From NCBI GenBank assembly GCA_005223125.1, contig NJBH01000029.1, positions 1 through 52,258 of the forward strand: a stretch of DNA of 52,258 nucleotides. Reading direction: 5' to 3'. Below are positions 1 to 52,258 of this stretch, piece after piece. Made by a program: the position numbers and the translations under genes. Position 1 is the first letter of the stretch; every line of letters starts with the position of its first letter. Under the pieces are notes generated by a model. It was not told where the DNA came from and did not search any database. It worked only from the letters and a program-made list of their open reading frames with translations. This stretch comes from Promethearchaeota archaeon Loki_b32. Lineage in GTDB: Archaea; Asgardarchaeota; Lokiarchaeia; Sigyniarchaeales; SOKP01.

Positions 1-313
1 TAAAGACCAAATGGACACTTAGTACCATGAATTTTGAATTTTTCATCCGAGATCGAAATTATTTTAACGAAATTTTGATCAAAACTTTTCGAAAATGCTT
101 TAGCGACGGTAGTTAAATTGTTATTTGGGAGTTTTTTTTTTACTTTTAGGCCTAATGACTTTCCTTGTTTCCTACAAACATCTTTTATAATAGGCAATAC
201 TTCAACTGTTTATCTGTATACATATATTTAAATTGAGGTTATAAATAATAACTAATATCTATAAAAAATTTTTTCGAAATAAATAAAAAAAAAATTAAAG
301 GTAAAAATCCAAA

Positions 314-991
314 ATGAAAAATAAAGGAAAATTATTTAGTATTGTGGTTCTTCTTAGTCTATCACTTTTAGCAATATCTACAAACGTGTTCGGACAAATA
401 ACTTATACCTGTGAAGTTAAAGAGGAAGATGAGTTTATTTTTACAGTTACAACATTGCATGCAGAAGAATACGGGTTTCTGGAGCAATTGAGTGTTGGTG
501 ATAAAATGAAAATCAAGATTACAGATATTACGGAGGAAACAGATTATTTCGATGTAGAATATGACGAATGGGCTATGATATCTAAAGGTGAATCATTCAG
601 TTCTACCGCAGATTCAAATAGTTGGGAGGATGTTTATAAGGATCCTTCTGATCCTGAGGCACTTTTGGAGCTTAGTTACTTTGTACTTACCCCCGTGAGT
701 GATTATCTCGCTGCATTTGCAGAAGCTAACTCTGAGGAAGGTTATTCAAGTTCTGGAAATAAGTTGACCAAATCATCTTATGATTCAACATCCCAAATTA
801 TTACAACATTTGACTCTAATGGGGTTGTGTCTAAAGATGAGCTTAAATTGGGTGGTACTGTGGTGCTTGTTCTGAGTAGGGGTGGTGATGGTTCATCAAT
901 TCCAGGATATGATCTACCAATATTAATAGGATTAACTACCATTGCAGGCGTAAGTATTATTTATATTGTAAAGAAAAAAATGCTAAAATAA
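314..991 (+). CDS. Secreted/surface protein with Loki-CTERM sorting domain
   Basis: N-terminal signal peptide (MKNKGKLFSIVVLLSLSLLAIS), acidic body, C-terminal GGDGSS-IPGY, a hydrophobic helix and KKKMLK, matching the Loki-CTERM (PGF-CTERM-like) pattern. Confidence 0.8.
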   Translation: MKNKGKLFSIVVLLSLSLLAISTNVFGQITYTCEVKEEDEFIFTVTTLHAEEYGFLEQLSVGDKMKIKITDITEETDYFDVEYDEWAMISKGESFSSTADSNSWEDVYKDPSDPEALLELSYFVLTPVSDYLAAFAEANSEEGYSSSGNKLTKSSYDSTSQIITTFDSNGVVSKDELKLGGTVVLVLSRGGDGSSIPGYDLPILIGLTTIAGVSIIYIVKKKMLK

Positions 992-1270
992 GAAGACTCA
1001 AAATGTTTCAAACAAATTCGCCTTATTGAAGATCACTCAGTAAAAACTTAACAACTCAACTCTTAACTTTTTTTATAATTAGCTTTTCTTATTATTTAAT
1101 CGTCAGATCCATAATAAAATTTGGATTCATACAAATTATAAGATATTAATGTCTCTATCAAGAAGAGATAAATTCTTTAAGTGATATTTTATTTGTATTG
1201 TTCTATTTATTCTGTTTAAATATTAATGAGTATTATATATTTTTAAAACCCTAATTTTTGATATCGTACC

Positions 1271-1654
1271 ATGAAATCTATAATAATTGAAAATGAAAAA
1301 ATCGGAGAAGTAAAAGCAAAATTGTTAATAGATAAAAATCCTCAAACTTGTCAAGCAATTTGGGAAGCTCTTCCATTTGATGTGAAATTATCAAGATGGG
1401 GTGAAGAGCTATATGGTGATTGTCCAGTTTCTATTCCCGAAGAAGACTCTCAAACCGAATGTGAAGTTGGAGATGTAGGATTTTGGATTAGTGGACAAGG
1501 ATTCTGTATTTTCTGGGGGCCAACTCCTGCCAGTTCGGGTGATAAACCCGTTGCTGCAAGCCCTGTCAATATCTTTGCTAAAATTGAAGGGGATGCAAAA
1601 GCTATATTTAATCAATTTTCCTCATTTCAAGGAAAGATAAAAAAAGGGGATTAA
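1271..1654 (+). CDS. Cyclophilin-like fold protein (TM1367/DUF369 type)
   Basis: PQTCQAIWEALP, RWGEELY, GDVGFW, FCIFWGPTPAS and ASPVNIF motifs of archaeal cyclophilin-like proteins. Confidence 0.8.
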   Translation: MKSIIIENEKIGEVKAKLLIDKNPQTCQAIWEALPFDVKLSRWGEELYGDCPVSIPEEDSQTECEVGDVGFWISGQGFCIFWGPTPASSGDKPVAASPVNIFAKIEGDAKAIFNQFSSFQGKIKKGD

Positions 1655-1709
1655 TCAACATAATTTTATTTTTTTTAAATTAAAGTTAAAAAAAACAGTG
1701 TTGTTTTAA

Positions 1710-2576
1710 ATGAAAAAGAAATGGTATAAAGGAAAGGTTTATGTAATTACAGGAGCAAGTGGAGATATAGGAAGTGAAGTTTGTCGAAAATTTGCTCCGT
1801 TAGGAATGCGAATATATTTACTTGATCTTCCTGGTACTCCTTTAGACAAGTTGAAAGAAGAATTAGAAGATTTAGGAGCAGAATATGTTGAAACCCATGA
1901 ATTTGATGTTACAAATCGAGATCAAATTGAAAGTGTAATTAAAAAAATTGGAGAAAAAGAGCAACATCTTGATATTTTACATAATAATGCGGGGATAGGA
2001 ACCACTTGTTCGATTACTAATGGGGGAACATTTGAAGAATATCGAAAACTTATGTCTATAAACGTTGATGGCATGTGGTTAGTGCTTCAAGCAGCATTAC
2101 CGTTTATCGGACGTCCTGCTCCAACTAAAAAATATCCTAATCGAAAAGAAGGGCAACTGATATTTACTTCAAGTTCGGCGGGAAAAACAGGGATCCCAAA
2201 TATGGCAGCATATTCTATGAGTAAATACGCTATTGTTGGTTTAGCAAATTCTATTCGATTAGAATTTAAAATGCAGAATCAAAATATTCAAGTAATTACA
2301 ATTTGTCCTGCCCCAACAAAAACAAAATTTTGGGACTCTACTCGCGAAATGAAGGAATGGGGTGAAAGCTACCAAAAAAGAGGTATTTTATATAAATTTG
2401 TAGATGTTAAAGAGGTGGCAAAAACAGTTCTGAATGCTTCTCGCAAATATAAAAGAGAAGTATTTGTGCCAAGATGGTGGTGGTTACTAGGATGGTTGCA
2501 ACTTACTAGTATTAAAGCTGCTGGAAATCTTTTAATTAGAATAGAAAAGAGTAAAATAAAAATACAGCAAGATTAA
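1710..2576 (+). CDS. Short-chain dehydrogenase/reductase (SDR)
   Basis: TGASGDIG Rossmann motif, NNAG, catalytic YSMSK. Confidence 0.9.
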   Translation: MKKKWYKGKVYVITGASGDIGSEVCRKFAPLGMRIYLLDLPGTPLDKLKEELEDLGAEYVETHEFDVTNRDQIESVIKKIGEKEQHLDILHNNAGIGTTCSITNGGTFEEYRKLMSINVDGMWLVLQAALPFIGRPAPTKKYPNRKEGQLIFTSSSAGKTGIPNMAAYSMSKYAIVGLANSIRLEFKMQNQNIQVITICPAPTKTKFWDSTREMKEWGESYQKRGILYKFVDVKEVAKTVLNASRKYKREVFVPRWWWLLGWLQLTSIKAAGNLLIRIEKSKIKIQQD

Positions 2577-2603
2577 AAATATCATCTTTCTAGATATAAA
2601 ATA

Positions 2604-3323
2604 ATGAAAGAAAAAGGAATGGAACCTTTTGGAGAAGCTCTCGAGGATTTTTATAACGGTAAAAAAAAGGCAGAGATCACTTTAATTCGAGATGATGGAT
2701 TAGAGTTTAATGTTCCTATTGAATATTTCTTTCGAAGCCCTAAAGATTTTTCAAATTTGGAAAAAGAAGCCATACGATTATGTAAAGGTAAAGTTTTAGA
2801 TATGGGAGCAGGAGTTGGACCACATAGTTTGGAACTGCAAAGATTAGGTCTTGAAGTTTATGCGATTGATATATCCTCTCATGCTTGTGAAATAATGAAA
2901 AAAAGGGGAGTAAAAAATGTTCAATGTACAGATTTTTATAATTTAACAACGGATTCATTTGATACTATTCTTCTCTTGGGACGTTCAATAGGATTCGTGG
3001 GGAATTTAGAAGGAATCAAAAAATTCTTATCTTACTGTAAAACGCGCCTTAATCCAGAGGGAATTATAATTCTTGATTCGATTGACATTCGTTTAACTCA
3101 AGAACAAATTCATCTTAATTTTCAGGAAAGAAACCGGAAGTTAGGAAAGTATATTGGTGAAGCAAGTTTCCAGATGAAATACAATAATATTCTAGGAGAT
3201 AAATTCCATAATGTTCAAATAGACCCCGATACACTTAACGAAATTACCCAAGAACTAGGATTACCTTGCAAGATCCTCTGTAAAGAAGAAGATGGAATGT
3301 ATTTAGCTAAAATTTCTACATAA
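2604..3323 (+). CDS. Class I SAM-dependent methyltransferase
   Basis: VLDMGAGVG motif I, AIDIS, FDTILLL. Confidence 0.85.
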   Translation: MKEKGMEPFGEALEDFYNGKKKAEITLIRDDGLEFNVPIEYFFRSPKDFSNLEKEAIRLCKGKVLDMGAGVGPHSLELQRLGLEVYAIDISSHACEIMKKRGVKNVQCTDFYNLTTDSFDTILLLGRSIGFVGNLEGIKKFLSYCKTRLNPEGIIILDSIDIRLTQEQIHLNFQERNRKLGKYIGEASFQMKYNNILGDKFHNVQIDPDTLNEITQELGLPCKILCKEEDGMYLAKIST

Positions 3324-3373
3324 TGCAATAATATTGAGAGAATACTAAGATATTATCATGGTAATATAAATTA

Positions 3374-3395
3374 TCGTGAAAGTGTGCTTTCACGA
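3374..3395. promoter_or_regulatory. Perfect 9-bp inverted repeat (operator or hairpin)
   Basis: TCGTGAAAG-TGTG-CTTTCACGA in the intergenic region ~160 bp upstream of the DUF885 gene. Confidence 0.4.
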
Positions 3396-3556
3396 AGTTT
3401 CATATTAAATAGATTCTTCACTTTCTTCTATTTCACTTTTAAAATGATTGCTCTATAAACTTTATATAATTTTATACTTTAAAATTAAAATGGGTTTGAA
3501 TATGATATAAAGAACCTATTAATTTAAATCAAATTTGTAAATAAGATGAAGAGATA

Positions 3557-5191
3557 ATGGATGAGAACCAAAAATTCGAAGAAATAGTCAATAGAGGTTT
3601 GGAGGAATATTTTAAACGTAATCCGAGAATTGCTGTTCAATTCGGTAAAGAAGAATATGAAAAAGAAGTAGAATCTGGAATCAAGGAACATTTAGTTGAA
3701 AATCTTAAGTGGTTCAGCGAATGGATTGATGAACTTAAACAATTAGATGTTGAAAAATTAAATTTCGAAAATCAAATATCACTAAAAGCAATGGAATACT
3801 ATCACAATCTCAACTTATTCATGCATGAAGCCTTTCCCTTATGGAAAAAAGAACCTAATGGATTAGCATATTTTCAAGAGACTGTCTTCCTTTTATTCCA
3901 ACGAAAGGGACCAGTTACTAGTGTGGCAGAAGTTATTATAGCCCATTTATCAAATTTACCTAAGTATTTAGAGGAATTTCAATCACGTTTTGATGAAACT
4001 CCGATACCAAAAGTATGGAGAGATTTAGCTTTAGAACAAGTTCAATCAACCCCTAAGTCCTTACAAACTCTTGCTGAAGCTTTTAGTGAAACAGCAGATA
4101 TATCTGAATCTCTTAAAAACAAGCTTCTAATAACTTTTAAAGAGGTTGAATCGGTTATCCAGACTCATGTTGAATGGATAAAAAGTTTACCAGTAGATAA
4201 CGATGAATTCGCCTGGGCTTTAGGACCAGAGAAATTCGATAAACTATTAAGTTTACGGAAAATTCCTTGGGATCGAAAAACACTTATAAAAAAAGGGAAT
4301 GAGATATTTAGCTCTGCATTTAAAAAAATAAAACAAATAACCAAAGAGATCTATCCTAAAAAAACACTTAGCGAGGCAATTGAAGCATTTTTTAAAGAAG
4401 ACCAGATTCCTAATTTTCAGGAAGTGCTTGAGTACACTCTCTCTGAAGCGAAACGAGCAAAGAAGTTTATAGAATCCCATAATCTCGCTACTATTCCTCA
4501 AGAAAAGTTGGTTATTGTTGAAACACCCTTCCACCTTATCCCAATCATCCCTGGTGCAGCCTATGTAGAAGCGCCTTATTTTAGAGGAGACCAACCTGGT
4601 ATCTTTATGATTTCTCCTACCCAAAAGGATCGACATTCTTATACCTATGTTTCAGATTGGATGATTCATGAAGCTTATCCTGGGCATCATTTGGATTTCG
4701 TATGCAATAACACCTTTACTCCTCTCATCCGATTGTTAGGTGTCACCTCCTATACATCAATGGAAACAGTAGAAGGATGGGCTCTTTATTGCGAGGAAAT
4801 GATGTTACACCAAGGATTTTATAAGGATCCTGTAAAAACTCAGCAGTTAATCTCAGGACTCCAGGTTGGGCGGGCGATGAACTTGATGTTAGATATCCAA
4901 TTGCACTGTAAGCAACGATCAATGGCAGATGCTAGTAAGATGCTAATGAATGTATTAGCAATGGGAGAAGCAACAGCTAAAGCGGTGATATTGGGATATA
5001 CAACTACTCCCGTCTATCCATTGTCATATCTCATTGGGAAGCTTCTAATTGATGATTTACGACAGGAAGTGGAAGAAAAGATGGGGAACAAATTCAGTTT
5101 AAAGTTCTTTCATGATACTATTCTTAGAAGTGGGGATTTACCTTATTATTTGTTAAAAGAATATTTTGAAGAAAAAATTAAAAATTTATAG
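3557..5191 (+). CDS. DUF885 family protein (zincin-like metallopeptidase)
   Basis: HEAYPGHH motif, EGWALYCE, FHDTILRSG near the C-terminus. Confidence 0.9.
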   Translation: MDENQKFEEIVNRGLEEYFKRNPRIAVQFGKEEYEKEVESGIKEHLVENLKWFSEWIDELKQLDVEKLNFENQISLKAMEYYHNLNLFMHEAFPLWKKEPNGLAYFQETVFLLFQRKGPVTSVAEVIIAHLSNLPKYLEEFQSRFDETPIPKVWRDLALEQVQSTPKSLQTLAEAFSETADISESLKNKLLITFKEVESVIQTHVEWIKSLPVDNDEFAWALGPEKFDKLLSLRKIPWDRKTLIKKGNEIFSSAFKKIKQITKEIYPKKTLSEAIEAFFKEDQIPNFQEVLEYTLSEAKRAKKFIESHNLATIPQEKLVIVETPFHLIPIIPGAAYVEAPYFRGDQPGIFMISPTQKDRHSYTYVSDWMIHEAYPGHHLDFVCNNTFTPLIRLLGVTSYTSMETVEGWALYCEEMMLHQGFYKDPVKTQQLISGLQVGRAMNLMLDIQLHCKQRSMADASKMLMNVLAMGEATAKAVILGYTTTPVYPLSYLIGKLLIDDLRQEVEEKMGNKFSLKFFHDTILRSGDLPYYLLKEYFEEKIKNL

Positions 5192-5352
5192 GGAACATTA
5201 GCAAAAATCTGCTAATTACTATTTCTATTTTTTTCAGTTATACGACTAAAGAGCTTTTAATAAAGAGAGATAAATATTAATTGAGATTTGATCATATATT
5301 TAATGAAGAAAAATATTCTTATATTTATAATTAGTTTATTGAAATAATAGAA

Positions 5353-5580
5353 ATGGTAATTGAAGAGAGAATTGAGACAGATCCTGAAATATGTCATGGT
5401 AAACCTCGCATAAAAGGAACACGAATAATAATTTCAATTATCCTTGAATGGTTAGAAGCGGGAAAAACATTTGAGGAAATTATGGATGCATACCCTGAAT
5501 TATCCAAAGAGGATATATCTGCTACAATTAGATATGCAAGAAAGTCAATAGAGGAAGAGAAAAGTGCCTCAATCTCATGA
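5353..5580 (+). CDS. DUF433 antitoxin-like protein (orphan)
   Basis: DPEICHGKPRIKGTRI...AYPELSKEDISA signature. Confidence 0.9.
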   Translation: MVIEERIETDPEICHGKPRIKGTRIIISIILEWLEAGKTFEEIMDAYPELSKEDISATIRYARKSIEEEKSASIS

Positions 5581-5652
5581 CGCTAAATTTTAAAAAAGAA
5601 ATAAACTAGATTTCTTTTAGATAAAGAAAAAAATTTTGAATTTTGCAATAAC

Positions 5653-6201
5653 CTATAAGTATTTTTTATTAATAGGAGCATATAGATCTAAATGGAGTTT
5701 TTCCTCTCCGATTTCAGGATAATTAACATGGAGTTCTAATCCAGTAATTCCATGTTCAAATTTATCTTTATCATAAAAATTAAGCAAACCTTTACATTTT
5801 GGATGTAAACTATATTTATCATTATTAGATATCCACTCTAATAAGGCTTGCCAGCCACTGCCTATATTGTTAGCACCTTTTACAGAGACCACAGCATATG
5901 ATCCTGATTCGACATTCTTAAGAATTCCTTTTGCTTTAAAATCTTCGGGAATCGTTATCCAAATTTCATATCCATAAGGTTTTTTTTTGGATGCTATTTG
6001 TTCTCCTTTTTCATTAAATTTAGGAAGCGGGTTATTAAAACCTAATATTTGATGTTCTAGTGGATCAATGGAAATACCACTTTTTTTAATCAATTCTTCT
6101 AATTTTTGATGAGATTTAATCTCAGGGTCTCCAATGAATTCCCCCCATGAATGGAAAGAGATAACTCGCATTTGAGGTAATTTAACTAATTTAACAAACA
6201 T
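5653..6201 (-). CDS. GyrI-like / effector-binding domain protein
   Basis: VKLPQMRV, GFNNP, YGYEIWITIP, GSYAV, LDLYAPI pattern; no DNA-binding domain. Confidence 0.75.
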   Translation of the reverse strand: MFVKLVKLPQMRVISFHSWGEFIGDPEIKSHQKLEELIKKSGISIDPLEHQILGFNNPLPKFNEKGEQIASKKKPYGYEIWITIPEDFKAKGILKNVESGSYAVVSVKGANNIGSGWQALLEWISNNDKYSLHPKCKGLLNFYDKDKFEHGITGLELHVNYPEIGEEKLHLDLYAPINKKYL

Positions 6202-6302
6202 TTTATTTCACCTTAAAGTAACTAAGATCAATTATAAATATAATCTATAACTTAAGATTCTTTAAGATCGACACAGTATCAAATTTTAAGATTTCATTCT
6301 AT

Positions 6303-6872
6303 TTGTCAATGATGGCAAGATCCATATCCTTTAGAAAAGCTAACATTTCAGATTTAAGTGGAATTGTTAAAGTCAATGTTGATACGTGGAAAACTACATA
6401 TCAGGGAATAATTTCAGAAGAATTTCTTCAAAATTTATCCTATGAAGATAAGGAAGCAAATTGGAGACAAAGATTGGAAAAACCAACTCAAGGTGCCATA
6501 ATATATGTAGCTGAGAAAGATTCTAAAGAAATTGTAGGATTTACTTTAGCAACTCTAGAAAAATGTAATCCCATAATAGCATTACTTCAAGTAGAGAGAT
6601 ATAACGGGGAATTATGTGCAATTTATGTTCTGGAAGAATTCCAACATAAAAAAGTCGGAACTGAATTAGTTCAATTAGTTGTAAATCATTTTAAACTGAA
6701 TAATATTCATAGCATGATTACATGGGTATTAAAAGAAAATCCTTCACGTAGATTCTATGAAAAATTAGGAGGAAAATTTCTTGGAGAACAATCTATTGAA
6801 ATAGGAGGTATAAAATACATTGAAATTGCATATGGATGGGAGAATACTGAAGCAATTCTTTCAAAATATTAA
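6303..6872 (+). CDS. GNAT family N-acetyltransferase
   Basis: VDTWKTTYQGII, ELCAIYVLEEFQHKKVGT acetyl-CoA motif A, WVLKENPSRRFYEKLGG. The start may be an ATG at 6309 or 6312. Confidence 0.9.
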   Translation: MSMMARSISFRKANISDLSGIVKVNVDTWKTTYQGIISEEFLQNLSYEDKEANWRQRLEKPTQGAIIYVAEKDSKEIVGFTLATLEKCNPIIALLQVERYNGELCAIYVLEEFQHKKVGTELVQLVVNHFKLNNIHSMITWVLKENPSRRFYEKLGGKFLGEQSIEIGGIKYIEIAYGWENTEAILSKY

Positions 6873-7681
6873 CCTTTTTTATGAGCTTTAATTGAAAACA
6901 TCATAGGAACTGAAAATTCTAAATTTGTGAACTCCCAATATCCATCTTCTCTTTTTTTCATGTTAGGGTGTATATTATGAAATGTAAATGGAAATTCATG
7001 CAAAAATTCGATTTCAAATTTAGCATGTATTAAAGCATTTATTATCGCACTCATACTGTGTAGCCAATCGTAAGATTCTCGATTCTCTAATTTTGCTGAT
7101 GGATTTGCATATGAACCATCCTCATTCCAATATATTGGTTTTCCCTCAGAAAAGTAATTATAACCTACTTTAAATGCCTCTTGGTGTTCATCAATAAGAA
7201 GGCCGAATGGATGATTATCTATAATATAAAAAAGACCTCCAGGGTTTAAATAATCACTAATAAGTTGAGCCCATTTAGTCATATCAGGCAACCAGCAAAT
7301 AGCACCATATGAAGTATATACTATATCGAATTTCTTATCCAAAACATTTCGAATATCATAGACATTTGATAAAATAAATTTTGCGGGTATTTGTAACTCA
7401 TCACTCAACGTTTTAGCTAAATTAATAGCTTTATCTGAAAAATCTACACCAGTAACTTCAGCTCCTAATCTAGCCCATGAAAGGGTATCCATCCCAAAAT
7501 GACACTGTAAATGCAGTAAGGTTTTTCCTTTAACATCTCCTAATTCTTCTAGTTCTATTGAAAATAAAGACGTTTTACCCGACTTAAAGCCTTTTAAATC
7601 ATAAGATTTGGAGTTAGCATTAATTTCTACGAGCTCATTCCATCGTTTTAAATTAATCTCAAAATATTTATCATTCTTCAT
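6869..7681 (-). CDS. Class I SAM-dependent methyltransferase
   Basis: LLHLQCHFGMDTLSWARLGA variant motif I, GVDFS, FDIVYTSYG. Confidence 0.9.
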   Translation of the reverse strand: MKNDKYFEINLKRWNELVEINANSKSYDLKGFKSGKTSLFSIELEELGDVKGKTLLHLQCHFGMDTLSWARLGAEVTGVDFSDKAINLAKTLSDELQIPAKFILSNVYDIRNVLDKKFDIVYTSYGAICWLPDMTKWAQLISDYLNPGGLFYIIDNHPFGLLIDEHQEAFKVGYNYFSEGKPIYWNEDGSYANPSAKLENRESYDWLHSMSAIINALIHAKFEIEFLHEFPFTFHNIHPNMKKREDGYWEFTNLEFSVPMMFSIKAHKKG

Positions 7682-7735
7682 AATTTTAGGTAAAGGATAT
7701 ATAATTTTTTACTAAATATAATGCTCAAATTAATA

Positions 7736-8179
7736 TTACTTAAATTTATACATAATTCTGTAAACATCTTCTTTAGTTTTCACATTTCCAACTAGAACAC
7801 AATTGTCAATATTAATATTCTCGCAATTCAATAAGGTATTTTTCCCAATAATGCAATTATTTAATTTAACATTCTCACCAATTAATGCATTATCAAAAAT
7901 AATTGAGTTCGAGATTTCTACATAATTTTTTATTTCGGTATTCTTCCCAATATAGACATTTGGACCTAAAAGAACATCATCTCCAATTTTAACGTTCACA
8001 TTTAGATACACAGGTTCTATGAATGTAGGATAATCCCCTATAAAATTATCAATCTTACTTTTTTTAAGATGTGTTTTCAAGAAATTTTTCAATAATTCTT
8101 GAATCTGAGCTTGAGAATTTAACTCTAAATTGCTAATTACCTTCTCAATTTTTTTTAGTTCTTTTTCCATTTTTTCCAC
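7736..8179 (-). CDS. Stand-alone left-handed beta-helix (hexapeptide repeat) protein
   Basis: Repeated hexapeptides (VKIGDD, VLLGPN, VYIGKN, NSIIFD, NCIIGK), resembling the C-terminal domain of NDP-sugar pyrophosphorylases. Confidence 0.75.
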   Translation of the reverse strand: MEKMEKELKKIEKVISNLELNSQAQIQELLKNFLKTHLKKSKIDNFIGDYPTFIEPVYLNVNVKIGDDVLLGPNVYIGKNTEIKNYVEISNSIIFDNALIGENVKLNNCIIGKNTLLNCENINIDNCVLVGNVKTKEDVYRIMYKFK

Positions 8180-8193
8180 TCCATCTAAAAGTT

Positions 8194-8910
8194 TTATAAC
8201 TCTAAAGCTTCAATTAATGTATCAATATTTTCTCCAGTTTTAGCACTTGTAGTTATTACTTTTATATCTGGGTTGAAACCACATGCATCTTTTATCATTT
8301 TATCAATATTAGTTCCTAATCTCTCTAGAAGATCTATCTTGTTAATGACTGCAATATCAGACATTTTAAAAAGCATCGGATGTTTTTCAATTACCCATTC
8401 ACCCTCAGTAATCGATACAACAGTAATTCTTTTATCAGTCCCTAGCTTAAAATCAGAAGGACAAATTAAATTACCTACATTTTCCACAAAAATTAGATCA
8501 AAATCGAATAAGTCTTTATTTTTAATAACTTGGTTAATGTGATAAGCATTTAATGCACATTCACGTCCTGTATTTATTTGTACTGTTTCAGCATTATGTT
8601 TTTCAATTCTATCAGCGTCTACTCTAGTTGTAATATCACCACATATTACTAGGATTCGATATTTTTTTGATAATTTTTCAGTTATTTTTTCCAAAATAGC
8701 TGTTTTTCCAGCGCCTATTGCCCCCACAATATCTATAGATTTAATTCCTCTTTTATTTAACTCATCATTTATTTGTGCTGCTAGTAAATCATTATCTTTT
8801 TCGACTTCTTTCTTTGTATCTATAACAAGATCTCTTATTTCATCCCTCGCTAAATTAATACTCTCTAATTCTTTGATCCGTTGAATTTCCTGTTTTCTCT
8901 TTTCTGACAT
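8194..8910 (-). CDS. hypB: Hydrogenase nickel incorporation GTPase HypB
   Basis: GAIGAGKT P-loop, QINTG.EC, ENVGNLICP, NKIDL, TSAKTGE. Confidence 0.92.
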   Translation of the reverse strand: MSEKRKQEIQRIKELESINLARDEIRDLVIDTKKEVEKDNDLLAAQINDELNKRGIKSIDIVGAIGAGKTAILEKITEKLSKKYRILVICGDITTRVDADRIEKHNAETVQINTGRECALNAYHINQVIKNKDLFDFDLIFVENVGNLICPSDFKLGTDKRITVVSITEGEWVIEKHPMLFKMSDIAVINKIDLLERLGTNIDKMIKDACGFNPDIKVITTSAKTGENIDTLIEALEL

Positions 8911-8975
8911 ATGTAATATAAAATAAAAAATAATACTATAAGGATTACTTTTTTAAATTAAGAATCAGAAAAAAA

Positions 8976-9818
8976 TTATTTGTTTTTATAATTATAGAAT
9001 CCTTTTCTAGTTTTTACACCTAATTCCCCTCTATCCACCTTTTCTTTAAGAAGATCTGGTGGTTTATCGTCTGAGAGTCCACTATTCTTGAAATATGACA
9101 TTTCTATATCATAAATCACATCTAACCCAATTCGGTCCATAAATCCAAAAGGACCATAATTATTTGTGATAAAATATTGGCAAAAAATAGGCCATGCTTT
9201 ATCGACAGTTTCAAGATCAGCATTTCCCTCCGCCCAGATCTTTAGACAGTCTTTTTTAATAGCTCTCCATATTCTATTAAGAACAAAACCATAACACTCT
9301 TTTTTAACCTCCAGAGGTGTAACTTCAATACTTTCTACCCATGTCTTCCCTTTCTGGAACGTAGTATCACTAGTTTGAGTTCCCCGCATGATATCCGCCA
9401 ACGGCATTGTAAAAAGGTTGTAGAAATGAATATTCATTACTTTATCTTTCCGTTTAACAACATCTTCTAATTTTGAAATCGGAATGGAAGAACTATTAGT
9501 GGCAATTATAGCATGGGATGGTGCTAATTTATCAATTTGTGAAAATATTTCTCTTTTCAACTCTAGTTTCTCTGGAACTGTCTCAATGATTAAATCTGCA
9601 TTTTTTACCACTTCAGAAATATTATCATAGACCTTAATATCAATTTTGATTTTTTTCTTATCAGTTTTCTTCTTTACATCATTAATAAATTCCTCTAATC
9701 CTTTAGAACTTACATCAAAAACATTTATATTATATCCATATAAAGCAGATTTCTCAATAATTTGTCGACCCATATATCCTGCTCCAATTATAGATATAGT
9801 AGTAATTTTATCACTCAC
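8976..9818 (-). CDS. 3-hydroxyacyl-CoA dehydrogenase family protein
   Basis: IIGAGYMG, IETVPEKLELK, ATNSSS, HF, GFVLNRI, GELGVKTRKGFY. GTG start after an AAGGTGA RBS. Confidence 0.9.
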   Translation of the reverse strand: MSDKITTISIIGAGYMGRQIIEKSALYGYNINVFDVSSKGLEEFINDVKKKTDKKKIKIDIKVYDNISEVVKNADLIIETVPEKLELKREIFSQIDKLAPSHAIIATNSSSIPISKLEDVVKRKDKVMNIHFYNLFTMPLADIMRGTQTSDTTFQKGKTWVESIEVTPLEVKKECYGFVLNRIWRAIKKDCLKIWAEGNADLETVDKAWPIFCQYFITNNYGPFGFMDRIGLDVIYDIEMSYFKNSGLSDDKPPDLLKEKVDRGELGVKTRKGFYNYKNK

Positions 9819-9906
9819 ATAATCACCTTAAATTCAAAAATTAATTATTTATAATTTTTTATCTATGATAGAAAAGATTTTGTTATGATTATTAATAAAT
9901 TTTTAA

Positions 9907-10890
9907 TCAGTCTTTATTACTAATAACAATATTTTTGAGAGTTTCTAAAAAGAAATCATTTTCTTTTTTAGAACCTATAGTTACTCTGAAATATTCTGAA
10001 CCTAATTGATTTGATGCATCATAAACTAATACTCCCAATTCTGCTAGCTTTTCAGAAATGCCTTGTAATTCGGTTTTCATAAGTATAAAATTCGTATAAC
10101 TTGGATACACAACAACCCCTAATTCTAAAACAAAATCAATAATTCTTCTTTTTTCAGTTTCAACTTCATTAATGTAATCTGTCATATAATTCTGATGCAT
10201 TAAAGCTTTTATCCCTGCAATCACACTAGGATAAGGTAACATAATTTCTAGTCCCTGGAACTTTTTACATATTAAATCTCCAGCAATTAAATATCCAATT
10301 CCAGATCCTGCTAATCCAAAAGATTTGCTTAATGTTCTTAATATCGCGAGATTAGGATATTTATTTATTAATTTAACATAACTGACTTTAGAGAATTCAA
10401 AATACGCCTCATCAATCAATAAGATTGCATTTTTATGTTCTAAGATAGTTTCAATATCATCTTGAGTCAATATCAAACTTCCTGTTGGATTATTGGGGTT
10501 ATCAAACACTAATAAGGATGGTTTTTTCAATTCATGATGTAAAGGCTCTAAAGAAATTTTGAAATCCGGTTCACTTAATTTGATTTTCAACGATGCAGAA
10601 TCAGCATTTTGAGCTGAATTATTTATAATAACAAATGTAGGCTCAGCAATTATTATTTTTCTATTATTTGAAAAGAGGAACATAAATTCTTTAATTAAAA
10701 GATCTGAACCTGTACTTAAAACTATTGCCTCGGATGGAACCTTAGCATAAAGAGATAATAGATTCATTAAAGTATCCACTTCTTTTTGTGGGGTATAACG
10801 ATTAATTAGATTGATACACTCTTTAACTGAATGAATTATTTCTTTCGGAGGTGCTTTATACATCTCATTCATATTTAATTTTATCTTCAT
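9907..10890 (-). CDS. Histidinol-phosphate aminotransferase-like class I/II PLP enzyme
   Basis: NPNNPTG, IDEAYFEF, RTLSKSFGLAG, FRVTIG. The usual Arg of AGLRIG is missing, so hisC function is uncertain. Confidence 0.75.
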   Translation of the reverse strand: MKIKLNMNEMYKAPPKEIIHSVKECINLINRYTPQKEVDTLMNLLSLYAKVPSEAIVLSTGSDLLIKEFMFLFSNNRKIIIAEPTFVIINNSAQNADSASLKIKLSEPDFKISLEPLHHELKKPSLLVFDNPNNPTGSLILTQDDIETILEHKNAILLIDEAYFEFSKVSYVKLINKYPNLAILRTLSKSFGLAGSGIGYLIAGDLICKKFQGLEIMLPYPSVIAGIKALMHQNYMTDYINEVETEKRRIIDFVLELGVVVYPSYTNFILMKTELQGISEKLAELGVLVYDASNQLGSEYFRVTIGSKKENDFFLETLKNIVISNKD

Positions 10891-11066
10891 AATTTTAAAA
10901 CCAAGGAATTGTAAATAAAATGATAAAGATGGAAAATTCTATTCATAGTATACTCAATTAAGATAATTGAGATCTTGAATTAAAAATGTTTTTTTATTGA
11001 ATCTACCTTTAATATCTAATAATCTAGAATATTTTTTAATCAATATCATAATGGGGATATATTAAG

Positions 11067-12353
11067 ATGCCTACTTGGTATGAATCTCAGGTAATTAAAG
11101 ACCTAATGCCAATTTTGGGAGCGAGAGCAGTAAGAGGAATAGAAACTAATTTTTTCTTATCAAGAATATATACAGGTAAATCTGCTCTACTAAAAGTTGC
11201 ACGATATTTAGAGGCAGGTATTAACAAGGAGAAAAGAAGAGCCTTAATAATTACTGATTCATTTACTAAAAAATTTGTTAAAAATATAGAAGAATACCTT
11301 AAATTAATCGATATGAATTATAAAGTTTGGTCAGGTGTTTTACCAGAAGTCCCTTTCCCAACCATAGATGAAGGAGCAAAAGTTTGTGAAGAATATAACC
11401 CAAAAATATTAATTGCCATTGGAGGAGGTAGCGTGATGGATACAGCTAAAATGATTTTGGTAAAATATGAAAAACCTGAGCAAAATCTTTTTATGATTTT
11501 ACCTAGCATCGGTGCGGCTCTCGGACTACGCAAAAAAATAAAGTATTTAATCGCGATTCCAACTACAGCAGGAACAGGATCTGAAGTTGCTACAGCTGCT
11601 TTAATAACTGATACTTCGAGAGATCCTCCAAAAAAAATAGAAGTTGTTCATGAGGAATTATTGGCTGATATTACTATATTAGATCCAGAGTTCATTAAAG
11701 ATTTGCCGCCATTTTTAACAATGGCTACAGGTTTGGATGCATTAGCACACGCAATGGGATCATTTACTACAAATTGGGGCAATCCTTATTTTGATGCTAC
11801 AAATAAAGCTACAATTCAAGAAATCATAAAATATCTACCTCGTTCTTATAAATATGGTGGAAGAGATATGGAAGCTAGAAGTCATATGCAGGTAGCTTCA
11901 ACATTAGCTGCATTTGGATCATATGGAAATCAAGCTCCGGGGATAAATCATGCTTTAGGCCATAGTTTTGGTAAGATTTTTAGTATCCATCATGGTATTG
12001 CTGTTAGCTTGTTCTTATCGTATGGCATAACTTTTAAAGCGAAAGTTACTGAAAGATGGATGCAATTATGCCCTATTTTTGGTCTGACATTGGAAAATAA
12101 AAGTAGAGATGAATCGTTAAAAGAGTTTATTCATTCACTTAAAAATTTCATCCATTCAGTTGATGGCCCGACTTGTGTTAAGGATATCAAAGAACCAAAA
12201 ATAAGTAAAGAAGAATATTTCGGAAAAATTGATAAATTAGCTGACTACGCCATGAATGATGCTGTGACGTTAACATCCTATCGTCCTATTAATGAAGAAC
12301 TATATAGGAAAATATTTGAATATGCTTGGGATGGAGAGTTTATTGATTTTTAA
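11067..12353 (+). CDS. Iron-containing (type III) alcohol dehydrogenase
   Basis: IAIGGGSVMDTAK, IPTTAGTGSE, metal ligands in GLDALAH, NHALGH and IHHG. Confidence 0.92.
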   Translation: MPTWYESQVIKDLMPILGARAVRGIETNFFLSRIYTGKSALLKVARYLEAGINKEKRRALIITDSFTKKFVKNIEEYLKLIDMNYKVWSGVLPEVPFPTIDEGAKVCEEYNPKILIAIGGGSVMDTAKMILVKYEKPEQNLFMILPSIGAALGLRKKIKYLIAIPTTAGTGSEVATAALITDTSRDPPKKIEVVHEELLADITILDPEFIKDLPPFLTMATGLDALAHAMGSFTTNWGNPYFDATNKATIQEIIKYLPRSYKYGGRDMEARSHMQVASTLAAFGSYGNQAPGINHALGHSFGKIFSIHHGIAVSLFLSYGITFKAKVTERWMQLCPIFGLTLENKSRDESLKEFIHSLKNFIHSVDGPTCVKDIKEPKISKEEYFGKIDKLADYAMNDAVTLTSYRPINEELYRKIFEYAWDGEFIDF

Positions 12354-12374
12354 TTAGAAATTCGATGATAAAAG

Positions 12375-14255
12375 ATGAGTAAAAATTTATTAGGTTATAA
12401 TGGAAAAATTGCGTATATTGATTTAAATCGTCAAAAAGTTGATGTAAAAGAGCTAGATCCTCAGATAGCGAGAGATTATCTTGGAGGAACAGGATTAAGT
12501 GCTAAATTAACGTATGATTTGTTATTAAGTGAGGATTATGAAGTACTGAAAGAAAATCCTCTTTCAGAGAAAAATCCTTTAATTTTTGCTACTGGACCGG
12601 TAACAGGAACAATAAGACCTTCTTCTGGAAGATATTCTGTAACAGGTATTTCACCTCTTACTAGAATTTGGGGAGAAGGAACATCAGGGGGTTTTTTCTG
12701 TATTTCACTAAGGAATAGTGGATATGATGCGATTGTAATTGTCGGTAAATCTAAAGATCCTATCTATTTGTATGTTCATGAGCAAACAATTGAATTTAAA
12801 GATGCAAGTAAGTTATGGGGAAAAGATACTTATGAAACACAGTCAATTATTAAAACTGAACTAAATAATGAAAGAGTTAGAGTTGCTACCATAGGAATTG
12901 GGGGAGAAAATTTAGTAAAATACGCAGGGATTATTAATGATGAAGGGAGAGCTATTGGAAGATGTGGATTAGGAACTTTAATGGCTTCTAAAAAATTAAA
13001 AGCAATTGCTATTCACGGAACTGAAAAAGTGAAAATAGTGGATACCATCGTTGGTAAAGAATTAATAAAGCAAGCAGAGGAAGCAAAAAAAGGGAATCTT
13101 CTTAAATCAACAACACCACTCTTATATTCATTATATGGAACAAACTGTTATCTTGATATTGGAATGGCACTTGGAGATACTCCAGCGTACTATTTTACCG
13201 ATACAGAATTTCCCGCTGAAAAATTAACAGGAAAAACTCTAAGAGAAGAATATCCTGTTTTAGACTATGGTTGCGCGGGCTGTACTATAAGATGTGGTAA
13301 ACAAACGATTATCGAGGATAATGGCAAAGAAATAATAGTTGATGGTCCTGAATATGAAACTGTAGCTGCATTTGGTCCTTTATGCGGTGTCTTTGACTCT
13401 AAGGATGTAATTTTAGCAAACCATTTATGCAATATTTATGGAATTGACACAATCTCATGTGGAGTGTGTATTGCTTTTTTAATATACTTAGTTGAAAATA
13501 ACAAAGGAAGTACAAAAATAAAAGAATTATTAGATGACGTTAATATTGAGGATATTAAATGGGGTAATGGTAAGCTAATTTTAAAACTAATTACTAAAAT
13601 TATAAGGCGAGAAGGTATAGGAGATTTATTAGCCGAGGGTGTACGAATCATTGCTGAAAAGTTAGGTGTTGATCCAGAGTTAGCCGCTCATGTAAAAGGT
13701 TTAGAAATGCCTATGCACGATCCAAGAGCATTTGCGGGACAAGCTTTAAGTTATATGACTTGTTATTTAGGAGCAAATCACCAGAAATGTGATTGGTATA
13801 GTGTAGAAATAACAACTACTTCATTTCCAGGTTTTCGTGTGAAAATTGGTAAAAAAAGAACATCAATCAAGGGGAGAGAAAAAGGAGTTATTGCTCTACA
13901 AGATATAAGGGCTATAGATGATTCTGCTGTTAATTGTGCATTTGTCAGTCCCACCTTAGATCATATCATTGGCCATATAAACGCTTCTACAGGTTTTAAT
14001 TATAACAAAAAATCAATTATGGAAGTCGGGGAACGGATTAACAACCTTAAAAGATTAATTAATTGTAAATTAGGAATTACGAGAGAAGATGATAAATTAC
14101 CTGGAATATTAAAACAAGAGTTAAAAACAGGTAAAACAATTCATGTTAAATTAGATTTAGAAGAAAATTTAAAAACTTATTATAAACGAAGAGGATGGGA
14201 TTGGGAAACTGGCAAACCTTCTGAAGAGAAATTAAAAGAACTTAACATAATTTGA
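12375..14255 (+). CDS. aor: Aldehyde:ferredoxin oxidoreductase (W-pterin family)
   Basis: YLGGTGL, SPLT..WGE, GRCGLG..M.SKKLKAI, CxxCxxxC (CAGCTIRC), DGPEYET, GIDTIS, HVKGLEMPMHDPR. Confidence 0.92.
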   Translation: MSKNLLGYNGKIAYIDLNRQKVDVKELDPQIARDYLGGTGLSAKLTYDLLLSEDYEVLKENPLSEKNPLIFATGPVTGTIRPSSGRYSVTGISPLTRIWGEGTSGGFFCISLRNSGYDAIVIVGKSKDPIYLYVHEQTIEFKDASKLWGKDTYETQSIIKTELNNERVRVATIGIGGENLVKYAGIINDEGRAIGRCGLGTLMASKKLKAIAIHGTEKVKIVDTIVGKELIKQAEEAKKGNLLKSTTPLLYSLYGTNCYLDIGMALGDTPAYYFTDTEFPAEKLTGKTLREEYPVLDYGCAGCTIRCGKQTIIEDNGKEIIVDGPEYETVAAFGPLCGVFDSKDVILANHLCNIYGIDTISCGVCIAFLIYLVENNKGSTKIKELLDDVNIEDIKWGNGKLILKLITKIIRREGIGDLLAEGVRIIAEKLGVDPELAAHVKGLEMPMHDPRAFAGQALSYMTCYLGANHQKCDWYSVEITTTSFPGFRVKIGKKRTSIKGREKGVIALQDIRAIDDSAVNCAFVSPTLDHIIGHINASTGFNYNKKSIMEVGERINNLKRLINCKLGITREDDKLPGILKQELKTGKTIHVKLDLEENLKTYYKRRGWDWETGKPSEEKLKELNII

Positions 14256-14298
14256 GATTTTTATATTTTTTACAATCATTATAAGATTAGTAATAAAA

Positions 14299-15423
14299 TT
14301 ATTCTATTTTAACTATTAATTCTTCTTTATATCCAGTTATAACTTTTCCAAATCCTATTAACATTTTATCAATTTCAATATTACCAGTATCAACCCTTAA
14401 ACATACTAGTTCCCTCATTTTATCTGTAGTTGCAATAATTTTTATATTGTTTTTTCCAACTTTTCTTAAAACTCTTGGAGTGATCTGTTTATTACCACGT
14501 CCAAAAATAAAACCTTGCCCTCCAACAGGAGAAATAATAATAATTGTCTTTTTATACTTATTTAATAATTCAAGAATAGCTTTTTCATTTAAATCCCTTC
14601 CAATAATTTTATTATCATAAATTGCATCAATTCCTAGAAGAGTTTTAGGTAAATTCAGATTGTCAGTAATTGTTTTTATCGTAGTGCCTGGTCCTAATAA
14701 ATATAAGATATTATCTTCCATATTTTCAATCATAAATTGAGCAATGTCTTGTTTATTTTCTTCAATTGTTCTCCCAGATCCACTACCAGTTTTTCCTGAT
14801 TGTATTAAATTTAAGACTTTGGGTACTTTGAGATATCCATAAAGTTTTGCTTGTAATATATCCTTGCGAAATAGATCCTCATTAATATCAAGAACTTCTT
14901 TTTCTTGAGTTTCAATAGTTCCTTCAATAAACTTATCAATGATTTCGGCAGCAGCTCTAGGATTAATAGCAAACACTGAACTAAACATTTTTACTCCTGC
15001 GGGTAATGCAACTACAGGCTTCTCTAACCCTATTGAATCAAAAATATCTCGTGCAGTTCCATCACCACCACAAAAAATGATTAGATCAATACTTTTTTCA
15101 ACCATTTGCTTTGCAATTCTCTTAGTATCCTCTTTTGTAGTCTCTGTACCAATTTCTCCTATGATTTCAAAATCTATACCCAGATCTTTGACAATGTCAG
15201 CTCCCATCTTACCTGGTGCAACTATTAAGATAATTTTTTCTTTATTTTTTACATTTAACAATAATTCATTTGCTCGGATAGGAGTCACTTGTGTAGCACC
15301 CATTTTTATTGCTTTTTTGTAAATGTCTCCATCTGTTCCTTTAAGTCCTACACTACCACCCATTCCCGCAATAGGATTTACAATTAAACCGATTTTTTTT
15401 TTATAGTTATGTTTAGTTTTCAA
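14299..15423 (-). CDS. ATP-NAD/AcoX kinase family protein
   Basis: IVNPIAGMGGSVGLKGTDG, GGDGTARD, GGQGFIFGRGN. Confidence 0.88.
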   Translation of the reverse strand: MKTKHNYKKKIGLIVNPIAGMGGSVGLKGTDGDIYKKAIKMGATQVTPIRANELLLNVKNKEKIILIVAPGKMGADIVKDLGIDFEIIGEIGTETTKEDTKRIAKQMVEKSIDLIIFCGGDGTARDIFDSIGLEKPVVALPAGVKMFSSVFAINPRAAAEIIDKFIEGTIETQEKEVLDINEDLFRKDILQAKLYGYLKVPKVLNLIQSGKTGSGSGRTIEENKQDIAQFMIENMEDNILYLLGPGTTIKTITDNLNLPKTLLGIDAIYDNKIIGRDLNEKAILELLNKYKKTIIIISPVGGQGFIFGRGNKQITPRVLRKVGKNNIKIIATTDKMRELVCLRVDTGNIEIDKMLIGFGKVITGYKEELIVKIE

Positions 15424-15542
15424 TTTTGGGGTTCATTCCTAATATTCTAACACTGAATCAATTAAATAGAAATTCTAATATTTATTAAAATATATTCATT
15501 TTGAACAATTAAACCTTTTAATTTTACACATTTTAAGCATCA

Positions 15543-16184
15543 ATGGAATATTGGAATAATAGATACTCAGATAAAGGAAATATCTGGGGAACCGAGCCTA
15601 GTATAACAGCAATTTACGCCCTTAAATTGTTTAAAAAGTATGATATTATAAAGATTCTAATCCCCGGTGCGGGTTACGGACGACATACAAGGTTCTTTTC
15701 AAAAAACAACTATGAAGTAACTGGTATTGAAATTTCTGAAATAGCACTGAATCTAGCAAAAGAATTTGATTCGAAATCTAAATTAATATTAGGTTCAGTG
15801 TTAGATATGCCTTTTAATAATGACACTTATGATGCTATATTTTGTTATAATGTTTTACACTTATTACTTAGTAACCAACGAATCTTATTCATAGAAAAAT
15901 GTTATAAGCAGCTAAAAGAATCAGGTTTCGTATTTTTTTCAGTATTTTCTGAACAAGAAAATAGTTTTGGGAAGGGTACTAAAATTGAGGAGAATACTTT
16001 CGAAAGTAAACCATATAGACCTACTCATTATTTCACAAAAGAGGATCTGTTGAAACATTTTAATTCTTATACAGTAATTGAAACTAATATTATTAAGGAA
16101 AAAGAAAATCATGTTGACCTTGGACCACATACTCACAAATTAAGATATATCTTTGCAAAAAAAAGGAAGAATGTTAAAATTTAA
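15543..16184 (+). CDS. Class I SAM-dependent methyltransferase
   Basis: ILIPGAGYGRH, GIEIS, YDAIFCYNVLHL. Confidence 0.88.
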   Translation: MEYWNNRYSDKGNIWGTEPSITAIYALKLFKKYDIIKILIPGAGYGRHTRFFSKNNYEVTGIEISEIALNLAKEFDSKSKLILGSVLDMPFNNDTYDAIFCYNVLHLLLSNQRILFIEKCYKQLKESGFVFFSVFSEQENSFGKGTKIEENTFESKPYRPTHYFTKEDLLKHFNSYTVIETNIIKEKENHVDLGPHTHKLRYIFAKKRKNVKI

Positions 16185-17330
16185 TTACATTTTAGGTATT
16201 GGATATTTTCCAAATTTATTGATTGTTTTTAGAATTGTTGGCACAAACTTTAACATATGCTGAAATGATGGAAAGCCTTCTGAAATGCCCATTAAGAAAT
16301 TATCTCCAGGTGCGGCATCATTTAACATCTCTATTGTTTTAACTCGGACAGCTTTTGGACCTTGCATACTGACAGGTTCTGGGAAATTTGCCCAAATAAC
16401 TTTATCCTTCCATAATTTCTTTGCTTCTGTAATAGTTAAATCGCCAACAGGGGGATGTGTAAAACTTTCTATTACATCTATATGTGTTTTTGCGATAAGT
16501 TCAGCAAGATGTTTTAGTGTACCGTCCATGTGAACAATATAAATCTTATCATGTTTATGAAGAATATCGGCAGCTTCATTATAAAAGGGAACATTATATT
16601 TTTCGAATAATTTTGGACTTGTGATTAAACTAGTAACATTATCTGGTGCCCAAATAACTTCTGCTGGAGATTCCGCTGCGATCTTGTAAATTTCAAGTTG
16701 TTTTTTGTAAATAGCTCGATAGAGATCATCGAATTCTTTTTGATGCATATAATAATCTAAAGCTAATTTTTTCGGTCCCATTAACATAATAAGTGATTGT
16801 AAAGGCGACTTCGGGACAAGACTATCAACAATACCAAAATTACCTAATATCATTTGTAGTTCTTTTATATCATCATAGTAGGGAGTATATTCAGCATCTT
16901 CTATAAGATATTTAATAACCTCATAATCCTTAAAATCTTTAATAAAATATCCATCTTCTTGGAACCAAGGGAGCTGAACCGACATATCTAAACCTTTAAC
17001 TGATGCCTTGAAAGTGGCTTCTCCTACAGGTGTGCTTAATTTTCCTAAGATATCGTGAGGTCCTTCCATTGCTATAAGAATATCTGCTGGAGACCAAGAA
17101 GTACGATTTCCATACTGATGAGTAATATCCATCGTAGCATTGGGGCAATTTACTTTATGTGTCTGAGTGACCAAGGGTGCGTGGAGACATAATCCTTTGT
17201 CTAATAGTTTGCGCCATGGTTCATAAACCGCAAGTCCCGCTAATTGAAGTGTTTCGAAATATATAGAAAATGGTATTATATCTGGCGCCTCTCGATGAAG
17301 GACTGCTAATATTCTATCTTTATTATTCAC
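16185..17330 (-). CDS. Uroporphyrinogen decarboxylase / MtaA-like methylcobamide methyltransferase family protein
   Basis: DRILAVLHREAPDIIP N-terminus, ITSPKLFEKY, HMDG. The GTG at 17330 overlaps the corrinoid gene stop (GTGA); the ORF track starts at 17342. Confidence 0.8.
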   Translation of the reverse strand: MNNKDRILAVLHREAPDIIPFSIYFETLQLAGLAVYEPWRKLLDKGLCLHAPLVTQTHKVNCPNATMDITHQYGNRTSWSPADILIAMEGPHDILGKLSTPVGEATFKASVKGLDMSVQLPWFQEDGYFIKDFKDYEVIKYLIEDAEYTPYYDDIKELQMILGNFGIVDSLVPKSPLQSLIMLMGPKKLALDYYMHQKEFDDLYRAIYKKQLEIYKIAAESPAEVIWAPDNVTSLITSPKLFEKYNVPFYNEAADILHKHDKIYIVHMDGTLKHLAELIAKTHIDVIESFTHPPVGDLTITEAKKLWKDKVIWANFPEPVSMQGPKAVRVKTIEMLNDAAPGDNFLMGISEGFPSFQHMLKFVPTILKTINKFGKYPIPKM

Positions 17331-17986
17331 GCTCCAACCCACCTCTTACATTTTTTAACGCCATCAATTGCATTGAGAGCCAATGCATCTGCTCCTATAT
17401 CTTCAACAAATTCTTGAGTAATAGGAGCACCACCAATAATCACCTTAACTTGATTTCGGATGTTAGCGTTTTCAAGCGCTTTCATTGTGTTACTCACCTC
17501 TGGCATAGTTAACGTAATCAGTGCTGAAATAGCGAGAATATCAGGTTTTTCATTTCTTACAACATCAACAAATTTCTCTGCTGGAACATCGACACCTAAG
17601 TCTATAACTTCAAATCCTTCCGCTTCAAGAAAAAAGCTAACAATATTTTTTCCAATATCATGCATATCACTCTTCGCTGTACCAATAACAACTTTGCCTA
17701 GATTTTTCTTTTTGCCAGAACCTTTTATATGTGGTTCTAAAATTTTCATAGACTTTTTTACAATTTCTGCCGCCATGAAAAGCTCAGGTAAAAAGAATTC
17801 TTCATTTTCAAATTTATCCCCTATTATTGTTAAAGCTTTTGTAATTGCCATCTCAATAAACTCATAAGGGTCTATTCCTTTAGCGATGGCTTCCTTACAT
17901 GCTCCTTTAGCACTCTTAATATCCATATTTACAGCAGCATTAATAAAATCTTCTGCAATTTTCTCTTTTGTCATTTTTTTATACAC
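17327..17986 (-). CDS. Corrinoid (cobalamin-binding) protein, MtaC/MttC-like
   Basis: FFLPELFMAAE cap domain, base-off DMHDIGKNIV, DLGVDVP, SAL, IIGGAP. Confidence 0.93.
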   Translation of the reverse strand: MYKKMTKEKIAEDFINAAVNMDIKSAKGACKEAIAKGIDPYEFIEMAITKALTIIGDKFENEEFFLPELFMAAEIVKKSMKILEPHIKGSGKKKNLGKVVIGTAKSDMHDIGKNIVSFFLEAEGFEVIDLGVDVPAEKFVDVVRNEKPDILAISALITLTMPEVSNTMKALENANIRNQVKVIIGGAPITQEFVEDIGADALALNAIDGVKKCKRWVGA

Positions 17987-18042
17987 TTTAAAAATTATGA
18001 ATTATTGAGTTTAATTCGTCCTTAAAATATTTATTCATATCT

Positions 18043-18906
18043 TTATTGTTCCAATTTATTCTTTTCCACTTCTTTACGAGCTTTCTTGTAATCTCGATCT
18101 AAGTACCACCTTACAATTTTAGGAAAAATTCTATTAAAATAACGAATTGGTCTTGCCATCCCTGGAGAAATGTGGAATTTATTTTTCAAGACTTTTTTGA
18201 TGACGTATTCTGCGACCTCTTCGGGTTCTATTAGACCTGCAGTTTCGGACATAATCGCACATTCTGGTGGTTTACCCTCATTTTCTGTTGTAAGTCCTGG
18301 TGTATTCGTATCGGGAGGATAAACTATTGAACATTTTATTTTATGAGGTTTTAATTCATTTCGTAAAGCTTCTGCTAATCCGACAATAGCAAATTTTGTA
18401 GGAACATATGCTCCAAATCCCATCATTCCCATATAACCCATCATAGATGAAAAGAAGATTAAATGTCCTTTTCTTTCTTTCATAAGATATGGGAGAATAA
18501 TTAGAGTAGGTACTAGTTGTCCATAGTAATTCAGATTCATATTCTCTTTAAAATCATCAAGAGTATATTTTTCAATATAGCCTGGGATTGCACGCCCCAC
18601 TAGATTGAATAAATAATCTGGAATTCCATGATTTTTAATAAAATCTTCAAGTAACGGTTTTAATTTCTCCATATCTGTGGCATCACAAGATATATTTTCT
18701 ACAAACTGAGACTGACTAGAAATGTGTTTCTTTATTTCTTCAGTAGCTTCTTTTAAAATATTTTGACGTCTTGCTATAATTAGTACATTACCACCTAATT
18801 GTACAAATTGTTTTGCTATTGCTCTTCCCATTCCCGATGATCCACCAATGAGAAAAGCGTTTCTTCCTTTAAAGGGTTGCTTTTTTATCAACTTTTCTTT
18901 TACCAA
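18043..18906 (-). CDS. SDR, 3-ketodihydrosphingosine reductase (KDSR)-like subfamily
   Basis: GGSSGMG, YVPTK, and VYPPDTNTPG...EN..KP motif characteristic of KDSR-like SDRs. Confidence 0.75.
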   Translation of the reverse strand: MVKEKLIKKQPFKGRNAFLIGGSSGMGRAIAKQFVQLGGNVLIIARRQNILKEATEEIKKHISSQSQFVENISCDATDMEKLKPLLEDFIKNHGIPDYLFNLVGRAIPGYIEKYTLDDFKENMNLNYYGQLVPTLIILPYLMKERKGHLIFFSSMMGYMGMMGFGAYVPTKFAIVGLAEALRNELKPHKIKCSIVYPPDTNTPGLTTENEGKPPECAIMSETAGLIEPEEVAEYVIKKVLKNKFHISPGMARPIRYFNRIFPKIVRWYLDRDYKKARKEVEKNKLEQ

Positions 18907-18926
18907 TTCTTTTCACCTCAATTAGA

Positions 18927-19346
18927 TCAAAAGATTCCTAGACCAAAAGCTCCATAAATAATAAAAATTGGACCAAATATTAAAGTTAGGATGACTACTC
19001 CTATGGTAACTACCACATCAAATCCATATTCCTCTCTATTAAATTTCCCATTTTGAATATCAAAAACAAGATCTATAATACCTAAAAACATCATACCACT
19101 ACCTGCGAGAGCGGAAAAAAAATATCCATATTTTTGTTCTGATAATAATCCTATAGCTGCTATAATAAGGTTTGGTACAATCCAGCCCAAATCTGGAAAA
19201 GGAAAGGACATTTCGTGTTTCCGTTCGACTTCTGACATTTTGGGATTTTTATATTCTGTAAAGTAAAATACAAGCCAAAATCCAATGAAGAGTAATACCC
19301 ATATTATTTGAAATATTGCTATTATAATATTTAACAAATTTTTCAC
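18927..19346 (-). CDS. Small 4-TM membrane protein
   Basis: Four hydrophobic segments, SFPFPD motif; TTG start after GAGGTG. Confidence 0.7.
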   Translation of the reverse strand: MKNLLNIIIAIFQIIWVLLFIGFWLVFYFTEYKNPKMSEVERKHEMSFPFPDLGWIVPNLIIAAIGLLSEQKYGYFFSALAGSGMMFLGIIDLVFDIQNGKFNREEYGFDVVVTIGVVILTLIFGPIFIIYGAFGLGIF

Positions 19347-19360
19347 CTCTGTTTAAAATT

Positions 19361-20170
19361 TTATATATCTGATTTAAAATAATGTGCTTGAACACCGACT
19401 TCTGCAATTCCCCCATCAACGATGAAGTTATGACCCGTGATGAAATTTGACGCTGGTGAAGCCAAGAAAATGGAAACATTAACAACATCTTCTACTGTAC
19501 CGTACCTATTCAATGGAGTTTTCACATGACCTTCATTCATTGTCATCTTCATGGCTTCTAAATTATTTCTATAAGCTCCTGTTAAATGATATCCAGGTGA
19601 AATCGCATTAACAGTTATTTTTGGAGCTAAGCTTTGAGCAAGTAATTGCATCATTGCGATAATACCAGCTTTACTTATGGAATATATTGGAGTTCCGCCA
19701 TCTACCTTTACACCTGCTATTGAGGCGGTATGAATAACTTTTCCCGCAAGTGGTTCAAATTTTTGTTTCTTCATTCTTCTCCCTATTTCTTTTGCTACTA
19801 ACCATTGTCCCTTAAGATTAAGAGCTATTGTTCTATCAAAAATATCTTCTTTAACTCGCAGTAAATCAAAAAAGCCAAAACCTCCTCCTGCATTGTTATT
19901 TAAAATATAGATGTTATCAAATTCTTTGAATGCTTGCTTAGCCATATTTTGAACTTGATCTGATTTTGTTACATCACATAAAATTGGAATTACTTTTTGA
20001 CCAGTTTCTTTTTCTACTTTTTTAGACGTCTCTTCTAATAAATCCTCATTTATATCAACTAGTATTAAATCTGCTCCTCTTTGTGCATAAGCAAATGCGA
20101 ATCCTCTTCCAAAACCTGATGCCCCTCCTGTTATTAGAGCACCCCTTCCTTCCAGAAATTTATCAGTGAT
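19361..20170 (-). CDS. SDR (FabG-like); reading frame extends upstream of the called ATG, probable ATC start
   Basis: An in-frame extension of 75 codons carries ALITGGASGFG and CDVT; the called part has NNAG and YSISK. No ATG/GTG/TTG before the upstream TAA. Confidence 0.8.
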   Translation of the reverse strand: MTDKFLEGRGALITGGASGFGRGFAFAYAQRGADLILVDINEDLLEETSKKVEKETGQKVIPILCDVTKSDQVQNMAKQAFKEFDNIYILNNNAGGGFGFFDLLRVKEDIFDRTIALNLKGQWLVAKEIGRRMKKQKFEPLAGKVIHTASIAGVKVDGGTPIYSISKAGIIAMMQLLAQSLAPKITVNAISPGYHLTGAYRNNLEAMKMTMNEGHVKTPLNRYGTVEDVVNVSIFLASPASNFITGHNFIVDGGIAEVGVQAHYFKSDI

Positions 20171-20336
20171 TTTTATTACACCTTCAATATCAAGATATTA
20201 GAATTTAATATGATAGTAATTTTGTTTCATTCTATTTAAAGCTTCAAAAACAGTAATTTAAAATTGATTTAAAACCAAAACTTTAATTATTATATCGGTA
20301 TTAAAAATTAATATAGTAATTTTAGGTGAATCAAAT

Positions 20337-21917
20337 ATGGTTGACAAAGTAGTACCTTACTTAATTAATATGGGCGAGATAACTCCAGCAAGAAGTCAGG
20401 CTGCTCTATTAAATGAATTAGCAATGGGATTAATTGAATGTATAAGTATTTATGGTAAAAACCTTAAAAAATTAGGAAAAATCTCAAAAATTTCAACGGC
20501 ATTTTGGCCAGTTCGCTTAATTCCTTTAAGTGATACGCGAGCATGTGTTTGTAGTTATCTTTTAAACAAGCAAGAAAAGTTAAGTGTAGGAAAATTTGCT
20601 CAGATGCCACCAAGACCCGAGAATGTTATTAAAGGGGCAGATCCCGCATCTTTTTTAAGCTCACTACAGACTTATAATAATAATTATCTTAGAAGATCTA
20701 AAAATTTTAAACGTGGTGTAGTTATCCAAGAAGCACTATTTAATACAAATGAAGTAGAGTTTTTCCAGAATTTTTTCCTTAATCAATATAATATAGGTTC
20801 TCATTCAACGCCCTATTTTTTACTAGAAGGTGGTTCTATAACTAAAAGTGTTAATCTGACGAAAATTGTACCAGAAATCTTAGAATACATTTCACAGAAA
20901 GATGTTAGCATGCTTGATACGTTTGAAGATGCGATTATTAAGTTATGTGAAAGATGGATTCAGAAAGGAGGTAAAGATGTTGACAAAATCAGAGATACTA
21001 AAGTGGATACAGGAGAAGAAGAGAAGCAACTAGCAATCCTTAATAAAGAATTACAAGCAGAAAAAGAGCGAGAAATTGAAAAATCTCCAGAAGAATTAGT
21101 AAAACAAGGTAAATATAAAATTAATGATAAAACAGGAGAGTTAAATAATAATCTTAGTTCAATTAAAAACAGTGTTGATAGTTTGAAGAATGCAATCAAT
21201 AATCGTGATCTTTTTTTAGTAGAGGAAGGATTAAAAGATATTGATGTAAAATATACAGAGTTAGGAAATTCTATTAGTAGATATAAAACTGAGATCGCTC
21301 AATTAAGGAAAAATGTACAACGTGAAATATCTGATCTTGAAAAAACTCGGCAACAAAAAATAAGAGAGTTGGAACGCAAAAAAGCTGAAGTTGAAAAACA
21401 AATAGAAGCAAAACATAGTGGGCTTAGTAAAGATCTGACTAGTGCTGAAGATGTAATGGCTCAAATTAAAACAGAAAAGCAATCTTGTTTAGATAATATC
21501 GAATCTATTAAAGATAAAGAGATGACTGGTGTTCAAAATTTCTTTAACAACTACACACTTGAAATTAAAACTCAGAATGTCATTGTAGGTATTCCAATTT
21601 ATATATTCTTCTTTACGGATCTTAATACCAACAGAACTACTGAGAGAGCTCCTGTTTTACCTATTTTGATTGATAAAGGTAAAAAAGTAGATACAAAAGT
21701 TAAAGCGGGATTCAGACAAAAATTAAGAGATTTAATGAATAAAGATAATGCAATGATAGAACTAGTTGAAACTCAAGCTGATAAAAATAATTTAATGGAA
21801 ACTAAAAATTTAGACACGCGACTAGAAGACGCTATAAATGATTTGAGAGTTCGAAAAATATTAAATAAAAAACAAGCTGAAACGGCAAAAGCTATAATAA
21901 GTAATCTAGTTTGGTAA
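20337..21917 (+). CDS. Hypothetical protein with long central coiled coil
   Basis: 526-aa ORF with AGGTGA RBS; heptad-rich E/K/L region from about aa 225 to 395. Confidence 0.8.
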   Translation: MVDKVVPYLINMGEITPARSQAALLNELAMGLIECISIYGKNLKKLGKISKISTAFWPVRLIPLSDTRACVCSYLLNKQEKLSVGKFAQMPPRPENVIKGADPASFLSSLQTYNNNYLRRSKNFKRGVVIQEALFNTNEVEFFQNFFLNQYNIGSHSTPYFLLEGGSITKSVNLTKIVPEILEYISQKDVSMLDTFEDAIIKLCERWIQKGGKDVDKIRDTKVDTGEEEKQLAILNKELQAEKEREIEKSPEELVKQGKYKINDKTGELNNNLSSIKNSVDSLKNAINNRDLFLVEEGLKDIDVKYTELGNSISRYKTEIAQLRKNVQREISDLEKTRQQKIRELERKKAEVEKQIEAKHSGLSKDLTSAEDVMAQIKTEKQSCLDNIESIKDKEMTGVQNFFNNYTLEIKTQNVIVGIPIYIFFFTDLNTNRTTERAPVLPILIDKGKKVDTKVKAGFRQKLRDLMNKDNAMIELVETQADKNNLMETKNLDTRLEDAINDLRVRKILNKKQAETAKAIISNLVW

Positions 21918-22303
21918 AAACTCAGTTTTTTAACTATTTTCTTTCTTATAAATGTATTTCTATTAAGGATTTTGAAATTTCTCTTTTTTATGAAATATTA
22001 TCTATAAAATTCAGATATGGCTATTTATCGGGAGGACTTTTTACAAACGGAGAATTTAAAGTAGTATTTTTACTAAATGAAACTCCATCCACAACTTTAG
22101 AAGAAAAAATAATTAATTTCATAAAAGAAGTTGAAGACAAATTAGGCGAGCAATTTCATAAGCTTCACGTAGGATATCGGGGTTATATGGGTGGAAAAGA
22201 GATGAATACGATACTAATAAGCATTTTTGGTGTTGAAATATTAAAACTAATAGACACTAAAATAGAACAAGAATCAACCAAAATGCTCCAGATGCAAGAA
22301 TGA
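21911..22303 (+). CDS. Hypothetical protein, possible longin/roadblock-like fragment
   Basis: GEFKVVFLLNETPS..LEEKIINFIKEVEDK strand-helix pattern; start uncertain. Confidence 0.4.
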   Translation: MVKTQFFNYFLSYKCISIKDFEISLFYEILSIKFRYGYLSGGLFTNGEFKVVFLLNETPSTTLEEKIINFIKEVEDKLGEQFHKLHVGYRGYMGGKEMNTILISIFGVEILKLIDTKIEQESTKMLQMQE

Positions 22304-22475
22304 AATTTAATTTTTAATTTTTTTATTATTAATCCTCGTTTTCCTCTTAATAATTGTCAATTTGATAATTTGGATATTGAATTAAAATAAATGAATTGAG
22401 ATAATTTACTTTAGAAATCTTCAATAATTATGTTTAATATTTAATTGCTATAATATTTAAAAAACGGAGAAAGAA

Positions 22476-23732
22476 ATGTCTGATAAACTAAATCTTAGTA
22501 ATACATTCAAATTGTATGAAGAGGCATTGAAATTAATTCCGGGTGCGATTTTAGGCATACGACGCCCATATAACTTTGTTGAAGGAGAGTATCCTATTTT
22601 CTTTGAATCTGCGAAAGGTGGAAAGGTAATTGATGTAGATGGCAATGAATATATTGATATACTATGCGCCTATGGGCCTATTATCATCGGACACAGGGAA
22701 GAAGAAATTGATAATGCTGTAATAGAACAGATACGTAATAAAGGATTCTGTATGTCTTTAACCCAACAAGTTCAAAACAAATTGGCGAAAAAATTAAAAG
22801 AATTGATACCTTGTTGTGAAAAATTAGTATTAATGAAGATGGGGACTGATGCAACAACAGCAGCAGTAAGAGTAGCACGAGCCTACACAAAAAAAGCAAA
22901 GATTCTTAGTTGTGGGTACCATGGTTGGTATGATGCCTTCAGTGAGGTTCATGGAATCGAAGCAGGGATACCTAAAAAGTTATATGAAGATTTTTATGAA
23001 TTTGAATTTAATAATCTTGAAGAAGTTGAAAATTTGTTTAAAAAAAATAAAAATGAAATTGCTGCTATTATGGTGAATCCAATCCATACACAAGGTGGTC
23101 GAGAAGTTGAAATGCCAAAACCAGGATTTTTAGAGGGTTTACGTGAGTTAGCAACTGACAATAATACTTTATTAATATACGATGAGATTAGAACTGGTTT
23201 TCGTGTGGATATGGGAGGAGCCCAAAAAATGTTTGGAGTTATTCCTGATCTTGCCGCATTTGGTAAAGCTATGGGAAATGGATACCCTATAAGTACTCTC
23301 GTGGGAAAAGCAGAATATATGGATGTTTTAGTAGAAAAAGTGTTTTTAAGCTCGACTTTTTTCCCTAATAGCCTTGCTCAAGTTGCTTCTCTTAAAACAA
23401 TTGAGATTTTACAACGTGAAAAAGTCTTAGAAGCTATTAAAGAAAAAGGTGATAAATTCTCTAAACAGATTGAAGAATATATTGAAGATAGTGGTATTGA
23501 ATGTAAATTTACAGGTGGTCCTTGGATGCCTTATATTACATTTGACCCTGATCCAAACTATTTGTACAGAAAGGTGAGAGAAGAATTTTATCGTCAATTA
23601 ATCCGTCGAAAAGTTTTTCTACAACCATTTCATCATGGATATATTGCTTATCGCCATACAAGCGAAGATCTGGAATATGCTGCTGAGATGATTCAAGAAT
23701 CATTAAAAGAATGTAAAAAAATTAAAAACTAA
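22476..23732 (+). CDS. kat: Class III aminotransferase, probable 3-aminobutyryl-CoA aminotransferase
   Basis: GSA-like fold (DEIRTGFR, AFGKAMGNG) with LGIRRPYNFVEGEYP N-terminus; located directly before kce. Confidence 0.78.
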   Translation: MSDKLNLSNTFKLYEEALKLIPGAILGIRRPYNFVEGEYPIFFESAKGGKVIDVDGNEYIDILCAYGPIIIGHREEEIDNAVIEQIRNKGFCMSLTQQVQNKLAKKLKELIPCCEKLVLMKMGTDATTAAVRVARAYTKKAKILSCGYHGWYDAFSEVHGIEAGIPKKLYEDFYEFEFNNLEEVENLFKKNKNEIAAIMVNPIHTQGGREVEMPKPGFLEGLRELATDNNTLLIYDEIRTGFRVDMGGAQKMFGVIPDLAAFGKAMGNGYPISTLVGKAEYMDVLVEKVFLSSTFFPNSLAQVASLKTIEILQREKVLEAIKEKGDKFSKQIEEYIEDSGIECKFTGGPWMPYITFDPDPNYLYRKVREEFYRQLIRRKVFLQPFHHGYIAYRHTSEDLEYAAEMIQESLKECKKIKN

Positions 23733-23860
23733 TTTTTTATGTTGATACCAATGAAAGCACAACATACATTTATGTAAGTTTCAGATAAACTAGAAATGGT
23801 TAGAACTCCACCTTATATCTAAGAGATCAAATTTAAAATTATAGTAATATTGATGATGGT

Positions 23861-24688
23861 ATGGAGAAATTAATAATAACTGGAGCTATATGTGGAGCAG
23901 AGGTGACTAAGGAACATAATCCTAATGTACCCTATTCAGTTGAGGAAATTGGGAGAGAAGCAGAATCTACTTATAATGCAGGAGCAAGTATTATTCATTT
24001 ACATGTTAGAGAAGATGATGGAACTCCTACCCAAAGCAAGAAAAGATTTAAAGTATGTATTGAAGAAGTTAAAAAAAGGTGTCCAGATGTAATCATTCTA
24101 CCTTCTACTGGTGGAGCTGTAGGGATGACAAATGAGGAACGACTCCAACCTATCTATTTAGATCCTTCCCCTGAAATGGCGACACTTGATTGTGGTACAA
24201 TGAATTGGCTTGGTGGAGATGAAATTTTTGTTAATACAATAAAAACAATAATTTATTTTGCTGAAGAAATGAATAAAAGGGGAATAAAATACGAGTTGGA
24301 GTGTTTTGACAAAGGGATGATCGATATAGCATTAAGACTCCATGAAAAAGGGTATATAAAAGCTCCTATGCATTTCAATTTGGTACTAGGTGTTATTGGA
24401 GGAATGAATGCAACTCCTCGAGATTTGCTATATCTTATCAGTAGCCTTCCTGAAGATTGTACATATAGTGTTACAGGAATTGGAAGATATGAATTTTCAA
24501 TGGCAACGATTTCTATCATCATGGGTGGTCATGTAAGAGTAGGATTTGAAGATAACCTTTATTTATCTAAAGGTGTTCTAGCTAAATCAAATGGAGAGCT
24601 AGTAGAAAAAGTTGTAAGGATAACTAATGAATTAGGGAGAGAAATAGCAACACCAAATGAAGCAAGAGAAATATTAGGATTAAAATAA
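23861..24688 (+). CDS. kce: 3-keto-5-aminohexanoate cleavage enzyme
   Basis: KLIITGAICGAEVTK, Zn-binding IHLHVR, PSTGG, RVGFEDN. Confidence 0.93.
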   Translation: MEKLIITGAICGAEVTKEHNPNVPYSVEEIGREAESTYNAGASIIHLHVREDDGTPTQSKKRFKVCIEEVKKRCPDVIILPSTGGAVGMTNEERLQPIYLDPSPEMATLDCGTMNWLGGDEIFVNTIKTIIYFAEEMNKRGIKYELECFDKGMIDIALRLHEKGYIKAPMHFNLVLGVIGGMNATPRDLLYLISSLPEDCTYSVTGIGRYEFSMATISIIMGGHVRVGFEDNLYLSKGVLAKSNGELVEKVVRITNELGREIATPNEAREILGLK

Positions 24689-24714
24689 GAATTAAAAACG
24701 GGAATGATAAAATA

Positions 24715-25425
24715 ATGTATGAGAAATTTGCAGCAATATATGATTTAATCTATTCATTTAAAGATTACAAAAAAGAAGTAAAAATAATCAAAAAATTAAT
24801 ATCAAAACATAAAAAATCAGACGGAAATCAACTTCTCGATGTAGCTTGTGGTACAGGAAAACATATTCTTTATTTAAAAGAGGACTTCGAATGTACTGGA
24901 GTAGATATTAGTGATGGAATGCTAAATATTGCCAAAAAGATTATTAAAGGAGCCCAATTTATTAAATCCGATATGATAGAATTAAATCTTCAAAAGAAAT
25001 TTGACGTTATTCTTTGTTTATTTAGTTCTATTGGATATGTAAAGACATATGAAAATTTACAAAGAACAATTCAAAATTTTTATGACCATTTGAAATTAGG
25101 AGGAGTCTTAATTATAGAACCTTGGTTTACAAGATCAGTTTACATGGAGGGAACACCTCATATAACAACATATGAAGGAGAAAATTTAAATATAGCAAGG
25201 GCGAATATTGCTAAAATTGAAAATGACCTTTCTGTTATGAATATGCATTACTTAATTGCTAAAAAAGATGCTGATGATGTTGTTTATTATACTGAAAAGC
25301 ATGAATTGGGATTTTTTGAGATTGATAAGACATTAGAAATCATGAAAGAAGTTGGTATAGAATCTGAATTTCTTGAAAATGGTCTCATGAAAGACAGAGG
25401 TCTTTATATTGGTATAAAATCTTAA
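24715..25425 (+). CDS. Class I SAM-dependent methyltransferase (amino-sugar N-methyltransferase-like)
   Basis: LLDVACGTGKH, CLFSSIGY, IIEPWF, RGLYIG. Confidence 0.85.
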   Translation: MYEKFAAIYDLIYSFKDYKKEVKIIKKLISKHKKSDGNQLLDVACGTGKHILYLKEDFECTGVDISDGMLNIAKKIIKGAQFIKSDMIELNLQKKFDVILCLFSSIGYVKTYENLQRTIQNFYDHLKLGGVLIIEPWFTRSVYMEGTPHITTYEGENLNIARANIAKIENDLSVMNMHYLIAKKDADDVVYYTEKHELGFFEIDKTLEIMKEVGIESEFLENGLMKDRGLYIGIKS

Positions 25426-25517
25426 CTTATTTTTTTTTAAAAAAGTTCTAATTCTTGAAAATTTTTATTATTATCATTAATATATGTATCAAAATTACTA
25501 TTTTGAAGTGAGAACTT

Positions 25518-26558
25518 TTGAGAATGGGAAATAAGTACGGAACACATAGAGTTATTGAACCTAAAGGCTCTCTTCCTCAGCCAGCATTAAAAATATCAAA
25601 TGATATGGATATATTTGATAACGAAATCTTAATAGATGTAGAGTATTTAAATATTGATTCAGCTAGCTTCACTCAACTTAAAGAAGAAGCAAAAGGAGAT
25701 TTAGAAAAAATTAAAACAAAAATATTCGAAATTGTTGAAATGAAGGGTAAAATGCAAAACCCAGTTACAGGCTCTGGCGGTATGTTAATTGGTACGATTG
25801 AAAGGATTGGAGATGCTCTAAGGAACAGAATTGATTTAAATGAAGGTGACAAAATTGCTACATTAGTTTCTCTTTCACTAACACCATTGCGAATTGATAA
25901 AATCCTAAATATAAATCCTGATATTGATAGAGTCGAAATAGAGGGTAAAGCAATACTTTTTGAGAGTGGAATTTATGCTAAACTACCCGAGGACATGGAA
26001 GATACATTAGCGTTAGCTGCCTTTGACGTTGCAGGCGCTCCCGCACAAGTAAAAAAACTAGTGAAAGAAGGCAACTCAGTATTGATTCTTGGTGCTACTG
26101 GAAAATCTGGTTTAATGTGTTCCTACATGGCAAAAAAGATGGTTGGAAAAGAAGGAAAAGTTATTGGACAAGCGAGAAATAAAGCCCGTGCTGACTTTCT
26201 TAGAAGTACAAATTTCTGTCATGAAGTAATAATAGCTGACGTTTTAAATCCCATTAACACATTAGAAGAAACCTTAAAAGTTAATAATAATCAAGGTGTG
26301 GATATTTTGATTAACTGTTTAAGTATCCCGAATACAGAAATGGTCAGCATTCTTCCAGTCCGAGAAGGTGGAATTGTTTACTTCTTTTCTATGGCAACAA
26401 GCTTTACTAAAGCAGCTTTAGGAGCAGAAGGAGTAGGTAAAGATGTAACAATGATTATTGGCAATGGATATACAAAAAACCATGCACAAATCACTTTAGA
26501 TTTAGTACGTGAATCAGAGATTTTAAGAAAGATCTTTGAAGAAAAATACATAAAGTAA
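25518..26558 (+). CDS. kdd: L-erythro-3,5-diaminohexanoate dehydrogenase
   Basis: GNKYGTHRVIEPKG, LNIDSASF, NPVTGSGG, DVAGAPAQ, FFSMATSF, IGNGY. Confidence 0.93.
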   Translation: MRMGNKYGTHRVIEPKGSLPQPALKISNDMDIFDNEILIDVEYLNIDSASFTQLKEEAKGDLEKIKTKIFEIVEMKGKMQNPVTGSGGMLIGTIERIGDALRNRIDLNEGDKIATLVSLSLTPLRIDKILNINPDIDRVEIEGKAILFESGIYAKLPEDMEDTLALAAFDVAGAPAQVKKLVKEGNSVLILGATGKSGLMCSYMAKKMVGKEGKVIGQARNKARADFLRSTNFCHEVIIADVLNPINTLEETLKVNNNQGVDILINCLSIPNTEMVSILPVREGGIVYFFSMATSFTKAALGAEGVGKDVTMIIGNGYTKNHAQITLDLVRESEILRKIFEEKYIK

Positions 26559-26574
26559 AAAGATTAGAATTGAA

Positions 26575-27582
26575 CTAGTATTCCTCATCAAGATTTACAG
26601 TATTTAGAGGTTTTCCACCTCGGATAAATCTATTAATATTTACTAGAAATGGTCTAAGATCGGTCATTAAAGCATCTGATTGCCAAGCCCTATGAGCGGT
26701 TATAACTACATTTTTAAGCTCATGGAATGGAAACTTAGATGGGTAACATGGCATAGGGTCTTGATTTTCTGCTCCTCTAACCTTTGGATAATTGTACCAA
26801 ACATCTATTGCTGCACCTCTAATTCGCTTTTCTTTCAAGGCAGTATATAACGCACTTTCATTAATGGTGACACCACGACCTACATTAACAATAATTACAG
26901 TTGGTTTCATAGCTTCAAATTCTACGCTATTGAGAAAATTGATTGATTTCTTAGTTAAGGGAAGAGTGTTAATAATAATATCTGCTTTTTTAATAGCAGT
27001 TAGTTTTTCTTCAGGTGTAAAAATCTCAATTTCCGGGTCATCACATTCTTTAGTTCTTTTTATTGCTGTAAAGTTCATTTTGAACGGTTTACATATTTCT
27101 TTAAAGATTTTAGCAATATTTCCATACCCCAGAAATAACAGTGTCTTCCCAAATAGAGTAATAGCGGGATATTGGGTATAATCCCAATTACCTTCTCTTA
27201 AAAGTTGATCATTTATATTTAATTGTTTAGCTATTGAAAGTAAAAGAGCAAACCCATATTCAGCTATAATTTTAGAATGAGTATGTGAATTGCAGAGAAT
27301 TATGTTGTTTTTCTTATAAAATGTGAAATTATACTCCTCTAAACCTGTTGCGAATGTTTGATGCATTTTTAAGTTGGTATATAACCTTAAATCTGTTTCA
27401 TCAATTTTAGGCCCAATTAGTATATCTATTTCCTTGATAATTTGCACTCTCTCTTCATTTTTTATCTCATCATAAAAAATTAAATCTGAACTTGGTTCAA
27501 TCAACTGCCTAATACCTGATTTTACTTTTTCTGCTGAAAAAAGAGTTAATAATTCTTCTCTCGGCTTTATCAGAACTTTCAT
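26575..27582 (-). CDS. D-2-hydroxyacid dehydrogenase family protein
   Basis: GYGNIA, LPLT, VNVGRG, AAIDVW, TAH. Confidence 0.88.
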   Translation of the reverse strand: MKVLIKPREELLTLFSAEKVKSGIRQLIEPSSDLIFYDEIKNEERVQIIKEIDILIGPKIDETDLRLYTNLKMHQTFATGLEEYNFTFYKKNNIILCNSHTHSKIIAEYGFALLLSIAKQLNINDQLLREGNWDYTQYPAITLFGKTLLFLGYGNIAKIFKEICKPFKMNFTAIKRTKECDDPEIEIFTPEEKLTAIKKADIIINTLPLTKKSINFLNSVEFEAMKPTVIIVNVGRGVTINESALYTALKEKRIRGAAIDVWYNYPKVRGAENQDPMPCYPSKFPFHELKNVVITAHRAWQSDALMTDLRPFLVNINRFIRGGKPLNTVNLDEEY

Positions 27583-27856
27583 AGTAATATTTATAATTAA
27601 ATTTATATAAACATTTAGAGGAGATCATTGAAATCTTGTTAAAATTAGAGAATATTGATTTTCTAGCATTATCTTTATGAAATACTCATTTCTAATTAGT
27701 CTTTAATGTATCACAAATTCTTAGACTTGCTTTTATAAGAGTATGTTAGACAGGATTTTATAAAAATCTTAAAAAACACAAAAAATATTTGAAGCAAAAC
27801 ACTTTTAATTAATTGTTAGGTCAAATAAATTATTATAAATATTATTGAGTTTAACT

Positions 27857-29095
27857 ATGAAAGTCAATAGACGAAAAGAATTATTTGGACATGTAAGTGA
27901 TGAGGATTGGAACGACTGGCACTGGCAAGTTAAAAACAGAATAACCATTTTGGAAGATCTCAAAAAATATATCACATTAACCGAAGAAGAAGACGATCCA
28001 AGAATTTTACAAGAGTATAGAATGGCAGTTACACCTTATTACTTATCATTAATCGATCCTGAAGATCCTTATGACCCTATAAGAAAACAAGCAATTCCAA
28101 CGATTCATGAATTAGAAAGATATGGTGGTGATCTCGAAGATCCTCTTCATGAAGATGTTGATTCTCCTGTTCCTGGACTAACTCATCGTTATCCCGACCG
28201 AGTTTTATTTCTGGTCACAGAATTGTGTAGTATGTATTGTAGACATTGTACAAGGAGAAGATTTGCGGGGCATCATGATAAAGCACCTCCACAATCACAA
28301 ATAGATGCTTGTATAGAATATATCAGAAAATCTACCTCGATTAGGGATGTATTATTATCTGGAGGTGATGCTTTATTAATGTCTGATAAAAAATTAGAGG
28401 ATATTCTAAAGAAATTGAAAGAAATACCTCATGTAGAAATAATTCGGATAGGTTCTAGAGCTCCAGTAACAAATCCTTACAGAATTACTCCAGAGTTATG
28501 TGAAATGCTAAAAAATTATCATCCTATCTGGTTTAATACACATTTTAATCATCCTAATGAAATTACTGAAGATTCTACAAGAGCATGCGAAATGTTAGCT
28601 GATGCAGGGATGCCTCTTGGAAATCAGTCTGTCTTATTAAGGGGTGTCAATGATTGTATTCATGTAATGAAAAAATTAGTACAAGAATTGGTAGAAATAA
28701 GAGTAAGACCGTATTACATTTACCAATGTGATCTTTCTATGGGTTTAGGTCATTTTAGAACTAGAGTGGCTCAAGGTATTGAGATTATTGAAGGTTTGAG
28801 AGGCCATACTTCAGGATTATGTGTACCTACATTTGTTGTTGATGCTCCTGGAGGTGGTGGAAAAATACCTGTTATGCCGGATTATACAATATCTCAAGGA
28901 CATAAACGTGTTGTGTTGAGAAATTTTGAAGGTGTAATCACTACATACGAAGAACCAGAAGCTTATGTCCCAAACTGCCATTGTGAAGATTGTGAAAAAC
29001 AAATTGGGGTCAGTGCATTATTGAGCGGTCAAAAAGTGACTATTGAACCTGCAGATTTAAAAAGAAAGTTAAGAAGAAATAATTCAAGTAAGTAA
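27857..29095 (+). CDS. kamA: L-lysine 2,3-aminomutase (radical SAM, PLP)
   Basis: CSMYCRHC cluster motif, THRYPDRVL, GGGGKIP PLP lysine, C-terminal CHCEDC Zn site. ATG at 27857 (TTG at 27845 is an alternative). Confidence 0.96.
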   Translation: MKVNRRKELFGHVSDEDWNDWHWQVKNRITILEDLKKYITLTEEEDDPRILQEYRMAVTPYYLSLIDPEDPYDPIRKQAIPTIHELERYGGDLEDPLHEDVDSPVPGLTHRYPDRVLFLVTELCSMYCRHCTRRRFAGHHDKAPPQSQIDACIEYIRKSTSIRDVLLSGGDALLMSDKKLEDILKKLKEIPHVEIIRIGSRAPVTNPYRITPELCEMLKNYHPIWFNTHFNHPNEITEDSTRACEMLADAGMPLGNQSVLLRGVNDCIHVMKKLVQELVEIRVRPYYIYQCDLSMGLGHFRTRVAQGIEIIEGLRGHTSGLCVPTFVVDAPGGGGKIPVMPDYTISQGHKRVVLRNFEGVITTYEEPEAYVPNCHCEDCEKQIGVSALLSGQKVTIEPADLKRKLRRNNSSK

Positions 29096-29215
29096 AAATT
29101 CTTAAGATTTGTAGTAAAAATTACATTTACTTTAATATCTAATTTAAATAGTGAGATCTTCAACTTTTTTCTATGATCGAAAAGATTTAATTACTTAGAC
29201 CCTTATTTTTGAAAC

Positions 29216-30463
29216 ATGGATGCTGAAAACTCTAGTTTTTATAATTTTGTTATAGTTGGTGCCGGACCTGCTGGATTAACAGCGGGAATTACGGTAGCAA
29301 AACGTGGTTTCACATCAATAATTTTAGAAAAGGGAAGACTTGCTGGGCCAAAACCACGCGGTGAATCAATGGCTCATATGCCAATCGTTGATGATATATT
29401 GGGAGAAGGATTTTTACCTTCTATAGGTTTTAAATCGAGTGGCGGGAGATTATGGCATTCACCAAATGATTTGCAGATTACTACTACACACAAGAGTGGG
29501 TATGATCATTATTTCTTTGAATGGAGGGAATTTATTGATCGATTCACTGAAGTTGCGAACGATTTAGGTGTAAAAATGTTGTTTGACTCCACTGTTATTG
29601 AACCAATTGAAAAGCATGGAATAACGATCGGTGTGAAGTATAAAAGTATGGATGGTCAAATTCAAGAAATTTACGGTAACGCAGTATTAGATTGTAGCGG
29701 GTTTGAAGGAGTTATTGGTAAAAGATATGGAATAGATTATACAAAAATGAATTGCCCGATAGTAAAATGTCTTATTAGTAACGCAAATTTTAATATTAAA
29801 GAAAATCCTGACTTAGAATTCTATTTTATTGGAAATGGAGATCTAAGTTACTCATTTGACTTTCCCCCTTGCGTGGCATACTTCTTTCCTTTAGAAAATA
29901 GAAGAGCTGAAGTTGGATTAATGCTAAGAATAGCACAAGTTCCCAATATGAAAACAGTGAAGATGCCCGATAATGATGTAATTTTAAAAGTTTGGAGTAA
30001 AATAAAAGAGACTTATCCGGGATTTAGCGTATTCTTTAATGATTCCAATATCGATTATGAAGAAATTACTTCTTTACCTAATGCGAGAATAGCTGAAAAG
30101 TTCGTTCCTAATCCTGGTGTAGTTTTATTGGGAGATAGCGCTGGATTTGTAAACCCCTTTGGTTCTTCCGGACTATATTATTCTATGGAAATGGCGAATT
30201 TTTGGGTTGATATGATATCTCAAGATTTAGAAACCATAATAAAACTTAACAAATCTGGATTAGAAATCAATGAAAACTTATGGACTTTCAATAAAATTGA
30301 GAACTACACGATAAAATTTGAAGAACAACAAGTATATAAGGAAGTAAAAAATATGTACAACCTAATTGGCGCTTTTGAATATAAAATATTTAACCGGTTA
30401 CGCACATCCGATAAAATTAATAAGAAATGGGATTATATTGCTTCCCTTTTAAATCAAGCTTAA
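29216..30463 (+). CDS. Geranylgeranyl reductase family FAD oxidoreductase
   Basis: IVGAGPAG, EWREF, LLGDSAGFVNPFGSSG. Confidence 0.85.
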   Translation: MDAENSSFYNFVIVGAGPAGLTAGITVAKRGFTSIILEKGRLAGPKPRGESMAHMPIVDDILGEGFLPSIGFKSSGGRLWHSPNDLQITTTHKSGYDHYFFEWREFIDRFTEVANDLGVKMLFDSTVIEPIEKHGITIGVKYKSMDGQIQEIYGNAVLDCSGFEGVIGKRYGIDYTKMNCPIVKCLISNANFNIKENPDLEFYFIGNGDLSYSFDFPPCVAYFFPLENRRAEVGLMLRIAQVPNMKTVKMPDNDVILKVWSKIKETYPGFSVFFNDSNIDYEEITSLPNARIAEKFVPNPGVVLLGDSAGFVNPFGSSGLYYSMEMANFWVDMISQDLETIIKLNKSGLEINENLWTFNKIENYTIKFEEQQVYKEVKNMYNLIGAFEYKIFNRLRTSDKINKKWDYIASLLNQA

Positions 30464-30482
30464 TCGAGCAAATTTAACAACT

Positions 30483-30728
30483 CAAATTACTGAAGATGAT
30501 TTTACAATTCATAAAGAACGGAAGATTAACCTTGTCTGCAGAGGGGAAATTAAAGGTTACATGTATACTTGTGAATGTAATGCTAAATAATCCGAAAACT
30601 GTGTCCAGGCATTGACAAACTTAGAAAATATTTGCTGGGCGTGTAATGCTTTAATGAATAACTCAAAACCCGTGAAACACTATGAGGAGAAAGAATTCTC
30701 AGAAATAACTCAGAAAAAGTTAAAATAG
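30483..30728 (+). pseudogene. Remnant of a Lokiarchaeia-type Cys-rich (RING/zinc-finger-like) C-terminal domain
   Basis: My translation: QITEDDFTIHKERKINLVCRGEIKGYMYTCECNAK*SENCVQALTNLENICWACNALMNNSKPVKH..., with an in-frame TAA at 30588-30590 and no start. Confidence 0.65.
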
Positions 30729-30905
30729 CAATAGGAAATCGTCAATGATGTAATTTTAATTAAAAAATCTTATATTTCAAACTTAAACTTTGAAAATATT
30801 CTACAGTAATTAATATTGAAATAATTAGGCATTGAGCTAAAGATTTTTTAAAGGAGAATCTGTATTATTTTATAGAGTAGAATTATAAAAATTTTAGTTA
30901 TCAAA

Positions 30906-31415
30906 TTGACTAATAATTTTAACAAAACTAAAGAATGGCTGAGTTTAGCATTCAATAATATAGAAAGAGTAATCAGAAATTATCAAATCAGTGATTATTC
31001 TGAATGCGTCTTCAAAATTCAAATATCAATAGAACAACTCCAAAAAGCATTAATTTTTCTTTTAGGATTACAATTTCGCAAAATTCATGATCCTTCAAGA
31101 ATATTAGATTCAATTGTTAATAACAATAGTCTTGAAATTGAAATAGAAATTCTTGACAGGATCAAAGAAGTAGCATTTTTAGCAAAAGGCATTGAAGGAG
31201 AAGGAACTACCACGCGATACGGGACAATAGAGGAGGGTAAGTTAATCTCCCCAGAAGATAAATATGATAAATTAGAAGCGGATAAATTTTTAAAAGATTT
31301 AAAAGTAATTTTAATAAATTTGAAAGAAATATTTAAAGAAATTTCAAATCTAAAACAAGATCTACCATTATTTACAAAATTTATAAAAGAATGTGAGGAT
31401 TTATTGATAGAATGA
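30906..31415 (+). CDS. HEPN domain protein (toxin of a HEPN-MNT pair)
   Basis: WL..A..., EQLQKAL, FRKIHD, TRY motifs; ATGA overlap with the MNT gene. Confidence 0.8.
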   Translation: MTNNFNKTKEWLSLAFNNIERVIRNYQISDYSECVFKIQISIEQLQKALIFLLGLQFRKIHDPSRILDSIVNNNSLEIEIEILDRIKEVAFLAKGIEGEGTTTRYGTIEEGKLISPEDKYDKLEADKFLKDLKVILINLKEIFKEISNLKQDLPLFTKFIKECEDLLIE

Positions 31416-31906
31416 ATCAAACTGAGCATATAGATTTAGCTTTCATAAAAATAGATTATTTTAAAAACAACTTAAGAAAATATCTACAATTTATTTTTGA
31501 GTTAAACTTGAAAATAAGAGCAATATTACTTTTTGGGTCTGTTGCAACAGGAAAGGCGCTTAATGATAATGAACATTCAAGTGATATCGACTTATTTATA
31601 ATATCTGATGATATAACTGTTGATCTTCTCAAGAGGAGTCAATGGGTGGTAAATTTGACTAGACCTGTTTGTTCAGGCATTCAGGCACTTTGGAGAACTT
31701 CAAAAGAAATTGAAAGCTATGTAGATTCAAAATATTATTTAATCTTAGACGCATTTGATGAAGGTAAGATTCTTTACGATCCAGATAATTTTCTTCACAA
31801 ATTAAGGGAAAGAACATTTAAGGAATTAAAAGAAAAAGGCGTCATTAAAACGGAGCTCTATTGGCAGTGGCCTTTAAAAAAGTTTGGTGATAAAATTGAA
31901 TATTAA
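31412..31906 (+). CDS. Minimal nucleotidyltransferase (MNT)
   Basis: ILLFGSVATG...SSDIDLFII. Confidence 0.88.
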   Translation: MNQTEHIDLAFIKIDYFKNNLRKYLQFIFELNLKIRAILLFGSVATGKALNDNEHSSDIDLFIISDDITVDLLKRSQWVVNLTRPVCSGIQALWRTSKEIESYVDSKYYLILDAFDEGKILYDPDNFLHKLRERTFKELKEKGVIKTELYWQWPLKKFGDKIEY

Positions 31907-31978
31907 TATTATTTAAAATTTATTAAATTAAGATTTATTTCTCTTATTACCAAAAACTCATAAATTTATAACGAGAAA

Positions 31979-33010
31979 ATGGACTTCATGACTAATTTTT
32001 TGAATGCAATCAATAAGTGTAAAATTATTTCAATTATTGGTCTCGCGAAAAATGTCAGTAAAACCACTACACTAAATTATATAATAAAGAATTTAGAAGG
32101 GTATAGGCTCGGTCTAACATCTATAGGAAGAGATGGAGAGAAATATGATGTGATTACACAGCTGCCGAAACCTCGAATATTTATTAAAATGGGTACGATT
32201 GTAGCAACAGCTAGACAGAGTTTTGAAGCTAGTGAAGTCAAAATGGAAATATTAAAGAAAACAGAATTTAACACTCCATTAGGAGAAATTTTAATATTAA
32301 AGGCATTGAGTGATGGTCTGATTGAATTAGCAGGACCCTCAATAAACAAATATTTACAAGAAATTTGTTTAGATTTAAAAAATTTAGGATGTGATTTGAT
32401 ATTAATCGATGGTGCCTTTGATAGGAGATCATATGCAACACCTATTATTTCTGATGCTACAATCCTTTCTACGGGTGCTTCTGTGTCAGAAGATATGCAA
32501 AATGTCATCAATTTAACAGTTCATACAATTGAATTACTAAATTTGGAAAGCGAAGTAGATCAACAAACAATAGAAATCGCACAAGAGATACTAAAAAAAT
32601 CAAAAGTAGGAATAATAGATAATAAAAACTCGATAAAATTATTAGACGTTCTAACTCCATTAGATTCAGCTAGAGATATTGCTAATATACTTGATGAAAA
32701 TTCAAAATATATTGTAATAAAAGGAGCACTCACCGATAAATCAATAGAAGATTTAATGAATCTTACTGATAAATATAAAGAAATTACAATTTTAGTGGAA
32801 GATGCTACTAAACTTTTTTTAAGTAAAAAGATAAAGAAGAAATTCCAAAAAAAAGGTGGAATTATAAAAGTTTTAAATTCAATAAAAGTAATTGCTGTTA
32901 CTATAAATCCTACTTCTCCATTGGGATATAGATTCGAAAAGAACACCTTTTTAAATTTAATGAAAAAAAATCTTAATGTTCCCGTGTTTGATCTTGGAAT
33001 TGATAATTAA
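31979..33010 (+). CDS. kamB: Lysine 5,6-aminomutase reactivase subunit KamB-like
   Basis: ISIIGLAKNVSKTTTLN, LTSIGRDGE, IDGAFDR, ILSTGA; lies immediately before kamD. Confidence 0.75.
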   Translation: MDFMTNFLNAINKCKIISIIGLAKNVSKTTTLNYIIKNLEGYRLGLTSIGRDGEKYDVITQLPKPRIFIKMGTIVATARQSFEASEVKMEILKKTEFNTPLGEILILKALSDGLIELAGPSINKYLQEICLDLKNLGCDLILIDGAFDRRSYATPIISDATILSTGASVSEDMQNVINLTVHTIELLNLESEVDQQTIEIAQEILKKSKVGIIDNKNSIKLLDVLTPLDSARDIANILDENSKYIVIKGALTDKSIEDLMNLTDKYKEITILVEDATKLFLSKKIKKKFQKKGGIIKVLNSIKVIAVTINPTSPLGYRFEKNTFLNLMKKNLNVPVFDLGIDN

Positions 33011-33052
33011 TTTACAATATTAATATAAAATTTAATATAAAATTTTGAAATT

Positions 33053-34651
33053 GTGAAAAGAATGACAGAAATTGGAAAACAATCAGAAAGTAAATTGAAT
33101 TTAGATTTTTCAGTAGTAAGTAAAGCTAGAGAAACGGCAAAAAAAATAGCGTTTGAGACTCAGAAATTTATTGATCACCATAGTACTACAACAATAGAAA
33201 GAACTGTTTGTAGATTGCTAGGAATAGATGATGTGGATGAATTTGATGTTCCACTTCCTAATATTGTTGTAGATAATATTAAAAAGGGAAATCACCTTGG
33301 AATTGGAGCTGCTATTTATATTGGCAATGCAATTTTACACACAAATCTTTCTCCTCAAGAAATTGCAGAAAAGATTGTTAAAGATGAATTAAATTTAACA
33401 GAATTGCCATTAAAGGATCTTTCTGAAATAAAAGCAACTATAAATCTCATTGCTCAAGAAACTTTAGTAAATATATCTCAAAATAGGAAAAAGAGAGATA
33501 AATTACTTCAAAAATATGGTGATAAGGAGGGACCATTGATATATGTTATTGTGGCTACAGGAAATATTTATGAAGATATTATTCAAGCTCAAGCAGCAGC
33601 AAGGCAAGGAGCTGATGTAATTGCAGTTATTAGATCTACAGTACAAAGTCTACTGGATTATGTACCTTATGGTGCGACAACAGAAGGATTTGGTGGAACA
33701 TACGCTACACAAGAAAATTTTCGTCTAATGAGAAAAGCTTTAGATGAAGTAGGTGAAGAATTAGGTAGATATATAAGGCTCACTAATTATTGTTCTGGGT
33801 TATGCATGCCTGAAATTGCTGCAATGGGTGCTTTTGAAAGACTTGATATGATGCTAAACGATGCCCTTTATGGGATTTTATTCCGCGATATCAATATGAA
33901 AAGAACTATTGTTGACCAATATTTTTCTAGAATGATTAATGCTTATGCTGGTGTAATTATTAATACTGGAGAAGATAACTACTTAACTACAGCCGATGCC
34001 TATGAAACAGCTCACACTGTTCTTGCTTCTGAATTTATTAATGAGCAATTTGCATTACTTGCAGGATTAAAAGAAGAACAGATGGGGTTAGGTCATGCAT
34101 TTGAAATGAATCCTGATTTAGAGAATGGTTTTTTATATGAACTCGCTCAAGCTCAAATGGCACGAGAGATATTTCCAAAAGCTCCTTTAAAATATATGCC
34201 TCCAACCAAATTTATGACTGGAAATATATTCAAAGGACATATTCAAGATGCTTTATTTAATATGATAACTATAATGACAAATCAAAGAATTCATCTCCTT
34301 GGTATGTTAACAGAGGCAATCCATACTCCATTTATGTCAGATAGAGCTTTATCCATTGAAAATGCGCGCTATATATTCAACAATATGAAGTCAATTAGTG
34401 AAGAAATAGTATTTAGGAAAGGGGGATTAATGGAAAAACGAGTTGACGAAGTTCTTAATAAAGCTTATGATTTATTAAAAGAAATCGAAAAACAAGGATT
34501 ATTTAAAACTATTGAAAAAGGAATCTTTGCGAGCATTAAAAGACCAATAGATGGAGGTAAAGGATTAGATGGTGTATTTAAGAAAGAAAAAGACTATTTT
34601 AATCCCTTTATTGAATTTATGATTAAAGAATTAACAAAAGGAGGGAATTAA
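33053..34651 (+). CDS. kamD: Beta-lysine/D-lysine 5,6-aminomutase alpha subunit
   Basis: YVIVATGNIYED, AVIRST.QSLLDYVP, TNYCSGLCMPE, KYMPPTKFMTG. The start may be the ATG at 33062. Confidence 0.96.
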   Translation: MKRMTEIGKQSESKLNLDFSVVSKARETAKKIAFETQKFIDHHSTTTIERTVCRLLGIDDVDEFDVPLPNIVVDNIKKGNHLGIGAAIYIGNAILHTNLSPQEIAEKIVKDELNLTELPLKDLSEIKATINLIAQETLVNISQNRKKRDKLLQKYGDKEGPLIYVIVATGNIYEDIIQAQAAARQGADVIAVIRSTVQSLLDYVPYGATTEGFGGTYATQENFRLMRKALDEVGEELGRYIRLTNYCSGLCMPEIAAMGAFERLDMMLNDALYGILFRDINMKRTIVDQYFSRMINAYAGVIINTGEDNYLTTADAYETAHTVLASEFINEQFALLAGLKEEQMGLGHAFEMNPDLENGFLYELAQAQMAREIFPKAPLKYMPPTKFMTGNIFKGHIQDALFNMITIMTNQRIHLLGMLTEAIHTPFMSDRALSIENARYIFNNMKSISEEIVFRKGGLMEKRVDEVLNKAYDLLKEIEKQGLFKTIEKGIFASIKRPIDGGKGLDGVFKKEKDYFNPFIEFMIKELTKGGN

Positions 34652-34652
34652 A

Positions 34653-35444
34653 ATGGGAGGAGGACAATATTCAATTGAAAGGGAAAATTCTGATAAGAAT
34701 CTTGATTTAACTAGAATTAAACCTTATGGAGATACAATGAACGATGGGAAGGTTCAATTAAGTTTTACCCTTCCTATAGAACATGATGAAAAAGCAATTG
34801 AAACCGCTAAAGAACTCGCAGTAAAAATGGGGATAAAAGATCCTGAAGTAACATATCATACTACTTTAGACAAAGGATTCACTTATTTTGTAGTTTATGG
34901 AAAGTCAATTCATACCATCGATTACACGAAAATTAAAGTAGAAACCGTAGAAGTAGATGTTATGTCAATAGAAGATATTAATAACTATATCAAAGAAAAG
35001 ATTAGGCGTAAATTGGTCATCCTTGGAGCATCAACGGGATCCGATGCTCATACTGTAGGGATTGATGCAATTATAAATATGAAAGGTTTTGCTGGTCATT
35101 ATGGTCTTGAACATTATGAAATGATCGAAGCTTTTAACTTGGGGAGTCAAGTAACAAATGAAGAATTTGTTAAAAGAGGGATAGAACTTAACGCTGATGT
35201 TTTACTTGTTTCGCAAACAGTTACACAGAAAGATATTCATGTAAAAAACCTAACACAATTGGTAGACTTACTGGAAGCTGAGGGCATAAGAGATAAAATC
35301 ATTTTAGTTTGCGGTGGAGCTAGAGTAAGTAATGAATTAGCAAAAGAATTAGGATATGATGCTGGATTTGGTCCAAGTACTTACGCCGAAATTGTAGCAT
35401 CGTTTTTCGTAAAAGAATTTGTAAGAAGAAAAAAATTAGATTGA
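34653..35444 (+). CDS. kamE: Lysine 5,6-aminomutase beta subunit (B12- and PLP-binding)
   Basis: KPYGDTMNDGKVQLSFTLP, DAHTVG base-off motif, NMKG PLP lysine, SQTVTQ. Confidence 0.96.
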   Translation: MGGGQYSIERENSDKNLDLTRIKPYGDTMNDGKVQLSFTLPIEHDEKAIETAKELAVKMGIKDPEVTYHTTLDKGFTYFVVYGKSIHTIDYTKIKVETVEVDVMSIEDINNYIKEKIRRKLVILGASTGSDAHTVGIDAIINMKGFAGHYGLEHYEMIEAFNLGSQVTNEEFVKRGIELNADVLLVSQTVTQKDIHVKNLTQLVDLLEAEGIRDKIILVCGGARVSNELAKELGYDAGFGPSTYAEIVASFFVKEFVRRKKLD

Positions 35445-35470
35445 AATGTAAACTGTTCTGGATGTTAAAC

Positions 35471-35740
35471 TCATTTTTGCCAAGCTCTCATAACCATATG
35501 TGTATTTGAGCTGGAAATTCCTTGAATAAGATCAATTTTATTGGCAAAAATATCAAATAATTCTTCCGGAGTTTCTACTTCAATCTCTGTTAAAACATCA
35601 TAATCTCCTGTTAAAGACATAATTTTTTTAATTTGAGGGATATTTTTCAGTTCTTCAATTACGCTGTTTATTACACTTAATCCTAACTTAAAAAGACTTA
35701 TCGCAATAATTGTTATAATAGTTCGCCTTTTTTTATTCAA
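35471..35740 (-). CDS. Stand-alone Lrp/AsnC ligand-binding (RAM) domain protein
   Basis: LKNIPQIKKIMSLTGDYDVL...IDLIQGISSSNT; no HTH. Confidence 0.85.
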   Translation of the reverse strand: MNKKRRTIITIIAISLFKLGLSVINSVIEELKNIPQIKKIMSLTGDYDVLTEIEVETPEELFDIFANKIDLIQGISSSNTHMVMRAWQK

Positions 35741-37056
35741 GTTGATAATTTTTCAATTTTATTAATAAAAATAATTTCTATTTTTTTAATTTCATTAATT
35801 GGTTTTAATCGTTTATTAACTAAAGAATAAAGATCTTTAATAGAACTAATTTTGACATCAACTAACAAATCATAAGTTCCAATTATAGCATTAACTGATT
35901 TAACTCCATAATATTTCAAAATCCTTAAAATTATAGGCTTTATTTTTCCCATCCTTAGAGTTATTAAAAGGTATGCTTTTACTAAATTCTTAGTTTCATG
36001 AGCATAGCGAAATACTATAGTAATAATTAACAAGAATATCGTTATTATTAAAAGATCATAAGGAAAATATTCGCTAATTAGAAGTACTGAGAATATTATC
36101 GAACCCAAAGGATCAATTAAATTCAATATACTACTCCATTGGCTATATGTTAAATTTTCTGATTTCCAATTTACATTAGTAATGAATATAAGAATATATG
36201 GAATCAAAGTAGAAAAAATTATCAAATATAATATTTCCCATCTACCTAGAATAACAAAAAAATTTAAAAATTGGTTGAAAAATTGAACAGATTCAAATTT
36301 TAATTCATTAGGAAATGGTAAAATTGCTACAACAAACACAAATGGAATCATAGAAAGGGTTCCAAGAAAAAATGACACGCCAATTTTTATAAGGAATCGT
36401 GGAATTTTATAAAATTTATTTTTACTTACTAACTTCACTTCTTCTTTTGATAATGCATCTCTATTTATACTAACGTATAAAAAAGAAATTGTTATACTAA
36501 AAATCAAAAGATATAAAGCACCATTAAATGTAATAGGTTTTCCCTTTAAATCCCCACCTTTAATACTTATAAATATTAATATAATAATTGAAAAAGCTAA
36601 CATAATAATATAGAGAACTTTAAATATGTCAAACTTCTCAAAATTAACTCCTTTATTATACAACGCAATTATAATAACGCTAAGTAAAAATCCTGTCATC
36701 GCAAAAATTATTGATGTGGTTTTTAACGCTAAAAAAAAGAAAATAAGATGAAGTATAATTCCAAAAAACCCTAACAACCAATAATAATAGATATTTTTAA
36801 TATGGTAAAAACGTCTATTTGGATGAAATAAATTCTTGAAAAAGGATTTTATAGGTATTTCTTTATTTTGAGTTAATTTATTATTATATATTATTAAAAT
36901 CAGTGCTAATAGAAATAAAAAAGCCCCTGAGATCAAAAACCTTAAAAAAATTACCATTATTATTGATACTTCCAAAAATAACTCAGATACCACTATTGGA
37001 ATAAAACTCCATAGAAGATTAGCTATTACGATGTTAATTAGTAGTTTATTACTCAT
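35737..37056 (-). CDS. DMT/EamA-like polytopic membrane protein fused to a C-terminal Lrp/AsnC (RAM) domain
   Basis: About 10 TM segments with ANLLWS, FLRF and ILNLIDPLGS EamA-like motifs; the C-terminal ~80 aa contain AYLLI...IIGTYDLLV. Confidence 0.75.
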   Translation of the reverse strand: MSNKLLINIVIANLLWSFIPIVVSELFLEVSIIMVIFLRFLISGAFLFLLALILIIYNNKLTQNKEIPIKSFFKNLFHPNRRFYHIKNIYYYWLLGFFGIILHLIFFFLALKTTSIIFAMTGFLLSVIIIALYNKGVNFEKFDIFKVLYIIMLAFSIIILIFISIKGGDLKGKPITFNGALYLLIFSITISFLYVSINRDALSKEEVKLVSKNKFYKIPRFLIKIGVSFFLGTLSMIPFVFVVAILPFPNELKFESVQFFNQFLNFFVILGRWEILYLIIFSTLIPYILIFITNVNWKSENLTYSQWSSILNLIDPLGSIIFSVLLISEYFPYDLLIITIFLLIITIVFRYAHETKNLVKAYLLITLRMGKIKPIILRILKYYGVKSVNAIIGTYDLLVDVKISSIKDLYSLVNKRLKPINEIKKIEIIFINKIEKLST

Positions 37057-37262
37057 AGACCTTATATGTTTGAAATTATATTATCAATTTTATCTAAGCT
37101 TAGATTAAAAATAAAAAGCTAAAAATAAGTTTTATTAGTTTCACAATTTTTATTTACCCATATTATTCCCTTATTGATATTTTGGAAAAAAATTAAAATT
37201 TTATTATATATATCAATTAATTAAATGTTAATTTTAATATAAAGAAGTAAATGTGAAATTTT

Positions 37263-38525
37263 ATGCCAAGTTCAAAAGACTATATTGAAATGGATTTAGA
37301 ATATTGCGCCCATAATTATCATCCAATTCCAGTTGTTATATCAAAAGCAGAAGGAGTTTGGGTTTATGATCCAGAAGGTAAAAAGTATTTAGATTGTTTA
37401 TCTGCTTATTCAAGTCAAAATGCGGGTCACTGTCATCCTGAAATTGTGGCGACATTAAAAGAACAAGCAAATATCGTTACTCTTACCTCTCGTGCGTTTC
37501 ATAATGATATGATGGGCCCTTTCCTCAAAATGTTAGCAGATGTTGTTGGACCACACATTAATGATCCTACAAACTCAGGTATAATGTCCCTCCCTATGAA
37601 TACAGGGACAGAAGCGGTATCTACGGGCATAAAAGTAGCAAGAGCATGGGGATATATAAAGAAAAAAATTCCTAAAAATGAAGCAATAATAATTGTATGT
37701 AGAAACAATTTTCATGGAAGAACCATCACTATTGTTGGTTTTAGCTCTGATATTTCAGCAGCTCGGTACTATGGAAACTTTGGTCCCTATACACCGGGAT
37801 TTATAATTATCCCTTATGGAGATGCTGAAGAATTAGATAATGTAATATTAGAAATCGGTCCAGAAAAAGTAGCAGCCTTTTTAGTCGAACCAATACAAGG
37901 AGAAGCAGGAGTTAATGTTCCTCCAGAAGGATACTTACGTAAGGTTAGAGAAATTTGTACAAAACATAATGTATTACTGATTTTAGATGAAATTCAAACG
38001 GGTTTTTGTCGAACTGGAGAATTTTTTGCATGTGATCATGAGGACGTGAAACCAGATATGTTATTATTAGGTAAGGCTCTTGGGGGTGGCGTTTATCCTG
38101 TTTCTGCATGTGTATCGACAAAAGAAATTATTGGTCCAGATGTGATAACTCCTGGAACTCATGGAAGCACTTTCGGTGGAAATCCTTTAGCTGCTGCTAT
38201 TGGAATGAAATCAATAGATATCCACTTACGCGAGAATCTTGCTGAACGATCTAAAGAGATGGGCGCATATTTTATGAAAAGATTAAAAGAAATTGCTGAA
38301 AAAAGGACTAAAATACCAATTAAAGAAATTAGAGGAAAAGGATTATTGATCGCGGTTGAATTTACTGAAGATGCAAGGCAAATTGTCGAAGAGCTCAAAG
38401 ATAATGGAATCTTAGCTAAAGATACTCACTCAACAACCATACGATTTGCACCCCCTTTAGTAATTACTAGAGAAGAAATTGATTGGGCTATGGAAATAAT
38501 TGAAAAAGTATTTGTGAAACAATAA
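37263..38525 (+). CDS. rocD: Ornithine--oxo-acid aminotransferase
   Basis: AHNYHP, DCLSAYS, TLTSRAF, EPIQGEAG, DEIQTG, LGKALGGG, HGSTFGGNP. Confidence 0.93.
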   Translation: MPSSKDYIEMDLEYCAHNYHPIPVVISKAEGVWVYDPEGKKYLDCLSAYSSQNAGHCHPEIVATLKEQANIVTLTSRAFHNDMMGPFLKMLADVVGPHINDPTNSGIMSLPMNTGTEAVSTGIKVARAWGYIKKKIPKNEAIIIVCRNNFHGRTITIVGFSSDISAARYYGNFGPYTPGFIIIPYGDAEELDNVILEIGPEKVAAFLVEPIQGEAGVNVPPEGYLRKVREICTKHNVLLILDEIQTGFCRTGEFFACDHEDVKPDMLLLGKALGGGVYPVSACVSTKEIIGPDVITPGTHGSTFGGNPLAAAIGMKSIDIHLRENLAERSKEMGAYFMKRLKEIAEKRTKIPIKEIRGKGLLIAVEFTEDARQIVEELKDNGILAKDTHSTTIRFAPPLVITREEIDWAMEIIEKVFVKQ

Positions 38526-38527
38526 AA

Positions 38528-39445
38528 CTAACTATCTAAAATTATTTGAGTACCAGCTTTTCCTTCTAATGCCTCCTTTATTTTTTCAATAGAAGTAATA
38601 ATAGCTTTTTCTCCTCCTACTTCCAAAAAATTTATAACTGCTTGAATTTTAGGGCCCATACTTCCAGTATGAAATTGTCCTTTACTTAAATGTTTCTTGG
38701 CTTCAGATATAGTAAGTTTTTCTAGATCTTTTTGATTTGGAGTGCCATAATTTAGAGCGACTTTCTCAATATCTGTTGCAATAAGAAGAATGTTCGCTCC
38801 TATTTGCTCAGCTAATTTTGAACTGGCAAGATCTTTATCTATTACTGCTTCAACACCATATAACTTTTTTTCTTCCTTTATAACGGGGATACCACCTCCA
38901 CCACAAGCTATAACAATCCAGCTTCCAAGTTCCATTAATTTCTTTATTTCACGCCATTGATATATTTTTATAGGCTTTGGGGAAGGAACCACTTGTCGCC
39001 ATCCCTTAGCTGTTTTAACTTGGCCTGGTCTTATACGGACTGGATATGCGGGACCAATTGGTTTTGTGGGGTTTTTAAAAGCAGGATCTTCAGGATCAAC
39101 TTTCACATAAGTTAGAACTGTTAGGAAAAGCTTTTCTTCATCAAGCCCTATTTTCATAAGCTCTTCATCCAATGTGCTCTCAATCATGAACCCAATTTGG
39201 CCTTGAGTCTCCGCTACTAATATTTGTAATGGCCTTTTTGATACAAATTCAGTTGCCTCTTGTTGTAGCAAGAGATTCCCTACTTGCGGGCCATTACCGT
39301 GTGTTATAATAATATTATAGTCTTTTGCTAGTTCCGCAATCTGACTTATAGGAACCCTAAGATTCCGAAATTGTTCTTCTGTGGTACCTTCTTCTCCAAA
39401 TTTTATTAAAGCATTCCCACCAAGAGCAACAATTAACGTTTTCAA
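38528..39445 (-). CDS. arcC: Carbamate kinase
   Basis: ALGGNAL, THGNGPQVG, NPTKPIG, GGGGIPV, VIDKD, GSMGPK. Confidence 0.96.
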   Translation of the reverse strand: MKTLIVALGGNALIKFGEEGTTEEQFRNLRVPISQIAELAKDYNIIITHGNGPQVGNLLLQQEATEFVSKRPLQILVAETQGQIGFMIESTLDEELMKIGLDEEKLFLTVLTYVKVDPEDPAFKNPTKPIGPAYPVRIRPGQVKTAKGWRQVVPSPKPIKIYQWREIKKLMELGSWIVIACGGGGIPVIKEEKKLYGVEAVIDKDLASSKLAEQIGANILLIATDIEKVALNYGTPNQKDLEKLTISEAKKHLSKGQFHTGSMGPKIQAVINFLEVGGEKAIITSIEKIKEALEGKAGTQIILDS

Positions 39446-39588
39446 AGAAAAACCTCAAATATTACATTAATTAACACTAGGAGAAAAAAATAATAATATC
39501 TAACTTATTATTTAAAATTTTTCACAAAAGAAAGTTCCTTTCTATTAATTGAAGATTTATGAATCTGGTTCTGCTTTTTATACGTAAG

Positions 39589-39996
39589 TCAATATGAAAT
39601 TAGTTCAATACCCTCAATAATCTCAAAATGCTTAATATTTTTAGTAATAATTCTTTTTATACCATTTGAAAGCATAATTCCCGCGATTAGGATATCGTTA
39701 TCATCTATTCTTTGCCCTTTGGATTCAAGAGCATCAGATATCTTTGCTGCTTTTTCAGCTTCTTTAAATCCTAAGGTGAAGATTTCCATACTACTTATAA
39801 ACTCCATCCAAATTTTATAGAGTTTTTTATACCTCTCTTCTGAAATTATTCTTCTTGTACGTTCTAAACCAATATTTACTTCATAAATAGAAATGGATGT
39901 AAGATTGAATAGGCTTTCTTGTTCAGAGAGAACTTTTTTAATTTGTTCGTTTCCATTTAGATAATCTATGCATGCGGAAGTATCAAGAATAATCAT
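39589..39996 (-). CDS. vapC: VapC PIN-domain toxin
   Basis: ILDTS, YE, DILIAG, TKN..HF. Confidence 0.92.
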   Translation of the reverse strand: MIILDTSACIDYLNGNEQIKKVLSEQESLFNLTSISIYEVNIGLERTRRIISEERYKKLYKIWMEFISSMEIFTLGFKEAEKAAKISDALESKGQRIDDNDILIAGIMLSNGIKRIITKNIKHFEIIEGIELISY

Positions 39997-40232
39997 TTTA
40001 TTTCACCAGTTCCAGATCTTTTCCAACTACGACCAGGACGATTTGAAATATCATCCCAAATCTCAATTTTCTCTTTATTAGAAAGATTCCATGCTCCAAA
40101 GCTTTTTTCCATTTTATTTTTTTGGATTCTTAATAATCTTAGGAAAAGTTCAGAGAAACTTTCGTTCTCTCCCTTTATTTTCATTAATTTTTTATAGACA
40201 TTCTCAGTAATACTAATATTTTTTGAAGTCAT
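39993..40232 (-). CDS. vapB: VapB-family antitoxin
   Basis: MTSKNISITENVYKKL...ESFSELFLRL; ATGA overlap with vapC. Likely start at 40232. Confidence 0.85.
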   Translation of the reverse strand: MTSKNISITENVYKKLMKIKGENESFSELFLRLLRIQKNKMEKSFGAWNLSNKEKIEIWDDISNRPGRSWKRSGTGEIK

Positions 40233-40251
40233 ATGTATACACATATACATA
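40232..40251. promoter_or_regulatory. Inverted repeat, putative VapBC autoregulatory operator
   Basis: TATGTATA-CACA-TATACATA abutting the antitoxin start codon. Confidence 0.5.
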
Positions 40252-40315
40252 CACATATTTATTCTTTTTACTATTTGAAAAGAACTAAATTAATATGGTA
40301 AATAAAACTTATAAC

Positions 40316-41248
40316 CTAAAATTTATTCCGTAAAAATAGCATAATTGCTTTTTGGATATGTAAACGATTTTCAGCTTGATCAAAGACAATAGATTGAGGA
40401 CCATCAATGACCTCTGCTGTTTGTTCATATTCCCTCATTGCAGGTAAACAATTCATAAATACAGCATCTGATTTTGCTACTTCCATAACTGAAGAAGTAA
40501 CTTGATAAGGCATAAATGCTTTTTTCCGTTCTTCTTCCTCAGATTCAGGAATTCCATAGGACATCCAACTATCTGTATATATCACATCTGAATCTTGCAC
40601 AGCTTCTATAGCATCATGAACAACTTTTACTTCAGCACCAGTATCTTTAGAGATCTCTGAAACTTCGTCTAAAACTATTTGTTCTGGTGAATATTCTGGA
40701 GCATTTGGACATGCAACATCCATTCTCCAGCCAAATATTGCACACATCCTCATTAAATCATAAGTTACGTTGTTATAAGCATCCCCAAAGTAGGAGAGTT
40801 TCATGTTCTCTAAACTGTTCTTTTTCTCTTTGATGGTTTGAAAATCCCCAAGAATTTGGCATGGGTGTGCGAAATCATCCAACATATTTATTACTGGGAC
40901 ATCAGCATATTTAGCGAGATCCCAGATATCTTGGCGTTTGAAAACTCGGGCAGCAATAATATTTACAAATCGAGAAGTGACTTTTGCTGTATCAGAAATA
41001 TTTTCCTTCTTACCTAAGGGAGAATCTTTTATCGAATAAAAAATTGCATGGCCACCTAATTGCTGCATTCCCGATTCGAAAGAAATCCGTGTTCTTAAAG
41101 AAGGTTTCTCAAATAACATTAATAGAGTTTCTCCTTCTAATGCGGAATTATACTTTTTAGGATTTTTTTTAAGTTCAATTGCTTTATTGATAACCTTCTT
41201 ACACTCATCCTTTGAAAAATCTGAGATTTTTAATAGATGTCGAACCAT
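40316..41248 (-). CDS. argF: Ornithine carbamoyltransferase (probably catabolic)
   Basis: FEKPSLRTR, HPCQ, YTDSWMSY, FMNCLPA, QAENRLH; clustered with arcC. Confidence 0.9.
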   Translation of the reverse strand: MVRHLLKISDFSKDECKKVINKAIELKKNPKKYNSALEGETLLMLFEKPSLRTRISFESGMQQLGGHAIFYSIKDSPLGKKENISDTAKVTSRFVNIIAARVFKRQDIWDLAKYADVPVINMLDDFAHPCQILGDFQTIKEKKNSLENMKLSYFGDAYNNVTYDLMRMCAIFGWRMDVACPNAPEYSPEQIVLDEVSEISKDTGAEVKVVHDAIEAVQDSDVIYTDSWMSYGIPESEEEERKKAFMPYQVTSSVMEVAKSDAVFMNCLPAMREYEQTAEVIDGPQSIVFDQAENRLHIQKAIMLFLRNKF

Positions 41249-41355
41249 TTTTTACAACTTTAGAATTTTTGAAAATAATTAAATATTAAAAAGAAAGGTT
41301 AGATATAAATCAGATGAGGTTATTTGTTGATAGTTGCTTGGAGTAATTTTAGTTT

Positions 41356-42978
41356 TTATAAATTTCGTCGTAACACTTTTCCTGGAAGTTTTCTCTTTTG
41401 CTTATTCTCATCAACTACAATAACTCCATTAACAATAACATAAGGAATACCTTCAGGAAATTGATGGGGATTTTCAAATGTGGCTTTATCGATTATGGTG
41501 TCTGGATTAAATATAACGAGATCTGCCCAAAAATTCTCTTTAATTAAACCACGATCAGATAATCCTAATCTTAATGCCGGAATTGAAGTCATCCTTCGAA
41601 TAGCATCTTCTAGGGTTAAGAGATTTTCTTCTCTAACATATTTACCCAGAATTCTTGGATACGTTCCATAAAATCGGGGATGGTATTTTCCAAGGTTCGG
41701 TCTATTTGGAATTCCACATCCATCCGTACCAACCATGTGATATTTCCCTGTCATGATTCTTTTTATATCTTCTTCACCCATCGTTTCAACTGTTATAGTA
41801 GAACCTCCTTCATCATCTATTATAATTGAAAACGTTGTATCCCAATCATCTTTCAGTTTTCTTATTTTTGTTATTTCTGCTATACTCTTACCTTCAATGT
41901 CCTTCCACTTTTCTGATGTGACAGATGATATATAGATTCTCTCGAATCCATTCTTTCCTATAAAATTTTCCCAACCTTCAACTCCTTTAATCATGTCTTC
42001 CTTTATTTTATCTTGGTAATTTTTTTGTGTGATACGTTCAAGTAATGCATCGGGACCACCTTCACGCATCCAAGGAGGAAGTATCGCCGTTAGGGATGTA
42101 AATCCTCTATTATATGGATACTGATCATATGTAATACTAAAACCTCGATCGTTTGCTTCCTCAATAAGTTCCAAGGTTTCTTTACTTTTACCCCAATACA
42201 TTTTTCCTGAGATTTTATGGTGTGCGATATGCCCTCCTCTGCATCCAGATTTCTCAACAATTTCAATTACTTCGTTTATTGCATTAATAACATTCTCTCC
42301 TTCACCGCGTATATGGGAAAAATAAAGTCCATTATATTGAGCAACAACTTTAGTTATTTTTATGATTTCTTCAGTTTTAGCAAAAACTTGAGGTGCATAG
42401 ATAAGTCCAGTGCTTAATCCAAAAGCTCCCGCTTCCATAGCTTCCACAACATATTCTTTCATTCTATTAATCTCATCCGAATTAGGTGGGCGATTCTCGT
42501 AAGCAGGTCCACCTGCAATTCGAATATTTTCAAATCCAACTACAGGAACTATATTAATCGTACATCGATCTTTTTCTAATTTTTCGAGATACTCTCTAAA
42601 TGTGTTCCATGTAAATTCATAGCCATCATAAAGTGGTATTGTTCTTGCATAATATCTTCGAAATTCTTCAACTCTCTCAGGATGAATAGGAGCAAAACTA
42701 TTTCCACACATCCCAATAACATTTGTAGTTATACCTTGGCGTACGAAAGACTCTACTTTATTAAAAATTGGTAAAATAAAATCCGTATGAGAATGCATAT
42801 CTATGAAACCAGGACTAATAACCATTCCAATTACTTCAATTTCTCGAGAAGCTTCTTCAGTTATTTTAGGTCTAATTTTTTCTATTTTTCCATCTTTAAT
42901 ACCGATATCTCTACGGTATCCTGGATTTCCTGTTCCATTAATTATTGTTCCATTTCTAATTATTATATCAAAACTCAT
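41356..42978 (-). CDS. N-acyl-D-amino-acid deacylase
   Basis: PGFIDMHSH, GMCGNS, STGLIYAP, SHIRGE, HPRFYGTYPRILG. Confidence 0.92.
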   Translation of the reverse strand: MSFDIIIRNGTIINGTGNPGYRRDIGIKDGKIEKIRPKITEEASREIEVIGMVISPGFIDMHSHTDFILPIFNKVESFVRQGITTNVIGMCGNSFAPIHPERVEEFRRYYARTIPLYDGYEFTWNTFREYLEKLEKDRCTINIVPVVGFENIRIAGGPAYENRPPNSDEINRMKEYVVEAMEAGAFGLSTGLIYAPQVFAKTEEIIKITKVVAQYNGLYFSHIRGEGENVINAINEVIEIVEKSGCRGGHIAHHKISGKMYWGKSKETLELIEEANDRGFSITYDQYPYNRGFTSLTAILPPWMREGGPDALLERITQKNYQDKIKEDMIKGVEGWENFIGKNGFERIYISSVTSEKWKDIEGKSIAEITKIRKLKDDWDTTFSIIIDDEGGSTITVETMGEEDIKRIMTGKYHMVGTDGCGIPNRPNLGKYHPRFYGTYPRILGKYVREENLLTLEDAIRRMTSIPALRLGLSDRGLIKENFWADLVIFNPDTIIDKATFENPHQFPEGIPYVIVNGVIVVDENKQKRKLPGKVLRRNL

Positions 42979-43002
42979 TTTAAAAATACCTATTTAATTT
43001 TT

Positions 43003-44169
43003 CTACTTTAATTCTTCTTCTACACCAAAATTGCGAGTAAAGGAAAGAGTATCTAAGATTTCTTTATCCCTGAAACTCATTTTCTCAGTCAAAAGACGAC
43101 TTAGAAGCTCGCCTAAGCCTGGTCCCAGCATGAAACCTTGGCCACACATTCCAACAGCATTAATATATCCTTGAATCTCATTTACTGTCCCAATAATCGG
43201 ATTTCCATCTGGGGTCATTGGGTATAAACCACGCCATGTTCGTCTTATTTTTATGTTCCTTAAACGTGGTAGAAGTTGTATCATCCTCTTTGAAATTTGA
43301 GGTAAAAAAGAACTGGTTTCTCTACGATCAGTTCCAAGAATATTTGGATTAGGTGTTAAGCAAAAAATTATTTTTCCTTCCTTATTTTGATAAAAGTAAT
43401 AGTTCTTAGAATCTCCAAATTTTGGATCAGAACAAGGCCTAATATCTACTATCATTGGTGTAAAGAAGTTTTTTACTGGTTCTGTTATTCCAGCTTCATG
43501 TGATTCGGGTTCTACTGGTATATCAAGACCTACCATATTACCAATATCTCTAGCGTGAGCTCCAGCAGCATTTATAATATTTTTCGTGTTATATTGCCCT
43601 TTTGTAGTTTTGATTCCTGTTATTTTGTTGTTTTTTGTTAATATATCAATAACCTTTTCATTAAAGTGATATTCTGCTCCCAGATTTTTGGATTGTCTAA
43701 AAAAAGAATGTAAAGATAATAAGGGTGATGCATTCCCATCTTCAGGGCTATACGTGGCTCCTAATAATCCATCTTCGTTGATACCCGGGATTAGTTCTTT
43801 TATCTTCTCAACATCAACATAATCAATATTTAAGCCATAGTTTTTTTGAAGTTCTACTGTTTCCTTTAATAAATTCTCGTGTTCGTTGTTATATGCTAAG
43901 AAAGTATAACCCCCTTGCTCCCACCAGATATCATCTCCAAACCTTTCTTCCCAAATAGAGAAAATTTCGATTGATCTTTGGCATAGCCATATTTTTCCTT
44001 TATGTGAGTGAGTAGCTCTAATACCTCCAATAGCATGTTTATTATCCGCTTGAGCGACTGAAGGCAGTGAATCGATAACTAACGTTTTAAGTTCATCATT
44101 TGCTGTCGCTAAAGCAGTTGGAACACCTACACTTCCAGCACCAATGATAATTACATCATAATCAACCAT
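43003..44169 (-). CDS. FAD-dependent amino-acid dehydrogenase beta subunit (dye-linked proline dehydrogenase / sarcosine oxidase family)
   Basis: IIGAGSVG, INAAGA, WRGLYPMTPDG.PIIG, GMCGQGFMLGP. Confidence 0.87.
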   Translation of the reverse strand: MVDYDVIIIGAGSVGVPTALATANDELKTLVIDSLPSVAQADNKHAIGGIRATHSHKGKIWLCQRSIEIFSIWEERFGDDIWWEQGGYTFLAYNNEHENLLKETVELQKNYGLNIDYVDVEKIKELIPGINEDGLLGATYSPEDGNASPLLSLHSFFRQSKNLGAEYHFNEKVIDILTKNNKITGIKTTKGQYNTKNIINAAGAHARDIGNMVGLDIPVEPESHEAGITEPVKNFFTPMIVDIRPCSDPKFGDSKNYYFYQNKEGKIIFCLTPNPNILGTDRRETSSFLPQISKRMIQLLPRLRNIKIRRTWRGLYPMTPDGNPIIGTVNEIQGYINAVGMCGQGFMLGPGLGELLSRLLTEKMSFRDKEILDTLSFTRNFGVEEELK

Positions 44170-46254
44170 TTAAAATTCCTCCTTCTTTTCCTTAGCATTA
44201 GCAAATACTCCCATGGGAACTTCTATAAATAAAGGTCGTCTTGTACCTGGTGTGATATCATCAACAGAAATACCTTCTTGTCTAAAAATTCTCTCAATTA
44301 ATGGAGTACATGTTTTTCCTCCACAAGATCCCATTCCCACCTTTGTTAAAGCCTTCAGTTCATTGAAATCTCTAACTCCCGATTTAATCCATTTTCTAAT
44401 TTCACCTACAGATACACGTTCACATCTGCAAACAATTATTTCATCATCAGATAATGCTTTTTGGTATAAATCTGTTGGTTCCATAAATTGAGTTTCATAT
44501 TTCTTTATTGCTACAGCTTGCTTTGCTATTTTAGAGGGTAATTTAATGGTTATTAGTTGAGTTTTAGGAAATTCTTTCAATATTCGGGATCTGTGTATTT
44601 CAAATTTCCCTAATTCTTTTTTATTCCTTACTACAACCACTTCTTGCCCTTTTTCTAATTTCTCTTCAGTAAGTTCAAATGGAAAAGTTACCAATGGATT
44701 ATTCTTGTCTTTTCGATAATCTAATAATACAACTGCTAATCCGGGACACACTGCTACACATTTACCACACCCTATACAATCTTGTTCACCCTTAAAATAA
44801 GGTAATTGGGTAATTAAATCATCAATAGTCTCGATCTGTTGTTGATCACATACAGTAGTACATGGATTACAAGGTATTTCTTGATTACAATAAAATACGG
44901 GATATATTCCTTCTTCCTTAAATGTAATTTCTGTTTCAACAGGTTGGGGAGGTTTCGCTTTCATTATATTAGCAAAATTCTCTAATTCATCAATATTTTC
45001 TGAAATCTCGATTCCAATTTCCTCAAGAATCTTAAAAGCTTCAATTTTTCCAGTAAATATCGCAGCTGAAGCTTCTGCGATTTCTTGAACATCACCAGCA
45101 ACCCAGACTTTAAATCCAAAATCAATTGCTTTGTGATAAAATTCATCAACGGGATTTAGACCTACAGCAATTAGAATGGTATCACAGGGAAATGTTCTTT
45201 CTGTTCCAGAAATAATATTAAAATCTTTATCGATTTGTGCAATTGTTATAGAGTCTACATTATTTTCTCCATTAGCTGAAATAATAGTATGATTTGTGTA
45301 AATTGGTACACCTAATCTTCTAAGTTTGTCCTCATGGACTTTATAACCACCACACTCAGGTAATGCTTCGATTAAGCCTATAACTTCTATACTTGCTTGA
45401 ATTGCATGATACCCTGCAATTAGACCTACATTACCTCCACCAACAATAAAAATTTTATCTGCTGCCTTTATTAGATCACGATTAACTAGTGTTTGAAAAG
45501 CTCCAGCACCATATACTCCTGGTAATGTATTTCCAGCAAAAACAAGCATTTTTTCCCTAGCACCAGTAGCAATTAATAAATACTTAGGCTTTACCAATAC
45601 ATATTTATCGTTATCTTTTAGAATTCCAACCAATCCATCACTAAAGACTGCTAAACACACACTATTCAGCCACACGTTAACTGATGAAAACGATTGAACC
45701 GCTTTTCCAAGAATTTTGGCAATTTCAATTCCACGTTTACCGGCATATACATCTTTTTCTGAACCAAAAAATTTATGAGTCTGAAGAACTAATTTGCCTC
45801 CAAGTTCAGCTTTATCATCTATCAAAATAACTTTAACATTATTTTCTCCTAAGATTTTAGTAGCTGATAATCCTGCTGGACCCGCACCAATTACAAGTAC
45901 TTCACAATCAACAATATCAGAATTGCCTACAGTTACAGCATTATCCTCAGGGGGTAGCTCTGGTAATCCATTACAACTTTCTATTCTCATACCCCCTTTA
46001 AGAGGTGTCATACATGCTTTTACTGGAATACCATTCACGATAACATTACATTGAGCACATTGTCCATTTGCGCAAAATATACCTTGTGGGCTGTCATCTT
46101 TAATATGATGTCCAAAAATCTTTATTTTATTCATAAAAAGGGCAGAAGAAATAACAATTTCTTCGAATCCAGTTAAATTTTTCCCATCAAAACTAAAACT
46201 AACTTTTTTTCTTTCTAAAATCTCTATGATAGGATGTTTGGTTATATTATTCAT
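44170..46254 (-). CDS. Multi-domain alpha subunit: 2Fe-2S + FAD/NAD oxidoreductase + 2[4Fe-4S] + BFD-like
   Basis: CANGQCAQC...KAC, IGAGPAG, VGGGNVG, CNPCTTVC, CIGCGKCVAVCP, CRCE...GSCGGKTC. Confidence 0.88.
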   Translation of the reverse strand: MNNITKHPIIEILERKKVSFSFDGKNLTGFEEIVISSALFMNKIKIFGHHIKDDSPQGIFCANGQCAQCNVIVNGIPVKACMTPLKGGMRIESCNGLPELPPEDNAVTVGNSDIVDCEVLVIGAGPAGLSATKILGENNVKVILIDDKAELGGKLVLQTHKFFGSEKDVYAGKRGIEIAKILGKAVQSFSSVNVWLNSVCLAVFSDGLVGILKDNDKYVLVKPKYLLIATGAREKMLVFAGNTLPGVYGAGAFQTLVNRDLIKAADKIFIVGGGNVGLIAGYHAIQASIEVIGLIEALPECGGYKVHEDKLRRLGVPIYTNHTIISANGENNVDSITIAQIDKDFNIISGTERTFPCDTILIAVGLNPVDEFYHKAIDFGFKVWVAGDVQEIAEASAAIFTGKIEAFKILEEIGIEISENIDELENFANIMKAKPPQPVETEITFKEEGIYPVFYCNQEIPCNPCTTVCDQQQIETIDDLITQLPYFKGEQDCIGCGKCVAVCPGLAVVLLDYRKDKNNPLVTFPFELTEEKLEKGQEVVVVRNKKELGKFEIHRSRILKEFPKTQLITIKLPSKIAKQAVAIKKYETQFMEPTDLYQKALSDDEIIVCRCERVSVGEIRKWIKSGVRDFNELKALTKVGMGSCGGKTCTPLIERIFRQEGISVDDITPGTRRPLFIEVPMGVFANAKEKKEEF

Positions 46255-46291
46255 AAAGAATCTAATAAAAAATTTTTAAGAATAAGATAAT

Positions 46292-48475
46292 TCATTGATG
46301 AGGTTTTATGAAGTTTATGACATCTTCATAGTCAATTCCTAATTCTTTAACTTTTTCAATTGTAGGACAACCGTTTTGATTCCATCCCCGCTCTTTATAT
46401 ACAGCATCTTGTAACTTAACGTATTGTTCCTCTCTGTATTCCCTTAATATTTTCATTTTTTCCGTGGTATCTTTTCCATTAGGGTTAATACCAATGATTT
46501 TCTTGAGTTGATCATCGTATCGTTCAGATCGACTCTCATATTCGAGCATCGTTACTGGTCCAACTGCCCTGTAAGGTAAATTTGAATCGTGTTCTCGAAG
46601 CCCTTTACCTAACCTAATGTTAAAAATCCTTTGAAAATTATAGACTCTCTCAGACATTTTAAGGAGATCATCCGTTGTCGATTGACGCCCTGTTACTGCT
46701 GAAAAATATTCAGTGTACCATTTCACATGATCAGGAATTTTCGCGCGAACTAACTCTCCCGTTTTAGGATCTTTAATTGGGTATTCTCTTTGGCTTAATG
46801 GTTGGATATCGTTCCAAGGGAGCTTGCAGAGTCCATTTAGCGAAAACCAGGTCCTCCAATAAGGGAAGAAACGCAGAGCTTTAGCTTTATCTTCGAAAGT
46901 CGGAATTGAATTTCTAATCACATCGTCAAAAATAAGCCAAGCTTCATCATGTTGCGGTCCTTTATTTGTTAATCCATATCCACCTTGTTGCGCCAAGGAT
47001 TCTTTAGTGACATACTCAGAAAATTCTAAACCTTTATGTTCCATGCCAATATCTTGCAAAAATTGAGGATTCGCTCCAAATTTTTCAATAAAATAATTCT
47101 TTAAATATTTAATTCCCTGTCCAACAATTTTTCCAAAACCCTCTCCCCTAGCCATTTGGTGAATTAGTTTTAAAGCACTCTCTATACTGCCAAAATTAAG
47201 TTCTAAACCCCCCGTTATCTCTTTATTTAAAATGCCTGCTTCATAGCATTCCATTACAAACGCAATTCCTGTACCAACAGATATTGTATCTAAACCATAT
47301 GTATCACAATAAAAATTCGTTTCTAATACCCACTTTGGATCCCATACACCCCAATTAGAACCACAACCAGCAATTGTTTCATATTCAGGTCCATCTACAA
47401 TTACTTTCTTACCCTTAAAAGGACCTGTTAAGACTTTATGACCTTCAGAATAGTGAGAGCAACTAACCGTGCAGCCAATCCAACAACCATCAGCACCTTC
47501 CTTTCCAGAATAGATGGTTCTCATGATTTCCCGACTATAGGGAATTTCCTTTCCGCTTATTTCTTTATGCATTCCAAAACGAAAGTTTTCAGTTGGCAGA
47601 AGATCAGTCATATTCATAATCTCTGGGAGATGTCCGGTCCCAACTCTACGCATTTCGTTTTGTATTGGATCAAGTTTAATAATTTCTTGACTATACATTT
47701 TTCCAATTTTTCTAGCCTCTTCTAAATCCGCTGGATTATTTGAATTGATTGTTATTTTTGGAGAAAGGCATACTAAAGCTTTGAGATTCTTATCTTTAAA
47801 TACAGTTCCAATTCCACCTCGTCCTGCTTGTTTAGATGATGCCCAATTACGGCCACGGACAAACCATGAAAAATTTAACATCCCCCATTTTGAATGCTTT
47901 GCCGCAGGTCCAGAACTTACTACTGAAACACGTTGTTTTTCAGCATCATCTTTAGCATATTTTTCTGTTAATTGTTGCGTAAGCTCATGAGAATATTCAG
48001 ATAAACCTTCAGAATCTTCAACCTCTTTAATTTGAATTAATCCTTCTATACCATCGATATAAATTATGACATCTTTCTTCGCTTTTCCTTGTATTTCTAA
48101 TGCGTCAAATCCCGAAAATTTTAGATATGGACCAAAATAACCTCCGACATTAGAATCTACAATAATTCCTGTTAGAGGCGATATCGAGGTAACAATTGAT
48201 TTTCCAGAACCAGGATAAAAAATGCTCCCACCTAATGGACCTGAAGAAATGCAAATTTCATTCTCAGGATCGTCCCACTTTATGATTCTGTCTTTTGGAA
48301 GAGAATTCCACATGAGCCAAAGGTCGAAACCCTTTCCGCCTATGAATTTCTCTTTCATTTCATCAGAAACAGGCTTTATACTAATCTCATTTTTAGAAAG
48401 ATTAAGATATAAGGTTCTATTTGCATATCCATTTTGGACTTCTTGGATTTTATACTTTTTTTCTGCTAAAATCAT
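46292..48475 (-). CDS. aor: Aldehyde:ferredoxin oxidoreductase family protein
   Basis: FIGGKGF, SPLTG, AGRGGIG, CWIGCTVSC, DGPEYET, GLDTIS, KGLE. Confidence 0.9.
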   Translation of the reverse strand: MILAEKKYKIQEVQNGYANRTLYLNLSKNEISIKPVSDEMKEKFIGGKGFDLWLMWNSLPKDRIIKWDDPENEICISSGPLGGSIFYPGSGKSIVTSISPLTGIIVDSNVGGYFGPYLKFSGFDALEIQGKAKKDVIIYIDGIEGLIQIKEVEDSEGLSEYSHELTQQLTEKYAKDDAEKQRVSVVSSGPAAKHSKWGMLNFSWFVRGRNWASSKQAGRGGIGTVFKDKNLKALVCLSPKITINSNNPADLEEARKIGKMYSQEIIKLDPIQNEMRRVGTGHLPEIMNMTDLLPTENFRFGMHKEISGKEIPYSREIMRTIYSGKEGADGCWIGCTVSCSHYSEGHKVLTGPFKGKKVIVDGPEYETIAGCGSNWGVWDPKWVLETNFYCDTYGLDTISVGTGIAFVMECYEAGILNKEITGGLELNFGSIESALKLIHQMARGEGFGKIVGQGIKYLKNYFIEKFGANPQFLQDIGMEHKGLEFSEYVTKESLAQQGGYGLTNKGPQHDEAWLIFDDVIRNSIPTFEDKAKALRFFPYWRTWFSLNGLCKLPWNDIQPLSQREYPIKDPKTGELVRAKIPDHVKWYTEYFSAVTGRQSTTDDLLKMSERVYNFQRIFNIRLGKGLREHDSNLPYRAVGPVTMLEYESRSERYDDQLKKIIGINPNGKDTTEKMKILREYREEQYVKLQDAVYKERGWNQNGCPTIEKVKELGIDYEDVINFIKPHQ

Positions 48476-48700
48476 AGAATTTCACTCCATTAAGTTCTGA
48501 TTATTAAATTAAAAACATCATTTCAAACTATGGATGATTAAATGAGGTTATAGAATTAAACTTTATTTAATTTTAACTTAGAATTCAATTTAAAATTCAA
48601 TAGAATTATATATTTTATAGCAAAATGACTTTATAAACAACCAGAATCACGTTTATGACAGCAAAAACCCTAAAATACAGCGTTTTATAACTCTTCAAGG

Positions 48701-48730
48701 GTAGCGTTTGGATGCAGCGCTTTGTTAGAT
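48701..48730 (-). other. attC-like half site (R''/L'' arm only)
   Basis: Minus strand ATCTAAC-AAAGC-GCTGCATCCAAACGCTAC: an RYYYAAC box overlapping the stop of the gene remnant; no matching R' arm found. Confidence 0.45.
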
Positions 48731-48913
48731 TTTGTTATTAAGCTCCACAGTTATTACTACATTTCCCTTTTTGTGCCCTTTTTCGACATAGCTATGAGCC
48801 TCGACAATTTGTTCCAACGGATAGCTTCTATCTATGACCGATTTTATCTTTCCCGCCTCAATAAGCTCTTTGAGGTAGATTAGATCTTCAGTCTTTGCTT
48901 TGCCTCCGGAATC
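48725..48913 (-). pseudogene. 3' remnant of an MDR NAD(P)-dependent oxidoreductase (third paralog)
   Basis: Translates to [62 protein letters not shown], closely matching the C-termini of the genes at 49830 and 50846. Confidence 0.88.
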
Positions 48914-48954
48914 CCACCTCTTTGGATTTCTACATTGAGATGAAGAATAAACTT
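48904..48954 (+). pseudogene. Short 3'-end fragment of acetoacetate-CoA ligase (copy 1)
   Basis: [17 protein letters not shown]; 40/51 nt and 15/17 aa identical to 49674-49724. Confidence 0.6.
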
Positions 48955-49094
48955 TTTTTATTTTTTTATTTTTTTAATCAAACCTTTTTGTTATTATACT
49001 TAATAAAATAAAATCACATTAAAAAGTAAAAAATATAAGACTCTTTTACCATAAGTATATTGATTAGCTTAAAATATTAAAAATATGGTATAAT

Positions 49095-49289
49095 ATGACT
49101 TTAAAACCTATTAAAGAGGATATTATTAAACTTATTCAAGATTTACCTGATGATGCTACCTTAGAAGATATTCAGTATCATTTATTTGTCAAACAAAAAC
49201 TCTTAAGAGCTGAGGAGCAAATTAAAGAAGGAAAAACTATTTCTCATGAAGAAGTCATGGAAAAGGCTAGGAAGAAATGGTTCAAATAG
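49095..49289 (+). CDS. Putative addiction-module antitoxin
   Basis: 64 aa, LPDDATLEDIQYHLFV...GKTISHEEV; overlaps the toxin start. Confidence 0.8.
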   Translation: MTLKPIKEDIIKLIQDLPDDATLEDIQYHLFVKQKLLRAEEQIKEGKTISHEEVMEKARKKWFK

Positions 49290-49567
49290 AATGGTCTGAA
49301 GAAGCTGAAGAAGATTTAGATGATATTCTTTTTTACCTTTCAAAAAGCTCCTCTCAATATGCAAATTCTTTTTTTGATCGTGTTCATGAAGCTTTAGAAT
49401 ATATTAAACAATTTCCTCAAATAGGCCGTAAGGTTCCGGAATCTAAGAACCCAAGCGACAGGGAATTAATTATTCAAAAATATAGACTGATTTACAGATT
49501 CATAGAAGAAGATGATAAAATCTTAATTATGATGATAATTCATGGAAGTAGATTACTGAAATTATAA
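49277..49567 (+). CDS. RelE/ParE family toxin
   Basis: IEWSEEAEEDL, FPQIGRKVPE, RELI...YRLIYR, IHGSR. Confidence 0.9.
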   Translation: MVQIEWSEEAEEDLDDILFYLSKSSSQYANSFFDRVHEALEYIKQFPQIGRKVPESKNPSDRELIIQKYRLIYRFIEEDDKILIMMIIHGSRLLKL

Positions 49568-49574
49568 TAGAACC

Positions 49575-49730
49575 AACACCCTAGATGGAATTCCTTATAC
49601 TTTTAGCAACAAGAAAGTCGAAATAGCGGTAACTAAAATCATCCACGGCATGCCTGTTGCGAATCGAGGGGCACTCAGAAATCCAACATCATTAGATTAC
49701 TACATAGAAATGAAGGATAAGCTTCAATAA
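49575..49730 (+). pseudogene. 3' remnant of acetoacetate-CoA ligase (copy 2)
   Basis: [48 protein letters not shown], matching the IPYTxxxKKVE...NRxALxNPxSLD C-terminus of acetoacetyl-CoA synthetases; no start codon. Confidence 0.72.
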
Positions 49731-49829
49731 TTTTCTTTCTTTTTTTTATTCTCAACAAAAAATTCAATTAAATCATTAGAATAAGCTTTAACTAATTCAA
49801 GAGCTCCATTCTCTAATGCTAAGTCTGTT

Positions 49830-50837
49830 CTATTTAGCAACAGTTATTACTACATGTCCCTTTTTTTGTCCTGTTTCAACATATCTGTGGGCCTCGGCAG
49901 TCTGTTCCAGCGGATAGCGTCTATCTATGACCGATTTTATTTTTCCTGCCTCAATAAGCTCTTTGAGGAAGAGTAAATCTTCAGTCTTTGGGTATGTTGC
50001 CCCGGATATCACTTTCTTGCTGCTTTTCTTTGAAATCTTTCGCCCTCGAATAATTGATGACAGCCCAGGGTTAGCTATAAGATAGCATCCGTTTTCCTTT
50101 AGCGAACTTATACTACCTGAAAACGAACTCTTGCTTACCACGTCAAGAATAAAATCATAGGTCTCACCGCTTTTGGTGAAATCTTCTTGAGTGTAATCAA
50201 TGACCTGGTCTGCACCAATGGAGCGCAGCATATCCAATTTCCTTGTGCTCTCCACGTCAGTCACTTCACCCCCAAAGTACTTGGCAAGTTGTACCGCAAA
50301 AGTACCTATAGTTCCACCCGCACCATTAATCAGAACCTTTTGTCCGCTCTGGATATTTCCTTTTCTAAGAAAATGCAATGCTTCAAGTCCCCCAACAGGA
50401 ACGGCGGCGGCTTCCTCATAGGTCATATTGGCCGGTTTTATTGCCACCTGACTATTGTCCGACTTATCTCCTTCTTTAGGTTCTTCAGGCAGACATATGT
50501 ACTCCGCACAAGCACCCATACCAACAAAACCGGTAGCTGCAAAAACTTGGTCACCTTCCTTAAATAGTTTTACATCTTTACCTACTGATTCAATTTCCCC
50601 AGATAACTCCATCCCTAGTATAGTTATTCTCTTTGGTTTTCTGAGACTAATATATAGCCGCATGAGGAGCCGGTACAAGATTGACAATTTGAGACCTCGC
50701 TGTTCACAGTCCCCTGCTGTTACTGTTGTCGCATATACTTTTACCAGTATTTCATTGTCCTTGGGAGTAGGTTTTTCTACCTCTTTGAGTTGAAGAACAT
50801 CCGGTGGTCCGTATTTTGTCCATACAATCGCTTTCAT
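49830..50837 (-). CDS. MDR-family NAD(P)-dependent oxidoreductase (quinone reductase-like)
   Basis: [40 protein letters not shown]. Confidence 0.92.
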
Positions 50838-50845
50838 AAGGATCC

Positions 50846-51760
50846 CTATAGGGTTATTACAACATTTCCCTTTTTGTGTCCCTTATCGACATATTTGTGA
50901 GCCTCAACAATTTCTTCCAACGGATAGCGTCTATCTATGGCCGATTTAAGCTTTCCCGCTTCAATAACTTCTTTGAGAAAGAGGAGATCTTCAACTTTTA
51001 AAGCTTTTCCATTACCCGAATCTTTATTAACATTAAGATAGATTCCTCCCTTATTTAGAGCCTTTTTAGCTTTTGAAGACGGAAACTTGGATACTGCATC
51101 AAAAATAACGTCGTAGGTATCACCACTTGCGGTAAAATCCTCTTTTGTGTAATCAATTACCTTATCAGCTCCCAGAGATTTCACCATTTCTAAATTAGTG
51201 GTACTACAAACCCCGATAACCTCTGCCCCAAAGTGCTTGGCAAGCTGGACTGAAAATGTACCTACACTTCCAGAAGCTCCATAGATAAGGACTTTTTGTC
51301 CGCTCTGGATATTTGCCTGTCTAAGCGTAATTAACGCGGTTATTCCCCCTCCAGTAACAGGGGCAGCTTCTTCAAAGGTCATATTGGTAGGTTTTTTTGC
51401 TATCACATATTTACTCGGCAGACATACGTACTCGGCATAAGCACCAAACTTGAATCCGGTAGATGCAAAAATTTGGTCACCTTCACTAAATATTTTAACA
51501 TCTTTGCCTACCGATTCAATTTCCCCGGCTAGATCCATCCCTAGTATGTTTTTTCTTGGTCTTCTGAAACCAAATCCTAATCGCATGAGGAATCTTAACA
51601 AGAAAGAAAATTTGAGACCTCGAAGTTCACAGTCCCCTGCTGTTACGGTTGTCGCATGTATTCTTATCAGTACTTCATTGTCCTTGGGAATAGGTTTATC
51701 TACTTCTTTGAGTTTAAGAACATCCGGAGGCCCGTATTTTGTGCATACAATTGCTTTCAT
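50846..51760 (-). CDS. MDR-family NAD(P)-dependent oxidoreductase (tandem paralog)
   Basis: Same motifs ([11 protein letters not shown]); GGAGG RBS upstream. Confidence 0.92.
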
Positions 51761-51855
51761 GAGTATTCCTCCAAGATTACTTTGATTCGGTTATTTTCAA
51801 TATAGTTCACTACAATCTATCCTATAAGTTTGCAAAACCTAACTCTAATTAGGCA

Positions 51856-51907
51856 GCATTCTATATAATCCTTATTAGAATGCATTCTATATATTCCTTA
51901 TTAGAAT
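51856..51907. repeat. Tandem 26-bp direct repeat with internal dyad symmetry
   Basis: GCATTCTATATAATCCTTATTAGAAT then GCATTCTATATATTCCTTATTAGAAT (1 mismatch); each unit is ATTCTA...TAGAAT. Confidence 0.85.
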
Positions 51908-52013
51908 TATTGAACGATTGGAATATTCACGAAGACGACCTCGTTTTGAGACTGTTAAAGAAGCTTTTGCAAGAAATTTTAACATAGTTTCTTTTAATCT
52001 GAATAGATTTATT

Positions 52014-52256
52014 TTAAATCATTCTAGCTAACTCTTTAACCCATTTACGAATCTCATCCCAATTTCTTGAATCGTAAACTCCGGGTTCTGTTTCCTTAAT
52101 TCCTGCTGGGATGAAATTTTCTCTTTCTGCGTCTAAGAATTTTCTATAAATTTTACCCATCTGATTATAATCCCAGATACCTCCAAACATGGTCATCGAG
52201 ATTGGATTCAAATCATATTTAGAAGCTTTATCTTCAAGATATTTTTTAGTAATTCT
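52014..52256 (-). CDS. Flavodoxin-domain (HemG-like) protein, partial 3' end
   Basis: Open to the window edge; FGG.WDY and DSRNWDEIRKW motifs. Confidence 0.7.
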   Translation of the reverse strand, partial: RITKKYLEDKASKYDLNPISMTMFGGIWDYNQMGKIYRKFLDAERENFIPAGIKETEPGVYDSRNWDEIRKWVKELARMI

Positions 52257-52258
52257 AA

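Follow-up and report, generated by a model that had tools for sequence, protein, structure and literature searches.

What does a RAM domain do at the end of a membrane protein, and why is a second, free RAM protein encoded beside it? The question is raised by a locus in the window analysed here, a stretch of 52,258 nucleotides from the Asgard archaeon Promethearchaeota archaeon Loki_b32 (contig NJBH01000029.1; genome of 4.13 Mb, GC ~30%). In Lrp/AsnC transcription factors, RAM domains serve to sense amino acids; to our knowledge the purpose of stand-alone RAM proteins, which have no HTH, is still unclear. Asgard archaea have an energy metabolism based on amino-acid fermentation. The answer we favour, with a probability of about 0.55, is that the two genes encode an amino-acid-regulated DMT secondary transporter whose sensor is a heterodimer of the fused and the free RAM domain.

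The fusion protein and its small neighbour

The larger gene (37056..35737, minus strand) encodes a product of 439 aa. Hydropathy analysis found 10 TM segments. The even loops hold 20 Lys+Arg residues and the odd loops 6, a positive-inside count that indicates an N-in/C-in topology with the RAM domain in the cytoplasm; LicB, described with cytoplasmic N- and C-termini, agrees with this predicted topology (PMC8890701). Residues 1-356 (35989..37056, minus strand) form the membrane domain, as defined by hydropathy, AlphaFold2 helices and Foldseek. The fused RAM domain covers residues 357-439 (35737..35988, minus strand, stop codon included) and was defined by Pfam PF01037, AlphaFold2 and Foldseek.

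Pfam EamA (PF00892) matched the first half of the fusion only, residues 6-161, with 22.6 bits, below the gathering cut-off of 28.2, which is passed by some homologs (L027, 29.3 bits; P0124, 29.0 bits). AsnC_trans_reg (PF01037) was found at residues 365-431 with a marginal 25.6 bits (cut-off 25), and the fused RAM domains of homologs reach 32-35 bits. The AlphaFold2 model, built from a 32-sequence alignment (pLDDT 88.8, pTM 0.84), shows 10 TM helices and, at residues 359-430, a beta-alpha-beta-beta-alpha-beta domain; TM10 (333-356) enters beta1 of this domain via a two-residue link.

We used Foldseek to place both parts of the model. The membrane part matched the DMT structures YddG (5i20), LicB (7paf), Vrg4 (5oge) and SLC35B1 (9i20), with PfCRT (6ukj) also among the matches; the TM values against DMT carriers were 0.6-0.7, and the homologous membrane domain of a relative, P0132, gave VIA-align Z scores of 16-22 against such carriers. 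None of the matched solved DMT structures carries a RAM domain. The membrane part is a DMT by fold, not by curated Pfam threshold, and solute transport is predicted from fold alone. The tail matched the stand-alone RAM protein DM1 (2e1a; TM 0.91, rmsd 1.1 Å), TTHA0845 (2djw, TM 0.87) and PHS023. An earlier note on this DNA, written from the letters alone, had described an EamA-like protein of about ten TM segments ending in a RAM domain; both the membrane topology and the RAM fold of the C-terminal region are borne out.

The small gene (35471..35740, minus strand) encodes 89 aa when read from a TTG codon; the protein has ~81 aa in relatives. PF01037 matched its residues 24-85 with 48.8 bits, and the protein is a RAM domain only, as in stand-alone RAM proteins of the DM1/STS042 type. 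Its sequence matches in the PDB were TTHA0845, the best (6e-6) and itself a stand-alone RAM protein, and FL11/PH1519 (1.3e-5). FL11 is reported to be a Lys/Arg/Gln-responsive regulator; the sequence similarity may serve as a lead and does not assign a specificity. The small protein has a hydrophobic stretch that might suggest an N-terminal TM helix; we rejected this reading, since in relatives and in FL11 the aligned segment is RAM beta1. Searches with Pfam and NCBIfam gave no HTH match in the fusion or in the small protein, which the earlier note had rightly called HTH-less, and NCBIfam regulator models matched only the RAM parts, with scores far under their cut-offs. Because an HTH is absent from both, neither protein is an Lrp/AsnC transcription factor.

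The motifs singled out in the two proteins by the earlier note, IIGTYDLL in the fusion and LTGDYDVL in the small protein, are both present. Its overlap of the two genes needs correction: the sequence is TTGA rather than ATGA, combining the TTG start of the small gene with the TGA stop of the fusion. Close relatives have an ATG start that reads ATA in the window, and begin the small protein eight codons downstream of the window's TTG, which is the sole in-frame canonical start ahead of M41. We propose that the small gene is co-transcribed with the fusion; the two are probably also translationally coupled.

Distribution of the family and conservation of the partner gene

The fusion is not confined to this assembly. 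We found more than 250 homologs (clusters at 90% identity) of ~436-441 aa each with EamA and/or PF01037, almost exclusively from Asgard archaea (labelled Promethearchaeota, Hod-, Hermod- or Thorarchaeota). Public databases give them generic labels, 'EamA family transporter' or 'Lrp/AsnC ligand binding domain-containing protein'. In a profile search of 1.84 billion representatives, just 58 clusters matched at E<=1e-30, rising to 1050 when the limit was relaxed to E<=1e-3, with the nearest relatives without a RAM domain appearing only from ~1e-13. By these sequence comparisons, the fusion belongs to a small, divergent orphan DMT family, far from the mainstream and from any characterised DMT.

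Among 201 Asgard genomes, 34 carry the fusion, in three families: the window's own (28/40 genomes), a second (2/3) and a third, Atabeyarchaeia (3/3). Identity between clades is 24-28%. All species-level loci (60/60) are Asgard, and outside Asgard named relatives came from a single MAG each of Korarchaeota and Spirochaetota; Thermoplasmatota relatives suggested by a protein atlas were not confirmed. The Spirochaetota protein nests within an Asgard clade in a quick tree (SH-aLRT 97), which fits either an Asgard-to-bacteria transfer or a mis-binned MAG. An assembly or gene-calling artefact was rejected on the strength of hundreds of homologs, their constant length and the conserved partner. Longer fused forms of at least 770 aa were not found in the window's clade (weak evidence), and the best 120 near-length matches to the fusion included no protein of at least 500 aa. 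The membrane domain is also found joined to other large C-terminal extensions (P0194, P0197, P0199).

The small RAM gene lies directly 3' of the fusion, on the same strand, at 22 of 22 evaluable loci from genomes and contigs. The same was found at all 53 evaluable species-level loci, that is, those with at least 200 nt of downstream sequence, so that the pair which the earlier note had taken for a unit is conserved. The gap between the two genes is -1 to ~30 nt, and ~110-125 nt in Atabeyarchaeia. Deeper clades show other arrangements: two small RAM genes, either downstream (L024, L025) or upstream (L097) of the fusion, or a single one upstream (L029). No intact neighbouring partner was found at the Korarchaeota locus L095 or at L096; at the latter, the fusion gene is followed by 72 aa that partially duplicate its RAM domain. 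A universal partner was rejected, as none was found beside the Korarchaeota and P0140-clade fusion genes. In many relatives a Ras-family GTPase gene, convergent with the pair, follows right after it.

Predicted ligand sites and proposed pairing of the RAM domains

In the structure of Grp with glutamine, the amino group of the ligand is held by D102 of a G99-x-x-D102 loop and its carboxylate by T132 and T134 from a subunit of the neighbouring dimer (PMC2504300). We transferred these motif roles to both types of RAM domain. The fused domain has the loop as G393-x-x-D396 (G-T-Y-D), with G393 invariant and D396 present in at least 90% of sequences, and the family alignment contains no T-x-T-like motif in this domain. 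Free RAM proteins keep both motifs, as G-[DE]-Y-D and [ST]-x-[ST]-H (G-D-Y-D and S-N-T-H in the window). Because the T-x-T half is found only in the free protein, a complete canonical amino-acid site appears to require it. By analogy with Lrp proteins, two RAM dimers would enclose the predicted site between them.

The motif pattern also bears on another explanation, in which the RAM domains sense nothing and only dimerise or chaperone a constitutive permease. Such an assembly or stability module would account for the P0140 clade, Korarchaeota P0176 and the L029 type, where the Asp of GxxD is lost and the fusion nevertheless kept, and several archaeal Lrp proteins have been reported to be unresponsive to amino acids (PMC2995911). 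However, G393 and D396 are kept in the window's, f2 and Atabeyarchaeia (f13) clades despite the low identity between them, as are GxxD and [ST]-x-[ST]-H of the free protein, and the kept positions are those that bind the ligand backbone in Grp (PMC2504300). We regard a purely structural role as rather improbable.

Evidence for pairing of the fused and free domains came from natural fusions of all three parts. In P0132/P0274 (541 aa, Spirochaetota MAG) a DMT, a RAM domain, a linker and a second RAM domain form a single chain, followed by yet another RAM gene. P0184, a metagenomic fragment of the same DMT-RAM-linker-RAM type, has a RAM domain, a linker and another RAM domain. The linkers are about 30 and about 110 residues long, the longer one in P0184. 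P0132 is a distant relative (23% identity), and its two RAM domains are tethered in one chain. Its AlphaFold2 model reached a pLDDT of 84.8 and a pTM of 0.77, with 84-91 for RAM2 and <50 for the linker; RAM2 was covered by three alignment rows only, and MAFFT placed free RAM sequences on RAM1. Residues 297-541 of the model superposed on NirDL (4czc_A) with Z 18.1 and an rmsd of 2.9 Å over 166 residues (VIA-align), and residues 352-541 matched other tandem ferredoxin-like barrels with Z 9-12.

RAM1 and RAM2 of P0132 are accordingly modelled as a canonical Lrp-type dimer. Since a single-chain DMT-RAM-RAM protein exists in nature and its modelled RAM domains superpose on the NirDL pseudo-dimer, the tri-fusion supports pairing of the fused with the free RAM domain. 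This is the hetero-pairing that the earlier note had suggested. Its further comparison with RCK rings found no specific support: the data fit a single RAM heterodimer for each transporter, and ligand sites may lie between two such dimers.

The geometry of the membrane domain is also relevant. In TPT, Vrg4 and CST, the dimer interface is made up of TM5 and TM10 (PMC8890701). Because TM10 lies at this interface in these carriers, a domain hung from it should be well placed to meet its counterpart on a second protomer. The RYxHE junction after TM10 is among the best-conserved stretches of the fusion. Seventeen residues outside the RAM domain are invariant, and eight of them (N80, E140, D200, R220, K224, W297, W307 and E354, the last within the junction) map either to the face predicted to be cytoplasmic or to the junction between TM10 and the RAM domain.

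The same geometry would suit an arrangement with no heterodimer at all, in which the fused RAM domains homodimerise below a transporter dimer joined through TM5/TM10 and a free-RAM homodimer docks only with ligand, in the manner of GlnK on AmtB. The position of TM10 at the dimer interface of several DMTs (PMC8890701) is consistent with this, as are the Lrp ligand sites, which lie between dimers; ligand often drives association of Lrp dimers to octamers (PMC2995911). The long linkers of the tri-fusions would permit such docking too. It is at odds with the tri-fusion model, which has RAM1 and RAM2 in one canonical dimer, and a fused-RAM homodimer would have no T-x-T clamp of its own, though a docking free-RAM dimer could supply one. 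We consider the docking arrangement unlikely.

The heterodimer reading, which we prefer, can be put as follows. The two-gene module would be a ligand-regulated secondary transporter, a 10-TM permease of DMT fold with a cytoplasmic RAM domain. The free RAM protein would pair with the fused domain to give a canonical Lrp-type dimer beneath the transporter. The GxxD loop of the fused domain would bind the alpha-amino group of an amino-acid ligand and the free protein would add the T-x-T clamp for the carboxylate, so that complete sites would exist only where the free protein contributes. As in Lrp proteins, these sites would arise where two RAM dimers, and with them two transporter units, meet; as canonical sites lie between dimers, the scheme would call for a higher-order assembly. 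A cytoplasmic amino acid, once bound, would alter the association of the RAM dimers and, via TM10, change transport activity. The outcome may be feedback inhibition of uptake or the opening of an efflux route.

Gene context and comparison with known systems

The pair is flanked, as the earlier note had it, by kamE (34653-35444, plus strand), which is convergent with it, and by rocD (37263-38525, plus strand), from which it diverges across a 206-bp spacer. Farther out, kamA, kamB, kamD and kce are found to one side; to the other side are genes for carbamate kinase, a VapBC pair, OTCase and an amidohydrolase. At 33 of the 34 loci with at least 52% identity the fusion adjoins rocD or kamDE, and in this subfamily rocD is usually followed by carbamate kinase and OTCase. 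At 44-49% identity rocD is nearby in only 5/18 loci; deep clades have unrelated gene contexts, and homologs below 50% identity mostly likewise. Across 61 genomes of the family, 19 had both the fusion and rocD, 24 the fusion alone, 9 rocD alone and 9 neither, so that 24 of the 43 fusion-bearing genomes lack a close rocD, with no match at E<=1e-100. An obligate functional link to rocD was rejected, as presence and absence of the two genes in these genomes are uncoupled. In two genomes, G071 and G083, the match to the fusion gene beside rocD is confined to an N-terminal remnant.

The coordination of Lys/Arg/Orn flux that the earlier note had proposed may apply to the window's subfamily, the only one in which synteny with rocD or kamDE (>=52% identity) holds. 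Within this subfamily a role in ornithine/arginine/lysine traffic is plausible, and both ligand and substrate are probably tied to the catabolism of ornithine, arginine or lysine.

The divergent intergenic region common with rocD (37057..37262) carries a GGGAA-N5-6-TGGG element (37157-37170, minus strand), a candidate regulator site found by alignment of 18 loci. GGGAA is conserved in 18/18 and TGGG in 16/18 of these, and the surrounding AT-rich DNA is poorly conserved. The window contains one intergenic match to GGGAA..TGGG, its other three matches being in coding sequence. We found no Rfam match to a structured RNA in the flanks or the intergenic region. A scan for sigma-70 promoters and terminators gave fewer matches than shuffled sequences, and that model is meaningless for an archaeon.

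This element would gain in meaning if the membrane protein were mainly a sensor, a transceptor or anti-regulator that, according to amino-acid status, holds or releases the free RAM protein, or recruits full-length Lrp-type regulators by way of RAM-RAM contacts. It would then control transcription of rocD and its neighbours instead of, or besides, moving a solute. A precedent exists in the stand-alone RAM protein DM1, which forms hetero-octamers with the full-length regulator FL11 (PMC2995911). The genome has 13 further PF01037 loci, and the other large C-terminal extensions of the membrane domain fit a sensory role as well. Yet there is no full-length Lrp gene within the 52-kb window, and nothing ties the GGGAA-N5-6-TGGG element to a RAM-containing regulator. 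The tri-fusion tethers one free RAM domain permanently, contrary to signalling by release, and the membrane domain retains all ten TM helices of the DMT fold, along with conserved polar residues inside the membrane and conserved cytoplasmic loops. A mainly sensory protein is in our view unlikely, if worth keeping in mind. A more far-reaching version, an archaeal amino-acid transceptor with a composite site made of two half-sites that signals to Lrp-type regulators, bound by RAM-RAM hetero-assembly, or to the Ras-family GTPase encoded after the pair in many relatives, strikes us as very improbable; if true, prokaryotes would have a counterpart to the amino-acid sensing that eukaryotes base on transporters.

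The module of DMT-RAM fusion and free RAM protein is real and strongly conserved, and we found no description of it in the literature, in keeping with the earlier note's view that the architecture was undescribed. Our searches found no report of a RAM domain on a transporter and no paper naming both Pfam AsnC_trans_reg and EamA. RAM, Lrp, ACT domains and DMT all go unmentioned in a 2023 review on how bacterial transporters are controlled post-translationally. Here a RAM domain is wired straight to a predicted secondary transporter, and there is an evident, strictly conserved partner for a stand-alone RAM protein. If the regulated-transporter reading is confirmed, the DMT superfamily would gain a new type of allosteric control and stand-alone RAM proteins a concrete role, and a regulated amino-acid carrier would be identified in Asgard archaea.

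Each half of the module has well-known relatives. With the 10-TM DMT carriers (YddG and EamA amino-acid exporters, LicB, SLC35, Vrg4, TPT) the fusion shares its fold and predicted N-in/C-in topology, but it differs from them in its very remote sequence, long conserved cytoplasmic loops, C-terminal RAM domain and obligatory small partner gene. With archaeal RAM and Lrp proteins (DM1, DM2, STS042, TTHA0845; FL11, Grp) the module shares the RAM fold and, in the free protein, GxxD and T-x-T. DM1 with FL11 is a known hetero-assembly of a free RAM protein with another RAM-bearing protein; unlike it, the module would have a membrane transporter as the RAM partner, and it has no HTH and only a half-site in the fused domain. 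NirDL, the best structural match of RAM1 and RAM2 in the tri-fusion, and the siroheme decarboxylase AhbA/B join two Lrp-like RAM domains in one barrel, as a single chain or a heterodimer. In contrast to the module, these are soluble enzymes with HTH-like domains and no membrane part, and are functionally unrelated.

By analogy, the nearest counterparts in function would be MetNI and AmtB-GlnK, neither of them homologous to the module. The methionine ABC importer MetNI has a fused cytoplasmic amino-acid-binding C2 domain and is subject to trans-inhibition at high internal amino acid; regulation of the module may be inhibitory, as in MetNI, or activating. MetNI differs in being a primary ABC transporter with its regulatory domain, which is not PF01037, on the ATPase, and in having no small partner. 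AmtB-GlnK and SbtA-SbtB resemble the module in that a small soluble sensor is encoded beside the transporter, and in the module, too, we propose that this sensor binds the cytoplasmic face. GlnK, however, is a trimeric PII protein and plugs a channel that is itself a trimer, whereas the sensor of the module is a RAM protein and the transporter itself bears a homologous domain.

A conserved element between rocD and the DMT-RAM gene

Alignment of the rocD/DMT intergenic region from 18 loci revealed a GGGAA-N5-6-TGGG element, located at window positions 37157-37170 on the minus strand. The GGGAA half was kept in all 18 loci and the TGGG half in 16 of them, while the spacer around the element was otherwise diverged and AT-rich. 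The element lies approximately 100 nt from the rocD start codon and approximately 100 nt from that of the fusion gene, and is a candidate regulator site common to rocD and the DMT-RAM gene. Further along the window (39589-40256, minus strand), carbamate kinase and OTCase, which usually adjoin each other in relatives, are separated by a PIN-type VapC-like ORF preceded by a small ORF (both judged from ORF sequences alone).

Ras-family GTPases beside the module

A Ras-family small GTPase was found convergent to the module, after the free RAM gene, at L010:7591-8142 (minus strand), with orthologues in the same position at L039, L044, L045, L060, L064, L065, L070, L071 and L087. Among species-level loci, 9 of 53 carry the orthologous GTPase, convergent and 3-25 nt past the free RAM gene. 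The distant f2 clade has a different Ras-like GTPase of 619-639 aa, also convergent to the module (L024:1360-3219; L025:1098-3017). A 4.13-Mb genome has some 85 Ras-family matches as background, so the adjacency may reflect chance or inherited gene order.

Remnants, duplicates and related proteins

Two N-terminal fragments of the fusion gene (G083:C22:41773-42057 and G071:C39:13841-14083) adjoin intact rocD. They match only its N-terminal 80-95 residues, at 51-54% identity, and look like remnants of fusion-gene loss. At locus L096, a 72-aa ORF directly 3' of the DMT-RAM gene (L096:4314-4532, plus strand) is a partial tandem duplicate of the last RAM half of that gene (beta3-alpha2-beta4) and does not encode a complete RAM protein.

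The family's membrane domain was also matched (E 1e-8 to 1e-15) in four metagenomic proteins, P0194 (692 aa), P0197 (829 aa), P0199 (1238 aa) and P0239 (618 aa), where long additional regions, mostly C-terminal and with no Pfam match, take the place of the RAM domain. Elsewhere in the window's genome (G000, contig C29; L030:4412-5704, plus strand), a 430-aa protein joins a TATA-binding-protein-like domain to a full Lrp-type regulator; its domain matches are to the TBP repeat (59.8 bits), to HTH_24/HTH_11 and to AsnC_trans_reg (47 bits).
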